Assembly (NCBI GenBank): GCA_964416635.1
Contig: CAYQEY010000002.1
Span: 1-54,116, forward strand
Source: an uncultured Lachnospiraceae bacterium
Lineage (GTDB): Bacteria; Bacillota; Clostridia; Oscillospirales; CAG-272
Reading direction: 5' to 3'
DNA length: 54,116 nucleotides
The notes beneath the pieces were generated by a model. The model was not told where the DNA came from and did no database searches. It worked only from the letters and a program-made list of their open reading frames with translations. Made by a program: the position numbers and the translations under genes. Shown piece after piece: positions 1 through 54,116 of this stretch. The first letter of the stretch is position 1. The number at the start of each line of letters is the position of its first letter.

Positions 1-608
1 CATCCAACCTCCTCCTGAACGGAGAATACAAAGTAAACATCGGCGTCAAGCTCGCATTTTGCAAGTCTTTGGGCAACTGCAAGAAGGACAAGACAGCCGA
101 CTCTGTCGTCGATCGGTCTGCCCGCAACTCGCTTTGAGCCGAGTCGATAAAGCTCGGGAGCTCCCATAAAAGCGTCTCCGATGCGAACTCTGCGTTCAGC
201 CTGCGCCCTGCTCGAAGCGCCGATATCGATAAACATTTTGTCGGGAGCAAATTCCTCGGGCTTGGTTCTCGAATTGGGAACGAACACACCGACGACTCCG
301 CTCTCGGACACCATCTTACTGAAGGACGAAGCCACAAAGCTGATGCCTCCGATGGGAGCGACCCTGATAAGTCCGTTATCCTCGATGAAATTAACGATAA
401 ATCCGATCTCGTCCATATGAGCGCAGAGCATTATTCTCTTTTCGCCTGTGCGACCCTTTTTAAGTGCTATGAGATTTCCGAGTGCATCGACCTCCGTTGT
501 ATCCGTAAGACCTTCTATCTTGCTCTTTATTACCTCTCTGATCTGCGTCTCTCTTCCCGATATGGAATGAGCGGCGCAGAGCTCTTTGAGTGTTGTATAT
601 AAATTCAT
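1..608 (-). CDS. M42 family (FrvX/YsdC/CelM-like) aminopeptidase, N-terminal part; the gene runs off the window
   Basis: My own reverse translation from ATG at 606-608 gives MNLYTTLKELCAAHSISGRE...MLCAHMDEIGF...GRPIDDRVGC...FSVQEEVG, the M42 signature. A GGAGAG SD lies upstream. It is absent from the ORF track because it is truncated by the window edge. Confidence 0.8.
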   Translation of the reverse strand, partial: MNLYTTLKELCAAHSISGRETQIREVIKSKIEGLTDTTEVDALGNLIALKKGRTGEKRIMLCAHMDEIGFIVNFIEDNGLIRVAPIGGISFVASSFSKMVSESGVVGVFVPNSRTKPEEFAPDKMFIDIGASSRAQAERRVRIGDAFMGAPELYRLGSKRVAGRPIDDRVGCLVLLAVAQRLAKCELDADVYFVFSVQEEVG

Positions 609-623
609 AGCTCTCTCCTGTTT

Positions 624-1865
624 TTACTCTTCGATGCCGAGAATTTCTTTGATCACGGGAAGAAGCGTGTCAGCCGCTGCCCTGTGTCCTTCGACCGTGG
701 GGTGTCCCTGAGCACCGCCGGTGCTTTTGGGAACCTGACACATATAAATTCCTGCGTCCTCTCCGCCGAGGCTGTCAATTGCGCCCTTGATCTCATTATA
801 CAGGTAGGTTCCGACAAAGCCGTATGCCCATACTATCGGAACATTCTCACCGTACGAATCGCGTACAAGCTCAATGAACTCCTCGGTCTTTTGTCTTACT
901 TCAGCGGGCTTACACATATTGGGGTCCTTGTTCTTGTTGAGGAAGTAGTCGTTAGTACCGAGATTTATAACAATGATATCGGGAGTACGGAGGAAGAAGC
1001 TGTGATCCTCATCGAACTTCTTATCCAGCTTGCCGCGTGAGTAGGACGCCTTGGTATAGAAATCAAACAGCGGGTCATACCAGCTTCCTGCAATACCTAT
1101 ACCGCTCTGAGAAATAATCGAGTAATCTGCGTCAAGGTCTTGCGCTATCATATATCCGTAGCTCTGCGTTGCGTCTTCCCAAATAGGTGTCTGAGGTTTT
1201 TCACTCGAATTTACGCCCAAATTACCCATGCCGCAGGTAAGGCTGTCACCTATGACCTCGATGTAAAGCTGCTTCTGCTCGGGCGGTGTCGTCAGCTCAC
1301 CCTCAATCTTTATCGATCTGATCTCGCAAATTGTGTAGTTTGACTCGGTCTGCTTGACCACGGTTATGGTGTGCTCGCCCTCTTCAATGAAATTGGCTAT
1401 CTTCAGCTCGGTCGCGCCGGGTTCTACGGAAAGTCTGTAAGGCTGACGCTCGCCGTCGATGTATATCGTAAAGTAAGTAGTTGTGCATCCCGATTTAACC
1501 CCCGAAGTAACAACATCAATGTATACCGCATTTTTCATCGTTCCGCAGAATTCAATTCCGGACGCGCTGTGGTCACAAATAATTCCGTTGTCGGACAAAG
1601 TGGTTCTGCCCAGAGTCTTTACCATACTCCACTTGCTGGCGAGATCTACCGTTATCTGTCCTTCGGGGACCTTTTCGGTAGGCTTTTCGGTGGGCTTTGC
1701 GGTAGTCTTTTCGGTGGTCTTTTGAGTAGAGGCTTCAGTGTCTTTCATTTCCGTGCTCTCCTGTTGAGTTTCTGAGTTGTTCGAACTGTCGTTACATGCA
1801 ATAAGTGAAACGGGCGTCATAGTGATGACCAAAAGAATTGCCAAGATCCTAAATAATTTTTTCAT
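624..1865 (-). CDS. Lipoprotein esterase with CE2-like architecture (N-terminal beta-sandwich plus C-terminal SGNH/GDSL hydrolase)
   Basis: Signal peptide with lipobox (SLIAC), then a Thr/Lys/Pro-rich linker. A jelly-roll-like region precedes IGDSLTCGMG (block I); GTND and GHP..GH blocks follow. Confidence 0.75.
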   Translation of the reverse strand: MKKLFRILAILLVITMTPVSLIACNDSSNNSETQQESTEMKDTEASTQKTTEKTTAKPTEKPTEKVPEGQITVDLASKWSMVKTLGRTTLSDNGIICDHSASGIEFCGTMKNAVYIDVVTSGVKSGCTTTYFTIYIDGERQPYRLSVEPGATELKIANFIEEGEHTITVVKQTESNYTICEIRSIKIEGELTTPPEQKQLYIEVIGDSLTCGMGNLGVNSSEKPQTPIWEDATQSYGYMIAQDLDADYSIISQSGIGIAGSWYDPLFDFYTKASYSRGKLDKKFDEDHSFFLRTPDIIVINLGTNDYFLNKNKDPNMCKPAEVRQKTEEFIELVRDSYGENVPIVWAYGFVGTYLYNEIKGAIDSLGGEDAGIYMCQVPKSTGGAQGHPTVEGHRAAADTLLPVIKEILGIEE

Positions 1866-1878
1866 AATATCTCCTCTT

Positions 1879-2967
1879 TCAATTTAATTTGTCGGAATTT
1901 CTTATAATCGCTTCCGCAAGATCTCTGACCGATTCATAGTCGTCAAGACTTGCCACGCAAGCGGGTGAGTGCAGATATCTTGTCGGCACCGAGATAGCCA
2001 ACGTCTTTACCCCTTCGGTGCTCTTGTGAATGTGTCCTGCGTCGTTGCCGCCCGAGACGTATCTCTTGAGCTGTGCGGCGATTCCGTTTTTGTTTGCCGT
2101 GTCTAATGCGAGATCAACGAACTCTCTGCCGTATATAGTCGAGCGATCGGCTATAGAAATAACCCCGCCCTTGCCGACGTCGGCAACCCGGCGGCACGCC
2201 TCGGTTTCGGGAAGGTCGCCTATTGCCGTCGTTTCGAGAACTATCGCGTAATCCGGACGGATAAGGCTTGCCACGCATCCCGCACCGCTGTATCCTATCT
2301 CCTCGCGAACTGTGAAGCAGAAATAAACGTCTGCATTTTTGTCGATAGGATCATCTTTGAGCGACTGCATTATCTCAAGCATAGCCGCACAACCCATTCT
2401 GTCGTCGAGTGCCTTCGATTTAAGCGTTCTGCCGCCCTTGCCGAATTCGTAAAATTCGGAATCGAAGGTGCCATAGTCCCCTATCGCCACGCTTTTCTCT
2501 GCCTCGGCGCGGCTCTCGGCTCCGATGTCTACGTACATTTTGCGAGCCTTTGTCGGTATCTCTCGTTCCTCCGGGCTCTTGTGGTGTATCGCCTTTGAGC
2601 AGATAACTCCCCTCACGAGCTTTTTCTCGTTTCCGACAAAAACCTTTCGCCCGGCAAGCACCGACGGATCTATGCCGCCGACGCATCCGAAGGTAAGCAT
2701 TCCGTCCTCTCGTATATCGGATACCATAAATCCGACCTCGTCCATGTGCGCCGAGACCATTATTTTCTTTCTGTCGGAAGAATTCAAATCTCCAAAGCTC
2801 ATAACGGCTATAAGATCGCCCATTCTGTCAACCGTCACGCGATCGGCGATAAGCTCAGCTCTCGGGCGTATCAGCTCTCTGACCCTGTCTTCACAGCCCG
2901 ACGGCCCGAATTCAAGGCTGAGTTCACGAATAAGCCCGACAGAACTCGGTTTTGTAATATCGCTCAC
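1879..2967 (-). CDS. M42 family aminopeptidase (paralog)
   Basis: Motifs SAHMDEVGFMV, KALDDRMGC and FTVREEIG. I place the start at GTG (V24 of the tracked ORF), preceded by AAAGGAGG and overlapping the upstream stop as GTGA. Confidence 0.85.
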   Translation of the reverse strand: MSDITKPSSVGLIRELSLEFGPSGCEDRVRELIRPRAELIADRVTVDRMGDLIAVMSFGDLNSSDRKKIMVSAHMDEVGFMVSDIREDGMLTFGCVGGIDPSVLAGRKVFVGNEKKLVRGVICSKAIHHKSPEEREIPTKARKMYVDIGAESRAEAEKSVAIGDYGTFDSEFYEFGKGGRTLKSKALDDRMGCAAMLEIMQSLKDDPIDKNADVYFCFTVREEIGYSGAGCVASLIRPDYAIVLETTAIGDLPETEACRRVADVGKGGVISIADRSTIYGREFVDLALDTANKNGIAAQLKRYVSGGNDAGHIHKSTEGVKTLAISVPTRYLHSPACVASLDDYESVRDLAEAIIRNSDKLN

Positions 2968-4097
2968 ATTATCGCCTCCTTTCCGAATCTCTCCGCGATC
3001 TCTGCAGAACAGATAAACTCTCTGACCGCTCCGCAAAGAACGTTGCAGTCGTCAAGATTTATAACTTCATTATAGGTATGCATATTCCTCAGCGGCAGAC
3101 CTATATCCACCGTGGGCACTCCGTTTCGCACAAGGTTCACGGTCGGAGCGTTTGTCCCCGTGTCGGAAGGTGCCGCAGATGGAATTACCGGAAGTCCGCA
3201 AGAGCGGTAAAGCTCCGCAGTCATCCTCGTTAGGTCTCTGTGCGTAGCTGCCGAATAGGTCACCGACACTCCCCCGCCCATCTTTACCGATTCATTTGGC
3301 GGAACGTCGGGCGCGCTGCCGAGGTTTACGTCTATAACCAGCGCATAGTCGGGTTCGACCTTAAAAGTTGCGGACAGTGCGCCGCCGAGCATCGAGGTCT
3401 CCTCCCTTGCCGAGAAGCAAAGATAAACGTCGCCCGCAAGCTCCTCTCTCGGCGTATCTATAACCGCTCTTGCCGCGATCGCTCCACATGCCTTATCATC
3501 AAAACTCTTGCCCGCGATATATTTTTCTCCAAGCTCGGAGTATGCCGTGGCACAAACGATAGGACTGCCTACGGGCACAAGCTCGCGAAGCTCGTCGAGC
3601 GTGTATCCGAGTCCGACGTCAACCAGCAATTCGTCTACGGGTGTGAGCTTTGCATCCTTGCCTGCACGGAGATGCGGCGGTGTTGATATCACCACTCCTC
3701 TCAATTCTTCCTTGCCGCAAACGACAACGTCAGCCGCCTGCATTATGGCAGGGTCTATACCGCCGACCCTTACCATCCTCAAAAATCCGCCTTCCGGCAC
3801 ATCGGCAACCATCATACCGACCTCGTCGAAATGAGCGTCTACAAGTATTTTGGGTGCGTTCTCTTTGCCGCATTTGCGAACGAGCAGCTGATTGCCGACA
3901 AGATCCGTCTTTATCTCGTCGAAATATTGAGAATATATCTCCCTGACTCTGTCGGACGCTCTGTATTCAAAGCCCGAAAGCGACGGTATCGAGCAAAGTC
4001 TGATCATATCCTCCTTCAGGCACTCGCGGCTTGCGTATACCTTCACCGCCTCGGATTCTTCAGAAGATTCGGTGCCCTTGGTTTCTTCGTTCTCCAT
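2964..4097 (-). CDS. M42 family aminopeptidase (paralog)
   Basis: Motifs DAHFDEVGMMV, KSFDDKACG and FSAREETS. The start is moved to M8 (MENEETKG), which has AAAGGAGGG 5 nt upstream, right after the comM stop. Confidence 0.85.
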   Translation of the reverse strand: MENEETKGTESSEESEAVKVYASRECLKEDMIRLCSIPSLSGFEYRASDRVREIYSQYFDEIKTDLVGNQLLVRKCGKENAPKILVDAHFDEVGMMVADVPEGGFLRMVRVGGIDPAIMQAADVVVCGKEELRGVVISTPPHLRAGKDAKLTPVDELLVDVGLGYTLDELRELVPVGSPIVCATAYSELGEKYIAGKSFDDKACGAIAARAVIDTPREELAGDVYLCFSAREETSMLGGALSATFKVEPDYALVIDVNLGSAPDVPPNESVKMGGGVSVTYSAATHRDLTRMTAELYRSCGLPVIPSAAPSDTGTNAPTVNLVRNGVPTVDIGLPLRNMHTYNEVINLDDCNVLCGAVREFICSAEIAERFGKEAIM

Positions 4098-4108
4098 ATT
4101 ACCCTCCT

Positions 4109-5656
4109 TTAACCCCAATATTTTTTATCGAGGCTTCTGTACTGTATAGCCTCGGCTATATGGTTTGCTTTTATAGTCTCGGACCTGTCCATATCCGCTA
4201 TTGTACGCGCCACTCTCATGATACGGTCATATCCGCGTGCCGACATTCCCATGCGCTCATACGCCGCCTTAAGTATCGCACTTGCGGCAGGCTCCATAAC
4301 ACAATATTTTCTTATCAACGCAGAGTCAAGCTGAGCATTGCACCAAACCTTACGCTCCCGCTCCTCATTCATCCGTTCAAGTGCAAATTTGCGTGCCGCA
4401 TTTACCCGTTCGCGTATCACCGCCGAGCTCTCGGCAGGTGCGCTTGACTGTGCAAGCTCGTCGTAAGAGAGCGACGGAAGCTCTATTTGTATGTCTATTC
4501 TGTCAAGCATCGGACCGCTTATCTTGGATATGTATCGCTTAACGTCGTTGGGATGGCAGGTGCAGGGCTTTGTCGGATGTCCGAAGTAACCGCATCTGCA
4601 GGGGTTCATGGCAGCCACAAGCATAAACGAGCAAGGATACGTGACTCTGCCGTTTGCGCGAGTTATTGTGACGCATCTGTCCTCAAGCGGCTGACGGAGC
4701 GCATCGGTCACATGCTTTGGGAACTCGGGAAGCTCATCCAAAAACAAAACTCCGTTATGCGCGAGCGACACCTCACCCGGAAGCGGATTTATTCCGCCTC
4801 CGACAAGACTTGCCGAACTCATCGTGTGGTGCGGAGATCGGAACGGTCTTTGTGAGATAAGCGAAACTCCGCTCTTGAGAACTCCCGCCACAGAATGTAT
4901 CTTTGTGCACTCTATAGCCTCTGCGAAATCAAGCGGCGGCATGATGGTCGGAATACGCTTGGCAAGCATCGACTTTCCGGTTCCCGGAGGACCTATGAGC
5001 AATATATTGTGACCTCCCGCAGCGGCTATCTCTATAGCTCTCTTTGCCATCGCCTGACCTTTGACGTCTGCAAAATCAAGAGCACTGTTTCGAACTGCCG
5101 CCTCAAATGCGTTCCTGTCACATTTGACGGGTTCAAGTGGCTTCTCACCATTGAGATGCATGACGAGATCCCTGACACACGCGACTGAATAAACCGTTAT
5201 ACCGTCGACTGCCGCCGCCTCGCCCGCATTCTCTGCAGGTGCGTAAAATTCTTTAAGACCTGCATCTCTCGCGGCAACACACATACAGAGTACTCCGCGC
5301 ACACCGCGAAGCTCTCCCGAGAGCGAGAGCTCGCCGACAAAGCATTTGTCTGAAAAATCGACCTCTTGACCGAGAATCCCTCCGCAACGCATAATACCCA
5401 TAAGTATTGCCGTATCAAACCCCGAGCCCTCTTTTTTGCGGTCAGCAGGGGCAAGGTTCAGCATAAGCTCCACGGACGGAAAATGAAATCCGCTGTTTTC
5501 ACACGCGGTACGAACTCTCTCTTTCGCCTCCTTTACGGCAAGGTCGGGCAGACCGACAAGCTGAAAATCGGGTATTCTTGAGCGCGCGTTACACTCGACC
5601 GTAACGATATAGCCGTCAATGCCGAAAAGTCCTGCGCTGTAAACGGTGGATAGCAT
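4109..5656 (-). CDS. comM: YifB/ComM family Mg-chelatase-like ATPase
   Basis: Lon-like N-terminal domain ([11 protein letters not shown]), Walker A GPPGTGKS, and the C-terminal ChlI/MCM-like region. The start is at M10 with a GGAGG SD. Confidence 0.9.
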
Positions 5657-5761
5657 ATTCCTTCCTCCCCAAAATCTATACACATCTATTTTAGCACATT
5701 TTTTCGGATTTTACAATAGATATATAAAAAACTTTGTGTCATAATTGTTTTTCCCGAACTC

Positions 5762-5790
5762 TTGACATTTTCGGAGCAGAGTGATATAAT
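5762..5790 (+). promoter_or_regulatory. Sigma-A type promoter (TTGACA-17-TATAAT with TGn extension)
   Basis: TTGACA at 5762-5767 and TATAAT at 5785-5790 with a 17-nt spacer, about 30 nt upstream of the AGGAGG and ATG of the 5821 gene. Confidence 0.6.
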
Positions 5791-5820
5791 CAAGTCAAAT
5801 AAAATCAGGAGGCCCATTAT

Positions 5821-6555
5821 ATGAAAAACATAATAGTTGAGGGACACCGCGGATACTGCGCGAAATACCCCGAAAATACGCTTATATCTTTTAAGGCAGC
5901 ACTTGAGCTCGGCGTTGACGCATTCGAATTTGATGTATGGCTTACGTCGGATAAGGTTCCGGTAATCATGCACGACGGAAACGCTCTGCGCACTTGCGGA
6001 GTTGACCGTCACGTGCGCGATATGACGCTTGAAGAGGTAAAGCAGCTTGAGCCCTGCTATTCCGAAAAATTCGGAGACACATACAAAGGACTGGGGCTTA
6101 CCGTCCCCACGCTTGAGGAAACACTTGAGCTTGCAACGAGCCTGCGCCCCGATATTCTTTTCGGAGTTGAGATAAAGGAATATACCGAGGAAAACGTTGA
6201 TCTCACCGTCGCTCTTCTAAAAAAATACGGCGTGTTTGACCGTTGCTGGTTCTATGCATTCAACGGCAGAATTATCAAATACATCAAGGAAAAGTACAAC
6301 GGACGCACGATGGGTTACCCCGATATACAGATGAAGGAATTTGATCCCGATTCGTACAATTACTACGAAGAGATAGGACTTTCGATGATGTTCGTCAGAT
6401 CCGAGCTTTGCGAGTTTTACGTTAATAAAGGTATGCCCGTTCATATGTACTGTGCCGATAACGAGGAAGACGTTCGTCTTTGCATCGATCGCGGTGCCGA
6501 CCTCATCACGGCAAACGACCCCGTTCCGCTGATGAAAGTTCTCGGCAGACTTTAA
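5821..6555 (+). CDS. Glycerophosphodiester phosphodiesterase (GDPD family)
   Basis: N-terminal EGHRGYCAKYPENTLISF...DAFEFDVWLTSDKVPVIMHD is the GDPD catalytic signature. Confidence 0.85.
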   Translation: MKNIIVEGHRGYCAKYPENTLISFKAALELGVDAFEFDVWLTSDKVPVIMHDGNALRTCGVDRHVRDMTLEEVKQLEPCYSEKFGDTYKGLGLTVPTLEETLELATSLRPDILFGVEIKEYTEENVDLTVALLKKYGVFDRCWFYAFNGRIIKYIKEKYNGRTMGYPDIQMKEFDPDSYNYYEEIGLSMMFVRSELCEFYVNKGMPVHMYCADNEEDVRLCIDRGADLITANDPVPLMKVLGRL

Positions 6556-6665
6556 AAAACAGTACATCCCGCGCGCAGCTTTTCCTGCTGGGGGTGACTG
6601 AGATCCCGGCTTTCAAAACAACAAACTTTTTAAGTGGCTTTTGCACCGGCTTTATAAAAAACAAG

Positions 6666-6710
6666 AAGCTTTCTCGGCAGCGATGAACTGTCTGAGAAAG
6701 CTTTCTTATT
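6666..6710. terminator. Bidirectional intrinsic terminator hairpin between convergent genes; member of a repeated hairpin family
   Basis: Stem AAGCTTTCTCGG / CTGAGAAAGCTT (one G-T wobble) with T-rich tracts on both sides. Nearly the same stem and loop recur at about 42686 and about 42845. Confidence 0.6.
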
Positions 6711-6789
6711 TCGTTATATTTCCCAATGGTAATTTCATTGAGCGCAGTGTTTTACAACAGACACTCAGACCTCGACTGACACAAACCGC

Positions 6790-7578
6790 TTACCACTTGT
6801 ATCTGATATCGGTGCCTATAAAGCCCACTGTTTTAAAGTCATCGGGATTATGACGCACGATATAATCGATATACGAATCGACCAACCGGGCGGTTACGAT
6901 ATAGCCCTTCGGATCAAGGTGTCCGAGCAAAAAGTAATTCTTTCTGAATTCTTCGTCGTATTCCGGTCCGTATTCATAAAGGTCTATCACGTACGAGTTG
7001 TCAAAGATCTCGCACAGCCCGTAGAGAAGCTCACGCATGCGAAGCGTATCGGCGTCACCGATTCGGTGAGTCTCGCGCGGAAATGTCATAAAGAAGAACT
7101 TCGCGTCCGGACTTATCTCTTTATAACGGCTGATTATCATAGCGTAATATCCGATAAAGGTCTTTGCGTTTTTCGTATAGTCCTCAGGATGAACATCCTC
7201 AAGCGAACCTATAGGCATCCTTCCATTGCTGATATCATTGACACCGAGTGCGATAACGTACGCCTGTGCCGCCTTGTCGGCATCCCAAAAGCCTCTTTGC
7301 TCGGCAAATTGCTCGATATACTCCTTGGCAGTCATGCCGCCGCGCGAGAAATTATACGCCAAAAGTCCGTTATTGCGGGCTATATACTGTCCCCAGGAAT
7401 ACTCAAAAATGTCGTGGTATGCCTTATTTCCCTGCGGATCGCAGGTCTCAAATTCACCTGACGACAGGCTGTCGCCTATGAAAGCGATCGTTCTGAAAAC
7501 AGACGTATAGCTGTATGAGCCCACAAGTCTGTCGAGTGGCTTTTCGTCCTTTGCGTAAAGTTCTTTACTCCAATCCAT
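6790..7578 (-). CDS. SGNH/GDSL hydrolase (esterase)
   Basis: FIGDSLSSGEF (block I), GVNDI (block III), GHLDPKG (block V-like). Confidence 0.75.
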   Translation of the reverse strand: MDWSKELYAKDEKPLDRLVGSYSYTSVFRTIAFIGDSLSSGEFETCDPQGNKAYHDIFEYSWGQYIARNNGLLAYNFSRGGMTAKEYIEQFAEQRGFWDADKAAQAYVIALGVNDISNGRMPIGSLEDVHPEDYTKNAKTFIGYYAMIISRYKEISPDAKFFFMTFPRETHRIGDADTLRMRELLYGLCEIFDNSYVIDLYEYGPEYDEEFRKNYFLLGHLDPKGYIVTARLVDSYIDYIVRHNPDDFKTVGFIGTDIRYKW

Positions 7579-7580
7579 AC

Positions 7581-7985
7581 TTATATCTCCTTAAAAAATT
7601 CGACTTCTTCCCCATCCGGTCCGACAACAAAAGCGATATTTATTGACATATTATCGGGGTATGAATCGAGTGTGATCACCTTCGGCGCGGTATGCTCGCC
7701 GAATCCCGCCGCTATTGCCGCGGAATACGCCGCATCAACGTTGTCAACGCGCAGGGCAAAATGCTGCCATTTGCCGGTTACGCTGTAATCGTCCGAGCCG
7801 TTCGCAAAAAGCTCGATTCTGCCTCCGTCTCCGATATCCAGCATAACGATGAGTCCATCTCCCTCGCCCCAACGAACTATCTCACACATTCCGAGAGCCT
7901 TGTACATGGCAAGGCTCTTTTCTATATCCTTGCATTTAAGCGCAATATGGTGAAATCCCATACCCTTGATAACATTATCGGACAT
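7581..7985 (-). CDS. VOC (glyoxalase/bleomycin-resistance/dioxygenase) family protein
   Basis: About 134 aa with GFHHIALKCKDIEKS...WQHFALRVDNVD paired beta-alpha-beta-beta-beta module motifs. Confidence 0.7.
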   Translation of the reverse strand: MSDNVIKGMGFHHIALKCKDIEKSLAMYKALGMCEIVRWGEGDGLIVMLDIGDGGRIELFANGSDDYSVTGKWQHFALRVDNVDAAYSAAIAAGFGEHTAPKVITLDSYPDNMSINIAFVVGPDGEEVEFFKEI

Positions 7986-7988
7986 AAA

Positions 7989-8903
7989 TCATATTCCCTT
8001 CCATTCTTCCCGCCAATTTACACGAAGGTTATTTCCATCAAGCACGTCGATCTTGAGAATACTGTAACCCGAGCTCTTGAGATCATCCGGATGCCAATGA
8101 TCGAGCATGAGATAAAAATCTCCGTTCACCTCGAATATGTACGAGCTCTGTCCGTCAAAGGTAGTATCCATCTTCTCGCCGCGGCAGGGATTGTCGATAA
8201 GCTTCCACTTGCCGAGCAGATACTCACAGCGCGCGAAAAGGGCCTGATTGGGAAGCCAACCCGTGCATCCCGAGCTTATCATATAATACATTCCGTCCTT
8301 GTAAAAAAGCGCGGGGGCTTCTCTTTCCTGATCTACCAAAATCGATACGTAAAATCCGTCAAGATCGGTATAATCGTCGTTAAGCCTTGCGATATTCATA
8401 GTCTTGTTCCAGTCCTTGGAATGTACAAGATAAGCCTTTCCGTCGATATCCTTGTATATCGTCATATCGCGGGAATCCTGCTTGTTCGGCTGTTTCGCGT
8501 AAAGAAATCTAAAAGGTCCCGTTGGGCTGTCCGACACCGCGACGGCGATCCCGCCGAAGACATAATCAGCGCTGTCTGCGTGTACCCAAAGCACGAAATT
8601 GTTGTTTTTCTCGTTGTATATTACCTTCGGACGCTCAAATACCTTTTTGTAGTAGAGGGGACTGCTTGGGTCGTCCTTGTTGCTCTCGAGCACCAAACCC
8701 TCGTACTTCCAGTCGTGAAGATCTTTTGACGAATAGCAGGAAACGCCGATAACGTCAACGCGGCGTGTGCCGGGGCAGTTATCTGCACCCTTGTGCTCTC
8801 CGTACCAATAGTATGTTCCATTATGCTCGATAATACAGCCGCCGTGCGCCTGAATATCGTTTCCGTCCACATCCTGCCAAATAACTCCGTTTTTCATTTG
8901 CAC
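7989..8903 (-). CDS. Glycoside hydrolase family 43
   Basis: N-terminus ...DGNDIQAHGGCIIEHNGTYYWYGE, typical of the five-bladed propeller GH43 (resembles the exo-beta-1,3-galactanase-type subfamily as I recall it). Tightly packed in an operon. Confidence 0.75.
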   Translation of the reverse strand: MQMKNGVIWQDVDGNDIQAHGGCIIEHNGTYYWYGEHKGADNCPGTRRVDVIGVSCYSSKDLHDWKYEGLVLESNKDDPSSPLYYKKVFERPKVIYNEKNNNFVLWVHADSADYVFGGIAVAVSDSPTGPFRFLYAKQPNKQDSRDMTIYKDIDGKAYLVHSKDWNKTMNIARLNDDYTDLDGFYVSILVDQEREAPALFYKDGMYYMISSGCTGWLPNQALFARCEYLLGKWKLIDNPCRGEKMDTTFDGQSSYIFEVNGDFYLMLDHWHPDDLKSSGYSILKIDVLDGNNLRVNWREEWKGI

Positions 8904-8904
8904 C

Positions 8905-9870
8905 TCATATTATTTCTGTTCTTTTTCCTTTGCTTTCATACGCGGCGAGTATCAACTTTATTACCTTAGCGCCTTCTTTGCCGTCGATGGAAAATTTTCT
9001 TCCGCTCTTTATACAGTCGTAAAAATCGGCGATAAGTGCCTCGTGTCCGCTTCCGTAGCAAGCCTTGCTGCGTGCCGCGTATCTCTCGTTAAAGGAGTGC
9101 AGTTCGTTACCCACGATGACCTGATTAGGCATGACCTTGATGCGCTCGCCGTCGGCAAACAGTGTAAGCTCTACCGGGCAATCGGTCACGCTTCCGTTGG
9201 AAGCGTTGAATATAAAGTTACTCTCTCCGTCGCAAATGAGCGTTGCCGTATCCTCTACCTCAATGCAATCGCCGAGCGTCAAATTTGATACGCTTGATGT
9301 AACAAAACTCGGCTCGCCACACATCCATATAAGCAGATCTAACGTGTGGAGTGCCTGATTTATCAGAACTCCGCCTCCCTCGGTACTCCATTTGCCTCTC
9401 CAATCACCCGATGCGTAGTATGCGGCATCACGGTGCCAGAGCACAAGTCCGTGAGCGTTTTTGACCTTCTTATCTTCAAGATATTCCTTAGCGTATACAT
9501 TTTCCGCGTTGTATCGGTTCTGCAAGCAGACTCCGAGCATTGCACCCGAGTGCTTCTCGGCATCAAGTATGCGGTCTATATCCTCACGCTTTATGCAAAG
9601 CGGCTTCTCGCACAGAACATTTATACCCTTATCCAACGCCTCTATTACCATGTCTGCGTGCAGATAGTGTGGCGTACAGATATGAACAACATCGGGACGG
9701 ACCGTCTCGAGCATCTCCGAGTAATCGGTATATCTCAGGCTCTCGTCAAACTCACAAAGCCTGCCGCTGTCGATATCGCAGACCGCGCACAGCTCGCCGT
9801 ATTCACGGGCTATGCGCGTATGCAGATGTCCGATAACTCCGTAACCTACCACGGCACAACGTAATTTCAC
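8905..9870 (-). CDS. Gfo/Idh/MocA family NAD(P)-dependent oxidoreductase
   Basis: MKLRCAVVGYGVIGHLH Rossmann start, EKPL motif (LCEKPLC), GGGVLINQALHTLDL. Confidence 0.85.
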   Translation of the reverse strand: MKLRCAVVGYGVIGHLHTRIAREYGELCAVCDIDSGRLCEFDESLRYTDYSEMLETVRPDVVHICTPHYLHADMVIEALDKGINVLCEKPLCIKREDIDRILDAEKHSGAMLGVCLQNRYNAENVYAKEYLEDKKVKNAHGLVLWHRDAAYYASGDWRGKWSTEGGGVLINQALHTLDLLIWMCGEPSFVTSSVSNLTLGDCIEVEDTATLICDGESNFIFNASNGSVTDCPVELTLFADGERIKVMPNQVIVGNELHSFNERYAARSKACYGSGHEALIADFYDCIKSGRKFSIDGKEGAKVIKLILAAYESKGKRTEII

Positions 9871-9871
9871 C

Positions 9872-11047
9872 TTATTTTCCTCCGTATGTCCCCGCTGTAT
9901 CGGTAACCTTGCTGTCGTCTACGACCTTAAGTCTTGAGATCTTGCGGTGCTCGTTAAGCTCCTTGAGGTATCTATCCTCGTCGATGGGAAGCGTTACGGT
10001 CTCGCCGTTGTTCCAACCCGAAAGCTCAATAGAGTTCATAAGCTCAACGCCTGCGATACCGTCAGAACCTGCAACGAAGAGCTTCTCCTTGCCGAGAATG
10101 GCAGCGGTAAAGTTGTTGATGATACCGACGTGCTGAAGATTATTTCCGTCTGTTTCGACCTCGATCTTCTCACACTTGGGTCTGTCAAAACCGGTCGGGC
10201 AGGTGCGCGACCACTCGAAGCTGTCCTCAATGTTCTTATAGTACCAAAGCTTGCCGTTCTCGCAGAGCAGCTTTCCGCGGCTTCCCGACACCTCAAAGCG
10301 GTTCGTACCGGGAGTTTCGCCCGTAGTAGTTACGAACACTCCGGTCGCTCCGTTCTTATAACGGAAGTACGCGGTTACCTCGTCCTCGACCTCTATATCG
10401 TGCCATCTTCCGTACTGGCAGAAGCCGTTGACCGCAACGGGCATCTCTCCGACTACCCACTGAACGAGGTCTATCTGGTGGGGGCACTGATTGATGAGGA
10501 CGCCGCCTCCTTCGCCCTCCCATGTTGCCCTCCAGCTTCCGCTGTCATAGTACTGCTGGGTGCGGAACCAGTCGGTAATTATCCAGTTTACTCTCTGAAG
10601 CTCACCGATACCGCCCTCGGCGATTATCTCCTTCATCTTGCGGTAGAGACAGTTGGTTCGCTGATTGAACATCATACCGAAAAGCGCGTTGCTCTTTTCC
10701 GCTGCCGCGTTCATCTCGCGGACCTGCTTTGTGTAAACTCCGGCAGGCTTTTCGCAGATAACGTGGATACCTCTCTTAAGACATTCCATTACCATCTCGG
10801 GATGCTGATAGTGAGGTACTTCAACGAGTACGGCATCACAAAGTCCGCTGTCGAGCATCTCTATGTAGTTGTCAAAGTAGACCGGATCACACTTAGGTGC
10901 GCGCTTCTTTATGTTCTCTATCTTTGCGGGGTTGTTGTCGCAGACTGCGCTTACAACCGCATCGACCGCCTTTCCTCCCTCGAATATGTTGAAAAGGTAG
11001 CTTGATCCCTGATTTCCGAGTCCTATAATTCCGTATCTTACACTCAT
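9872..11047 (-). CDS. Gfo/Idh/MocA family oxidoreductase
   Basis: The start is moved to M31 (MSVRYGIIGLGNQG), just downstream of the stop of the preceding gene. Motifs CEKPAG and GGGVLINQCPHQIDL. Confidence 0.85.
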   Translation of the reverse strand: MSVRYGIIGLGNQGSSYLFNIFEGGKAVDAVVSAVCDNNPAKIENIKKRAPKCDPVYFDNYIEMLDSGLCDAVLVEVPHYQHPEMVMECLKRGIHVICEKPAGVYTKQVREMNAAAEKSNALFGMMFNQRTNCLYRKMKEIIAEGGIGELQRVNWIITDWFRTQQYYDSGSWRATWEGEGGGVLINQCPHQIDLVQWVVGEMPVAVNGFCQYGRWHDIEVEDEVTAYFRYKNGATGVFVTTTGETPGTNRFEVSGSRGKLLCENGKLWYYKNIEDSFEWSRTCPTGFDRPKCEKIEVETDGNNLQHVGIINNFTAAILGKEKLFVAGSDGIAGVELMNSIELSGWNNGETVTLPIDEDRYLKELNEHRKISRLKVVDDSKVTDTAGTYGGK

Positions 11048-11063
11048 TTTTTCCACCCCCGAA

Positions 11064-11840
11064 TTATTTAATGTTTTTGTCAACGTAGCGGACGCTCTTT
11101 TCCACCTGTCCGAGCGTGTCGGGAAGAATAGCCGCATTGTCCTGCTCTACAAGAAAATATTTTGCACCTGCCTTACGTGCAGCATCGATAACCGCCCGGA
11201 AGTTGATATTTCCGTCGCCTACGGGTGCGAAGGTCGGCTTGACCCATCTTCCCTCATCGTTGAGAACTATCATATAGTCCTTAAGGTGTACGCACTCGAT
11301 CCTTCCGCTGAGCTTTTCTATCGTCGAAACTATATCAACGCCTCCGCTCTGAAGCCAATAGGTATCAACGGTGAAGTTGATATACGGAGCATCGATCAAC
11401 ATATCGAATACTGTCTTTCCGTCGTAGCGCAGAAATTCGAAATCGTGATGGTGATAGAAGAATTTAAATCCCCTCTTCGCCATTCTCTCACCTGCCTCGT
11501 TGAGCCGCGCTATGGTCGTTGCGCACTTTTCGGGATCTTTGATAACGTCGACCGGCATCATGCCGAGACCTATATTCTTACATCCGATGCTCTCATGCTC
11601 GTCCATAAGTGCCTCGGTATCGTTGAGAATACGGTCCATTGGAACGTGAGTGAGAACGACGGGCATGCCCGATGCGTCTATCACTCTCTTTATCATGGGT
11701 GCATCAAAGGGCGCGCCCGAAAACTGCATATAGGAATATCCCATCTCCTTGAGTTTTTTTGCAGTCTCGAGAAAATGCTCCTCGGTGTCCAGATAATTTC
11801 TGATCGAAAAAAGGTTGAGTCCGAGTCCCTCTTTTATCAT
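11064..11840 (-). CDS. Sugar phosphate isomerase/epimerase (xylose-isomerase-like TIM barrel)
   Basis: About 258 aa with the family's typical length and motifs (GYSYMQFSG..., HHHDFEF, VHLKD, ...VEQD). ATGA start/stop overlap with the upstream gene. Confidence 0.75.
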   Translation of the reverse strand: MIKEGLGLNLFSIRNYLDTEEHFLETAKKLKEMGYSYMQFSGAPFDAPMIKRVIDASGMPVVLTHVPMDRILNDTEALMDEHESIGCKNIGLGMMPVDVIKDPEKCATTIARLNEAGERMAKRGFKFFYHHHDFEFLRYDGKTVFDMLIDAPYINFTVDTYWLQSGGVDIVSTIEKLSGRIECVHLKDYMIVLNDEGRWVKPTFAPVGDGNINFRAVIDAARKAGAKYFLVEQDNAAILPDTLGQVEKSVRYVDKNIK

Positions 11841-12688
11841 TTGCAAAAGCCTCCTTCTGTTTCGGTGTAACCGTTATTTAAAAATATCGCCTTGAGTGCG
11901 CCGACAGCCGCGTCAAACGACTCGCGATTGTTTTCAAAATGAAATTTATGCTTCATCTTTTCGCCGTCTATTTTATCATATCCGCTGAAGATCATAAGAT
12001 GCGGCTCGATGGTCATCACTGTATCATGATCTATCATTGAGACAAGTCTCGGTATCTGTCCGTCGCCCTCCCCCGCGGGAACGAGCTCTCCGGTTGCCGA
12101 TATAACGTCCTTGATATGAAAATAATCGCTTATCGGATGAATGAGCGGAAGGGTCCTGTCGGCGCTCTCACCCACCTGCAAAAAATTCGCGGGATCGTAA
12201 ACAAAGTGCAGACCGCAAACGTTGTTTTTAAGATCCAACACACGCTCCGCCGTATCACCGTAAATACCCTTTTCGTTTTCGTGATAGAGACCCACACCAT
12301 AGCTGTTTGCCACTTCGATCATTCTGTGCAGATTGTCGATCACCCTCTCTCTTTCGCCGACAGATTCGAAAAAGCTGAACATTCTTATCCTGTCTGCCTC
12401 AAAGGTATTTGCGAGCTCGCATATATGCTTTACCGTATCAAGATATTCGTTGATATCCACCGATATGTTGACCTTGCCCATGGGCGAGCCGACCGCGGAA
12501 AGCGCGATACCTTCATTTTTAAGCGTCGAGTATATTCCGGACGCCTCGACAAGCGTCATTTCGGCTACGTTTTTGTTGTCTACCGAACGAAGCTCGGTAA
12601 GGGCGATGTTGTTTCTTTGGAGAGCACTTATCTGTTCCTCAAGACTTACACCCGCTTCGTCGGAAAACGCACTTAACCTTATGTACAT
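11837..12688 (-). CDS. Sugar phosphate isomerase/epimerase (xylose-isomerase-like TIM barrel)
   Basis: About 283 aa with YHENEKGIYGD, DPANF, FHIKD and TIEPH metal-site-like motifs. Confidence 0.75.
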   Translation of the reverse strand: MYIRLSAFSDEAGVSLEEQISALQRNNIALTELRSVDNKNVAEMTLVEASGIYSTLKNEGIALSAVGSPMGKVNISVDINEYLDTVKHICELANTFEADRIRMFSFFESVGERERVIDNLHRMIEVANSYGVGLYHENEKGIYGDTAERVLDLKNNVCGLHFVYDPANFLQVGESADRTLPLIHPISDYFHIKDVISATGELVPAGEGDGQIPRLVSMIDHDTVMTIEPHLMIFSGYDKIDGEKMKHKFHFENNRESFDAAVGALKAIFLNNGYTETEGGFCK

Positions 12689-12711
12689 ATTTATCTCCTT
12701 CCGGATTTTAT

Positions 12712-13608
12712 TTACTGTTCAATTTCGCAAGCATATGGAATGGAATCGCTTGCCCCCGCCCGGCTTACTGTAACCGACGAGACCTTGGTCGCGTATTTTA
12801 CGGAGTCTTTGAGCGAGTCGCCATTCGAGAGCCTTGCGCAAAGAGCGCCGATAAAGCTGTCGCCTGCCGAGGTGGTATCTACCGCTACGGTTTTTATCGC
12901 AGGGCAGAAGACCGTCTCCTCGCCGTCATTATACACGCATCCTCGGCTTCCCATAGTTATTATCACAGTGCCCGTGCCCTTTGCTCTGAGAGCTTCAAGT
13001 GCGCGGCGCGCGCTCTCCTCGTCGGCAGGATATATGCCGCTCAGGTCGTGTGCTTCATGCTCGTTGGGAACGAGAATGTCGACGAGCGAATAAAACTCAT
13101 CCGGCATTTTTTTATAAGGTGCGGGGTTTACCACCACTCGAGTGCCACCCGCCTTGGCTATTCTTGCCGCGTGAATTATCGACTCGACGGGTATCTCATA
13201 CTGCATCATGACGGTGTCCGCCTCTGCGATAAGCTCTTTAAGACTGTCTATCATCTCGGGTGTAACCAAAGCGTTCGCGCCCGCGTCAAGCACTATGAAA
13301 TTATCTCCGCCGACGACGGTTATAACGGCACATCCCGTGGGCACAGAATCGGATATCACACCCTTGAACTCTATGCCGTACCCTTCGAGGCGCGAGCGCA
13401 GCATCTGTCCGTTGGGATCATTTCCGAGTGCTCCGATAAATTCAACGTCTCCGCCGAGCTTCTTTGCCGCAACCGCCTGATTGAGTCCTTTTCCTCCTGC
13501 GCCTATTGAAAATCCCTCGCCCACAAGCGTCTCACCCAAAGCGGGCACACGGGGAGATCGGATAACGAGATCGGCGTTTGCGCTTCCTATAACAAGTATC
13601 TTTTTCAT
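12712..13608 (-). CDS. rbsK: Ribokinase (PfkB family)
   Basis: MKKILVIGSANADLV..., GGKGLNQAVAAKKLG, and C-terminal VDTTSAGDSFIGAL (the DTxGAGD-type anion hole). Confidence 0.85.
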   Translation of the reverse strand: MKKILVIGSANADLVIRSPRVPALGETLVGEGFSIGAGGKGLNQAVAAKKLGGDVEFIGALGNDPNGQMLRSRLEGYGIEFKGVISDSVPTGCAVITVVGGDNFIVLDAGANALVTPEMIDSLKELIAEADTVMMQYEIPVESIIHAARIAKAGGTRVVVNPAPYKKMPDEFYSLVDILVPNEHEAHDLSGIYPADEESARRALEALRAKGTGTVIITMGSRGCVYNDGEETVFCPAIKTVAVDTTSAGDSFIGALCARLSNGDSLKDSVKYATKVSSVTVSRAGASDSIPYACEIEQ

Positions 13609-13665
13609 ATCAATTACTCCAACGGTATATTCACGTTTTTAATGATAGACCGACCACGATAAAGC

Positions 13666-14532
13666 TCACTTTTCCTTTCGGCTGACGTTCGGCGAAACAC
13701 CGAAATAATCCTTGTAGGATCGGCTGAAGGTATATATTGATGAAAAATTGAGCAACTCGGATATCTGAGTAACGCTCAGCTTTCCCTCTGCGAGCAAAAG
13801 TCGCGCGGCATCAAGTCGGCGACGACGGTAGTATGAGCACAAAGTCTCCGAGGTAGTCCGACTGAAAAGATCGGATATGTAGCTGTAATTGTAGTGCATG
13901 GCTTCTGCCACATCCGAAAGGCTCGACATAGTGTAGATGTGCGTGTCTATGTAATTCATTATTCTGTAGCAGAACTCTTCGGGCTTGCTCACGCTCCGCT
14001 CTGTGCTTTTGACCTCAAGCGTGCGGAACGCCCTGATTGTGTAGCATATGATCTGCTCGATCATCGCGTGTATCTGCCGCTCGGCGTAGGTGTCCTCGTC
14101 AGTCATCTCTGAAATGATATTTCCAACCAAGAAGCTGACACGCTCGTCGCGAAAGACTCTGTAATTGCTGAGCATACATCGCTCTCTTACATTCTCAAGC
14201 TCGCGTGCGATCTCATCGTTCTCACTGCGGAACGCAAAAAAGCAAAATTGCAACGGGCGGTTCTCGCTCGACCGTATCTCATGGAATTCGCTCGGAAAGG
14301 AAAAATAAATGTCTCCCTTTTCAACCTCTGTAGCCTCTCCGTTGGTTAAAACTGTGCCCTTGCCGCCCGTGACCACGGTCAGCTCATACCAATTGAGGTG
14401 CGCGTGCAGGTCTATAGTGTTATTTGCACCGCTGTGGATCTTGCCAACCTGGTAAAGAAGATGTTCACCGAAGCTTCGGGGAGCAAGAATATAATTTTTT
14501 TCTATGGCGTATTTTACATTACAGTTATCCAT
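13666..14532 (-). CDS. AraC family transcriptional regulator (cupin sensor plus HTH)
   Basis: N-terminal cupin-like region and a C-terminal double HTH (SLSDVAEAMHYNYSYISDLF..., VTQISELLNFSSIYTFSRSYKDYFGVSP). It is divergent from the 14751 operon. Confidence 0.85.
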   Translation of the reverse strand: MDNCNVKYAIEKNYILAPRSFGEHLLYQVGKIHSGANNTIDLHAHLNWYELTVVTGGKGTVLTNGEATEVEKGDIYFSFPSEFHEIRSSENRPLQFCFFAFRSENDEIARELENVRERCMLSNYRVFRDERVSFLVGNIISEMTDEDTYAERQIHAMIEQIICYTIRAFRTLEVKSTERSVSKPEEFCYRIMNYIDTHIYTMSSLSDVAEAMHYNYSYISDLFSRTTSETLCSYYRRRRLDAARLLLAEGKLSVTQISELLNFSSIYTFSRSYKDYFGVSPNVSRKEK

Positions 14533-14750
14533 GCCACACCTTCCTTTTTATGATTATATCATCCTTACCTCTTCCTGTCAATAAAAATAACAAATTTTTT
14601 TGCCCATTCTTATGCTGTGAGAAGCTAAAACCAAAATAATGCAAAATTTAAGATAAAGTTATGCTATTTACTATACAGTAAAAGAATTATATAATAGAGC
14701 TTGAAATGCATGATTGCATTTTTATCAAAAATGAAGGTAGGTAAAATTTT

Positions 14751-15812
14751 ATGAAAACCACTGTTATTGCAATAGTAGGTTGCGGAAGGATCGCCAACGG
14801 AGCACATCTTCCCGCTCTCGCAAAACTTGATAACGTAAGGATCAAATATGCGTGTGACCTGATTTTGGAAAAGGCTGAAAAGGCTAAGGCTGATTTTCCC
14901 AAGATCGAGCAGGTCATCACCGACTATAACGTAGCTCTCGCCGATCCCGAGGTCGAGGCTGTATTCGTTCTCACGCCCAACTATGCTCACTATACCGTAA
15001 CGATGGACGCGCTTCGCGCAGGCAAGCACGTTATGTGCGAAAAGCCCGTTACCGTAAACTATGCACTCTCCTGCGAGATGGCTGCAGAGGCGGACAAACA
15101 GGGTAAGATCCTCAATATCGGTGTTTGTAACCGTTACCACAAGTCTGTCGAGCTTCTCGAAGAACTTAACAGAAACGGTGAGTTCGGCAATATCTACCAC
15201 ATATATTGCTCCTTCCGCTCTTTCCGTTCGATCCCCGGGCTCGGCGGTCCGTTTACCGACAAATCTCAATCGGGCGGAGGCGTGCTTATCGACTGGGGTA
15301 TCCACTTCCTCGATCTTATCCTCTACATACTCGGCGATGCAAAGATCAAAAACGTTACCTGCGATGCCTACAGCGAGATGGCAAAGGATATGAAGTCCTA
15401 CAAAAGTAAGGGAATGTGGGCTGAAGATACGGCTGACATCGAGAACGGCGTAAACAACGTTGACGACTTTATCACAGGCTATATCCGCACCGATAAAGCA
15501 ACCATTTCCTTCAACGGAGCTTGGGCGCAGAATATAGACGAACACGAGATGTTTATAGACTTTTTGGGCGACAAGAAGGGCGCGAGACTCACGTACTGTG
15601 GTCAGTTCAAGGTTACCGACGGTCAGACGCTTGAGACTGTCGAGACACAGCACGATATTCCGAATATGTATCTGTGTGAGGACGAGGCATTTATCGAGTC
15701 CATAAACACCGGCGTCAAGAACAAGAACAATATCGACAATATCCTTGAGAGCATGAAACTTCTCGATTATCTCTACCGCTCGGCAGAGCTCGGCAAAGAG
15801 ATAGAGCTTTGA
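14751..15812 (+). CDS. Gfo/Idh/MocA family oxidoreductase
   Basis: MKTTVIAIVGCGRIANGAHLPAL, CEKPV, GGGVLIDWGIHFLDL. Confidence 0.85.
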   Translation: MKTTVIAIVGCGRIANGAHLPALAKLDNVRIKYACDLILEKAEKAKADFPKIEQVITDYNVALADPEVEAVFVLTPNYAHYTVTMDALRAGKHVMCEKPVTVNYALSCEMAAEADKQGKILNIGVCNRYHKSVELLEELNRNGEFGNIYHIYCSFRSFRSIPGLGGPFTDKSQSGGGVLIDWGIHFLDLILYILGDAKIKNVTCDAYSEMAKDMKSYKSKGMWAEDTADIENGVNNVDDFITGYIRTDKATISFNGAWAQNIDEHEMFIDFLGDKKGARLTYCGQFKVTDGQTLETVETQHDIPNMYLCEDEAFIESINTGVKNKNNIDNILESMKLLDYLYRSAELGKEIEL

Positions 15813-15828
15813 GTTCAAAAGTAAAACC

Positions 15829-16674
15829 ATGAAAAAAATAGGATTTGTTGATTTTTATATAAGCGAGTGGCACGCAAACAACTATCCTGCGTGGATAAAC
15901 GGTGTTTGCGAGGAACAAGGGCTTGACTATTCACTCGCCTACGTCTGGGCTGAGCAGGATGTCTCACCCGTAGACGGCAGAAGCACCGCAGAATGGTGCA
16001 AAGCCTTCGGTGCGGAAGAATGCGCGACGGTGCAGGAGCTTTGCGAGAGATCCGACGTTATCTTTATTCTCGCACCCACGAATCCCGAAAAGCACCTGCC
16101 ATATGCAAAAGCGGTACTTCCTTACCGAAAGCCGACCTACATAGATAAGACCTTCGCGCAAAATCTCAAGGAGGCAGAGGAGATATTCGGGCTTGCCGAA
16201 AAATACGGCACCCCGTTCTTCTCTTCCTCGGCTCTCCGCTACGAAGAGTCACTCAACGACGTTGAGGATTGCAGAAACATAACGGTATTCATTTCGGGAT
16301 CGTCGGTTGGGGAATACATCATCCACGACATCGAAATGGTGGCCAAGAAGCTCGGTATCGGTGCAAACAGAGTAATGTGCATCAAAAACGGCGGGCAGAT
16401 GTTCTTCCATCTCGGATATGAAGACGACCGCTCTGCGTGTCTGGTATATGCGAATTTCGGTCTGCCGGGTGCGAGCATAATGCAATCTGCCGACGGCAAG
16501 GGAAAAACCGCAAATTCAAGAAGCGATATCTTTAAGCTGCTCATAAAGGATATTCTGCGTTTCTTCGGCGACGGCAAGGTAAGCTTCGACACCGCACAGA
16601 CACTTGAAGCTATAAAGATACGCGACGCCGTACTCGCGTCGGAGAAAAAGTGCGGCGAATGGATAAATTTCTGA
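15829..16674 (+). CDS. Gfo/Idh/MocA-like protein with a degenerate dinucleotide-binding motif
   Basis: MKKIGFVDFYISEWHANNYP... replaces GxGxxG. The rest resembles the N-terminal oxidoreductase fold (ILAPTNPEKHL..., YIDKTFA). The SD is weak, but the gene is tightly packed in the operon. Confidence 0.55.
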   Translation: MKKIGFVDFYISEWHANNYPAWINGVCEEQGLDYSLAYVWAEQDVSPVDGRSTAEWCKAFGAEECATVQELCERSDVIFILAPTNPEKHLPYAKAVLPYRKPTYIDKTFAQNLKEAEEIFGLAEKYGTPFFSSSALRYEESLNDVEDCRNITVFISGSSVGEYIIHDIEMVAKKLGIGANRVMCIKNGGQMFFHLGYEDDRSACLVYANFGLPGASIMQSADGKGKTANSRSDIFKLLIKDILRFFGDGKVSFDTAQTLEAIKIRDAVLASEKKCGEWINF

Positions 16675-16705
16675 TAATATAATTTTAAAATAAGAGGTTA
16701 ATATT

Positions 16706-17557
16706 ATGAAAATCGGTGTGATCACAGACTGCTTCGGTCTTCCCGTAGACTCGGCGATCAGACGTGCCGCGGCTCTCGGCTTTGACGGAGTGCAGATATA
16801 CGCTACGACCGGCAAATTTTCTCCCGACGCACTCGATGCGGCGGCAAGAAAGAGCTATCGCGACTTACTTCGCGAAAACAAGCTTGAAGTCAGCGCGCTT
16901 TGCGGAGATATGGGCGGACACGGATTTCAGATCGCGGCGGACAACACCGCTAGGATCGAAATGACAAACAGGATCATAGACCTTGCCTGCGAATTTGAAA
17001 CCGGCGTGGTTACTACCCATATCGGTGTCATTCCGTCGGACAAAAACGACGTCACCTACGGCGTTATGCTCGATGCGCTGACCAAGTGCGGAAAATATGC
17101 AAAGGCGCACGGAGTTACTCTCGCCATCGAAACAGGCCCCGAAACGGCAGATGTCCTTTACGGTTTTATCTGCGATACCGAGGGCGGTGTCGGAGTAAAC
17201 CTTGACCCTGCAAACTTCGTTATGGTTACGGGTCAGGATCCGGTCGAGGCTGTAAAGCTCCTCGGAAAGCATATCGTTCACACGCACGTGAAGGACGGTA
17301 TTATGCTTAAAAAGACAGATCCCAAGATCATCTACGAGCACTTTGCGACCGGTGGCATCGAGGCGCTGAACGTTGCGGACTTCTTCAAGGAAGTGCCCGT
17401 AGGTACGGGAGACGTTGATTTTCCCGCTTATATCGCGGCGCTGAAGGCGGCAGGCTTTGACGGATATCTCACTATCGAGCGCGAAACGGGAAAAGATCCC
17501 GAGGCGGATATCATACTTGCAAAAAATACTATTAAAAGATTTGTCGTCGGAGAATAG
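16706..17557 (+). CDS. Sugar phosphate isomerase/epimerase (xylose-isomerase-like TIM barrel)
   Basis: Motifs LAIETG, LDPANF, HTHVKD, TIERE; 283 aa. Confidence 0.75.
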   Translation: MKIGVITDCFGLPVDSAIRRAAALGFDGVQIYATTGKFSPDALDAAARKSYRDLLRENKLEVSALCGDMGGHGFQIAADNTARIEMTNRIIDLACEFETGVVTTHIGVIPSDKNDVTYGVMLDALTKCGKYAKAHGVTLAIETGPETADVLYGFICDTEGGVGVNLDPANFVMVTGQDPVEAVKLLGKHIVHTHVKDGIMLKKTDPKIIYEHFATGGIEALNVADFFKEVPVGTGDVDFPAYIAALKAAGFDGYLTIERETGKDPEADIILAKNTIKRFVVGE

Positions 17558-17560
17558 ATC

Positions 17561-18220
17561 ATGGAAATCAAAGGGCTTAAGATTAATTTTCTCGGAGACA
17601 GCATCACAGAGGGATCGGGAACGAGCGGTGTTGACAAGACCTATTGGAGTCTGATCAAGAGCAAATACGGTGCAGCAGAGGTACGCGGATACGGAATCGG
17701 CGGTACGAGATTTGCACGGCAAAAAAAGCCGTCGCAATACCCGCGTCATGACCTCGATTTCTGTTCAAGATACGCGGAAATGGAAAACGATGCTGACCTC
17801 GTCGTGGTTTTCGGCGGCACAAACGACTTCGGTCACGGCGATGCTCCGCTCGGACAAATGAGCGACCGCACGGACACCACTTTTTACGGCGCCTGCCACA
17901 CACTCTTTGAGGGTCTTATAAATAAATACCCTGCCTCGACCGTTGTGGTAATGACTCCTCTGCACCGTTGCAACGAGGATAATCTGCGGGGCGACGGATA
18001 CAAAGCGTGCGACGTTGCACCGCTTTCTACCTATGTCAAAATAATCAAAGAAGTGGCAGCATACTATTCCCTGCCCCTGCTTGATCTGTGGTCGGTAAGC
18101 TCCATTCAGCCTAAGGTAGAGGTCATAAAGCAGAAATTCTGCCCCGACGGACTGCATCCGAACGACGCGGGTCATGAGTTGATCGCATCAAGACTTGTGG
18201 GATTTATAAAAACACTTTAA
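17561..18220 (+). CDS. SGNH/GDSL hydrolase
   Basis: FLGDSITEGSG, GGTNDF, DGLHPN (blocks I, III and V). Confidence 0.8.
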   Translation: MEIKGLKINFLGDSITEGSGTSGVDKTYWSLIKSKYGAAEVRGYGIGGTRFARQKKPSQYPRHDLDFCSRYAEMENDADLVVVFGGTNDFGHGDAPLGQMSDRTDTTFYGACHTLFEGLINKYPASTVVVMTPLHRCNEDNLRGDGYKACDVAPLSTYVKIIKEVAAYYSLPLLDLWSVSSIQPKVEVIKQKFCPDGLHPNDAGHELIASRLVGFIKTL

Positions 18221-18240
18221 AGCTTTGCGTTTTTCGCACT

Positions 18241-18285
18241 AAAAAAGCTTTCCCTTGCGCTTTGCTTGGGAAAGCTTTTTTATTA
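18241..18285. terminator. Bidirectional intrinsic terminator
   Basis: Stem AAAAGCTTTCCC / GGGAAAGCTTTT flanked by an A-run and a T-run, between convergent genes. Confidence 0.65.
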
Positions 18286-18308
18286 TTTTTCGCAATAAAG
18301 TCTCGGCA

Positions 18309-19595
18309 TTAGTCCTCTCGCTGTGCAAAGCCCGCATGCAAAATGAACTTCCTGATAAAACCGTACACAAGCGCGACGGTGACTATCAGCGCGCATACGC
18401 CGAGAAGCACCCAAAACACCGCTATCCAGCCGTATGCGTCTGCAATGCTTCCGAGGACGTAGGTGCTCAACGTACTTCCGAGATAACAAAATCCGTTAAG
18501 CACTCCCGCGATCAGACCCGAGTTGACCTTTCCCTTCATAAACAGCGGGAATGTGCTCGTTATAAGACTGTTACAGGATGAGATGAGGAAAGATACTATC
18601 GTGAACCCCACCAAGGTCAGCGCAAACATATTAAACGAAACTCCGCCGATAACTACTCCTATCACCGCACCGGATATCAGAAACATCAGCGCACATTGAT
18701 ATATAAAATCGTGCATTCTTCCGTGAACGAACACGGCAAACGCATTTCCGAATATGGCAACCAGAGGCAGTGCTACAGTAAGTATTATGGACAGCGAATC
18801 ATCAAGTCCGTACATCTTTTTAAGTATCACCGGCACCCATGTTCCGAGTCCGTCTTTGATAAGATTTGCAGCCACTCCGCAGATGGCAAGCATACAGACC
18901 GCCAAATACACAGCCTTCTTGTCCGCGGCTTTTTTTGAGATATCCGCCCTTGTGTCGGGTGAGTCTGCCGAAATTTTGCAGGCTGCATCCTTTGAGGGAA
19001 GCTCTGTCCTTGACACGACCGTTATCCACACCAGAGCAACGCCGATGAGTACTGCCGACGCCAAATAAAACGCCGCTTTAAAGGTAGTAAAGAGTGAGAA
19101 TATCGAACTTGTACCGTATACGAAGAAGGTTCCCACAGCGACCGTGGTTCCAAGTATTATGCTCGCCTTTACCATATACTTTTTAGAAAGCGTTTCGGAA
19201 AGGAAGCGTACAATAGAGGGCCAGAGTATGGAAAGCGAAAATCCGTTTATTGCCCATAAATATTTTATCGGTCCGAAAATCGGTAAAAATGGAATTAAAA
19301 GATTTATGATGCCGGATATGCAAAGGCTGAAAAATATCATCCATTTTACATTGTACCTTTTGCAAAAGATACCGTTCACTATCTGCCCTATTCCATACGA
19401 AAAAAAGAAAAGCGTTCCGGGCAGTCCGGCGATCGAGTAGTTTTCAATAGAGAAATACTCCTGAATGAGATTGATATTTGCCGAATAATTGACTTTGCCT
19501 ATGTAAGAGCAGGAATAAACCAGCCAACAAAGCCAGATAAGCGCCATAGACGAACGCTTCTCCCGAAATTCCTGCGTTTGCGAATCGTTTTTCAT
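18309..19595 (-). CDS. MFS transporter
   Basis: Twelve hydrophobic segments, about 430 aa. The start is ambiguous: TTG/ATG at 19640/19637 overlaps the GH43 stop (TGATG), or M16 (MKNDSQ) has a GGGA SD. Confidence 0.7.
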   Translation of the reverse strand: MKNDSQTQEFREKRSSMALIWLCWLVYSCSYIGKVNYSANINLIQEYFSIENYSIAGLPGTLFFFSYGIGQIVNGIFCKRYNVKWMIFFSLCISGIINLLIPFLPIFGPIKYLWAINGFSLSILWPSIVRFLSETLSKKYMVKASIILGTTVAVGTFFVYGTSSIFSLFTTFKAAFYLASAVLIGVALVWITVVSRTELPSKDAACKISADSPDTRADISKKAADKKAVYLAVCMLAICGVAANLIKDGLGTWVPVILKKMYGLDDSLSIILTVALPLVAIFGNAFAVFVHGRMHDFIYQCALMFLISGAVIGVVIGGVSFNMFALTLVGFTIVSFLISSCNSLITSTFPLFMKGKVNSGLIAGVLNGFCYLGSTLSTYVLGSIADAYGWIAVFWVLLGVCALIVTVALVYGFIRKFILHAGFAQRED

Positions 19596-19636
19596 AATAT
19601 TTTCCCTAACATTAAGAGTACCGCGTCCAACGGGCA

Positions 19637-20476
19637 TCAATATTCATAAAATACGGCTCTCTCAAGTCCCGGCGTATTGGGGCTGTGCAGAGATATCATT
19701 CTCTTACCTTCAAGCGTGTAAAACAGCATGGCGTGTCCGCCGTCAAAGTCGAATTGGCTCTTGCCGTGTTTCCACTCTCCGAGGAGCGAATCCGCCTCTG
19801 CTTCAAGCACGAGATATCTTCCCTTATAGAAGCTCGACCATATCATCCTGACCCTGCCGTCCTCATTCCAAAGGAACGGCCCATCGGTAACATAAGTCCC
19901 CTTCCCCGGCTGTGTCTCGCTGACATCGGGATTATCGGATGCGCGGAAGAGCATCTTCGGCTCGCCCGCGGGAGCCGAGAGGTCATCCTTGAGAGGAAGT
20001 GCCCAGATCTCACCGTCCTTCACCTGAAGCCACTCATGGCAAAACACGATGTAAGGCTGTCCGTTCTCGACGAAAAGCGTACCGTCAAGACATTCCCAAT
20101 CCGGCGGAGTTACGGGCTCTTTTGAGAGCGGAACGTAGGTGCCATTCGGCGTGTCGCAAACGAATATCTGTGTTGCACGGCACTTACCCTCAGCCTTACA
20201 GCTTCCGAACAGATAGTATTTGCCCTTGTACTCGTGCATCTCGGCTGCCCAGAAATCTCGGTCTGCCCAAAATCCCGCTTTGCTTCCGTTAAATATTTCA
20301 AACGGTCCTTCAAAATTCTCAAGGTCAAAGGTCTTATAGCAACAAAAAGTGTCCATTGAGGCAATAGACTCACTGATTGTCGCGGTCGTTCCGTACATAT
20401 AGTAGCACCCATTCTTTTTGTCGGTGTAAATAAAAGGATCTCTTATCCTGATGTTTTCTCTTTTTAACACGATCAT
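19637..20476 (-). CDS. Glycoside hydrolase family 43
   Basis: IRDPFIYTDKKNGCYYMYGT N-terminus with the catalytic Asp context; about 279 aa single propeller domain. Confidence 0.75.
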   Translation of the reverse strand: MIVLKRENIRIRDPFIYTDKKNGCYYMYGTTATISESIASMDTFCCYKTFDLENFEGPFEIFNGSKAGFWADRDFWAAEMHEYKGKYYLFGSCKAEGKCRATQIFVCDTPNGTYVPLSKEPVTPPDWECLDGTLFVENGQPYIVFCHEWLQVKDGEIWALPLKDDLSAPAGEPKMLFRASDNPDVSETQPGKGTYVTDGPFLWNEDGRVRMIWSSFYKGRYLVLEAEADSLLGEWKHGKSQFDFDGGHAMLFYTLEGKRMISLHSPNTPGLERAVFYEY

Positions 20477-20491
20477 TCTCCTCTGACTGTA

Positions 20492-21823
20492 TTAAAGTCT
20501 GACCTCTGCCTTTCCGTCTGTGTAGTTTATTCTGTCACCTCTGTCAGAAAGACTGTCCTGATATTTCAGAAATTCTTCCTTGCTTGCAAACTGCGGTTTG
20601 AAATCGGCAATTATCCGACGGGCGCGTTTTGCACCGTCTCCGAGCAAAAGACGAAGCATAGCCAGCTGCCACTGTGCGCTCTTGATACACGCCGACTCGG
20701 GATCGCATATCTCGTAGTCGTTTCCGTGAACGTTTCCGCGCATACCCGGACAATAGGGATGAACCACCGGCATAATGCAGGACAAGTCACCCATATCGGT
20801 GCTGCCCGTGTCGGTGAGGTTCTCGCCGAAATAGAAATTCACATCGGGCACGATCAGCTCTGCCGCCTCCTTTGCAAGACGCATCATTTCAAGATCGTTC
20901 GAAAGCGGCGAATATCCCGGCGTATCTATGATCTCTACGTTAGTACCCAGTGAAAGTGCCGCACCGCAGAGTGCTCTGTTTACTTTTGCGTTATTCTCAA
21001 CGATCGCATCAAAGGTCTTGCCCCGCACGTAGCTTTCAATTGTTACCGTTTCGGGAATGGCATTTACCATATCTCCGCCGTGCGTAATTATGGGGTGCAC
21101 ACGGATGTGATCCTGATCTCGGAAGGTCTCTCGTATCGCATTTATCGCATTGAGACCGCAGGTAGCTGCGTAGAGCGCGTTCCTTCCGTCCTCGGGTGCA
21201 CCGCCTGCGTGAGCCGCAACGCCTTTGTAAACAATACTTTTGGCAACGCAACCGTTGGCGCCGCCGAGCACCGCAAAACCGCCTGCCGTATGCACCATCA
21301 GCGCAATGTCAACGCCGTCAAAATATCCTCTGTGGAGAAACTCGCTTTTTCCGCAAAAATATTTTATATTGCCCTGCTTTTTAAGCTGACTTCTGTATTC
21401 AAGTTCAAGCAGTTCCTCAGCGGGGACTGCGCATAACCTTATCCTGCCCGACAGTTCTCCGAACACCGCCTCATCCTTGAGGGCGGCTGCAATTCCGAGC
21501 ATTGCCGCGCATTGAGCGTTATGACCGCAGGCGTGCACCGCGCCGGTCGCCTTGTCTGCTTCCGGGTGCGCCGGACAAATAATGGAATCGAGTTCCGCAA
21601 GCACAAGTACTTCGGGGCCTTCTCTGCCCGTGTCAAACACCGTGTAAAAACCGGTGATACCGTCAGCCATTATAAGCTCGTATCCGAGTTCTCTGAATTT
21701 TTCTGCCATATAAGCAGAGGTCTTTACTTCCCTGTATCCCGTCTCGGGATTTTTCCAGATATGACGCTCTGCCTCAAGTATCATATCCCTGTGTTTTTCT
21801 ACCGCGCGAATGATATTTTGCAT
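20492..21823 (-). CDS. M20 family amidohydrolase/metallopeptidase (M20D/AbgB-like)
   Basis: HACGHNAQ metal-binding motif, ...PAEE..., and a dimerisation-domain insert; about 443 aa. Confidence 0.75.
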   Translation of the reverse strand: MQNIIRAVEKHRDMILEAERHIWKNPETGYREVKTSAYMAEKFRELGYELIMADGITGFYTVFDTGREGPEVLVLAELDSIICPAHPEADKATGAVHACGHNAQCAAMLGIAAALKDEAVFGELSGRIRLCAVPAEELLELEYRSQLKKQGNIKYFCGKSEFLHRGYFDGVDIALMVHTAGGFAVLGGANGCVAKSIVYKGVAAHAGGAPEDGRNALYAATCGLNAINAIRETFRDQDHIRVHPIITHGGDMVNAIPETVTIESYVRGKTFDAIVENNAKVNRALCGAALSLGTNVEIIDTPGYSPLSNDLEMMRLAKEAAELIVPDVNFYFGENLTDTGSTDMGDLSCIMPVVHPYCPGMRGNVHGNDYEICDPESACIKSAQWQLAMLRLLLGDGAKRARRIIADFKPQFASKEEFLKYQDSLSDRGDRINYTDGKAEVRL

Positions 21824-21852
21824 TCTGCTTCCCCTTTATCTTTTTTGTAAAT

Positions 21853-22758
21853 TTATTCTATCGTCTCAAATATGTCACCGTTTTTCTCCCCGAATCTCAC
21901 CCTGCCTATGACGGTTCGGCGGTCTCCGCTCGGGTGTTTCGGGTCTGTCTGTATATGGAACGACGTGTAAAGCTCTCCGTCCTTTGCCGAAAAGAAGGCA
22001 TTATGTCCCGAACCGAACAGATCCTCTCGGCAAGAAAGAACGGGATTATTGCCGGATTTTACGAATGGTCCCATAGGGCTGTCGGATACCGACACACAGA
22101 TAGCATAGTCGTTGGTCGCATAGCAGTTCGCCGAATAATTCATAATATACTTATCTCCGAGCTTTATTACGCACGGGCCCTCGTTCCAAAGGTGGGGCAC
22201 ATCCATATTTATCGACTTAAGCTCGAAGGGCTCTGTCGGCGTGCTGACGAGCACGTGCTCGCCCACCGTCTCGGTAAGGTCGTCGTTCAGGCTGACGCAA
22301 TAAATCTGGCTGGTCTTGATACCGTTCACGTAATTCTCTGAGCAATCCTTTGAATAGTATAAGAAATTTTCCTCATCGCATCTGAGCACCGAGCCGTCTA
22401 TAGTGGCATATCCGAGATCGAACATCGGTCTTCCGTGAACGTCAACGAAAGGACCCGTGGGACTGTCGGAGACCGCGACACCGATCCTGAGCGACTTAAG
22501 CTCGCGGCTTCTTGCGGTATAGTGCATAATGAACCTACCGTTATAATATACCACCTCAGGCGCCCAAAAATGCGATTCTCCCCAATATTCTATAGCGTTA
22601 AAGCAAGGTATCGCTTCGCTCCAATCCTCCATATCATCGCTCACCCACACGCAAAAGCCGTTGCAGTAATGATCGCAATTCGTGGCGTAGCAATAATATT
22701 TTCCATCATAAAGAAGTATCTGCGGATCCCCTATTTTCGTCATATCAGAGATTACCAT
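21853..22758 (-). CDS. Glycoside hydrolase family 43
   Basis: The start is moved to M32 (MVISDMTKIGDPQILLYDGKYYCYATN). WAPEV and NEGP motifs. Confidence 0.75.
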   Translation of the reverse strand: MVISDMTKIGDPQILLYDGKYYCYATNCDHYCNGFCVWVSDDMEDWSEAIPCFNAIEYWGESHFWAPEVVYYNGRFIMHYTARSRELKSLRIGVAVSDSPTGPFVDVHGRPMFDLGYATIDGSVLRCDEENFLYYSKDCSENYVNGIKTSQIYCVSLNDDLTETVGEHVLVSTPTEPFELKSINMDVPHLWNEGPCVIKLGDKYIMNYSANCYATNDYAICVSVSDSPMGPFVKSGNNPVLSCREDLFGSGHNAFFSAKDGELYTSFHIQTDPKHPSGDRRTVIGRVRFGEKNGDIFETIE

Positions 22759-22882
22759 TTTATCAAACCCCTTATTATTTCTTAAATTTCTTCGGATGTT
22801 TATCGGCATTATCACCTTTAGATTTTTTATCCGTTTCGTACATAGTGTCAATTATATGAGTCGTTGAGATTTTTCTCTCCGG

Positions 22883-23953
22883 TTAAAACCCATTGCGTTC
22901 GTCTAACAGCATCTTGCACCCGTCGCGGCACTCAATTCCGTACATCACGATACCGCTCATATCTCCCGCCAAAGCCACTGCATGATCGCTTCTGCCGCTG
23001 ACGTTCTTTATCTTAATATTATATGTTTCATCCTTCGTGGCGTGGCGCGTACCGTAAAGTCGTTTATCTCCTATCCTGACCGCATAAAGTCCTCTGTCAA
23101 GGTAAGGCGACTCATCCGACGTGTCGTATACACCGTCAATAGTAATGTCATGCAGCTTTACTTCCCCTTGATTAAGGAGGCGAACTATCGTGCAAAAGGC
23201 GGCAGAGCGGATATTTCTCACCGTAATATTGCATATATCCGACGAAAGCCCCTCTACGGAGAAGGTCTGCTCAAGCCTGCCGTTAAGACCTGTAATTGCC
23301 ACCGTGTCATCCTCGGTAAATCCGCTGATGTTTTCGATCACTATATCGTGGCATCCCCGGCGCAGATCAATTCCGTCGGCATTCTTCACCAAAGCTTCGG
23401 AATATCTGCTTCTCACAAGCCCATGATAAATCCTTCCCTCGGGGTCTGTTGCCGTATCATTTGCGCAAAAATCAATATTACCTATATATCCCTCGGAGCA
23501 ATAAATAAAATTCAATGCCCACCAGCGCTGGTTGCGGCAGGATATACCCGAAATTTTAAAGCCCTCCACGTTTGTGAAAAGAATGAGATTGTTTTTCCAG
23601 ATGGGAGGAAAACCGTTCTGCAACTGCGTTTTTTCCGAAAGACCGTTGTACTCTCCGCCGTCTAAGATCGCCTCGCCCCTTCCGATTATCGAAATATTGC
23701 GATCTGTTCCTGCAGGAGTTCTTCCGAGCTCCGCTCCATGATGCTCGTTCACGAAAAGATTGGAAAAACAGCCGTCCGCCATTCGCAAATGGCAACCGTC
23801 CAATATCAAAGTAAAATTACTCGGGATCCTCACGGCTCGCCCGATAATAAAATTTCCTCGGACGGTAGCCGTGCGACTGCCGTCTTTTATTGCCTCTTCA
23901 ATAAGTTCGGTTATGTGCTCCGCGCCATTCGTGAAAAAATCATCGCAATTCAT
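22883..23953 (-). CDS. Right-handed parallel beta-helix protein, GH28-like (pectin-lyase fold)
   Basis: NADGIDLRRGCHDIVIENISGFTEDDTVAI resembles the GH28 NTDGID...GDDC.AI catalytic region. Repetitive beta-helix rungs are present. Confidence 0.6.
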   Translation of the reverse strand: MNCDDFFTNGAEHITELIEEAIKDGSRTATVRGNFIIGRAVRIPSNFTLILDGCHLRMADGCFSNLFVNEHHGAELGRTPAGTDRNISIIGRGEAILDGGEYNGLSEKTQLQNGFPPIWKNNLILFTNVEGFKISGISCRNQRWWALNFIYCSEGYIGNIDFCANDTATDPEGRIYHGLVRSRYSEALVKNADGIDLRRGCHDIVIENISGFTEDDTVAITGLNGRLEQTFSVEGLSSDICNITVRNIRSAAFCTIVRLLNQGEVKLHDITIDGVYDTSDESPYLDRGLYAVRIGDKRLYGTRHATKDETYNIKIKNVSGRSDHAVALAGDMSGIVMYGIECRDGCKMLLDERNGF

Positions 23954-24055
23954 AAGACATTCTCCTTTTTATTCGGCTGTTTTTACATTTTGTGTCCTTG
24001 AGATCAATAACCACGCACTCCACATGGGTCAAGACGACAAAAGGTATATTTTTGA

Positions 24056-24336
24056 TTAAATAAACCCTTCTCCCCAATCATCCCAATTTGGATTTTTCGT
24101 TTCCACAAGCCAATTCTTTTTAGCACGTATCCAACGCTTTAACTGTTTTTCTCGTGCTATTGCATCGTTAATTTCGGAATATTCTTCAAAATAGACGAGC
24201 TTATGCACATGGTATTTTTTGTAAATCCTTCGATTTGCTCGTTTTTGTGCTCATATAAACGACGCCGCAAATCGTTGGTTACGCCAATATACATTACTGC
24301 ATTGCTTTGGTTCGTAAGTATGTAAATGTAATACAT
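24056..24336 (-). pseudogene. GIY-YIG (Uri-type) nuclease family gene disrupted by a 1-nt frameshift in a homopolymer
   Basis: Own translation: MYYIYILTNQSNAVMYIGVTNDLRRRLYEHKNEQIEGFTK, then a frame change at the A6 run (T-run 24215-24220 on the + strand), then YHVHKLVYFEEYSEINDAIAREKQLKRWIRAKKNWLVETKNPNWDDWGEGFI*. One extra A would restore one ORF of about 93 aa. A sequencing error cannot be excluded. Confidence 0.8.
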
Positions 24337-24381
24337 TCATTCTCCTGTTCGCCCGGGATCCCGCCTTCGCGTTGCTCGGCG

Positions 24382-24513
24382 CTTTTTCGTCTGTGTCATC
24401 CTGAGCGTAGTCGAAATCCGAGCGCAGTGAGGATCAAACGGTGCGTAGCATCGTTTGGGATCTCGGACGAAAAAGTTCGATTCCGCTTCGCTCCACTCAG
24501 GATGACACGGACG
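24382..24513. other. Long imperfect hairpin / structured element in the leader of the GIY-YIG gene
   Basis: CGTCTGTGTCATCCTGAG (24388-24405) pairs with CTCAGGATGACACGGACG (24496-24513). Inner pairs are CCGAG/CTCGG and CAAACG/CGTTTG. An alternative 10-bp pairing exists: CTTTTTCGTC (24382-24391) with GACGAAAAAG (24466-24475). Confidence 0.6.
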
Positions 24514-24621
24514 CAAAGCGTTTAAGGGCTTCCGACAATTTTTCGTAATATCTTAAATATGCGCCGATAGAAATTTTGGTTTGAAAGAGCAAAATTTTGA
24601 CTATTCTAAGCCGATTTTGAC

Positions 24622-25977
24622 TCAATTTCTCGTGAGACACACCGCGCACTCCACATGTCCCGTTCTCGGAAACATATCCACGGGTTGCACGTCTCCTACC
24701 GTGTATCCCCTCTCCTTAAAATAGGTGCAATCTCTCGCTAACGTGTCGGGTCCGCAGGAGATGTATACTATTTTCGGCACGCCGAGCTCGGCAAGGCAAT
24801 CTGCAAGCTCGCGCGTGCTTCCTTTGCGCGGCGGGTCTATAATAACTACGTCCGGGCGCACACCTCCTGCCGCGGCAAGTATGACATCCTTATCTCCTGC
24901 ATCGGCGCACACAAAGTCGGCATTCGTGATACAGTTGCGCTCGGCATTTTCTCTCGCGCACTCGACCGCGCTCTCAACTATCTCAATTCCGCAAAGTCTT
25001 CCCGCTTTTTTCGCCATCGAAAGCCCTATAGTACCCGTACCGCAGTAAAGGTCCATCAGGATCTCGCCGCCGCGAAGGTCCGCAAGCTCTGCCGCCTTTG
25101 AATAGAGCAACTCGGCGCCGTCGCGGTTGACCTGATAGAATGAGTCGGGGCTGATAAAAAAGTGCAGTCCGCACAGCTCGTCCTCAATGCCGTCGTTCCC
25201 ACAGAGAATGCGGTATTTATCTCCGAGCACGACATTAGTATTCTCGGCGTTCTCATTTACGGTGACCGAAACGATATCGGGAAAGTTTTCGACGACAGTC
25301 TCCGCAAATTTTTTCTCATTCGGCAATCTGTCGCCGTTTATAACGAGGCACAACATTATCTGAGTGCTTTTCTCTCCGATCCGCAAATAGATATGGCGCA
25401 GAAGTCCTCGTCCGCTCTCTTCGTCGTAGACGCTCCAGCCGTTGCTGTCGGCAAAACGGCACACAAAGCGCAATATTGCACCGAACTTCGGATTTTGTAT
25501 CGCGCAATCCTCGGCGAGCGTGATATTGTGCGTTTTTGCCGCGTAAAATCCGGCATAGATACCGTTCTTCCCCTTTGCCACGGGATACTGCCCTTTATTC
25601 CGATATCCGCACACCCTTCCGGTCGAAATCACGGGCAACACATTCACGTCCGGAAATCCTGCCTTTGCGAACGCAGACTTGACGTAACCTCGTTTGAGTT
25701 CAAGCTCTCTCTCATAGGTAATGTGTCTGTACACGCAACCGCCGCACGAAAGCGATGCCGGACAAAAGCTCTCACTCATTCGGTCTTTTGACGGTCTTAT
25801 GATATCAATGAGCTTTGCGACCGCAAAGCTCTTATTGACCTTTATGACCTTGGCGCGCACTCTGTCTCCGCTGACCGCGCCACGTACAAACACGACCTGT
25901 CCGTCACAGCGCCCCACACCGTTTCCGAGGTTATTGAGATCGGTTATCTCAAGCTCTATCGTCTGATCCTTAGTCAT
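24622..25977 (-). CDS. rlmD: 23S rRNA (uracil-5-)-methyltransferase, RumA/RlmD type (TRAM domain, Fe-S Cys cluster, SAM MTase)
   Basis: TRAM-like N-terminus (IELEITDLNNLGNGVGR), Cys cluster CPASLSCGGCVYRH, SAM motif DLYCGTGTIG, DPPRKG, and a catalytic Cys near YISCGP. The start is at M19, overlapping the upstream stop. Confidence 0.85.
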   Translation of the reverse strand: MTKDQTIELEITDLNNLGNGVGRCDGQVVFVRGAVSGDRVRAKVIKVNKSFAVAKLIDIIRPSKDRMSESFCPASLSCGGCVYRHITYERELELKRGYVKSAFAKAGFPDVNVLPVISTGRVCGYRNKGQYPVAKGKNGIYAGFYAAKTHNITLAEDCAIQNPKFGAILRFVCRFADSNGWSVYDEESGRGLLRHIYLRIGEKSTQIMLCLVINGDRLPNEKKFAETVVENFPDIVSVTVNENAENTNVVLGDKYRILCGNDGIEDELCGLHFFISPDSFYQVNRDGAELLYSKAAELADLRGGEILMDLYCGTGTIGLSMAKKAGRLCGIEIVESAVECARENAERNCITNADFVCADAGDKDVILAAAGGVRPDVVIIDPPRKGSTRELADCLAELGVPKIVYISCGPDTLARDCTYFKERGYTVGDVQPVDMFPRTGHVECAVCLTRN

Positions 25978-26662
25978 AGATATAGTATTCTTTGCCGTTT
26001 TCAAGACAGATACATCCGAGAGGTTCGTCATAAGCCGCGCCGCAATCTATAAATATCGAGCCCTCTCCGTGATATATCTTACCTTTCTCTGCTCCGTATA
26101 TCTCATATGTCGGCTTGTGACCGACAACGAGCGTTACGCCGTCAATGAGAGCGTATTCGGGGTCGACAGATTCATATATAAAGTCCTCCGGCATGTAGTC
26201 CTCTATCGGAGTTTCGGGGTCGTACTCTGCAATTCCCGCGTGAACGAGCAGATATTTTTTGCCCATGAGTTCAACCTCTTCGTAGAGCGACATATCTTCA
26301 AGATATTCGAACACGCCCTCCTTCATGTCGTCGTCAAGTGCCTTAAAGCCCTCCATGGTCTTTGCGCCTCCGTCCCGGAGCCACTCGGTCATCCTTCCGA
26401 GAATTTCGGGGTCGGGCGACGCACCGCCGAGCATTTTGTCAAGCTCCTGCAAAAGCTCAAACGCACGCAGATCGTGGTCTCCCACTATCGGTATCACGTT
26501 ATATCTCATGCTGAGGTCGCACAATAGCTCAATAGGCTCCTCGCCGTAATCGACGATATCCCCGAGAACATACATAACGTCGTCGTCCCCGAATCGTATC
26601 TCCTTGAGGAGTCTTTTGAATTTATCAAAACAACCGTGAAGGTTGGCAACTGCGTAAGTCAT
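25970..26662 (-). CDS. Metallophosphoesterase (PPP/ApaH-like Ser/Thr phosphatase family)
   Basis: VANLHGCFDKF..., VLGDIVDYG, GDHD and VGHKP motifs. The start is moved to M37 (MTYAV) with a GAGGAG SD. Confidence 0.75.
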   Translation of the reverse strand: MTYAVANLHGCFDKFKRLLKEIRFGDDDVMYVLGDIVDYGEEPIELLCDLSMRYNVIPIVGDHDLRAFELLQELDKMLGGASPDPEILGRMTEWLRDGGAKTMEGFKALDDDMKEGVFEYLEDMSLYEEVELMGKKYLLVHAGIAEYDPETPIEDYMPEDFIYESVDPEYALIDGVTLVVGHKPTYEIYGAEKGKIYHGEGSIFIDCGAAYDEPLGCICLENGKEYYIYD

Positions 26663-26682
26663 AATATTATATTCTCCTCTCA

Positions 26683-27462
26683 TTATATTGCTTTGATTCT
26701 GTTGTGGTTTACGATATCGCACTCTATTTCCGGAGAGATATGCGCAACAATTTCGCAAAGCGTTCTGCAAATCGGAAACTCGGTATAAAAATGCCCTGCT
26801 TCGATCAGGTTTATCGGCGTGCCGATAATGTCGGGGGCATCGGTCATTGAATGGTAATCAAGCCTGCCGCTCAGGTAAGTATCCGCGCCGATATCTCTTA
26901 CGACAGATATAAAATCCTTGCCCTCTCCTCCGACCACTGCAACACGCTTTACCTCTCTGCCCGCATCGGACAAAAGCACGAACGGACATCCGAGTGTATC
27001 CTTCACCTTTTTTGCAAATCCGTCGGGGCTCATCGGCAATTCAAGCTCCCCGACGCGACCGATCGGAAGCCCCTCTCCCTCAAAACTCTCAATTCTCTTA
27101 AGCCCGAGCAGTTCTGCAAGAGTATCGTTTACTCCGCCGCTCACCGCATCGAGCCGGGTATGAAACGACATTACCGATATCCCGGCGAGCACAAGCTTTA
27201 TAGACTTTGCCGCGATGGCGTTACTGTCCTCAAGCGCACGCAGACCCTTGAAGATGAACGGATGGTGCGTAAGTATTACGTCGTAACCGCCCTCTATAGC
27301 CATATCGCATACCTCAGCGGTCGCATCAAGAGAGACTATAACTCGTCTGACCTCTCGTCCTCCGTCGGGACAACACATAAGACCGTCGTTATCCCACTCG
27401 CACGACAGCGTGCGAGGTATTCTTTCATTGAGTTTTTCATAAAGCTCGCGAACCGTCATCAT
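26683..27462 (-). CDS. Nif3-like dinuclear metal centre protein (YqfO/GTP cyclohydrolase 1 type 2 homolog)
   Basis: WDNDGL, ILTHHPFIFKG and a C-terminal EAGHFYTEF motif. It is adjacent to trmK, as in many Firmicutes. Confidence 0.85.
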   Translation of the reverse strand: MMTVRELYEKLNERIPRTLSCEWDNDGLMCCPDGGREVRRVIVSLDATAEVCDMAIEGGYDVILTHHPFIFKGLRALEDSNAIAAKSIKLVLAGISVMSFHTRLDAVSGGVNDTLAELLGLKRIESFEGEGLPIGRVGELELPMSPDGFAKKVKDTLGCPFVLLSDAGREVKRVAVVGGEGKDFISVVRDIGADTYLSGRLDYHSMTDAPDIIGTPINLIEAGHFYTEFPICRTLCEIVAHISPEIECDIVNHNRIKAI

Positions 27463-28145
27463 TTTTCCTCCGCTGATATCCGTTCTATTTTCCGTATAAT
27501 ATCTTTTTCATAGGCAATATCGGCACCCGAGACGCTCTTTCCCTTTATGCGTTCCCCGAGCACCTTCTTTGTGCGTTCAAGCAGTACGTATAGCTCAGGG
27601 GTTGGATCAATGAGATTCAGTCTGCCGAACAGAAGTTCAAAATCGCTCTCCTCGTGTACTCTGCCCGTATATTCTGCGCAGATGATATGATATATCTTAT
27701 CCTCGCTGACAAGCCTCTCTCCGACTATTTCAAAGCCTTCAGAGAAAAGATATCCTCTCAGTATTTCAGGATGGGTCATCGGCTGAAGTATCAGTCTGTA
27801 ACGCCTGTTCTTCACACTTGGCTCATTCTCTATTATCCTCGCTATAAGCTCTCCGCCCATTCCGAGAATAAATATATCGTCAACGTCATATTCAAGCACG
27901 CCGCACAGACCGTCTGACTTCTGCGCAACAAACACTTTCTCACAGCCGTAGTCGCGCAGATTTGCCTTCGCGCGCTCAACCGGGCCCTGATTTATATCGG
28001 ATACGACTCCGCCGCGGCTCATCCCGGAAGTGTACAAATATATCGGCAGATATGCGTGATCGGTGCCTATATCGGCGATCCTGACGCCTCTGCGTGCAAA
28101 CGAGGCGGCAGCCTCGAGTCGTTTACTTATCTTTGGTATATTCAT
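27459..28145 (-). CDS. trmK: tRNA (adenine(22)-N(1))-methyltransferase
   Basis: ISKRLEAAASF...IADIGTDHAYLPIYL, ILGMGGELI; the classic TrmK/YqfN pattern upstream of nif3. Confidence 0.85.
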   Translation of the reverse strand: MNIPKISKRLEAAASFARRGVRIADIGTDHAYLPIYLYTSGMSRGGVVSDINQGPVERAKANLRDYGCEKVFVAQKSDGLCGVLEYDVDDIFILGMGGELIARIIENEPSVKNRRYRLILQPMTHPEILRGYLFSEGFEIVGERLVSEDKIYHIICAEYTGRVHEESDFELLFGRLNLIDPTPELYVLLERTKKVLGERIKGKSVSGADIAYEKDIIRKIERISAEEK

Positions 28146-28231
28146 TATTCCGTCCTTATTTCGAAAAGATAAATAATTACGGCAAACACCGCAGGAGCGG
28201 CATAAGCCGTCCCGCGGTATGCATATTTATA

Positions 28232-28435
28232 TTACTTTTCTGCCGCCAGATATGCGTTGATCTTCTCAACGAGCTCGTCAGCATCGGTTCCGTGAACGGC
28301 GCAAGCCTGCTCAATGGATTCGCCCCTTGACGAGGGGCATCCGAGGCAGTGCATTCCGATCTCAAAAAAGAACTGTGCCGTACCGCTGTTGTTATCAAGT
28401 ACGTCTCCGATGATAGAATCCTTGGTTACCTTCAT
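28232..28435 (-). CDS. DUF1858 domain protein (small CxxC redox-type protein)
   Basis: MKVTKDSIIGDVL...FFFEIGMHCLGCPSS; 67 aa. AGGAGG SD before M15 of the tracked ORF. Confidence 0.7.
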   Translation of the reverse strand: MKVTKDSIIGDVLDNNSGTAQFFFEIGMHCLGCPSSRGESIEQACAVHGTDADELVEKINAYLAAEK

Positions 28436-28492
28436 TTCGTTTTCCTCCTGTGTTATTTTTATATACAGTCGGCACAATGTACCGAACCGTTA

Positions 28493-30730
28493 TCAGTCGT
28501 TTGCGGCAACCGAGTAGCAATAGCTGCCCTCCGTCACCTTCTCACTTGTGCCGTCGGGAAGCGTTACATTCGCCTCGCATCCGGCAGGCACAGTAATTTC
28601 AAAGTTTATTCTGTCGCCCGTGTAATACCACGCGCTTTCCATTTTTCCGCGCACTGTGTCTATCGAGCATCTTGCAAAGCCGAGACGTCTGCAGGGCTTC
28701 GGTGCAATATTGACCTTTGAATATCCCGCACCGTCCTCTGCGATCTCGACGCCGCAGATCTTGCCGTACATCCAGTCTCCCACGCATCCGTATGCATAGT
28801 GATTGAAGGAATTCATCGAGTCGCTCCAAAAGCTTCCGTCCTCCTTTATGGAGTTCCAGTGTTCCCACATGGTAGTCGCACCCCTGTTGACCGAGTAGAG
28901 CCACGAGGGGTTATCCTCGTTGAAGAAGAGCTTGTACGCAAGCTCCTGCTTGCCATTCTCGGAAAGCACGTGGAGAATGTAGGGAGTACCGAGAAATCCC
29001 GTGGACATTCTGTCACCAAAGAGATGAATGAGCTCTTCCAGCTTGTCCGCAAGTTCCGCTCTCTCCTCCTGCGTGCAAAGGCCGAAGTGAAGAATGAGCG
29101 TGATAGCAGTCTGCGTCATGCCGTGTCTGTCCTCGTTTGCGATCGGTTTTCCGATATTCGATGCATCTCCCTTGGGCATTCCGTTTTCCATAAAGTACTC
29201 GCGGAAACGAGTCCATATCTTTTTATACATCTTGCGATATTCGCTCATATCCTTGCCGAGCACCTCGCCCGCGCGGATAAGCAGATCGGTCGAGTGTGCA
29301 AAGAACGCGCTCGCGATAAGGTCAGGCGAGCTTGCGCCCTCCCAGCTGTCCTCGCCCGAATCGTGAGCAAGCCAGTCACCGTAATGCTCTCCGCCAAGCC
29401 AAAGATACTCCTCGGGTCCCGCATTGTGCTGATATTCCACCCAACGGCGCATCAGTTCAAAGTTTTCGGCAAGAAAGCTTTCATCGCCGTAAAGCTCATA
29501 CATCGTCCAGGGCGCGATCGTTGCAACGTCGCCCCAGCCTGCGGATACACGGGTCCTGTATCCGCTTTTGAATTTCTCGGGACATACTCCGCGCACGCCG
29601 CCGTCCTCATCCTGCTCCGGGCGAAGATCTCCGAGCCACTTTTTGAAGAATCGGCGCACGTCGTAATTTATTCCCGCGACCTTGCAGAATACCTGAGCAT
29701 CGCCCGTCCATCCGAGACGTTCGTCTCTCTGCGGACAATCGGTGGGTATGTCGAGATAGTTGCTCTTCTGTCCCCAAATAATGTTGTGGTAAAGCTGATT
29801 TATCTTTGCATCTCCGCATACGAAGTTACCCGTTCGACGGAGGTCGGAATGTACGGCAATCGCCCTGAAAGCATTGATATCGACGTCTATATCCGGATAC
29901 TCGTCTATGCGGACGTATCTGAAGCCCTGGAAGCTGTACGACGGCTTGAAGTTATCCTCTTCGCCGCTGAGCACGAAAGTGATAATATTAGCCGCACCGC
30001 GGTAGTTTTTGTTGTAAAAATTTCCGTCCTTATCAAGTACCTCTGCGCAGGAAAGAACTATTCTCTCCCCTCTCTTGCCCTTGATATTGACCGAAACGTA
30101 GCCCGTCATATTCTGACCGAAATCAATGACTCTCTCGCCCTTGGGCGTAACGATGAGACGTGAGGGCTTTATCGTCTCGTTTTCGACGATATCCGCACCA
30201 ACCTGAGCTATCACCGGGAAAGTACGATCGGATATGAGCGCCTTTCCGTAGCACTTTATCTCTGCCGTTCTGTCGATGGTCTCGCCGCCGTAAATATCCG
30301 AGAAGGTTACCTCGGAATTGTAAACGTCCCAGCTTTCGTCGGTGGCGATATATTCAACTCTGCCGTCGGCGTAGGTCAGCTCGATCTGAGCTATGGCGCA
30401 AACTCGGTCGTTGTATAGCTTGAAATCTCCCGCGTAACCTAACTGTCCGACCGCCCATCCCGGAGCCACGCCGATCTCTACAATATTATTTGCCTTTATT
30501 TGCTCAGTTATGTCAACCGTCTGGTACTGAACTCTGTGATTATACGATGTCCAACCGGGTGTGAGCACCTGTCTGCCTATCTTGACGCCGTTTATAGAAG
30601 CCTTATAGGTTCCGAGTCCGCTGACTTTGATCAACGCTTTCACAACGCCGTCATCGGAAAATTCTTTTTTGAATACGACAGCCTCCCCGTCGACGACAAC
30701 AGGGCTTACGATCCATTTTGCGAGTTTCAT
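28493..30730 (-). CDS. Alpha-L-rhamnosidase (GH78)
   Basis: PTDCPQRDERLGWTGDAQVF signature and the (alpha/alpha)6 catalytic region. Size about 745 aa. The start is at M9 with an AGGAGG SD. Confidence 0.85.
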   Translation of the reverse strand: MKLAKWIVSPVVVDGEAVVFKKEFSDDGVVKALIKVSGLGTYKASINGVKIGRQVLTPGWTSYNHRVQYQTVDITEQIKANNIVEIGVAPGWAVGQLGYAGDFKLYNDRVCAIAQIELTYADGRVEYIATDESWDVYNSEVTFSDIYGGETIDRTAEIKCYGKALISDRTFPVIAQVGADIVENETIKPSRLIVTPKGERVIDFGQNMTGYVSVNIKGKRGERIVLSCAEVLDKDGNFYNKNYRGAANIITFVLSGEEDNFKPSYSFQGFRYVRIDEYPDIDVDINAFRAIAVHSDLRRTGNFVCGDAKINQLYHNIIWGQKSNYLDIPTDCPQRDERLGWTGDAQVFCKVAGINYDVRRFFKKWLGDLRPEQDEDGGVRGVCPEKFKSGYRTRVSAGWGDVATIAPWTMYELYGDESFLAENFELMRRWVEYQHNAGPEEYLWLGGEHYGDWLAHDSGEDSWEGASSPDLIASAFFAHSTDLLIRAGEVLGKDMSEYRKMYKKIWTRFREYFMENGMPKGDASNIGKPIANEDRHGMTQTAITLILHFGLCTQEERAELADKLEELIHLFGDRMSTGFLGTPYILHVLSENGKQELAYKLFFNEDNPSWLYSVNRGATTMWEHWNSIKEDGSFWSDSMNSFNHYAYGCVGDWMYGKICGVEIAEDGAGYSKVNIAPKPCRRLGFARCSIDTVRGKMESAWYYTGDRINFEITVPAGCEANVTLPDGTSEKVTEGSYCYSVAAND

Positions 30731-30901
30731 TTTTTCCTCCTGATAAAAATGCAATATTGTATATTATATTATAAATCCAATTGTAAAGAAAGTCAATAAA
30801 AAACCTTTATTTTTTCTGTAAAGTATGTTATAATGTATATGGTTATGCAGTCGGTAAGGAAATTCCGCTTTTATTTGCAGAGAACCCTTAAGGAGAAACA
30901 A

Positions 30902-32842
30902 ATGAAAAAAGAAGCTCTCGGAAAAATAATATCGAACATAAAGACGGATCTGCCATCGCTCTGCCTCTCGGCACTCGGCGGCTGGTTTCTGTCACTGTTC
31001 ATATTCACATTGACACTCAGTGAAAATTTCACGAGCGTACCGAAATTCGCAAGCTCGGTTCCGCTCGTTCCGTTTGTCGCATCTGTATTGATACTCGGCA
31101 CGATAATATATCTCGCACAGCGATTTCTTTGGAGCAAGGCATTACCCACAGCGATATCGGCATCCTTTTTTCTGTACGCCATAGCATCGATAGCAAATAC
31201 CTCTGGCAACTCAAACACCCGTGCCTACACGGCTCTCGTATTCATTCTCTTTTCGCTTGCCGTTGCCGCTTTGATAATGAACTTCATAAAGAGTCAAAAT
31301 ATTTCTCTTTCGACGCGTGACATAAGTCCCCTGACCTCATTCGTCATAGTCGGAGTTGCTTTCGTCGCACTCTCCGCATACTTTATCTGCGTACTGGGAG
31401 CTCGGACTGCGTGCTACTGTTCACCCTGCTACGACATGGGAATTTTCGCGCAGATGTACGACAATATGACCGAAACCTTTCTTCCCATGACCACCTGCGA
31501 GCGCGGAGAATATCTCTCGCATTTTGCGGTACATTTCTCGCCGGTCCTCTACCTGCTTCTCCCCTTCTGCTATATCTTTAAAGTGACCGACGTGCTCGTT
31601 TGGGCACAGATACTCGCGGTCTTCTCGGGAGTTTTTCCGCTTCTGCTTATCTGCCGCCGCATCAGGCTGTCCAACGTAAAATCGACTCTCATATGCCTCG
31701 TTTTCCTCTTTTATCCCGCTATGAGCAGCGGTGCCTTCTATGACTTTCATGAGAATGCATTCCTCGCTCCGCTGATACTTTGGACGCTCTATTTCGTCCA
31801 CGTCGAAAAGTGGATACCCACTTTCATCTTTGCGCTCGGCGTGCTGAGTGTAAAGGAGGATGCGGCACTCTACATCGCGTTTATAGCCCTTTTCGTTATC
31901 TTTTCGCGTAAAAAGATATGGCAGGGTATCGGACTTTTCATGCTTGCGCTCTGCTATTTCTTCTTTGCTACGTATATGCTGATGCAGGGCGGAGAGGGTA
32001 TAATGCTCGGAGGACGGTATTACAATATCATAGGCTCGAATGGCGGATTTACAGACCTCATCCGCGTCGCACTCGTCAATCCCGCGCTCTACGCCGCAGA
32101 GAGCTTTACCCCCGAAAAGCTGCTCTATTCTTTAAATATGCTGCTCCCCGTCGGTCTTCTGCCGCTCATGACACGCAAGCCGTCGCGTTGGTTGCTTATC
32201 GCGCCTCTATTCGTCATGAATCTGATATCCGACTATCAATACCAGTACAATCTCACCTTCCAATATTCCTTCGGCTCAGGCTCGCTGCTCGTCTATGCCG
32301 CGGCACTGAATCTCGCAGATATGTCGGATGCACCATTCGCCTGCCCCGCGCTCCCGAGCGAGAGCGACGATGCAGCCGAAAAGTCCCATGTGATGAAAAG
32401 ATTTGCGGCTGGTGCCTCTGCCACAGTCATCTCTCTCGCGCTGACTGCTTCGGTATTTCTCAGCGCGGCTCGCGCGCCGAGCGAATTTTTCTACGTGGAA
32501 CGCTATTTTGCCGAGTCAGAGACCTTTGACACGGTCGACGACGTGCTATCGCGCATTGACCGTTCGAAATCGGTCATGGCGACCTCTATGTATCTGACAC
32601 ATCTCTATGACGTCGACGAGCTCTACCATTCCTCGCAGGCGACCAAGGAGATGAAAAGCATATCGGGCGATAAGGTCGTCGGATATTCGATACTCATTGA
32701 GACCGACGTTGTCGTGCTCGACCTGCGGCCTTACGTTTCGGACGCAGACGACGCAGAGCTATACGTGAGAGCATATACCGCCGCGGGATATAAGACAGTT
32801 GAAAAGCACGAGAACATAATTCTCGTAATGGAAAAGCAATAG
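30902..32842 (+). CDS. DUF2079 family integral membrane protein (GT-C-like predicted glycosyltransferase fold)
   Basis: Many TM segments, with a CYDMGIFAQMYDNM ... HFSPVLYLLLP motif region typical of DUF2079. The start is at M24 with an AAGGAG SD. Confidence 0.65.
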   Translation: MKKEALGKIISNIKTDLPSLCLSALGGWFLSLFIFTLTLSENFTSVPKFASSVPLVPFVASVLILGTIIYLAQRFLWSKALPTAISASFFLYAIASIANTSGNSNTRAYTALVFILFSLAVAALIMNFIKSQNISLSTRDISPLTSFVIVGVAFVALSAYFICVLGARTACYCSPCYDMGIFAQMYDNMTETFLPMTTCERGEYLSHFAVHFSPVLYLLLPFCYIFKVTDVLVWAQILAVFSGVFPLLLICRRIRLSNVKSTLICLVFLFYPAMSSGAFYDFHENAFLAPLILWTLYFVHVEKWIPTFIFALGVLSVKEDAALYIAFIALFVIFSRKKIWQGIGLFMLALCYFFFATYMLMQGGEGIMLGGRYYNIIGSNGGFTDLIRVALVNPALYAAESFTPEKLLYSLNMLLPVGLLPLMTRKPSRWLLIAPLFVMNLISDYQYQYNLTFQYSFGSGSLLVYAAALNLADMSDAPFACPALPSESDDAAEKSHVMKRFAAGASATVISLALTASVFLSAARAPSEFFYVERYFAESETFDTVDDVLSRIDRSKSVMATSMYLTHLYDVDELYHSSQATKEMKSISGDKVVGYSILIETDVVVLDLRPYVSDADDAELYVRAYTAAGYKTVEKHENIILVMEKQ

Positions 32843-32903
32843 CCTTTTTAAGTACACATCGTAACTTTATTTTTCCTCATAAAAAGAATTATGAATAAAA
32901 TAC

Positions 32904-32932
32904 TTGCAAATGCAGGAAAACTGTGATATAAT
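32904..32932 (+). promoter_or_regulatory. Sigma-A type promoter for prfB (TTGCAA-17-TGaTATAAT)
   Basis: TTGCAA at 32904-32909 and TATAAT at 32927-32932, with a 17-nt spacer and an extended -10 TG. Confidence 0.55.
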
Positions 32933-33056
32933 AAATCGTTATGATATGTAAAATAATGAAATGAAGTGGCTTACCATGGGAGATCTTATGTAATACTACA
33001 GACCGTTGGATATCTGAAAATACTGATAAGAGTGGCTATGCCACGGGAGGTTTTAA

Positions 33057-34163
33057 TTGATTATTGCACTTGAAGAAGCTAAATATAAATTGATGGGAAT
33101 GAGAGCCGATATTGATGATCTCGGCTCGGCTCTCCGGATCGACGAACTCCGCGCTACCGTCGAAGAGCTTGATGCCAAGACGCTTGACCCTGATTTCTGG
33201 TCTAACGCCGAGAACTCCTCAAGCGTGCTCCAGAAGCTCAAGCAGACCAAAGATACAATAGAGAATTACGAAGCCCTCAGGGCTCGCCTCGAGGACGCCA
33301 TAACACTTGCGGAAATGGCTATTGAGGAAAACGATGAGTCATATGTCGGTGAGGTCGAAGCCGAGCTTGCCGCCATCATCAAGGAAGCCGAGAACAAGAG
33401 GATCGAGATACTTCTTTCCGGTGAGTATGACAAAAACAACGCCATCGTCTCCTTCCACCCCGGTGCGGGAGGTACCGAGGCGCAGGACTGGGCTCAGATG
33501 CTCTACCGTATGATCACGCGCTGGGCAGAGCGCAAGGGCTACAAATACAAGCTGCTTGATTGGCTCGACGGCGACGCCGCAGGAATCAAGAGTGCGACCA
33601 TTATGGTCGAGGGACTTAACGCATACGGCTACCTCAAGGCGGAAAACGGAGTTCACAGACTCGTCCGAGTTTCTCCATTCGACGCCGCAGGCAGACGTCA
33701 GACATCTTTCGCATCGATCGAGGTAATGCCCGAGTTCGATCAGCTCGACAAGGTCGAGATCCGCGAGGAAGATATTGAGGTCACGGCGCACCGCTCGAGC
33801 GGTGCAGGCGGTCAGCACATCAACAAGACCGACTCCGCGATCAGAATACTTCATAAGCCCACCGGGATCGTAGTGGGATGTCAGACCGAGCGCTCACAGC
33901 TCCAGAACAAGGAAACCGCCATGAAAATGCTCAAGGCAAAGCTGATGGAGATAAAGCTGCGCGAGCGTCTTGATACGATCGAGGATATCAAGGGAAATAA
34001 GACCAACATAGAGTGGGGCTCGCAGATATGCTCATATGTATTTATGCCTTATACTCTCGCAAAGGACACGCGCACGGGTTATGAGGACGGAAACATCTCG
34101 GCGGTCATGGACGGAGAGATCGATGAGTTCATCAACGCATATCTCAAGATGAACGCAAAATAA
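33057..34163 (+). CDS. prfB: Peptide chain release factor 2, encoded in a single frame (no programmed +1 frameshift), TTG start
   Basis: SPF tripeptide (RVSPFDA) and GGQ (SGAGGQHINK). GGGAGG lies 6 nt upstream of the TTG. The N-terminal about 26 aa are continuous with the rest of the protein. Confidence 0.9.
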   Translation: MIIALEEAKYKLMGMRADIDDLGSALRIDELRATVEELDAKTLDPDFWSNAENSSSVLQKLKQTKDTIENYEALRARLEDAITLAEMAIEENDESYVGEVEAELAAIIKEAENKRIEILLSGEYDKNNAIVSFHPGAGGTEAQDWAQMLYRMITRWAERKGYKYKLLDWLDGDAAGIKSATIMVEGLNAYGYLKAENGVHRLVRVSPFDAAGRRQTSFASIEVMPEFDQLDKVEIREEDIEVTAHRSSGAGGQHINKTDSAIRILHKPTGIVVGCQTERSQLQNKETAMKMLKAKLMEIKLRERLDTIEDIKGNKTNIEWGSQICSYVFMPYTLAKDTRTGYEDGNISAVMDGEIDEFINAYLKMNAK

Positions 34164-34173
34164 AGTTTATATT

Positions 34174-34209
34174 AAATCGCTCTTATCGGAAGACAAGAGC
34201 GATTTTTTA
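34174..34209 (+). terminator. Intrinsic terminator after prfB
   Basis: Stem AAATCGCTCTT / AAGAGCGATTT followed by a T-run. Confidence 0.7.
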
Positions 34210-34238
34210 TTGACATATACTGAAAAATATATTATAAT
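34210..34238 (+). promoter_or_regulatory. Consensus sigma-A promoter (TTGACA-17-TATAAT)
   Basis: TTGACA at 34210-34215 and TATAAT at 34233-34238, upstream of the U32 gene. Confidence 0.6.
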
Positions 34239-34289
34239 GTACAATGAAATGTTATGCAAAATAAAATTTTATCGAAAGTGAATTTTGAT

Positions 34290-35549
34290 ATGCCTGAACT
34301 TTTGTCCCCTGCGGGAAATTTTGAAAAGCTTAAAGCTGCGCTCCTCTACGGCGCAGATGCAGTATATCTGGCAGGCACGCGCTTCGGTATGCGCTCTGCC
34401 GCCGATAATTTTACGGATGACGAGCTGTTCGCCGCCGCTGAATACGTCCACGCACGCGGCAAAAAGCTCTATCTTACGCTCAATACAATGCCGCACGCTC
34501 ACGAATACGCTCCCCTTCGCGAATTTCTCAATTCGGTCAAGGGGGCTCATATAGATGCGTTTATCGTGGCAGACCTCGGTGTTATGTCGCTTTTAAAGTC
34601 GGTCATACCCGACGCGGAAATACATGTCTCGACTCAGGCAAGCATCGTCAGCCCCGAGGCGGCTCTGGCTTACGTTGCGCTCGGTGCAAAGCGTCTTGTG
34701 CTTGCGCGCGAGCTGACGCTTCCCGAAATCAAGAAAATAAAAGCCGCAATACCCGAACACGTCGAGCTTGAAGCCTTCGTTCACGGCTCAATGTGCGTTT
34801 CCTACAGCGGCAGATGTATGCTCTCAAACAGCCTCACCGGACGCGATGCCAACCGCGGTGCCTGCGCACAGCCCTGCCGCTGGGGATACACGATAACCGA
34901 GGAAAAACGACCGGATCAGCCCTACCCCATAGAGCAGAACGAACTCGGCACGTTTATCATGTCCTCAAAGGATATGTGCACGATATCGATCCTTCCCGAA
35001 CTTATAGAGGCAGGTATCGATTCCTTCAAGATCGAGGGACGCATGAAGAGCGCCTACTACGCCGCCGTGGTCACAAATTCCTACCGCATGGCAATAGACT
35101 CCTATCTGCGCGATCCCGAAGGATATTCATTCGACGCACGCCTTATACGCGAGCTCGAAAGCGTTTCGCATCGCGAATACTGCACGGGATTTTATCTTGA
35201 CGATCCTATGGAAAACCCGCAGATGTCAACTATGAACGGCTATATCCGCGAAAAAGCGTACTTCGCAACGGCACTTGACAAAAACGAGCTTCCCCTGCCG
35301 GCATATCTTGAAAAGACAAACGAAAAGGGCACTCTTGCCCCCTTTATTCAGCGCAATAAAATAAAACTCGGCGATCTTGCCGAGATGATCTCGCCATCAA
35401 AATTCGGAAGAGCCTTTAAGGTAGAGGAGCTGTATTCCGAGGACGGAGAACCTATAGGATCCGCCCCTCACCCCTCTCAGAAATTCTTTGCCAGAGTTCC
35501 TTTTGAGGTGTGTGCCGGAGATATCATCCGCTCGGGAGATAACGAATAA
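34290..35549 (+). CDS. Peptidase U32 family protein (TrhP/YegQ-like, family linked to tRNA 5-hydroxyuridine synthesis)
   Basis: MPELLSPAGNFEKLKAALLYGADAVYLAG, and EAFVHGSMCVSYSGRCMLS with the conserved Cys pattern. The start is taken at M13. Confidence 0.8.
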   Translation: MPELLSPAGNFEKLKAALLYGADAVYLAGTRFGMRSAADNFTDDELFAAAEYVHARGKKLYLTLNTMPHAHEYAPLREFLNSVKGAHIDAFIVADLGVMSLLKSVIPDAEIHVSTQASIVSPEAALAYVALGAKRLVLARELTLPEIKKIKAAIPEHVELEAFVHGSMCVSYSGRCMLSNSLTGRDANRGACAQPCRWGYTITEEKRPDQPYPIEQNELGTFIMSSKDMCTISILPELIEAGIDSFKIEGRMKSAYYAAVVTNSYRMAIDSYLRDPEGYSFDARLIRELESVSHREYCTGFYLDDPMENPQMSTMNGYIREKAYFATALDKNELPLPAYLEKTNEKGTLAPFIQRNKIKLGDLAEMISPSKFGRAFKVEELYSEDGEPIGSAPHPSQKFFARVPFEVCAGDIIRSGDNE

Positions 35550-35599
35550 AACCGAGCCTCTCCTCATAAGATTCTATTATGAATCCTGTGAGGTGAATT

Positions 35600-36457
35600 A
35601 TGATTACGGAGTATATCAAAGCGATAATATTCGGAATAGTCGAGGGAATTACCGAGTGGCTTCCCATAAGCTCGACAGGGCATCTTATACTGCTTGAGCG
35701 CTTTATTTCGCTCAACGTAGGCGAGGGCGAGATTGCGGAACAATATCGCACGCTTTTCGACGTCGTCATACAACTCGGAGCGATACTTGCCGTTCCGCTG
35801 CTCTACCGAAAAAAGCTGATGCCGTCAACGCGCAAAGCACGCTCGCTTTGGTGCAAGCTCGCACTCGCTACACTTCCCGCCGCGATTATCGGGTTTCTTG
35901 CCGACGCCCTGTGCGAGCACTTTCTCGGTGTCGACCTTGACTATCTGCTCTTCAGACCGCAGATAGTCGCATCCGCTCTAATAGTCTACGGTATGCTTTT
36001 CATAATCGTTGAGCGTCTGACAAAAAACGCCCCGGACTCGCTGAGCGACGTCGGTGCGATATCTTACCGCAGAGCATTTGCAATAGGTTGCTTTCAATCT
36101 CTTGCGCTTGTTCCGGGCACATCGCGCTCGGGCGCTACCATACTCGGAGCACGTGTACTTCGCACCGGCAGAAGCGCTTCGGCGGAGTTCTCTTTTTTCG
36201 CCGCCGTACCTGTCATATGTGCGGCAAGCGCTCTTAAGATATACGATTTTTGCAAATTCTCGATCGAGACGAAAACGGCAATACCGCTTGACATGGCGTC
36301 GCTTCTCATGCTCGCGGGTGCGGTAGCCTTTTCGGTATCGCTCATCTGCATAAGGTTTCTGACCGATTTTATCAAACGGCACAGTTTTGCTCTCTTCGGA
36401 GTTTATCGGATAATACTCGGCGTACTCGTATTCATGTTTTTAAACGATCAAGGATAA
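35600..36457 (+). CDS. uppP: Undecaprenyl-diphosphate phosphatase
   Basis: GIVEGITEWLPISSTGHL signature, PGTSRSGATI, and eight TM segments. Confidence 0.9.
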   Translation: MITEYIKAIIFGIVEGITEWLPISSTGHLILLERFISLNVGEGEIAEQYRTLFDVVIQLGAILAVPLLYRKKLMPSTRKARSLWCKLALATLPAAIIGFLADALCEHFLGVDLDYLLFRPQIVASALIVYGMLFIIVERLTKNAPDSLSDVGAISYRRAFAIGCFQSLALVPGTSRSGATILGARVLRTGRSASAEFSFFAAVPVICAASALKIYDFCKFSIETKTAIPLDMASLLMLAGAVAFSVSLICIRFLTDFIKRHSFALFGVYRIILGVLVFMFLNDQG

Positions 36458-36472
36458 CTAGTCAAGGATAAC

Positions 36473-36678
36473 TATCCAATTGTAAAAGTCCGCACTTTTC
36501 AAATAGGATCCGTTTTTTCGGCGGCTTTGCTGCCGAAAAAACACCGCCGAAACGAGCAAAGCGAGTCCGCGCGCCGAGGGGAGGTGCCAAAATCGCAGAT
36601 TTTGGCAGGCGGCGATAAGCGCGCGTATCCCCGCAGCGCGGGCCCCAATTGTAAAACGCAGTTTTACAATTGACTAAG
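36473..36678. mobile_element. MITE-like insert of about 200 bp with terminal inverted repeats, internal hairpins and flanking direct repeats
   Basis: CAATTGTAAAA at 36477-36487, with its inverted copy in GTTTTACAATTG at 36661-36672. It is flanked by TCAAGGATAAC at 36462-36472 and 36679-36689, with a third copy at 36448-36458 that includes the uppP stop. Internal perfect stems: TGCCAAAATC/GATTTTGGCA and TTTTTCGGC/GCCGAAAAA. Confidence 0.5.
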
Positions 36679-36704
36679 TCAAGGATAACGGAAAGGAAAA
36701 TCAC

Positions 36705-37307
36705 GTGGAAAAGCTTAAGATACCCTACACCATCGTGGTAGAAGGAAAATACGACCGTTTGCGCCTGATGTGCGTATGCGACGCCCGGATAATAACGACC
36801 GACGGCTTTGGAATATTCAAAAAGCAAGAGCGGCTTGCGCTGATACGCAAGCTCAGCACCATTGCCCCCATCATTCTCCTGACCGACAGCGACGGCGCGG
36901 GAAAACTGATACGCTCTTACCTCTCCTCCGCCATACCGAAAGACAGACTTATACAGCTTTATATTCCCAAAATCGAGGGCAAGGAAAAAAGAAAATCCGA
37001 GCCGTCAGCCGAAGGAACGCTTGGCGTTGAGGGAATGGAAGCCGCACTGCTGCATGATCTTCTTGCTCCGTTTGAAAATGGTGAGCGCTTGTCGCGAGCC
37101 TTGGAGAACCCGCTGTCAAAAGCGGATTTCTACCGCGACGGACTATCGGGCAGAGATAACAGCGCCGCGGCGCGCGATATGCTTGCCAAAAGGCTTGAGC
37201 TTCCCGCGGGAATGAGCGCAAATGCGCTTCTCGAGGCACTCAAAATGCTTATTACCTACGAGGAATACAACCAACTTGTAAAGGAACTATATGAACAAAG
37301 AATTTGA
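36705..37307 (+). CDS. Toprim domain protein (DUF4093 / RNase M5-like)
   Basis: GTG start after GGAAAGGA. IVVEGKYD ... LTDSDGAGKLIR are Toprim acidic motifs. It overlaps tcdA by 17 nt. Confidence 0.7.
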   Translation: MEKLKIPYTIVVEGKYDRLRLMCVCDARIITTDGFGIFKKQERLALIRKLSTIAPIILLTDSDGAGKLIRSYLSSAIPKDRLIQLYIPKIEGKEKRKSEPSAEGTLGVEGMEAALLHDLLAPFENGERLSRALENPLSKADFYRDGLSGRDNSAAARDMLAKRLELPAGMSANALLEALKMLITYEEYNQLVKELYEQRI

Positions 37308-38007
37308 ACGCGAAGCGCTTCTCATTGGAGAAGAGGCAATGGAAAAACTGAAAAACGCACGGATCGCTCTTTTCGGAGTCGGAGGTGTCGGCTCGTATGC
37401 GGCTGAAGCACTTGCCCGCTCGGGAGTGGGGCATATCATGCTGGTCGACAACGACATAGTATCGTTGAGCAATATCAACCGTCAGCTCTGTGCTCTTCAC
37501 AGCACTCTCGGGCGCTTTAAGATAGACGTGGTTGCCGAGCGGTTGCTCGACATCAACCACGATATTCACCTCGAGCTTCGCCGCGAATTCGTACTGCCTG
37601 AAAATATCGACTCTTTTGAGCTTCCGAGCTTTGACTACGTCATCGATGCCATTGACACCGTTTCAGCAAAACTCGCAATAGCCGAGGTCTGCTTCTGCTC
37701 CTCCACCCCGCTTATCAGCTCGATGGGCACGGGCAACAAGCAACATCCTACCGAGCTCAGGGTCACCGATATCACCAAGACCAATACCTGCCCGCTTGCG
37801 CGCGTTATGCGCCGAGAGCTTAAAAAGCGCGGTATTTCGCATCTTCGGGTGGTCTATTCCGAAGAAAGCGCCATGACGCCGCTCGAGCGCATTACGACCG
37901 AGGGCGGGAAGGTCGTGCCCGGAAGTCTTGCATTTGTTCCTTCGGTCGCGGGACTTATCGCCGCATCTGAGGCAGTAAATCACTTGATAGCAAAGGAGGA
38001 CGTATAA
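37291..38007 (+). CDS. tcdA: tRNA threonylcarbamoyladenosine dehydratase (ThiF/E1-like)
   Basis: ALFGVGGVGSYAAEALARSGVG...LVDNDIVSLSNINRQ; size about 238 aa. Confidence 0.8.
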   Translation: MNKEFEREALLIGEEAMEKLKNARIALFGVGGVGSYAAEALARSGVGHIMLVDNDIVSLSNINRQLCALHSTLGRFKIDVVAERLLDINHDIHLELRREFVLPENIDSFELPSFDYVIDAIDTVSAKLAIAEVCFCSSTPLISSMGTGNKQHPTELRVTDITKTNTCPLARVMRRELKKRGISHLRVVYSEESAMTPLERITTEGGKVVPGSLAFVPSVAGLIAASEAVNHLIAKEDV

Positions 38008-38616
38008 ATGTCAAAGCAAAAATGGAAGGGCGGCGCTCTTCTCGCTCCCGTTCCTCCTGCCATGATAAGCTGCGGAAACGAGAGAGACGGAAGCTCCAAT
38101 ATCATTACCGTTGCCTGGACGGGCATAATCAACACGGTACCGCCAAAGACCTATATCTCGGTGCGCCCCTCACGTCATTCATACAATCTCATAAAGGAGA
38201 ACAGGGAATTTGCGATAAATCTTACCACAGCAGCTCTGGTCAAGTCGGCTGATTACTGCGGAATATACACCGGAGCAAAGGTAAATAAATTTGAAAAATG
38301 CAATCTTCACGAGGAAGAAGCAAGTGAGATATCCTGTCCCCTTATTTCCGAAAGCCCGATATCACTTGAATGCAGGGTCACCGACGTCATCGAGCTCGGC
38401 TCTCACCATATGTTTCTTGCCGATATAGTTGCGGTAGATGTCGACGACTCCCTGTTGAATTCCGACGGCAAATTATGCCTTGAGAGAGCAAAGCTCGCGG
38501 CATTTTCTCACGGAGAATATTTTTCCCTCGGTGAAAAAATAGGTTACTTCGGATTCTCGGTAAAAAAGAAAAAGAAAAAGCACCTTGACCCCGAAACGCA
38601 AAAAACATCCAAATGA
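38008..38616 (+). CDS. Flavin reductase-like (FMN-binding split barrel) protein with a Lys-rich tail
   Basis: NIITVAWTGIINTVPPKTYISVRPSRHSYNLIKENREFAINL. The ATG directly abuts the tcdA stop. Confidence 0.7.
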   Translation: MSKQKWKGGALLAPVPPAMISCGNERDGSSNIITVAWTGIINTVPPKTYISVRPSRHSYNLIKENREFAINLTTAALVKSADYCGIYTGAKVNKFEKCNLHEEEASEISCPLISESPISLECRVTDVIELGSHHMFLADIVAVDVDDSLLNSDGKLCLERAKLAAFSHGEYFSLGEKIGYFGFSVKKKKKKHLDPETQKTSK

Positions 38617-38625
38617 CACTGGCGT

Positions 38626-38856
38626 TGTGTAAAACGACGAAAATGACCTGTTTTCAAAAAAGCTCTTGACAGATGTGCGAGAAAGTTTTCCACAGGTAAA
38701 ATTTAATTTACCCTCGAAAGCACCCTTGATTTTAAAGGTTTTCCACACTTTCCACAAAGTTTTCCACAGTTTTGGACTTTTCCACAACATGAAGATGTGT
38801 AAAACTTTATCAAAATAAAGTTCGTTAAAATACACAAATATCCATATTATTCCACA
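38626..38856. promoter_or_regulatory. Cluster of DnaA-box-like 9-mers
   Basis: TTTTCCACA at 38676, 38729, 38750 and 38768; CTTTCCACA at 38738; TATTCCACA at 38848; inverted TGTGTAAAA at 38626 and 38786. All lie in a non-coding gap and are followed by an AT-rich stretch. Confidence 0.6.
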
Positions 38857-38940
38857 AAAATTTGACTCATTTTAGGCACTTTTAGGGGAAATATAAAAAT
38901 CACAAGAAACGATAATTTGCAGTGTTTTGCAAAAATTGTG

Positions 38941-38969
38941 TTGTAATATTGCAAGTGAAGTGTTATAAT
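38941..38969 (+). promoter_or_regulatory. Sigma-A type promoter (TTGTAA-17-TGtTATAAT)
   Basis: TTGTAA at 38941-38946 and TATAAT at 38964-38969, about 30 nt before the GTG of the pseudouridine synthase gene. Confidence 0.5.
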
Positions 38970-38997
38970 TATACTAAACAGATATCCGGAGGCTTTT

Positions 38998-39936
38998 GTG
39001 AGATATACCGTATCGGAGCAAGAGAACGGAAAAACGGTAAAAGAGATATTGCTCGGCAGTATCGGCATATCGGTATCCTTTCTCAGACACTTGAAATTTA
39101 TTGAAAACGGAATAATGCTCAACGGAAGCAAGGTCACCGTTCGCAAGCAGGTGAAGCACGGCGACGTGCTTGAACTCGCAACCGAGAACGAGCGGCTCGG
39201 ATCGAGACTTACACCAAATGATATACCCATAGACATAATCTTTGAGGACAGCGAGCTGGTAGTCCCCTCAAAACCATCGGATATGCCGACGCATCCGTCG
39301 CACAATCACCACGGCGACACGCTTGCCGACGCGCTTGCATACCGCTACAGAAATGAAAACGAGCCCTTCGTCTTCCGCCCGATAAACCGCCTTGACCGAA
39401 ACACCAGCGGTCTTACGATAGTAGCAAGAAATCGAATAAGCGCGGCAAGGCTTTCAGAATCTATGCGAAGCGGGCTTATAAAAAAGCAGTATATCGCCAT
39501 TCTCGACGGCATTCCGCCTGCCGAGTGCGGAAGTATAGAGACGTATATGCGACGAACAGCCGAAAGCATAATCGTGCGCGAGGTCTGCGGTGCCGATCAG
39601 GGCGGCGACTACGCTCTGACGCACTACAGAACGATTGCCGATAACGGCCGTTTTTCTCTCGTCGCCGCAGCTCCCGAAACCGGAAGGACCCACCAACTCC
39701 GCGTGCATTTTGCCCATATAGGTTGCGCGATACTCGGGGACGACATATACGGAGAACGATCTCCGCTTATCGGAAGGCACGCGCTCCATGCCGCAGCCTT
39801 GGCTTTCCCTCACCCTGCGACAGATCTGCAAACAAAGCTTTTCGCGCCCTTGCCGGAGGATATGCAAGAACTCAGCCGCCGCTTGTTCGGGGCTGATATA
39901 TGTGAAAAACTTTATGAGCTTTGCGACCTACCATAA
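38998..39936 (+). CDS. RluA family pseudouridine synthase (RluD-like, with S4 domain)
   Basis: GTG start after GGAGG, S4-like N-terminus, catalytic RLDRNTSG, HQLRVH motif. Confidence 0.85.
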   Translation: MRYTVSEQENGKTVKEILLGSIGISVSFLRHLKFIENGIMLNGSKVTVRKQVKHGDVLELATENERLGSRLTPNDIPIDIIFEDSELVVPSKPSDMPTHPSHNHHGDTLADALAYRYRNENEPFVFRPINRLDRNTSGLTIVARNRISAARLSESMRSGLIKKQYIAILDGIPPAECGSIETYMRRTAESIIVREVCGADQGGDYALTHYRTIADNGRFSLVAAAPETGRTHQLRVHFAHIGCAILGDDIYGERSPLIGRHALHAAALAFPHPATDLQTKLFAPLPEDMQELSRRLFGADICEKLYELCDLP

Positions 39937-39956
39937 AAGCAAAAAAGGAATTGAAA

Positions 39957-41159
39957 ATGGATCTCAATAAGCAAAAACTTAACGAACAAAACGCACAGAA
40001 CCCATGCAATGATACCGACGCATCGCTTGAAGAGAATACGGCGGATGCTCTGACTGAGCCATCTCTGCCCGTCGAGAAGAAAAAGCTCCCGCTTTTTTGC
40101 AAAATAATGTACGGAGTAGCGGCGTTTTGCGCAGTACTCTATGTAATATTTCTCTTCTCACCCGACTTTGCCGATTTCTTCAACGAAAATATCTCACCCA
40201 TAATACGGATAACGCTCGCAAAGCTCACGGCTTGGATACCCTTCTCACTGACCGAGTTTATTATTCTTCTTTTGCCGATCATCATATATGTTATAGTCTA
40301 TATCGGCATTAAGCGATATTCCTCGTCATGGAGAAATATAGGAATCTTCTGCCTTACCGTGCTCTCTGTCGCCGCATATGTCTTTTCTGCCTTTACGCTT
40401 GCCTTCGTACCTGCTTACCGAGGCTCTACGCTTGACGTAAAGATGGGACTTGACAAACAGCCGGTCAGCGCAAATGAGCTGTATTATACCTCGCAGATAG
40501 TAGTCGATAAGCTCAACGAGCTTGAAGCAGATATAGACTTCAGAGAAGCCGACGATTTTTCGGTCATGCCATACGGATACTCCGAACTCAACGACAAATT
40601 GATTGAAGCCTTCGACGTTGCATGCGAGAAATACGATTTTCTGCAGTCGTTTGACAGCAATATCAAGCGTATCATGCTCAGCGAGCCTATGACCTACACG
40701 CATATAAGCGGCGTTTACACATTCTTTACGGGCGAAGCCAACATCAACACCAATTTTCCCGATTATACCATTCCCTTCACCGCCGCTCACGAACTGGCAC
40801 ATCAGAGGGGCATAGCGCGGGAGGATGAGGCAAATTTCGTAGCATTTATCGTATGCTCCGGGTCGTCGGACAAATATATACAGTATTCTGCTTATCTCAA
40901 TCTATATGAATATCTTGCCGGACCCTTGAGCCGGGCAAACTCGCAGTACTACGCTCTCGTGTACGGACAGCTGCCGGGCAACATAAGACTTGAGATGAAA
41001 GCGTATTCAAAATTTTTCGACAAATATCGCGAAAACATTGCCGAAAAAGTCTCTGAAAAAGTCAACAACACCTTTATTACCATAAACGGTGCCGAGGAAG
41101 GGACAAAGAGCTACGGTATGGTAGTGGATCTCGCCGTAGCCTACTACAAAGAAAAATGA
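39957..41159 (+). CDS. DUF3810 family membrane protein with a zincin-like HExxH
   Basis: N-terminal TM segments, then FTAAHELAHQRG (HExxH) plus EDEANF. The start is taken at M13. Confidence 0.65.
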   Translation: MDLNKQKLNEQNAQNPCNDTDASLEENTADALTEPSLPVEKKKLPLFCKIMYGVAAFCAVLYVIFLFSPDFADFFNENISPIIRITLAKLTAWIPFSLTEFIILLLPIIIYVIVYIGIKRYSSSWRNIGIFCLTVLSVAAYVFSAFTLAFVPAYRGSTLDVKMGLDKQPVSANELYYTSQIVVDKLNELEADIDFREADDFSVMPYGYSELNDKLIEAFDVACEKYDFLQSFDSNIKRIMLSEPMTYTHISGVYTFFTGEANINTNFPDYTIPFTAAHELAHQRGIAREDEANFVAFIVCSGSSDKYIQYSAYLNLYEYLAGPLSRANSQYYALVYGQLPGNIRLEMKAYSKFFDKYRENIAEKVSEKVNNTFITINGAEEGTKSYGMVVDLAVAYYKEK

Positions 41160-41197
41160 TCTGCAGACGCTGACAACGAAAATCTATTGGAGGTATT

Positions 41198-42454
41198 ATG
41201 GAAAAGCTTATCATACGCGGCAGAAATCCGCTTTACGGCGACGTAAAAATAAGCGGAATGAAAAATTCCGCCCTACCCGTAATTTTCGGAACGATAGCCG
41301 CAGACGACATTTGCACCATAAAAAATCTCCCCGACATCAGCGATATATCATTGGCACTTGAGACCCTGCAAATGATAGGCGCAGACGTGCGCTTCATCAA
41401 TACCTCCACGGTAATGATAGACACACGTGGGGTGCAGATGAAAAGCCCTCCGCTCGAACATGTCAGCAAGATGCGGGCATCTATATATCTTCTCGGAGCT
41501 ATGCTCGGACGCTTCGGCAGTGCCGAGGTCGGCTATCCGGGAGGCTGCGACTTCGGTCTGCGCCCGATAAATCTCCACATCAAAGGCTTTGAGGCGCTCG
41601 GTGCAAAGATAACATTTTCAACCAGTGCTATGATAAACGGCGAAGCTCCGAACGGACTTCACGGAAATCTCGTTTATTTCGATATAGCATCGGTCGGTGC
41701 TACGATAAACGTTATGCTTGCCGCCGTATTTGCAGAAGGCACAACAATTATTGAAAACGCCGCCCGCGAGCCTCATATAGTTGACATGGCGTGCTTTCTC
41801 AACGCATGCGGGGCTCATATTTCGGGAGCCGGAACGAGCATGATACGCATCAAGGGCGTCGAAAAGCTTCACGGTTGCACTTATGAGCTTGCGCCCGATA
41901 TGATCGAGGCAGGAACCTATATGGTTGCCGCCGCCGCTACAAGAGGACGGATCTGCGTGCAAAATATCGTTCCGAAGCATATGGAGTCGGTCAGCGCAAA
42001 GCTTCGGGAGATAGGGATACCGCTCGAAATATCCAACAATTCCATAACGGTCAGCGGTATAGAAGATTTTCGCGGAACCGAGATCAGAACCAACCCCTAT
42101 CCGGGATTTCCAACTGATATGCACCCCCAGTTCAGCGCTCTGCTATCCCTCTCGCGCGGTATCAGTACCGTCTCGGAAAGTATATACAGCGGAAGATTCA
42201 AGTACGTGCAGGAGCTTAATAAAATGGGCGCAAACATTGAAGTTATCGAAAATGCCGCTCTTATCAACGGCGTGCCCGCACTTCACGGAGCAGACGTCAA
42301 GGCTACCGACCTGCGTGCAGGCGCTTGCCTTGTTATAGCCGCTCTTGCCGCCGAGGGTATTTCCACGATATCCAATATAGAATACATAGACCGAGGATAT
42401 GAAAACCTCGTTGAAAAGCTCCGATTTCTCGGAGCTGACATACGACGCATGTAA
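41198..42454 (+). CDS. murA: UDP-N-acetylglucosamine 1-carboxyvinyltransferase
   Basis: ISGMKNSALP, the GGCDFGLRPINLH active-site loop with Cys, FPTDMHPQF; 418 aa. Confidence 0.9.
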   Translation: MEKLIIRGRNPLYGDVKISGMKNSALPVIFGTIAADDICTIKNLPDISDISLALETLQMIGADVRFINTSTVMIDTRGVQMKSPPLEHVSKMRASIYLLGAMLGRFGSAEVGYPGGCDFGLRPINLHIKGFEALGAKITFSTSAMINGEAPNGLHGNLVYFDIASVGATINVMLAAVFAEGTTIIENAAREPHIVDMACFLNACGAHISGAGTSMIRIKGVEKLHGCTYELAPDMIEAGTYMVAAAATRGRICVQNIVPKHMESVSAKLREIGIPLEISNNSITVSGIEDFRGTEIRTNPYPGFPTDMHPQFSALLSLSRGISTVSESIYSGRFKYVQELNKMGANIEVIENAALINGVPALHGADVKATDLRAGACLVIAALAAEGISTISNIEYIDRGYENLVEKLRFLGADIRRM

Positions 42455-42490
42455 CGCGCGATCAGACGCACCCTTTACCCACTTAATTTG

Positions 42491-42624
42491 TGGAGGGCAC
42501 TCGCCCTCCACCTCGCTTTATTTATGGAGGGCTCCTCGCCCTCCAACTCGCTTTATTTTGGAGGGCTCCTCGCCCTCCACCCCGCTTTATTTTGGAGGGC
42601 TCCTCGCCCTCCACCTCGCAAACT
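42491..42624. repeat. Four tandem units of 34-35 bp, each with a GC-rich stem-loop
   Basis: Unit TGGAGGGC-tcctc-GCCCTCCA-cctcgctttatttt repeats four times head-to-tail, starting at about 42491, 42525, 42559 and 42594, immediately downstream of murA. Confidence 0.8.
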
Positions 42625-42680
42625 TTTTGAAAAAAGTTTGATCAAAAACTTTATACGAGGATATGCTATTTTTATAATAA

Positions 42681-43000
42681 AATAAAAAGCTTTCTCGGTA
42701 GCGATGAGCTGTCCGAGAAAGCTTCCTCGAAAAAAATACTCGTTATCAGATTTAAACTGCATAAACCAGCCTTGATGTCAAAAACATTCCCGTAGGAAGT
42801 TCTTTGGCGCCACCCTTTCTTTTAAGAAAGGTGGCAAAAAATAAAAAGCTTTCTCGGTAGCGATGAGCTGTCCGAGAAAGTTTCCTCGGAAAAAAATACT
42901 CGTTATCAGATTTAAACTGCATAAACCAGCCTTGATGTTCCAAAAAAACTTCCTCGTAGGAAGTTCTTTGGGCGACTTTCTCGAAAGAAAGTCGCGAAAA
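42681..43000. repeat. Two tandem copies of a module of about 159 bp carrying three hairpins each
   Basis: The first 98 nt or so of each copy differ by one substitution and one indel. On the minus strand the CTTTCTCGG...CCGAGAAAG hairpin is followed by a T-run, making it terminator-like. The last hairpin differs in sequence but keeps its pairing: GCCACCCTTTC/GAAAGGTGGC versus GCGACTTTCT/AGAAAGTCGC. Confidence 0.8.
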
Positions 43001-43019
43001 AAACCAACAAAAAGCAACT

Positions 43020-43568
43020 TTAAAGGGTATATCTTTTATACTCTGTGCCGTCGAGTTCCGTAAACGAGAAAGTGCGATCCTCGTAAAGTATATAGCTCTT
43101 CGGAGAATTTTCTTTCGGAATCGAAAGAGAACCCGGATTGATATAGACGTTATCATCTCCGAATTTCTCGGCTACCGGAACGTGGGTATGTCCGTGGAGA
43201 AGTATGTCTCCCCTTGCAAGCGGAGGAAGGCTTTGCAGGTTGAACTTGTGTCCGTGAGTTGCGAATATGCGCAAGCCGTCAAATGAAAGATAGGCGTAGT
43301 CCGCAAGTATGGGAAACGCGAGAACCATCTGATCCACCTCGGTATCACAGTTTCCTCGCACGGCGAGTATATTCCCGGCAAGCGGGTTCAGAAGCTCTAT
43401 AACCCTTTTGGGAGCATAGCCTTTCGGAAGATCGTTGCGAGGTCCGTGATAGAGAATATCTCCGAGCAGTACCAGCCGCTCGGCGTTGCTTTTTTTATAG
43501 ATCTCGACGAGCCTCTCCGCTGTCTGCGCATCACCGTGAATATCCGATGCTATCATTATTCTTGCCAT
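43020..43568 (-). CDS. yfcE: YfcE/MJ0936 family metallophosphoesterase
   Basis: IMIASDIHGD, LLGDILYHGPRN, VRGNCD, HGH..., LHGHTH motifs. Confidence 0.8.
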   Translation of the reverse strand: MARIMIASDIHGDAQTAERLVEIYKKSNAERLVLLGDILYHGPRNDLPKGYAPKRVIELLNPLAGNILAVRGNCDTEVDQMVLAFPILADYAYLSFDGLRIFATHGHKFNLQSLPPLARGDILLHGHTHVPVAEKFGDDNVYINPGSLSIPKENSPKSYILYEDRTFSFTELDGTEYKRYTL

Positions 43569-43575
43569 ACGCACC

Positions 43576-44826
43576 TCATCTTACCGCGCCGTCGCCAGAA
43601 ATAAGATACTTCTCGGTGGTAAGGGCATGAAGTCCCATCGGTCCTCTAACGTGGAGCTTCTGCGTCGATATGCCTATCTCGGCGCCAAAGCCGAACTCAC
43701 CGCCGTCTGTAAACCTAGTCGAAGCGTTTACGTAAACGGCAACCGAGTCGACCTCGTTCTGGAATTTTCGGGCGGAAGTCATATTCTCGGTAACGATAGC
43801 CTCACTGTGTCCCGTGCTGTACCTGTTTATATGCGCGATGGCTTCTTCAAGCGAATCGACAACGCCGATGGCGACGATATAATCGTCGTACTCTGTCTCA
43901 AAGTCCTCCTGCGTTGCACTCGATATGTCCGGAAGTATCGCTCGTGTCCTTTCGCATCCGCGCATATCGACGTTGTACTCCGAGAATGCCTCGGCAAGTC
44001 TCGGCAAAAATCTATCCGCCACAGCCGAGTGAACCAGTATCGTCTCAATGGCATTGCAGACCGACGGACGCGAGCATTTTGCGTTTACGGCTATCTTTAT
44101 CGCCTTATCAAGATCGGCACTCTCGTCAATATAAAGATGGCAGTTGCCCGCCCCCGTCTCTATTACGGGAACCTTTGAGTTCTCCACACAGGCGCGGATA
44201 AGTCCCTTTCCGCCTCGCGGAATGAGCACGTCGATAAGCCCTCTCATGGACATAAGAGCATTTGCGCTCTCGCGCGACGTCGAAGTGATTAGCTCGACCG
44301 CCGAGGGGTCAAAGCCGCTTTTTTCAAGAGCCGCCTTGATGACCTTTACAAATTCCTTATTCGTGTTTATCGCTTCCTTGCCACCTCGGAGCACCACGGC
44401 ATTTCCGGTTTTAAGGCAAAGCGCCGCAGAATCGACGGTTACGTTGGGGCGTGCCTCGTAGATTATGCCGACAACGCCAAGCGGAACGCGCACACGTTGC
44501 AGAGTTATACCCGACGGGCGGCTCCATACGTCTCCCTTGCCGATAGGGTCGTCAAGCGCGGCAACGCTGAAGAGAGAATCCGCGATCCCCTTGATCCTCG
44601 ATTCGTTTATCATAAGTCGATCAAGCATTGCCCTTGCAACGCCGTTTTCCTCGGCGCTTTCAAGGTCGGATCTATTTCCCGCGATAATGCTCTTCGAATT
44701 TTCGAGAAGCATTTCGGCGATGCACAAAAGCAGACCGTTCTTTTTATCCTCCGAAGCCAATGCGACAGAGCGCGACGCGCGCTTGGCATTTTCGCACAGC
44801 AATCTTACTTCATTTTGTATATCCAT
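43576..44826 (-). CDS. proA: Glutamate-5-semialdehyde dehydrogenase (gamma-glutamyl phosphate reductase)
   Basis: 416 aa with an aldehyde dehydrogenase fold, CNAIETILVH catalytic Cys context, and STRFTDGGEFG. Confidence 0.9.
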   Translation of the reverse strand: MDIQNEVRLLCENAKRASRSVALASEDKKNGLLLCIAEMLLENSKSIIAGNRSDLESAEENGVARAMLDRLMINESRIKGIADSLFSVAALDDPIGKGDVWSRPSGITLQRVRVPLGVVGIIYEARPNVTVDSAALCLKTGNAVVLRGGKEAINTNKEFVKVIKAALEKSGFDPSAVELITSTSRESANALMSMRGLIDVLIPRGGKGLIRACVENSKVPVIETGAGNCHLYIDESADLDKAIKIAVNAKCSRPSVCNAIETILVHSAVADRFLPRLAEAFSEYNVDMRGCERTRAILPDISSATQEDFETEYDDYIVAIGVVDSLEEAIAHINRYSTGHSEAIVTENMTSARKFQNEVDSVAVYVNASTRFTDGGEFGFGAEIGISTQKLHVRGPMGLHALTTEKYLISGDGAVR

Positions 44827-44837
44827 TATTTCACACC

Positions 44838-45350
44838 TCAGATCCTCTTATAAACCTCTTCTATTTCACAAACATAAAACGTGTGATAATCCTTCTTCGA
44901 GCGATAGCTCTCCATCACCTCGCTCTCGAGGAAACAGCCTTCACGAAGTTCGTCCTCGTAGAGCTTTTTACATACAAGAACCGTATCAGCCTCGACTACA
45001 ACCGGTACTCCATTTAAATCTCTCGTGCTGAGTCCGCTTGCCGCAAGCTTGTCGGTATCGCGTCCGCTCTCTCGTCCGCAGAGCCTGAGTGCATCTCTGT
45101 ATTCCTCAGAGAGAAATGCGATCGAAAATCTGTTCTGCTCTTCAAGCAGCTTATGAGTGTGTCGCTGAGGTCGTACAAAACAGATACATATATTTTTATT
45201 CCACAGCACACCCATGGCACCCCAGCTTGCCGTCATGGCGTTTACTCTGTCCTGCTCACGGTCGTAAGCCGTTATAAGCATCCAGTCGCTGCCTATCATA
45301 TTCATCGCATTGCCGAGCTCCTCGGCACCTGTTTTCTTGAAGCCTTCCAT
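44838..45350 (-). CDS. Flavin reductase-like (FMN-binding split barrel) protein
   Basis: NAMTASWGAMGVLWNKNICICFVRPQRHTHKLL; AGGAGG SD. Confidence 0.7.
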   Translation of the reverse strand: MEGFKKTGAEELGNAMNMIGSDWMLITAYDREQDRVNAMTASWGAMGVLWNKNICICFVRPQRHTHKLLEEQNRFSIAFLSEEYRDALRLCGRESGRDTDKLAASGLSTRDLNGVPVVVEADTVLVCKKLYEDELREGCFLESEVMESYRSKKDYHTFYVCEIEEVYKRI

Positions 45351-45561
45351 ATTGCCTCCTTAAGATCGTAGCTACTATATAATATAGCAAAAAAATGCCT
45401 TTTCGTCAATAATTTTTCCAAATAAAGCTCCGCAAAAAGCAAAAAAAGCTTTATTTTTTGAAAAAATAAGCAAAAAATTATGGACAAAAAGACGAAAAAG
45501 TATTATAATTATTGCGTATAGCTGATTCGCTAAAGATTTTTAAAACACGAAAGGTACCACA

Positions 45562-46593
45562 ATGCAAAACAACATGAAATTCATTCGCAAGCTTCCCATC
45601 CCCATGGACCTCAAGGCAGAATTTCCCCTCAAGGAAGAATACGCTCAGAAGAAAAAGATCCGCGACTCAGAGATCGCAGATATATTTACAGGCAAATCCG
45701 ACAAGCTCATCCTTGTTATCGGACCCTGCTCAGCGGACCGCGAGGACGCGGTCCTTGACTATATTTCAAGACTTGCAAAGGTTCAGGAAAAGGTAAGCGA
45801 CAAAATACTTATCATCCCCAGAATATATACCAACAAGCCCCGCACGACCGGTGACGGCTACAAGGGCATGGTACACCAGCCCGACCCCAACGCCGCAGAG
45901 GATATGCTTGAGGGTATAATAGCGATCCGCCGTCTGCACACCAGAGCCATCGAAGAGACCGAGCTTTTCTGCGCCGACGAAATGCTCTATCCCGAAAATT
46001 ACCGTTACCTCTCCGATCTGCTCTCCTACGTTGCCGTCGGGGCGCGCTCTGTTGAAAACCAACAGCACAGACTGACCGCCAGCGGAATAGATATACCGGT
46101 AGGCATGAAAAATCCCACGGGCGGCGATATATCGGTAATGCTCAATTCCATCACCGCCGCGCAACACTCGCACACCTTCCTCTATCGCGGATGGGAATGC
46201 CGTTCAAGCGGAAACCCCCTCACTCACGCTATCCTCAGAGGATACGTAAACAAGCACGGCGAGTCGCTCCCAAACTATCACTTTGAGGATCTTGCCTACC
46301 TCTATAAAGAGTACAGCTCGCGCGATCTTGCAAATCCTGCGCTCATCGTCGACGCCAACCACGCAAACTCGGGCAAGAAATATCTTGAGCAAAGCCGTAT
46401 ATGCAAGGAAGTCCTCCACTCGGCAAGACATTCCGCAGAGATAAAGAGCCTGCTTAAGGGCTTTATGATAGAAAGCTACATCGAGGACGGAGCGCAGAAG
46501 ACCTGCGAGATCTACGGAAAATCCATAACCGACCCCTGCCTCGGCTGGGAAAAGACCGAAAGACTTATCTACGATCTCGCCGATCTCGTTTAA
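45562..46593 (+). CDS. 3-deoxy-7-phosphoheptulonate (DAHP) synthase, class I
   Basis: LILVIGPCSADRED, PRIYTNKPRT and VDANHANS motifs; 343 aa. Confidence 0.85.
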   Translation: MQNNMKFIRKLPIPMDLKAEFPLKEEYAQKKKIRDSEIADIFTGKSDKLILVIGPCSADREDAVLDYISRLAKVQEKVSDKILIIPRIYTNKPRTTGDGYKGMVHQPDPNAAEDMLEGIIAIRRLHTRAIEETELFCADEMLYPENYRYLSDLLSYVAVGARSVENQQHRLTASGIDIPVGMKNPTGGDISVMLNSITAAQHSHTFLYRGWECRSSGNPLTHAILRGYVNKHGESLPNYHFEDLAYLYKEYSSRDLANPALIVDANHANSGKKYLEQSRICKEVLHSARHSAEIKSLLKGFMIESYIEDGAQKTCEIYGKSITDPCLGWEKTERLIYDLADLV

Positions 46594-46739
46594 TACCTTC
46601 AGACCCCTTTGCAGCAGAGTAAACACTCCACGCATATTTCTGCAACACTCAGCCGATACACGTTACGGTAAAGTAAAAAAGCCAAGAAGACATCTGATAC
46701 ATCTTCATCTTAATTCAACATCCCTTTTATTTGATCGAA

Positions 46740-46775
46740 AGAGCCGATACGAACTCCGTATCGGCTCTTTCTTAT
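46740..46775. terminator. Bidirectional intrinsic terminator
   Basis: Stem AGAGCCGATACG / CGTATCGGCTCT, followed by TTCTTATTTATTT on the + strand. Confidence 0.65.
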
Positions 46776-46779
46776 TTAT

Positions 46780-46872
46780 TTAGCAACCACAGCAGCAGAA
46801 CACGATGAGAAGTGCAATGATGATCCACCAAATGTTGTTGTCGCCAAAAAGATTGCAAAGACAGTTATTCAT
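46780..46872 (-). CDS. Tiny (30 aa) Cys-rich single-pass membrane peptide
   Basis: MNNCLCNLFGDNNIWWIIIALLIVFCCCGC. A GGAGGA SD lies 7 nt upstream of the ATG (M35 of the tracked ORF). It is followed by the terminator hairpin. Confidence 0.5.
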   Translation of the reverse strand: MNNCLCNLFGDNNIWWIIIALLIVFCCCGC

Positions 46873-46951
46873 AACAGATCCTCCGATTAAGTTTAGGGGG
46901 CTTAGCCCTCTCGATATCATAATATGCAAAGGATCGGTTTGTGTGATAGCT

Positions 46952-54116: not shown

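Follow-up and report, generated by a model that had tools for sequence, protein, structure and literature searches.

The intergenic region at 38617-38997 (381 bp) of the window, by which we mean the whole stretch of 54,116 nucleotides analysed here, contains seven putative DnaA boxes at 38626-38804, which we regard, with a probability of about 75%, as a DnaA-box cluster (DBC) located outside the replication origin. What is new is the occurrence of such a predicted non-oriC cluster in uncultured gut Clostridia, a clade in which no DBC has been described; the DBC concept itself is unchanged. The initial annotation of this DNA had preferred a non-origin cluster to an origin, a preference that is now supported by the conservation and density of the boxes, by the genomic contexts of a three-box module that they contain and by the failure to find a skew switch or DnaA-trios.

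The cluster lies between a flavin-reductase-like gene (38008-38616, + strand; Pfam PF01613), with the left-most box beginning 10 bp past its stop codon, and a gene for an RluA-family pseudouridine synthase (38998-39936, + strand; Pfam PF00849), the product of which scores 206.9 bits against NCBIfam TIGR00005 (cut-off 192.7). The latter gene, which has a GTG start and a GGAGG ribosome-binding site at 38988-38992, is the first of an apparent operon for rRNA modification and cell-wall synthesis that continues with a DUF3810 membrane-protein gene (39921-41159, + strand; Pfam PF12725, E 3e-87) and murA, encoding UDP-N-acetylglucosamine 1-carboxyvinyltransferase (41198-42454, + strand; NCBIfam TIGR01072 and NF009470, both above cut-off), both of which are syntenic in relatives. 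A terminator was not found by the scan 3' of the flavin-reductase gene. According to Pfam, the gene content of the window includes glycoside hydrolases, enzymes of sugar metabolism and RNA modification, a peptide-chain release factor, uppP, murA and lepA.

Five of the boxes (boxes 1-5) are arranged head-to-tail on the + strand within 38686-38786 and are flanked by two inverted boxes, so that the whole cluster covers 179 bp. Boxes 1 (38686-38694), 2 (38739-38747), 4 (38760-38768) and 5 (38778-38786) read TTTTCCACA and box 3 (38748-38756) reads CTTTCCACA, while the left (38626-38634) and right (38796-38804) inverted boxes both read TTTTACACA on the - strand, appearing as TGTGTAAAA on the + strand. 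Box 2 opens the three-box module, in which box 3 follows with a 0-bp gap and box 4 starts 3 bp past box 3. The five same-strand boxes within 101 bp had been recognized in the initial annotation, which placed them 10 bp too low, at 38676-38776; it had also listed both inverted copies, the first correctly at 38626 and the second at 38786 instead of 38796. An additional element, TATTCCACA on the + strand at 38848-38856, is present where it had been reported. It is lineage-specific, with no counterpart in any relative (0/9 columns invariant), and is probably fortuitous. A DBC has been defined as three or more boxes matching TTWTNCACA with at most one mismatch and a mean spacing below 100 bp (PMC7561715). 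By this definition the 38626-38804 array is a DBC, six of its seven boxes matching exactly and box 3 with one mismatch, and boxes 3 and 4 additionally form a double DnaA box, that is, a same-orientation pair 2 or 3 bp apart.

Such a concentration of boxes is not a product of chance. Within the 381-bp intergenic region are found four of the 13 sites of the window that differ by at most one mismatch from TTATCCACA, against an expectation of about 0.06 (Poisson P 6.6e-7), and six of the eight TTCCACA heptamers of the 54 kb fall inside 38688-38856. The initial annotation had suggested a comparison with the box density of other intergenic regions, and none in the window is comparable: among the 14 others of at least 100 bp, 13 contain no box and one contains a single box. 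A second candidate cluster at about 24.0-24.2 kb (TTTCCACA, TTATGCACA) was rejected as a group of isolated boxes; by eye, this stretch resembles a small GIY-YIG-type gene on the - strand.

When a genome collection was scanned with the protein sequence of the pseudouridine synthase, five loci proved informative, all from metagenome-assembled genomes (MAGs) of uncultured Clostridia/Eubacteriales that are species-level relatives, and six loci were accordingly compared: that of the window and L002, L007, L003, L004 and L006, the five closest being those without L006. In L002, L007, L003 and L004 the gene order is that of the window, with U32 peptidase, uppP, DUF4093, tcdA-like and flavin-reductase genes on one side of the intergenic region and rluA-family, DUF3810 and murA genes on the other; the RluA-family proteins of these loci are 69-78% identical to that of the window, and identities across the syntenic genes range from 63% to 92%. 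All four loci carry the five direct and both inverted boxes at the spacings of the window (53, 9, 12, 18 and 18 bp). The question raised by the initial annotation, whether relatives with the same flanking genes keep the boxes, is thus answered affirmatively: they are kept at identical spacing in relatives with flanking proteins of only 57-92% identity, and the spacers diverge. Indeed, in the alignment of the five closest loci, 45 of 45 positions of boxes 1-5 are invariant, compared with 41% of the cluster columns that lie outside the boxes and 21% of those in the AT-rich spacer that follows. Most of the variation in the inverted boxes affects position 5, which corresponds to the N of TTWTNCACA and is occupied by A, G or C; L003 and L007 have one further substitution each. 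The left one is present in all six loci, matching at eight of nine positions in L003 (TGTGCAAAG) and differing at position 5 only in the others; the right one reads TTTTCCACA in L003 and L004 and CGTGTAAAA, with a first-base substitution, in L007, and is lost in L006.

The more distant L006 (57% identity) retains boxes 1-4, a TTGACA hexamer and the promoter of the downstream operon. Boxes 1 and 4 remain invariant at 9/9 positions in all six loci, as does the 3-bp gap between the end of box 3 (38756) and the start of box 4 (38760); box 2 is invariant at 8/9 positions once L006 is included, box 3 reads CTATCCACA in this locus and box 5 is absent from it. The TTGACA hexamer (38666-38671, + strand), located 13-15 bp 5' of box 1, is invariant in the alignment. 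It was considered as the start of a promoter within the cluster and discarded, since no usable -10 element lies at 16-18 bp from it and the scan for a sigma-70 site was negative. The 5' genes of L006 are different (eda-like and kdgK-like), and the flavin-reductase gene is not linked to the cluster in this locus. Since boxes 1-4 and the promoter are kept despite this change, the cluster stays with the downstream operon. In relatives at 55% identity or less the boxes are absent. Among related strains, as assessed in assembled contigs from four metagenome runs, 21 variant sites were found in the intergenic region, none of them in the 63 bp of the boxes (P 0.02) and none in the promoter hexamers. 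Taken as a whole, the alignments indicate that the boxes are under purifying selection as 9-mers with fixed spacing.

To the right of the cluster, one feature is strongly conserved. The promoter of the downstream operon (38941-38969, + strand), identified by a consensus scan with 10/12 matches, is of the sigma-70 type, has the form TTGTAA-17-TATAAT with a TG extension (TGTTATAAT) and lies 29 bp before the GTG start codon. It is present in all six loci, with an invariant -35 element and an extended -10 element matching at 8-9 of nine positions, which substantiates the claim of the initial annotation that the AT-rich stretch carries a promoter for the rluD-like gene. The cluster and the promoter do not overlap, 136 bp separating the end of the former from the -35 element, and box 5, as deduced from the alignment, lies at a variable distance from the promoter among relatives, about 160-200 bp. 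With the cluster outside the promoter, simple operator-type repression is not obvious. The intervening spacer (38805-38940) is about 74% AT, and the AT-rich stretch previously described at about 38800-38990 is real, with the same AT content of 74%, yet it is ordinary for this genome and is not conserved. Several 150-bp windows elsewhere in the sequence reach 75-79% AT, other promoter-bearing intergenic regions are at about 69-72%, and both the sequence and the length of the tract vary among relatives. Being neither conserved nor unusual, the tract offers no evidence for an unwinding element.

These observations bear on the possibility that replication of the chromosome starts at the cluster, which would then be the origin itself or one of the two parts of a bipartite origin, with the AT tract as the unwinding element. 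A dense, oriented array of DnaA boxes beside a stretch of 74% AT is what would be expected of an origin, and gene orientation diverges in the window, at about 30.8 kb. Box arrays beside AT-rich DNA are indeed what the locus shares with the oriC of Firmicutes, which is a bipartite dnaA-dnaN structure with DnaA-trios and an unwinding element; in contrast, the cluster described here lacks dnaA/dnaN, DnaA-trios, a conserved unwinding element and a skew switch. Pfam searches of all large ORFs of the window detected neither dnaA (Bac_DnaA) nor dnaN domains, in agreement with the initial annotation, and rpmH, parB, gyrA/B and recF were likewise not found in the window; the orthologous loci contain no DnaA signature motif. 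DnaA-trio arrays, either as tandem TAG or as [TA]A[GA], were looked for around the boxes of all six loci and not found, and the AT tract, with 21% invariant columns, is no richer in AT than other intergenic regions. The raw GC skew is negative throughout the window. As skew follows the gene strand, like was compared with like, using genes such as that at 14751-15812 (+ strand, Pfam): the + strand skew is -0.112 to the left of the cluster and -0.107 to the right for genes on the - strand, and -0.008 and -0.050, respectively, for genes on the + strand. The resulting strand-balanced skew (-0.060 on the left and -0.079 on the right) does not change sign, which at face value means that a single fork direction, from right to left, crosses the entire window. 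The lack of dnaA/dnaN, of a skew switch and of DnaA-trios within the 54 kb makes an origin at this position very unlikely.

The core of the cluster is found well beyond the relatives examined above. A scan of metagenome contigs for three TTCCACA cores at 9-bp and 12-bp offsets, restricted to this one spacing, retrieved the three-box module (box, box, 3 bp, box) at a minimum of 120 loci belonging to at least 58 unrelated sequence families; the orthologous locus is not among the at least 120 listed. The module has the consensus G-TTTTCCACA-nTTTCCACA-GAG-TTTTCCACA-G with a 21-bp phase, and in the loci listed the positions left free in the scan still fit the DnaA 9-mer, with T at 93-94% before the third core. 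In pig-gut runs containing the organism of the window, several further contigs match 38737-38772 only. The module is located directly 5' of mnmE/trmE in four families (L197, L193, L133 and L145), between the 3' end of tsaD (gcp) and rex (L141), past murC and 5' of a DnaB_2-domain (DnaD/DnaB-like) replication gene (L149), between a gyrB-like gene and pnp (L097), 5' of a MurJ/SpoVB-like flippase gene (L100) and 5' of pgi (L185). It adjoins rlmB-type methylase genes in L186 and in the L154 family (43 of the at least 120 loci), and occurs in either orientation in the mraZ-rsmH leader, beside separate MraZ-type GTGGT repeats (L181, L144 and L091). In the open-access literature searched, box pairs (E. 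coli) and clusters (Bacillus and Streptomyces) are described and the three-box unit is not; the recurrence of a unit with fixed gaps in the context of RNA-modification, envelope/division and replication genes may therefore be new.

DnaA is likely to be the protein that binds these boxes. Their fit to TTWTNCACA, the 3-bp gap, the conservation of DnaA residues and the contexts of the module all point to it as the probable binder. The base-contacting residues of DnaA have been reported to be conserved between Firmicutes and E. coli (PMC7561715), and TTTTCCACA is given as the DnaA-box form of cyanobacteria in origin-prediction papers (PMC4674748). The repeats could instead be recognized by another protein, such as a direct-repeat transcription factor, an MraZ-like regulator or the iteron-binding initiator of a mobile element. 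Their complement contains GTGGA, which is MraZ-like, and the module accompanies MraZ-type GTGGT repeats in the mraZ leaders of three families; those loci, however, have their own canonical GTGGT repeats at 10-bp spacing, and the module is found there in either orientation with a 9/12-bp spacing that is unlike that of MraZ sites. An iteron-binding initiator would be compatible with the 21-bp periodic unit (9 + 12 bp), with the iteron-like repetition seen in L114 and L148 and with the phage-like look of some carrier contigs (L116 and L184). In the window and in the relatives, on the other hand, there are only housekeeping genes, and rep, integrase and transposase genes were not found nearby; a plasmid or phage iteron origin was rejected on the same grounds, the genes to either side of the cluster being exclusively housekeeping ones in the window as well as in the five relatives. 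It also speaks for a different protein that no locus with the module adjoins dnaA, no DnaA signature having been found in the at least 120 metagenome loci listed. Against this, conservation extends over the full 9-mer of every box and agrees exactly with TTWTNCACA, down to the variation that is tolerated at N, and module contexts such as mnmE, tsaD and the dnaD-like gene match known DnaA targets. Recognition by a protein other than DnaA is consequently considered improbable. Separately, a DnaA signature was hit in L050, a distant Enterococcus locus, and is unrelated to the module.

The repeats might also function as RNA or codon motifs, within an RNA that is structured or acts as a protein sponge, or within the coding sequence of a small peptide. 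An ORF of 50 codons (38666-38818, + strand) spans the boxes, box 5 could pair with the right inverted box in a hairpin, and contigs of an RNA-labelled run cover the intergenic region. This ORF was dismissed as a by-product of translating the boxes, its frame being broken by indels in relatives, and the inverted copies keep the sequence of the box and not complementarity to a partner. Comparison of the complete window with Rfam produced no match and ARAGORN found no tRNA in it, so that no known RNA explains the repeats, and scanning revealed neither a promoter that would drive the region nor a terminator. The RNA-labelled run covers genes and spacers evenly, for which reason it may contain DNA; in a metatranscriptome, a single read-sized contig starts at 38964. 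No start of transcription is defined by either data set. An explanation based on RNA or a peptide is hardly credible.

A DnaA-box cluster outside the origin has its closest counterparts in B. subtilis, where DnaA binds six DBCs, those at thdF(trmE)-jag and gcp-ydiF among them (PMC3245932, PMC4447404). Deletion of all six advances initiation, the clusters have the best effect when close to oriC, and DnaA acts as a repressor of ywlC and yydA and as an activator of sda (PMC3245932). Like these, the cluster of the window is an intergenic multi-box array of a Firmicute, outside oriC and beside a housekeeping operon, several of the B. subtilis clusters being likewise associated with RNA-modification enzymes, and in other Clostridia the mnmE (thdF) and tsaD (gcp) positions are occupied by the three-box module. 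It differs from them in that the neighbouring operon is rluA-family/DUF3810/murA and in that its predicted boxes are of the TTTTCCACA variant, with a triple of fixed 0-bp and 3-bp gaps. In E. coli, DnaA needs same-orientation pairs of boxes 2-3 bp apart at nearly all of its non-origin targets, such pairs being the unit to which it binds stably outside oriC (Stringer, Fitzgerald and Wade 2024, PMC11317965). Boxes 3 and 4 resemble such a double box in being 3 bp apart, whereas seven boxes are present here, box 2 abuts box 3 and the promoter is not overlapped. At the datA locus of E. coli, which is also separate from oriC, about five high-affinity boxes are grouped compactly and DnaA is sequestered or inactivated (PMC3245932). 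The present cluster is similarly compact, multi-box and, as judged within the window, outside oriC. The activity of datA requires IHF and is exerted through the hydrolysis of DnaA-ATP. To our knowledge, Firmicutes lack a datA-type system of IHF and DnaA-ATP hydrolysis.

The arrangement of the boxes suggests how the cluster might operate. Its core, made up of the abutting boxes 2 and 3, the 3-bp gap and box 4, could serve as an array for the cooperative binding of ATP-DnaA, on which a DnaA oligomer would nucleate before extending to boxes 1 and 5 and to the inverted boxes. By analogy with B. subtilis, the cluster would hold DnaA away from oriC and thus contribute to a titration-type control of initiation. 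The occupancy of the boxes by DnaA may also modulate, most likely negatively, the rluA-family/DUF3810/murA operon or read-through from the upstream operon; since there is no terminator between the upstream operon and the cluster, the bound array could also block such read-through. The two roles would not be exclusive, and both the deletion of the six clusters and the DnaA-regulated genes of B. subtilis lead one to expect that the array should both titrate DnaA and influence the operon beside it. A mainly titrating or architectural role is favoured by the position of the cluster away from the promoter, by the unconserved spacer and by the variable distance between box 5 and the promoter; a regulatory link is favoured by the persistence of the cluster beside the promoter when the 5' gene changes and by the occurrence of the module in the promoters or leaders of other operons. 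A measurable titration effect is given an even chance, and an effect on the adjacent operon is a possibility placed slightly below that.

A broader and more tentative proposal, to which we would give rather less weight, is that the three-box unit is a portable high-affinity landing pad for DnaA that has been placed repeatedly at operons, forming either a conserved DnaA regulon or a distributed titration network. The unit would sit before, or in the leaders of, operons in gut Clostridia and other bacteria that are concerned with RNA modification (mnmE, tsaD, rluA-family and rlmB), with the cell envelope and division (murA, murJ-like and mraZ-dcw) and with replication (dnaD-like and gyrB-like). 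Such a network could couple the status of the initiator to the growth machinery, and the cluster of the window would be one of its nodes.

In B. subtilis, E. coli and Streptomyces, it is well established that DBCs away from the origin regulate initiation as well as the genes beside them. The uncultured Clostridia, which are dominant in animal guts, now have a phylogenetically footprinted candidate of this kind. A simple rule, three boxes with 0-bp and 3-bp gaps, now yields dozens more candidate DnaA targets in metagenomes, some of which sit at positions equivalent to those of the Bacillus clusters. If binding by DnaA holds true, DnaA regulons and titration capacity would become readable directly from MAGs, and it could be asked if these bacteria link the control of replication to rRNA/tRNA modification and to the synthesis of the cell wall.

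Upstream of the rluA-family gene, an A-tract leads into a TTGACA hexamer (38666-38671 of the window) that lies 13-15 bp 5' of box 1 and is invariant in all six loci, that is, the window and the five relatives that carry boxes; one of these relatives, L006, holds two copies (2392-2397 and 2591-2596). No -10 element was found at a workable distance after the hexamer in the window. In L008, the locus of a relative at 55% identity, the conserved rluA-family promoter is preceded not by a box cluster but by a tandem repeat of about 3.5 copies of a unit of about 110 bp (L008:1-380), every copy of which holds TGTGAAAAG, which reads as CTTTTCACA on the opposite strand and has one mismatch to TTWTNCACA.

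The switch in gene orientation that the initial annotation had placed at about 30.8 kb was recovered as a divergent pair, formed by an α-L-rhamnosidase gene (minus strand) and a gene for a DUF2079 membrane protein (plus strand), at 30754-30833; this interval contains no DnaA boxes, and GC skew after strand correction shows no replication switch there. Elsewhere in the window, a small GIY-YIG-type ORF on the minus strand (24000-24340) and, after it, a long inverted repeat with imperfectly matching arms, gtgtcatcctgagcg...cactcaggatgacac (24340-24520), both identified by eye, were noted, the latter possibly being a repeat element. The region 48000-51000 is a low-GC island (GC 0.34-0.36 versus about 0.49 elsewhere) that may have been horizontally acquired; within it lie a gene for a ricin-lectin/M10 peptidase (48736-49842) and, at 49867-50898, an ORF for which Pfam gave no match.

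The three-box module of the cluster, in which box 2 abuts box 3 and box 4 follows after a 3-bp gap (38739-38768), is not confined to this locus. In the assemblies of two pig-gut sequencing runs containing the organism, X8 and X10, several further contigs match the window only at 38737-38772, with flanks unrelated to those of the window, and in X8 the word depth over this segment reaches 29. The module therefore exists in multiple copies, distributed over the community or over genomes. Among the metagenome matches listed, the commonest human-gut carrier is the L154 family (43 of 120 module loci), probably a single, highly abundant gut species, in which the module (oriented 4230-4257 in L154) adjoins an rlmB-type SpoU methylase gene and is accompanied by two extra TTTTCCACA boxes and one inverted TGTGGAGAA, all within 120 bp upstream.

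In four further families (L197, L193, L133 and L145) the module lies about 190-200 bp upstream of the mnmE start codon, a position that is the counterpart of the Bacillus subtilis thdF-jag DnaA-box cluster, while its placement beside tsaD in L141 (between tsaD and rex) is the counterpart of the gcp-ydiF cluster (PMC3245932). In L149 it is found 5' of a DnaD/DnaB-like replication gene, between murC and this DnaB_2-domain gene. Three unrelated metagenome lineages carry the TTTTCCACA module in the mraZ-rsmH leader (oriented coordinates L181 2156-2183, L144 2304-2331 and L091 2451-2478), in both orientations, between MraZ-type GTGGT repeats spaced 10 bp and the mraZ start codon. This placement suggests that DnaA feeds into transcription of the dcw cluster, which serves division and cell-wall synthesis.
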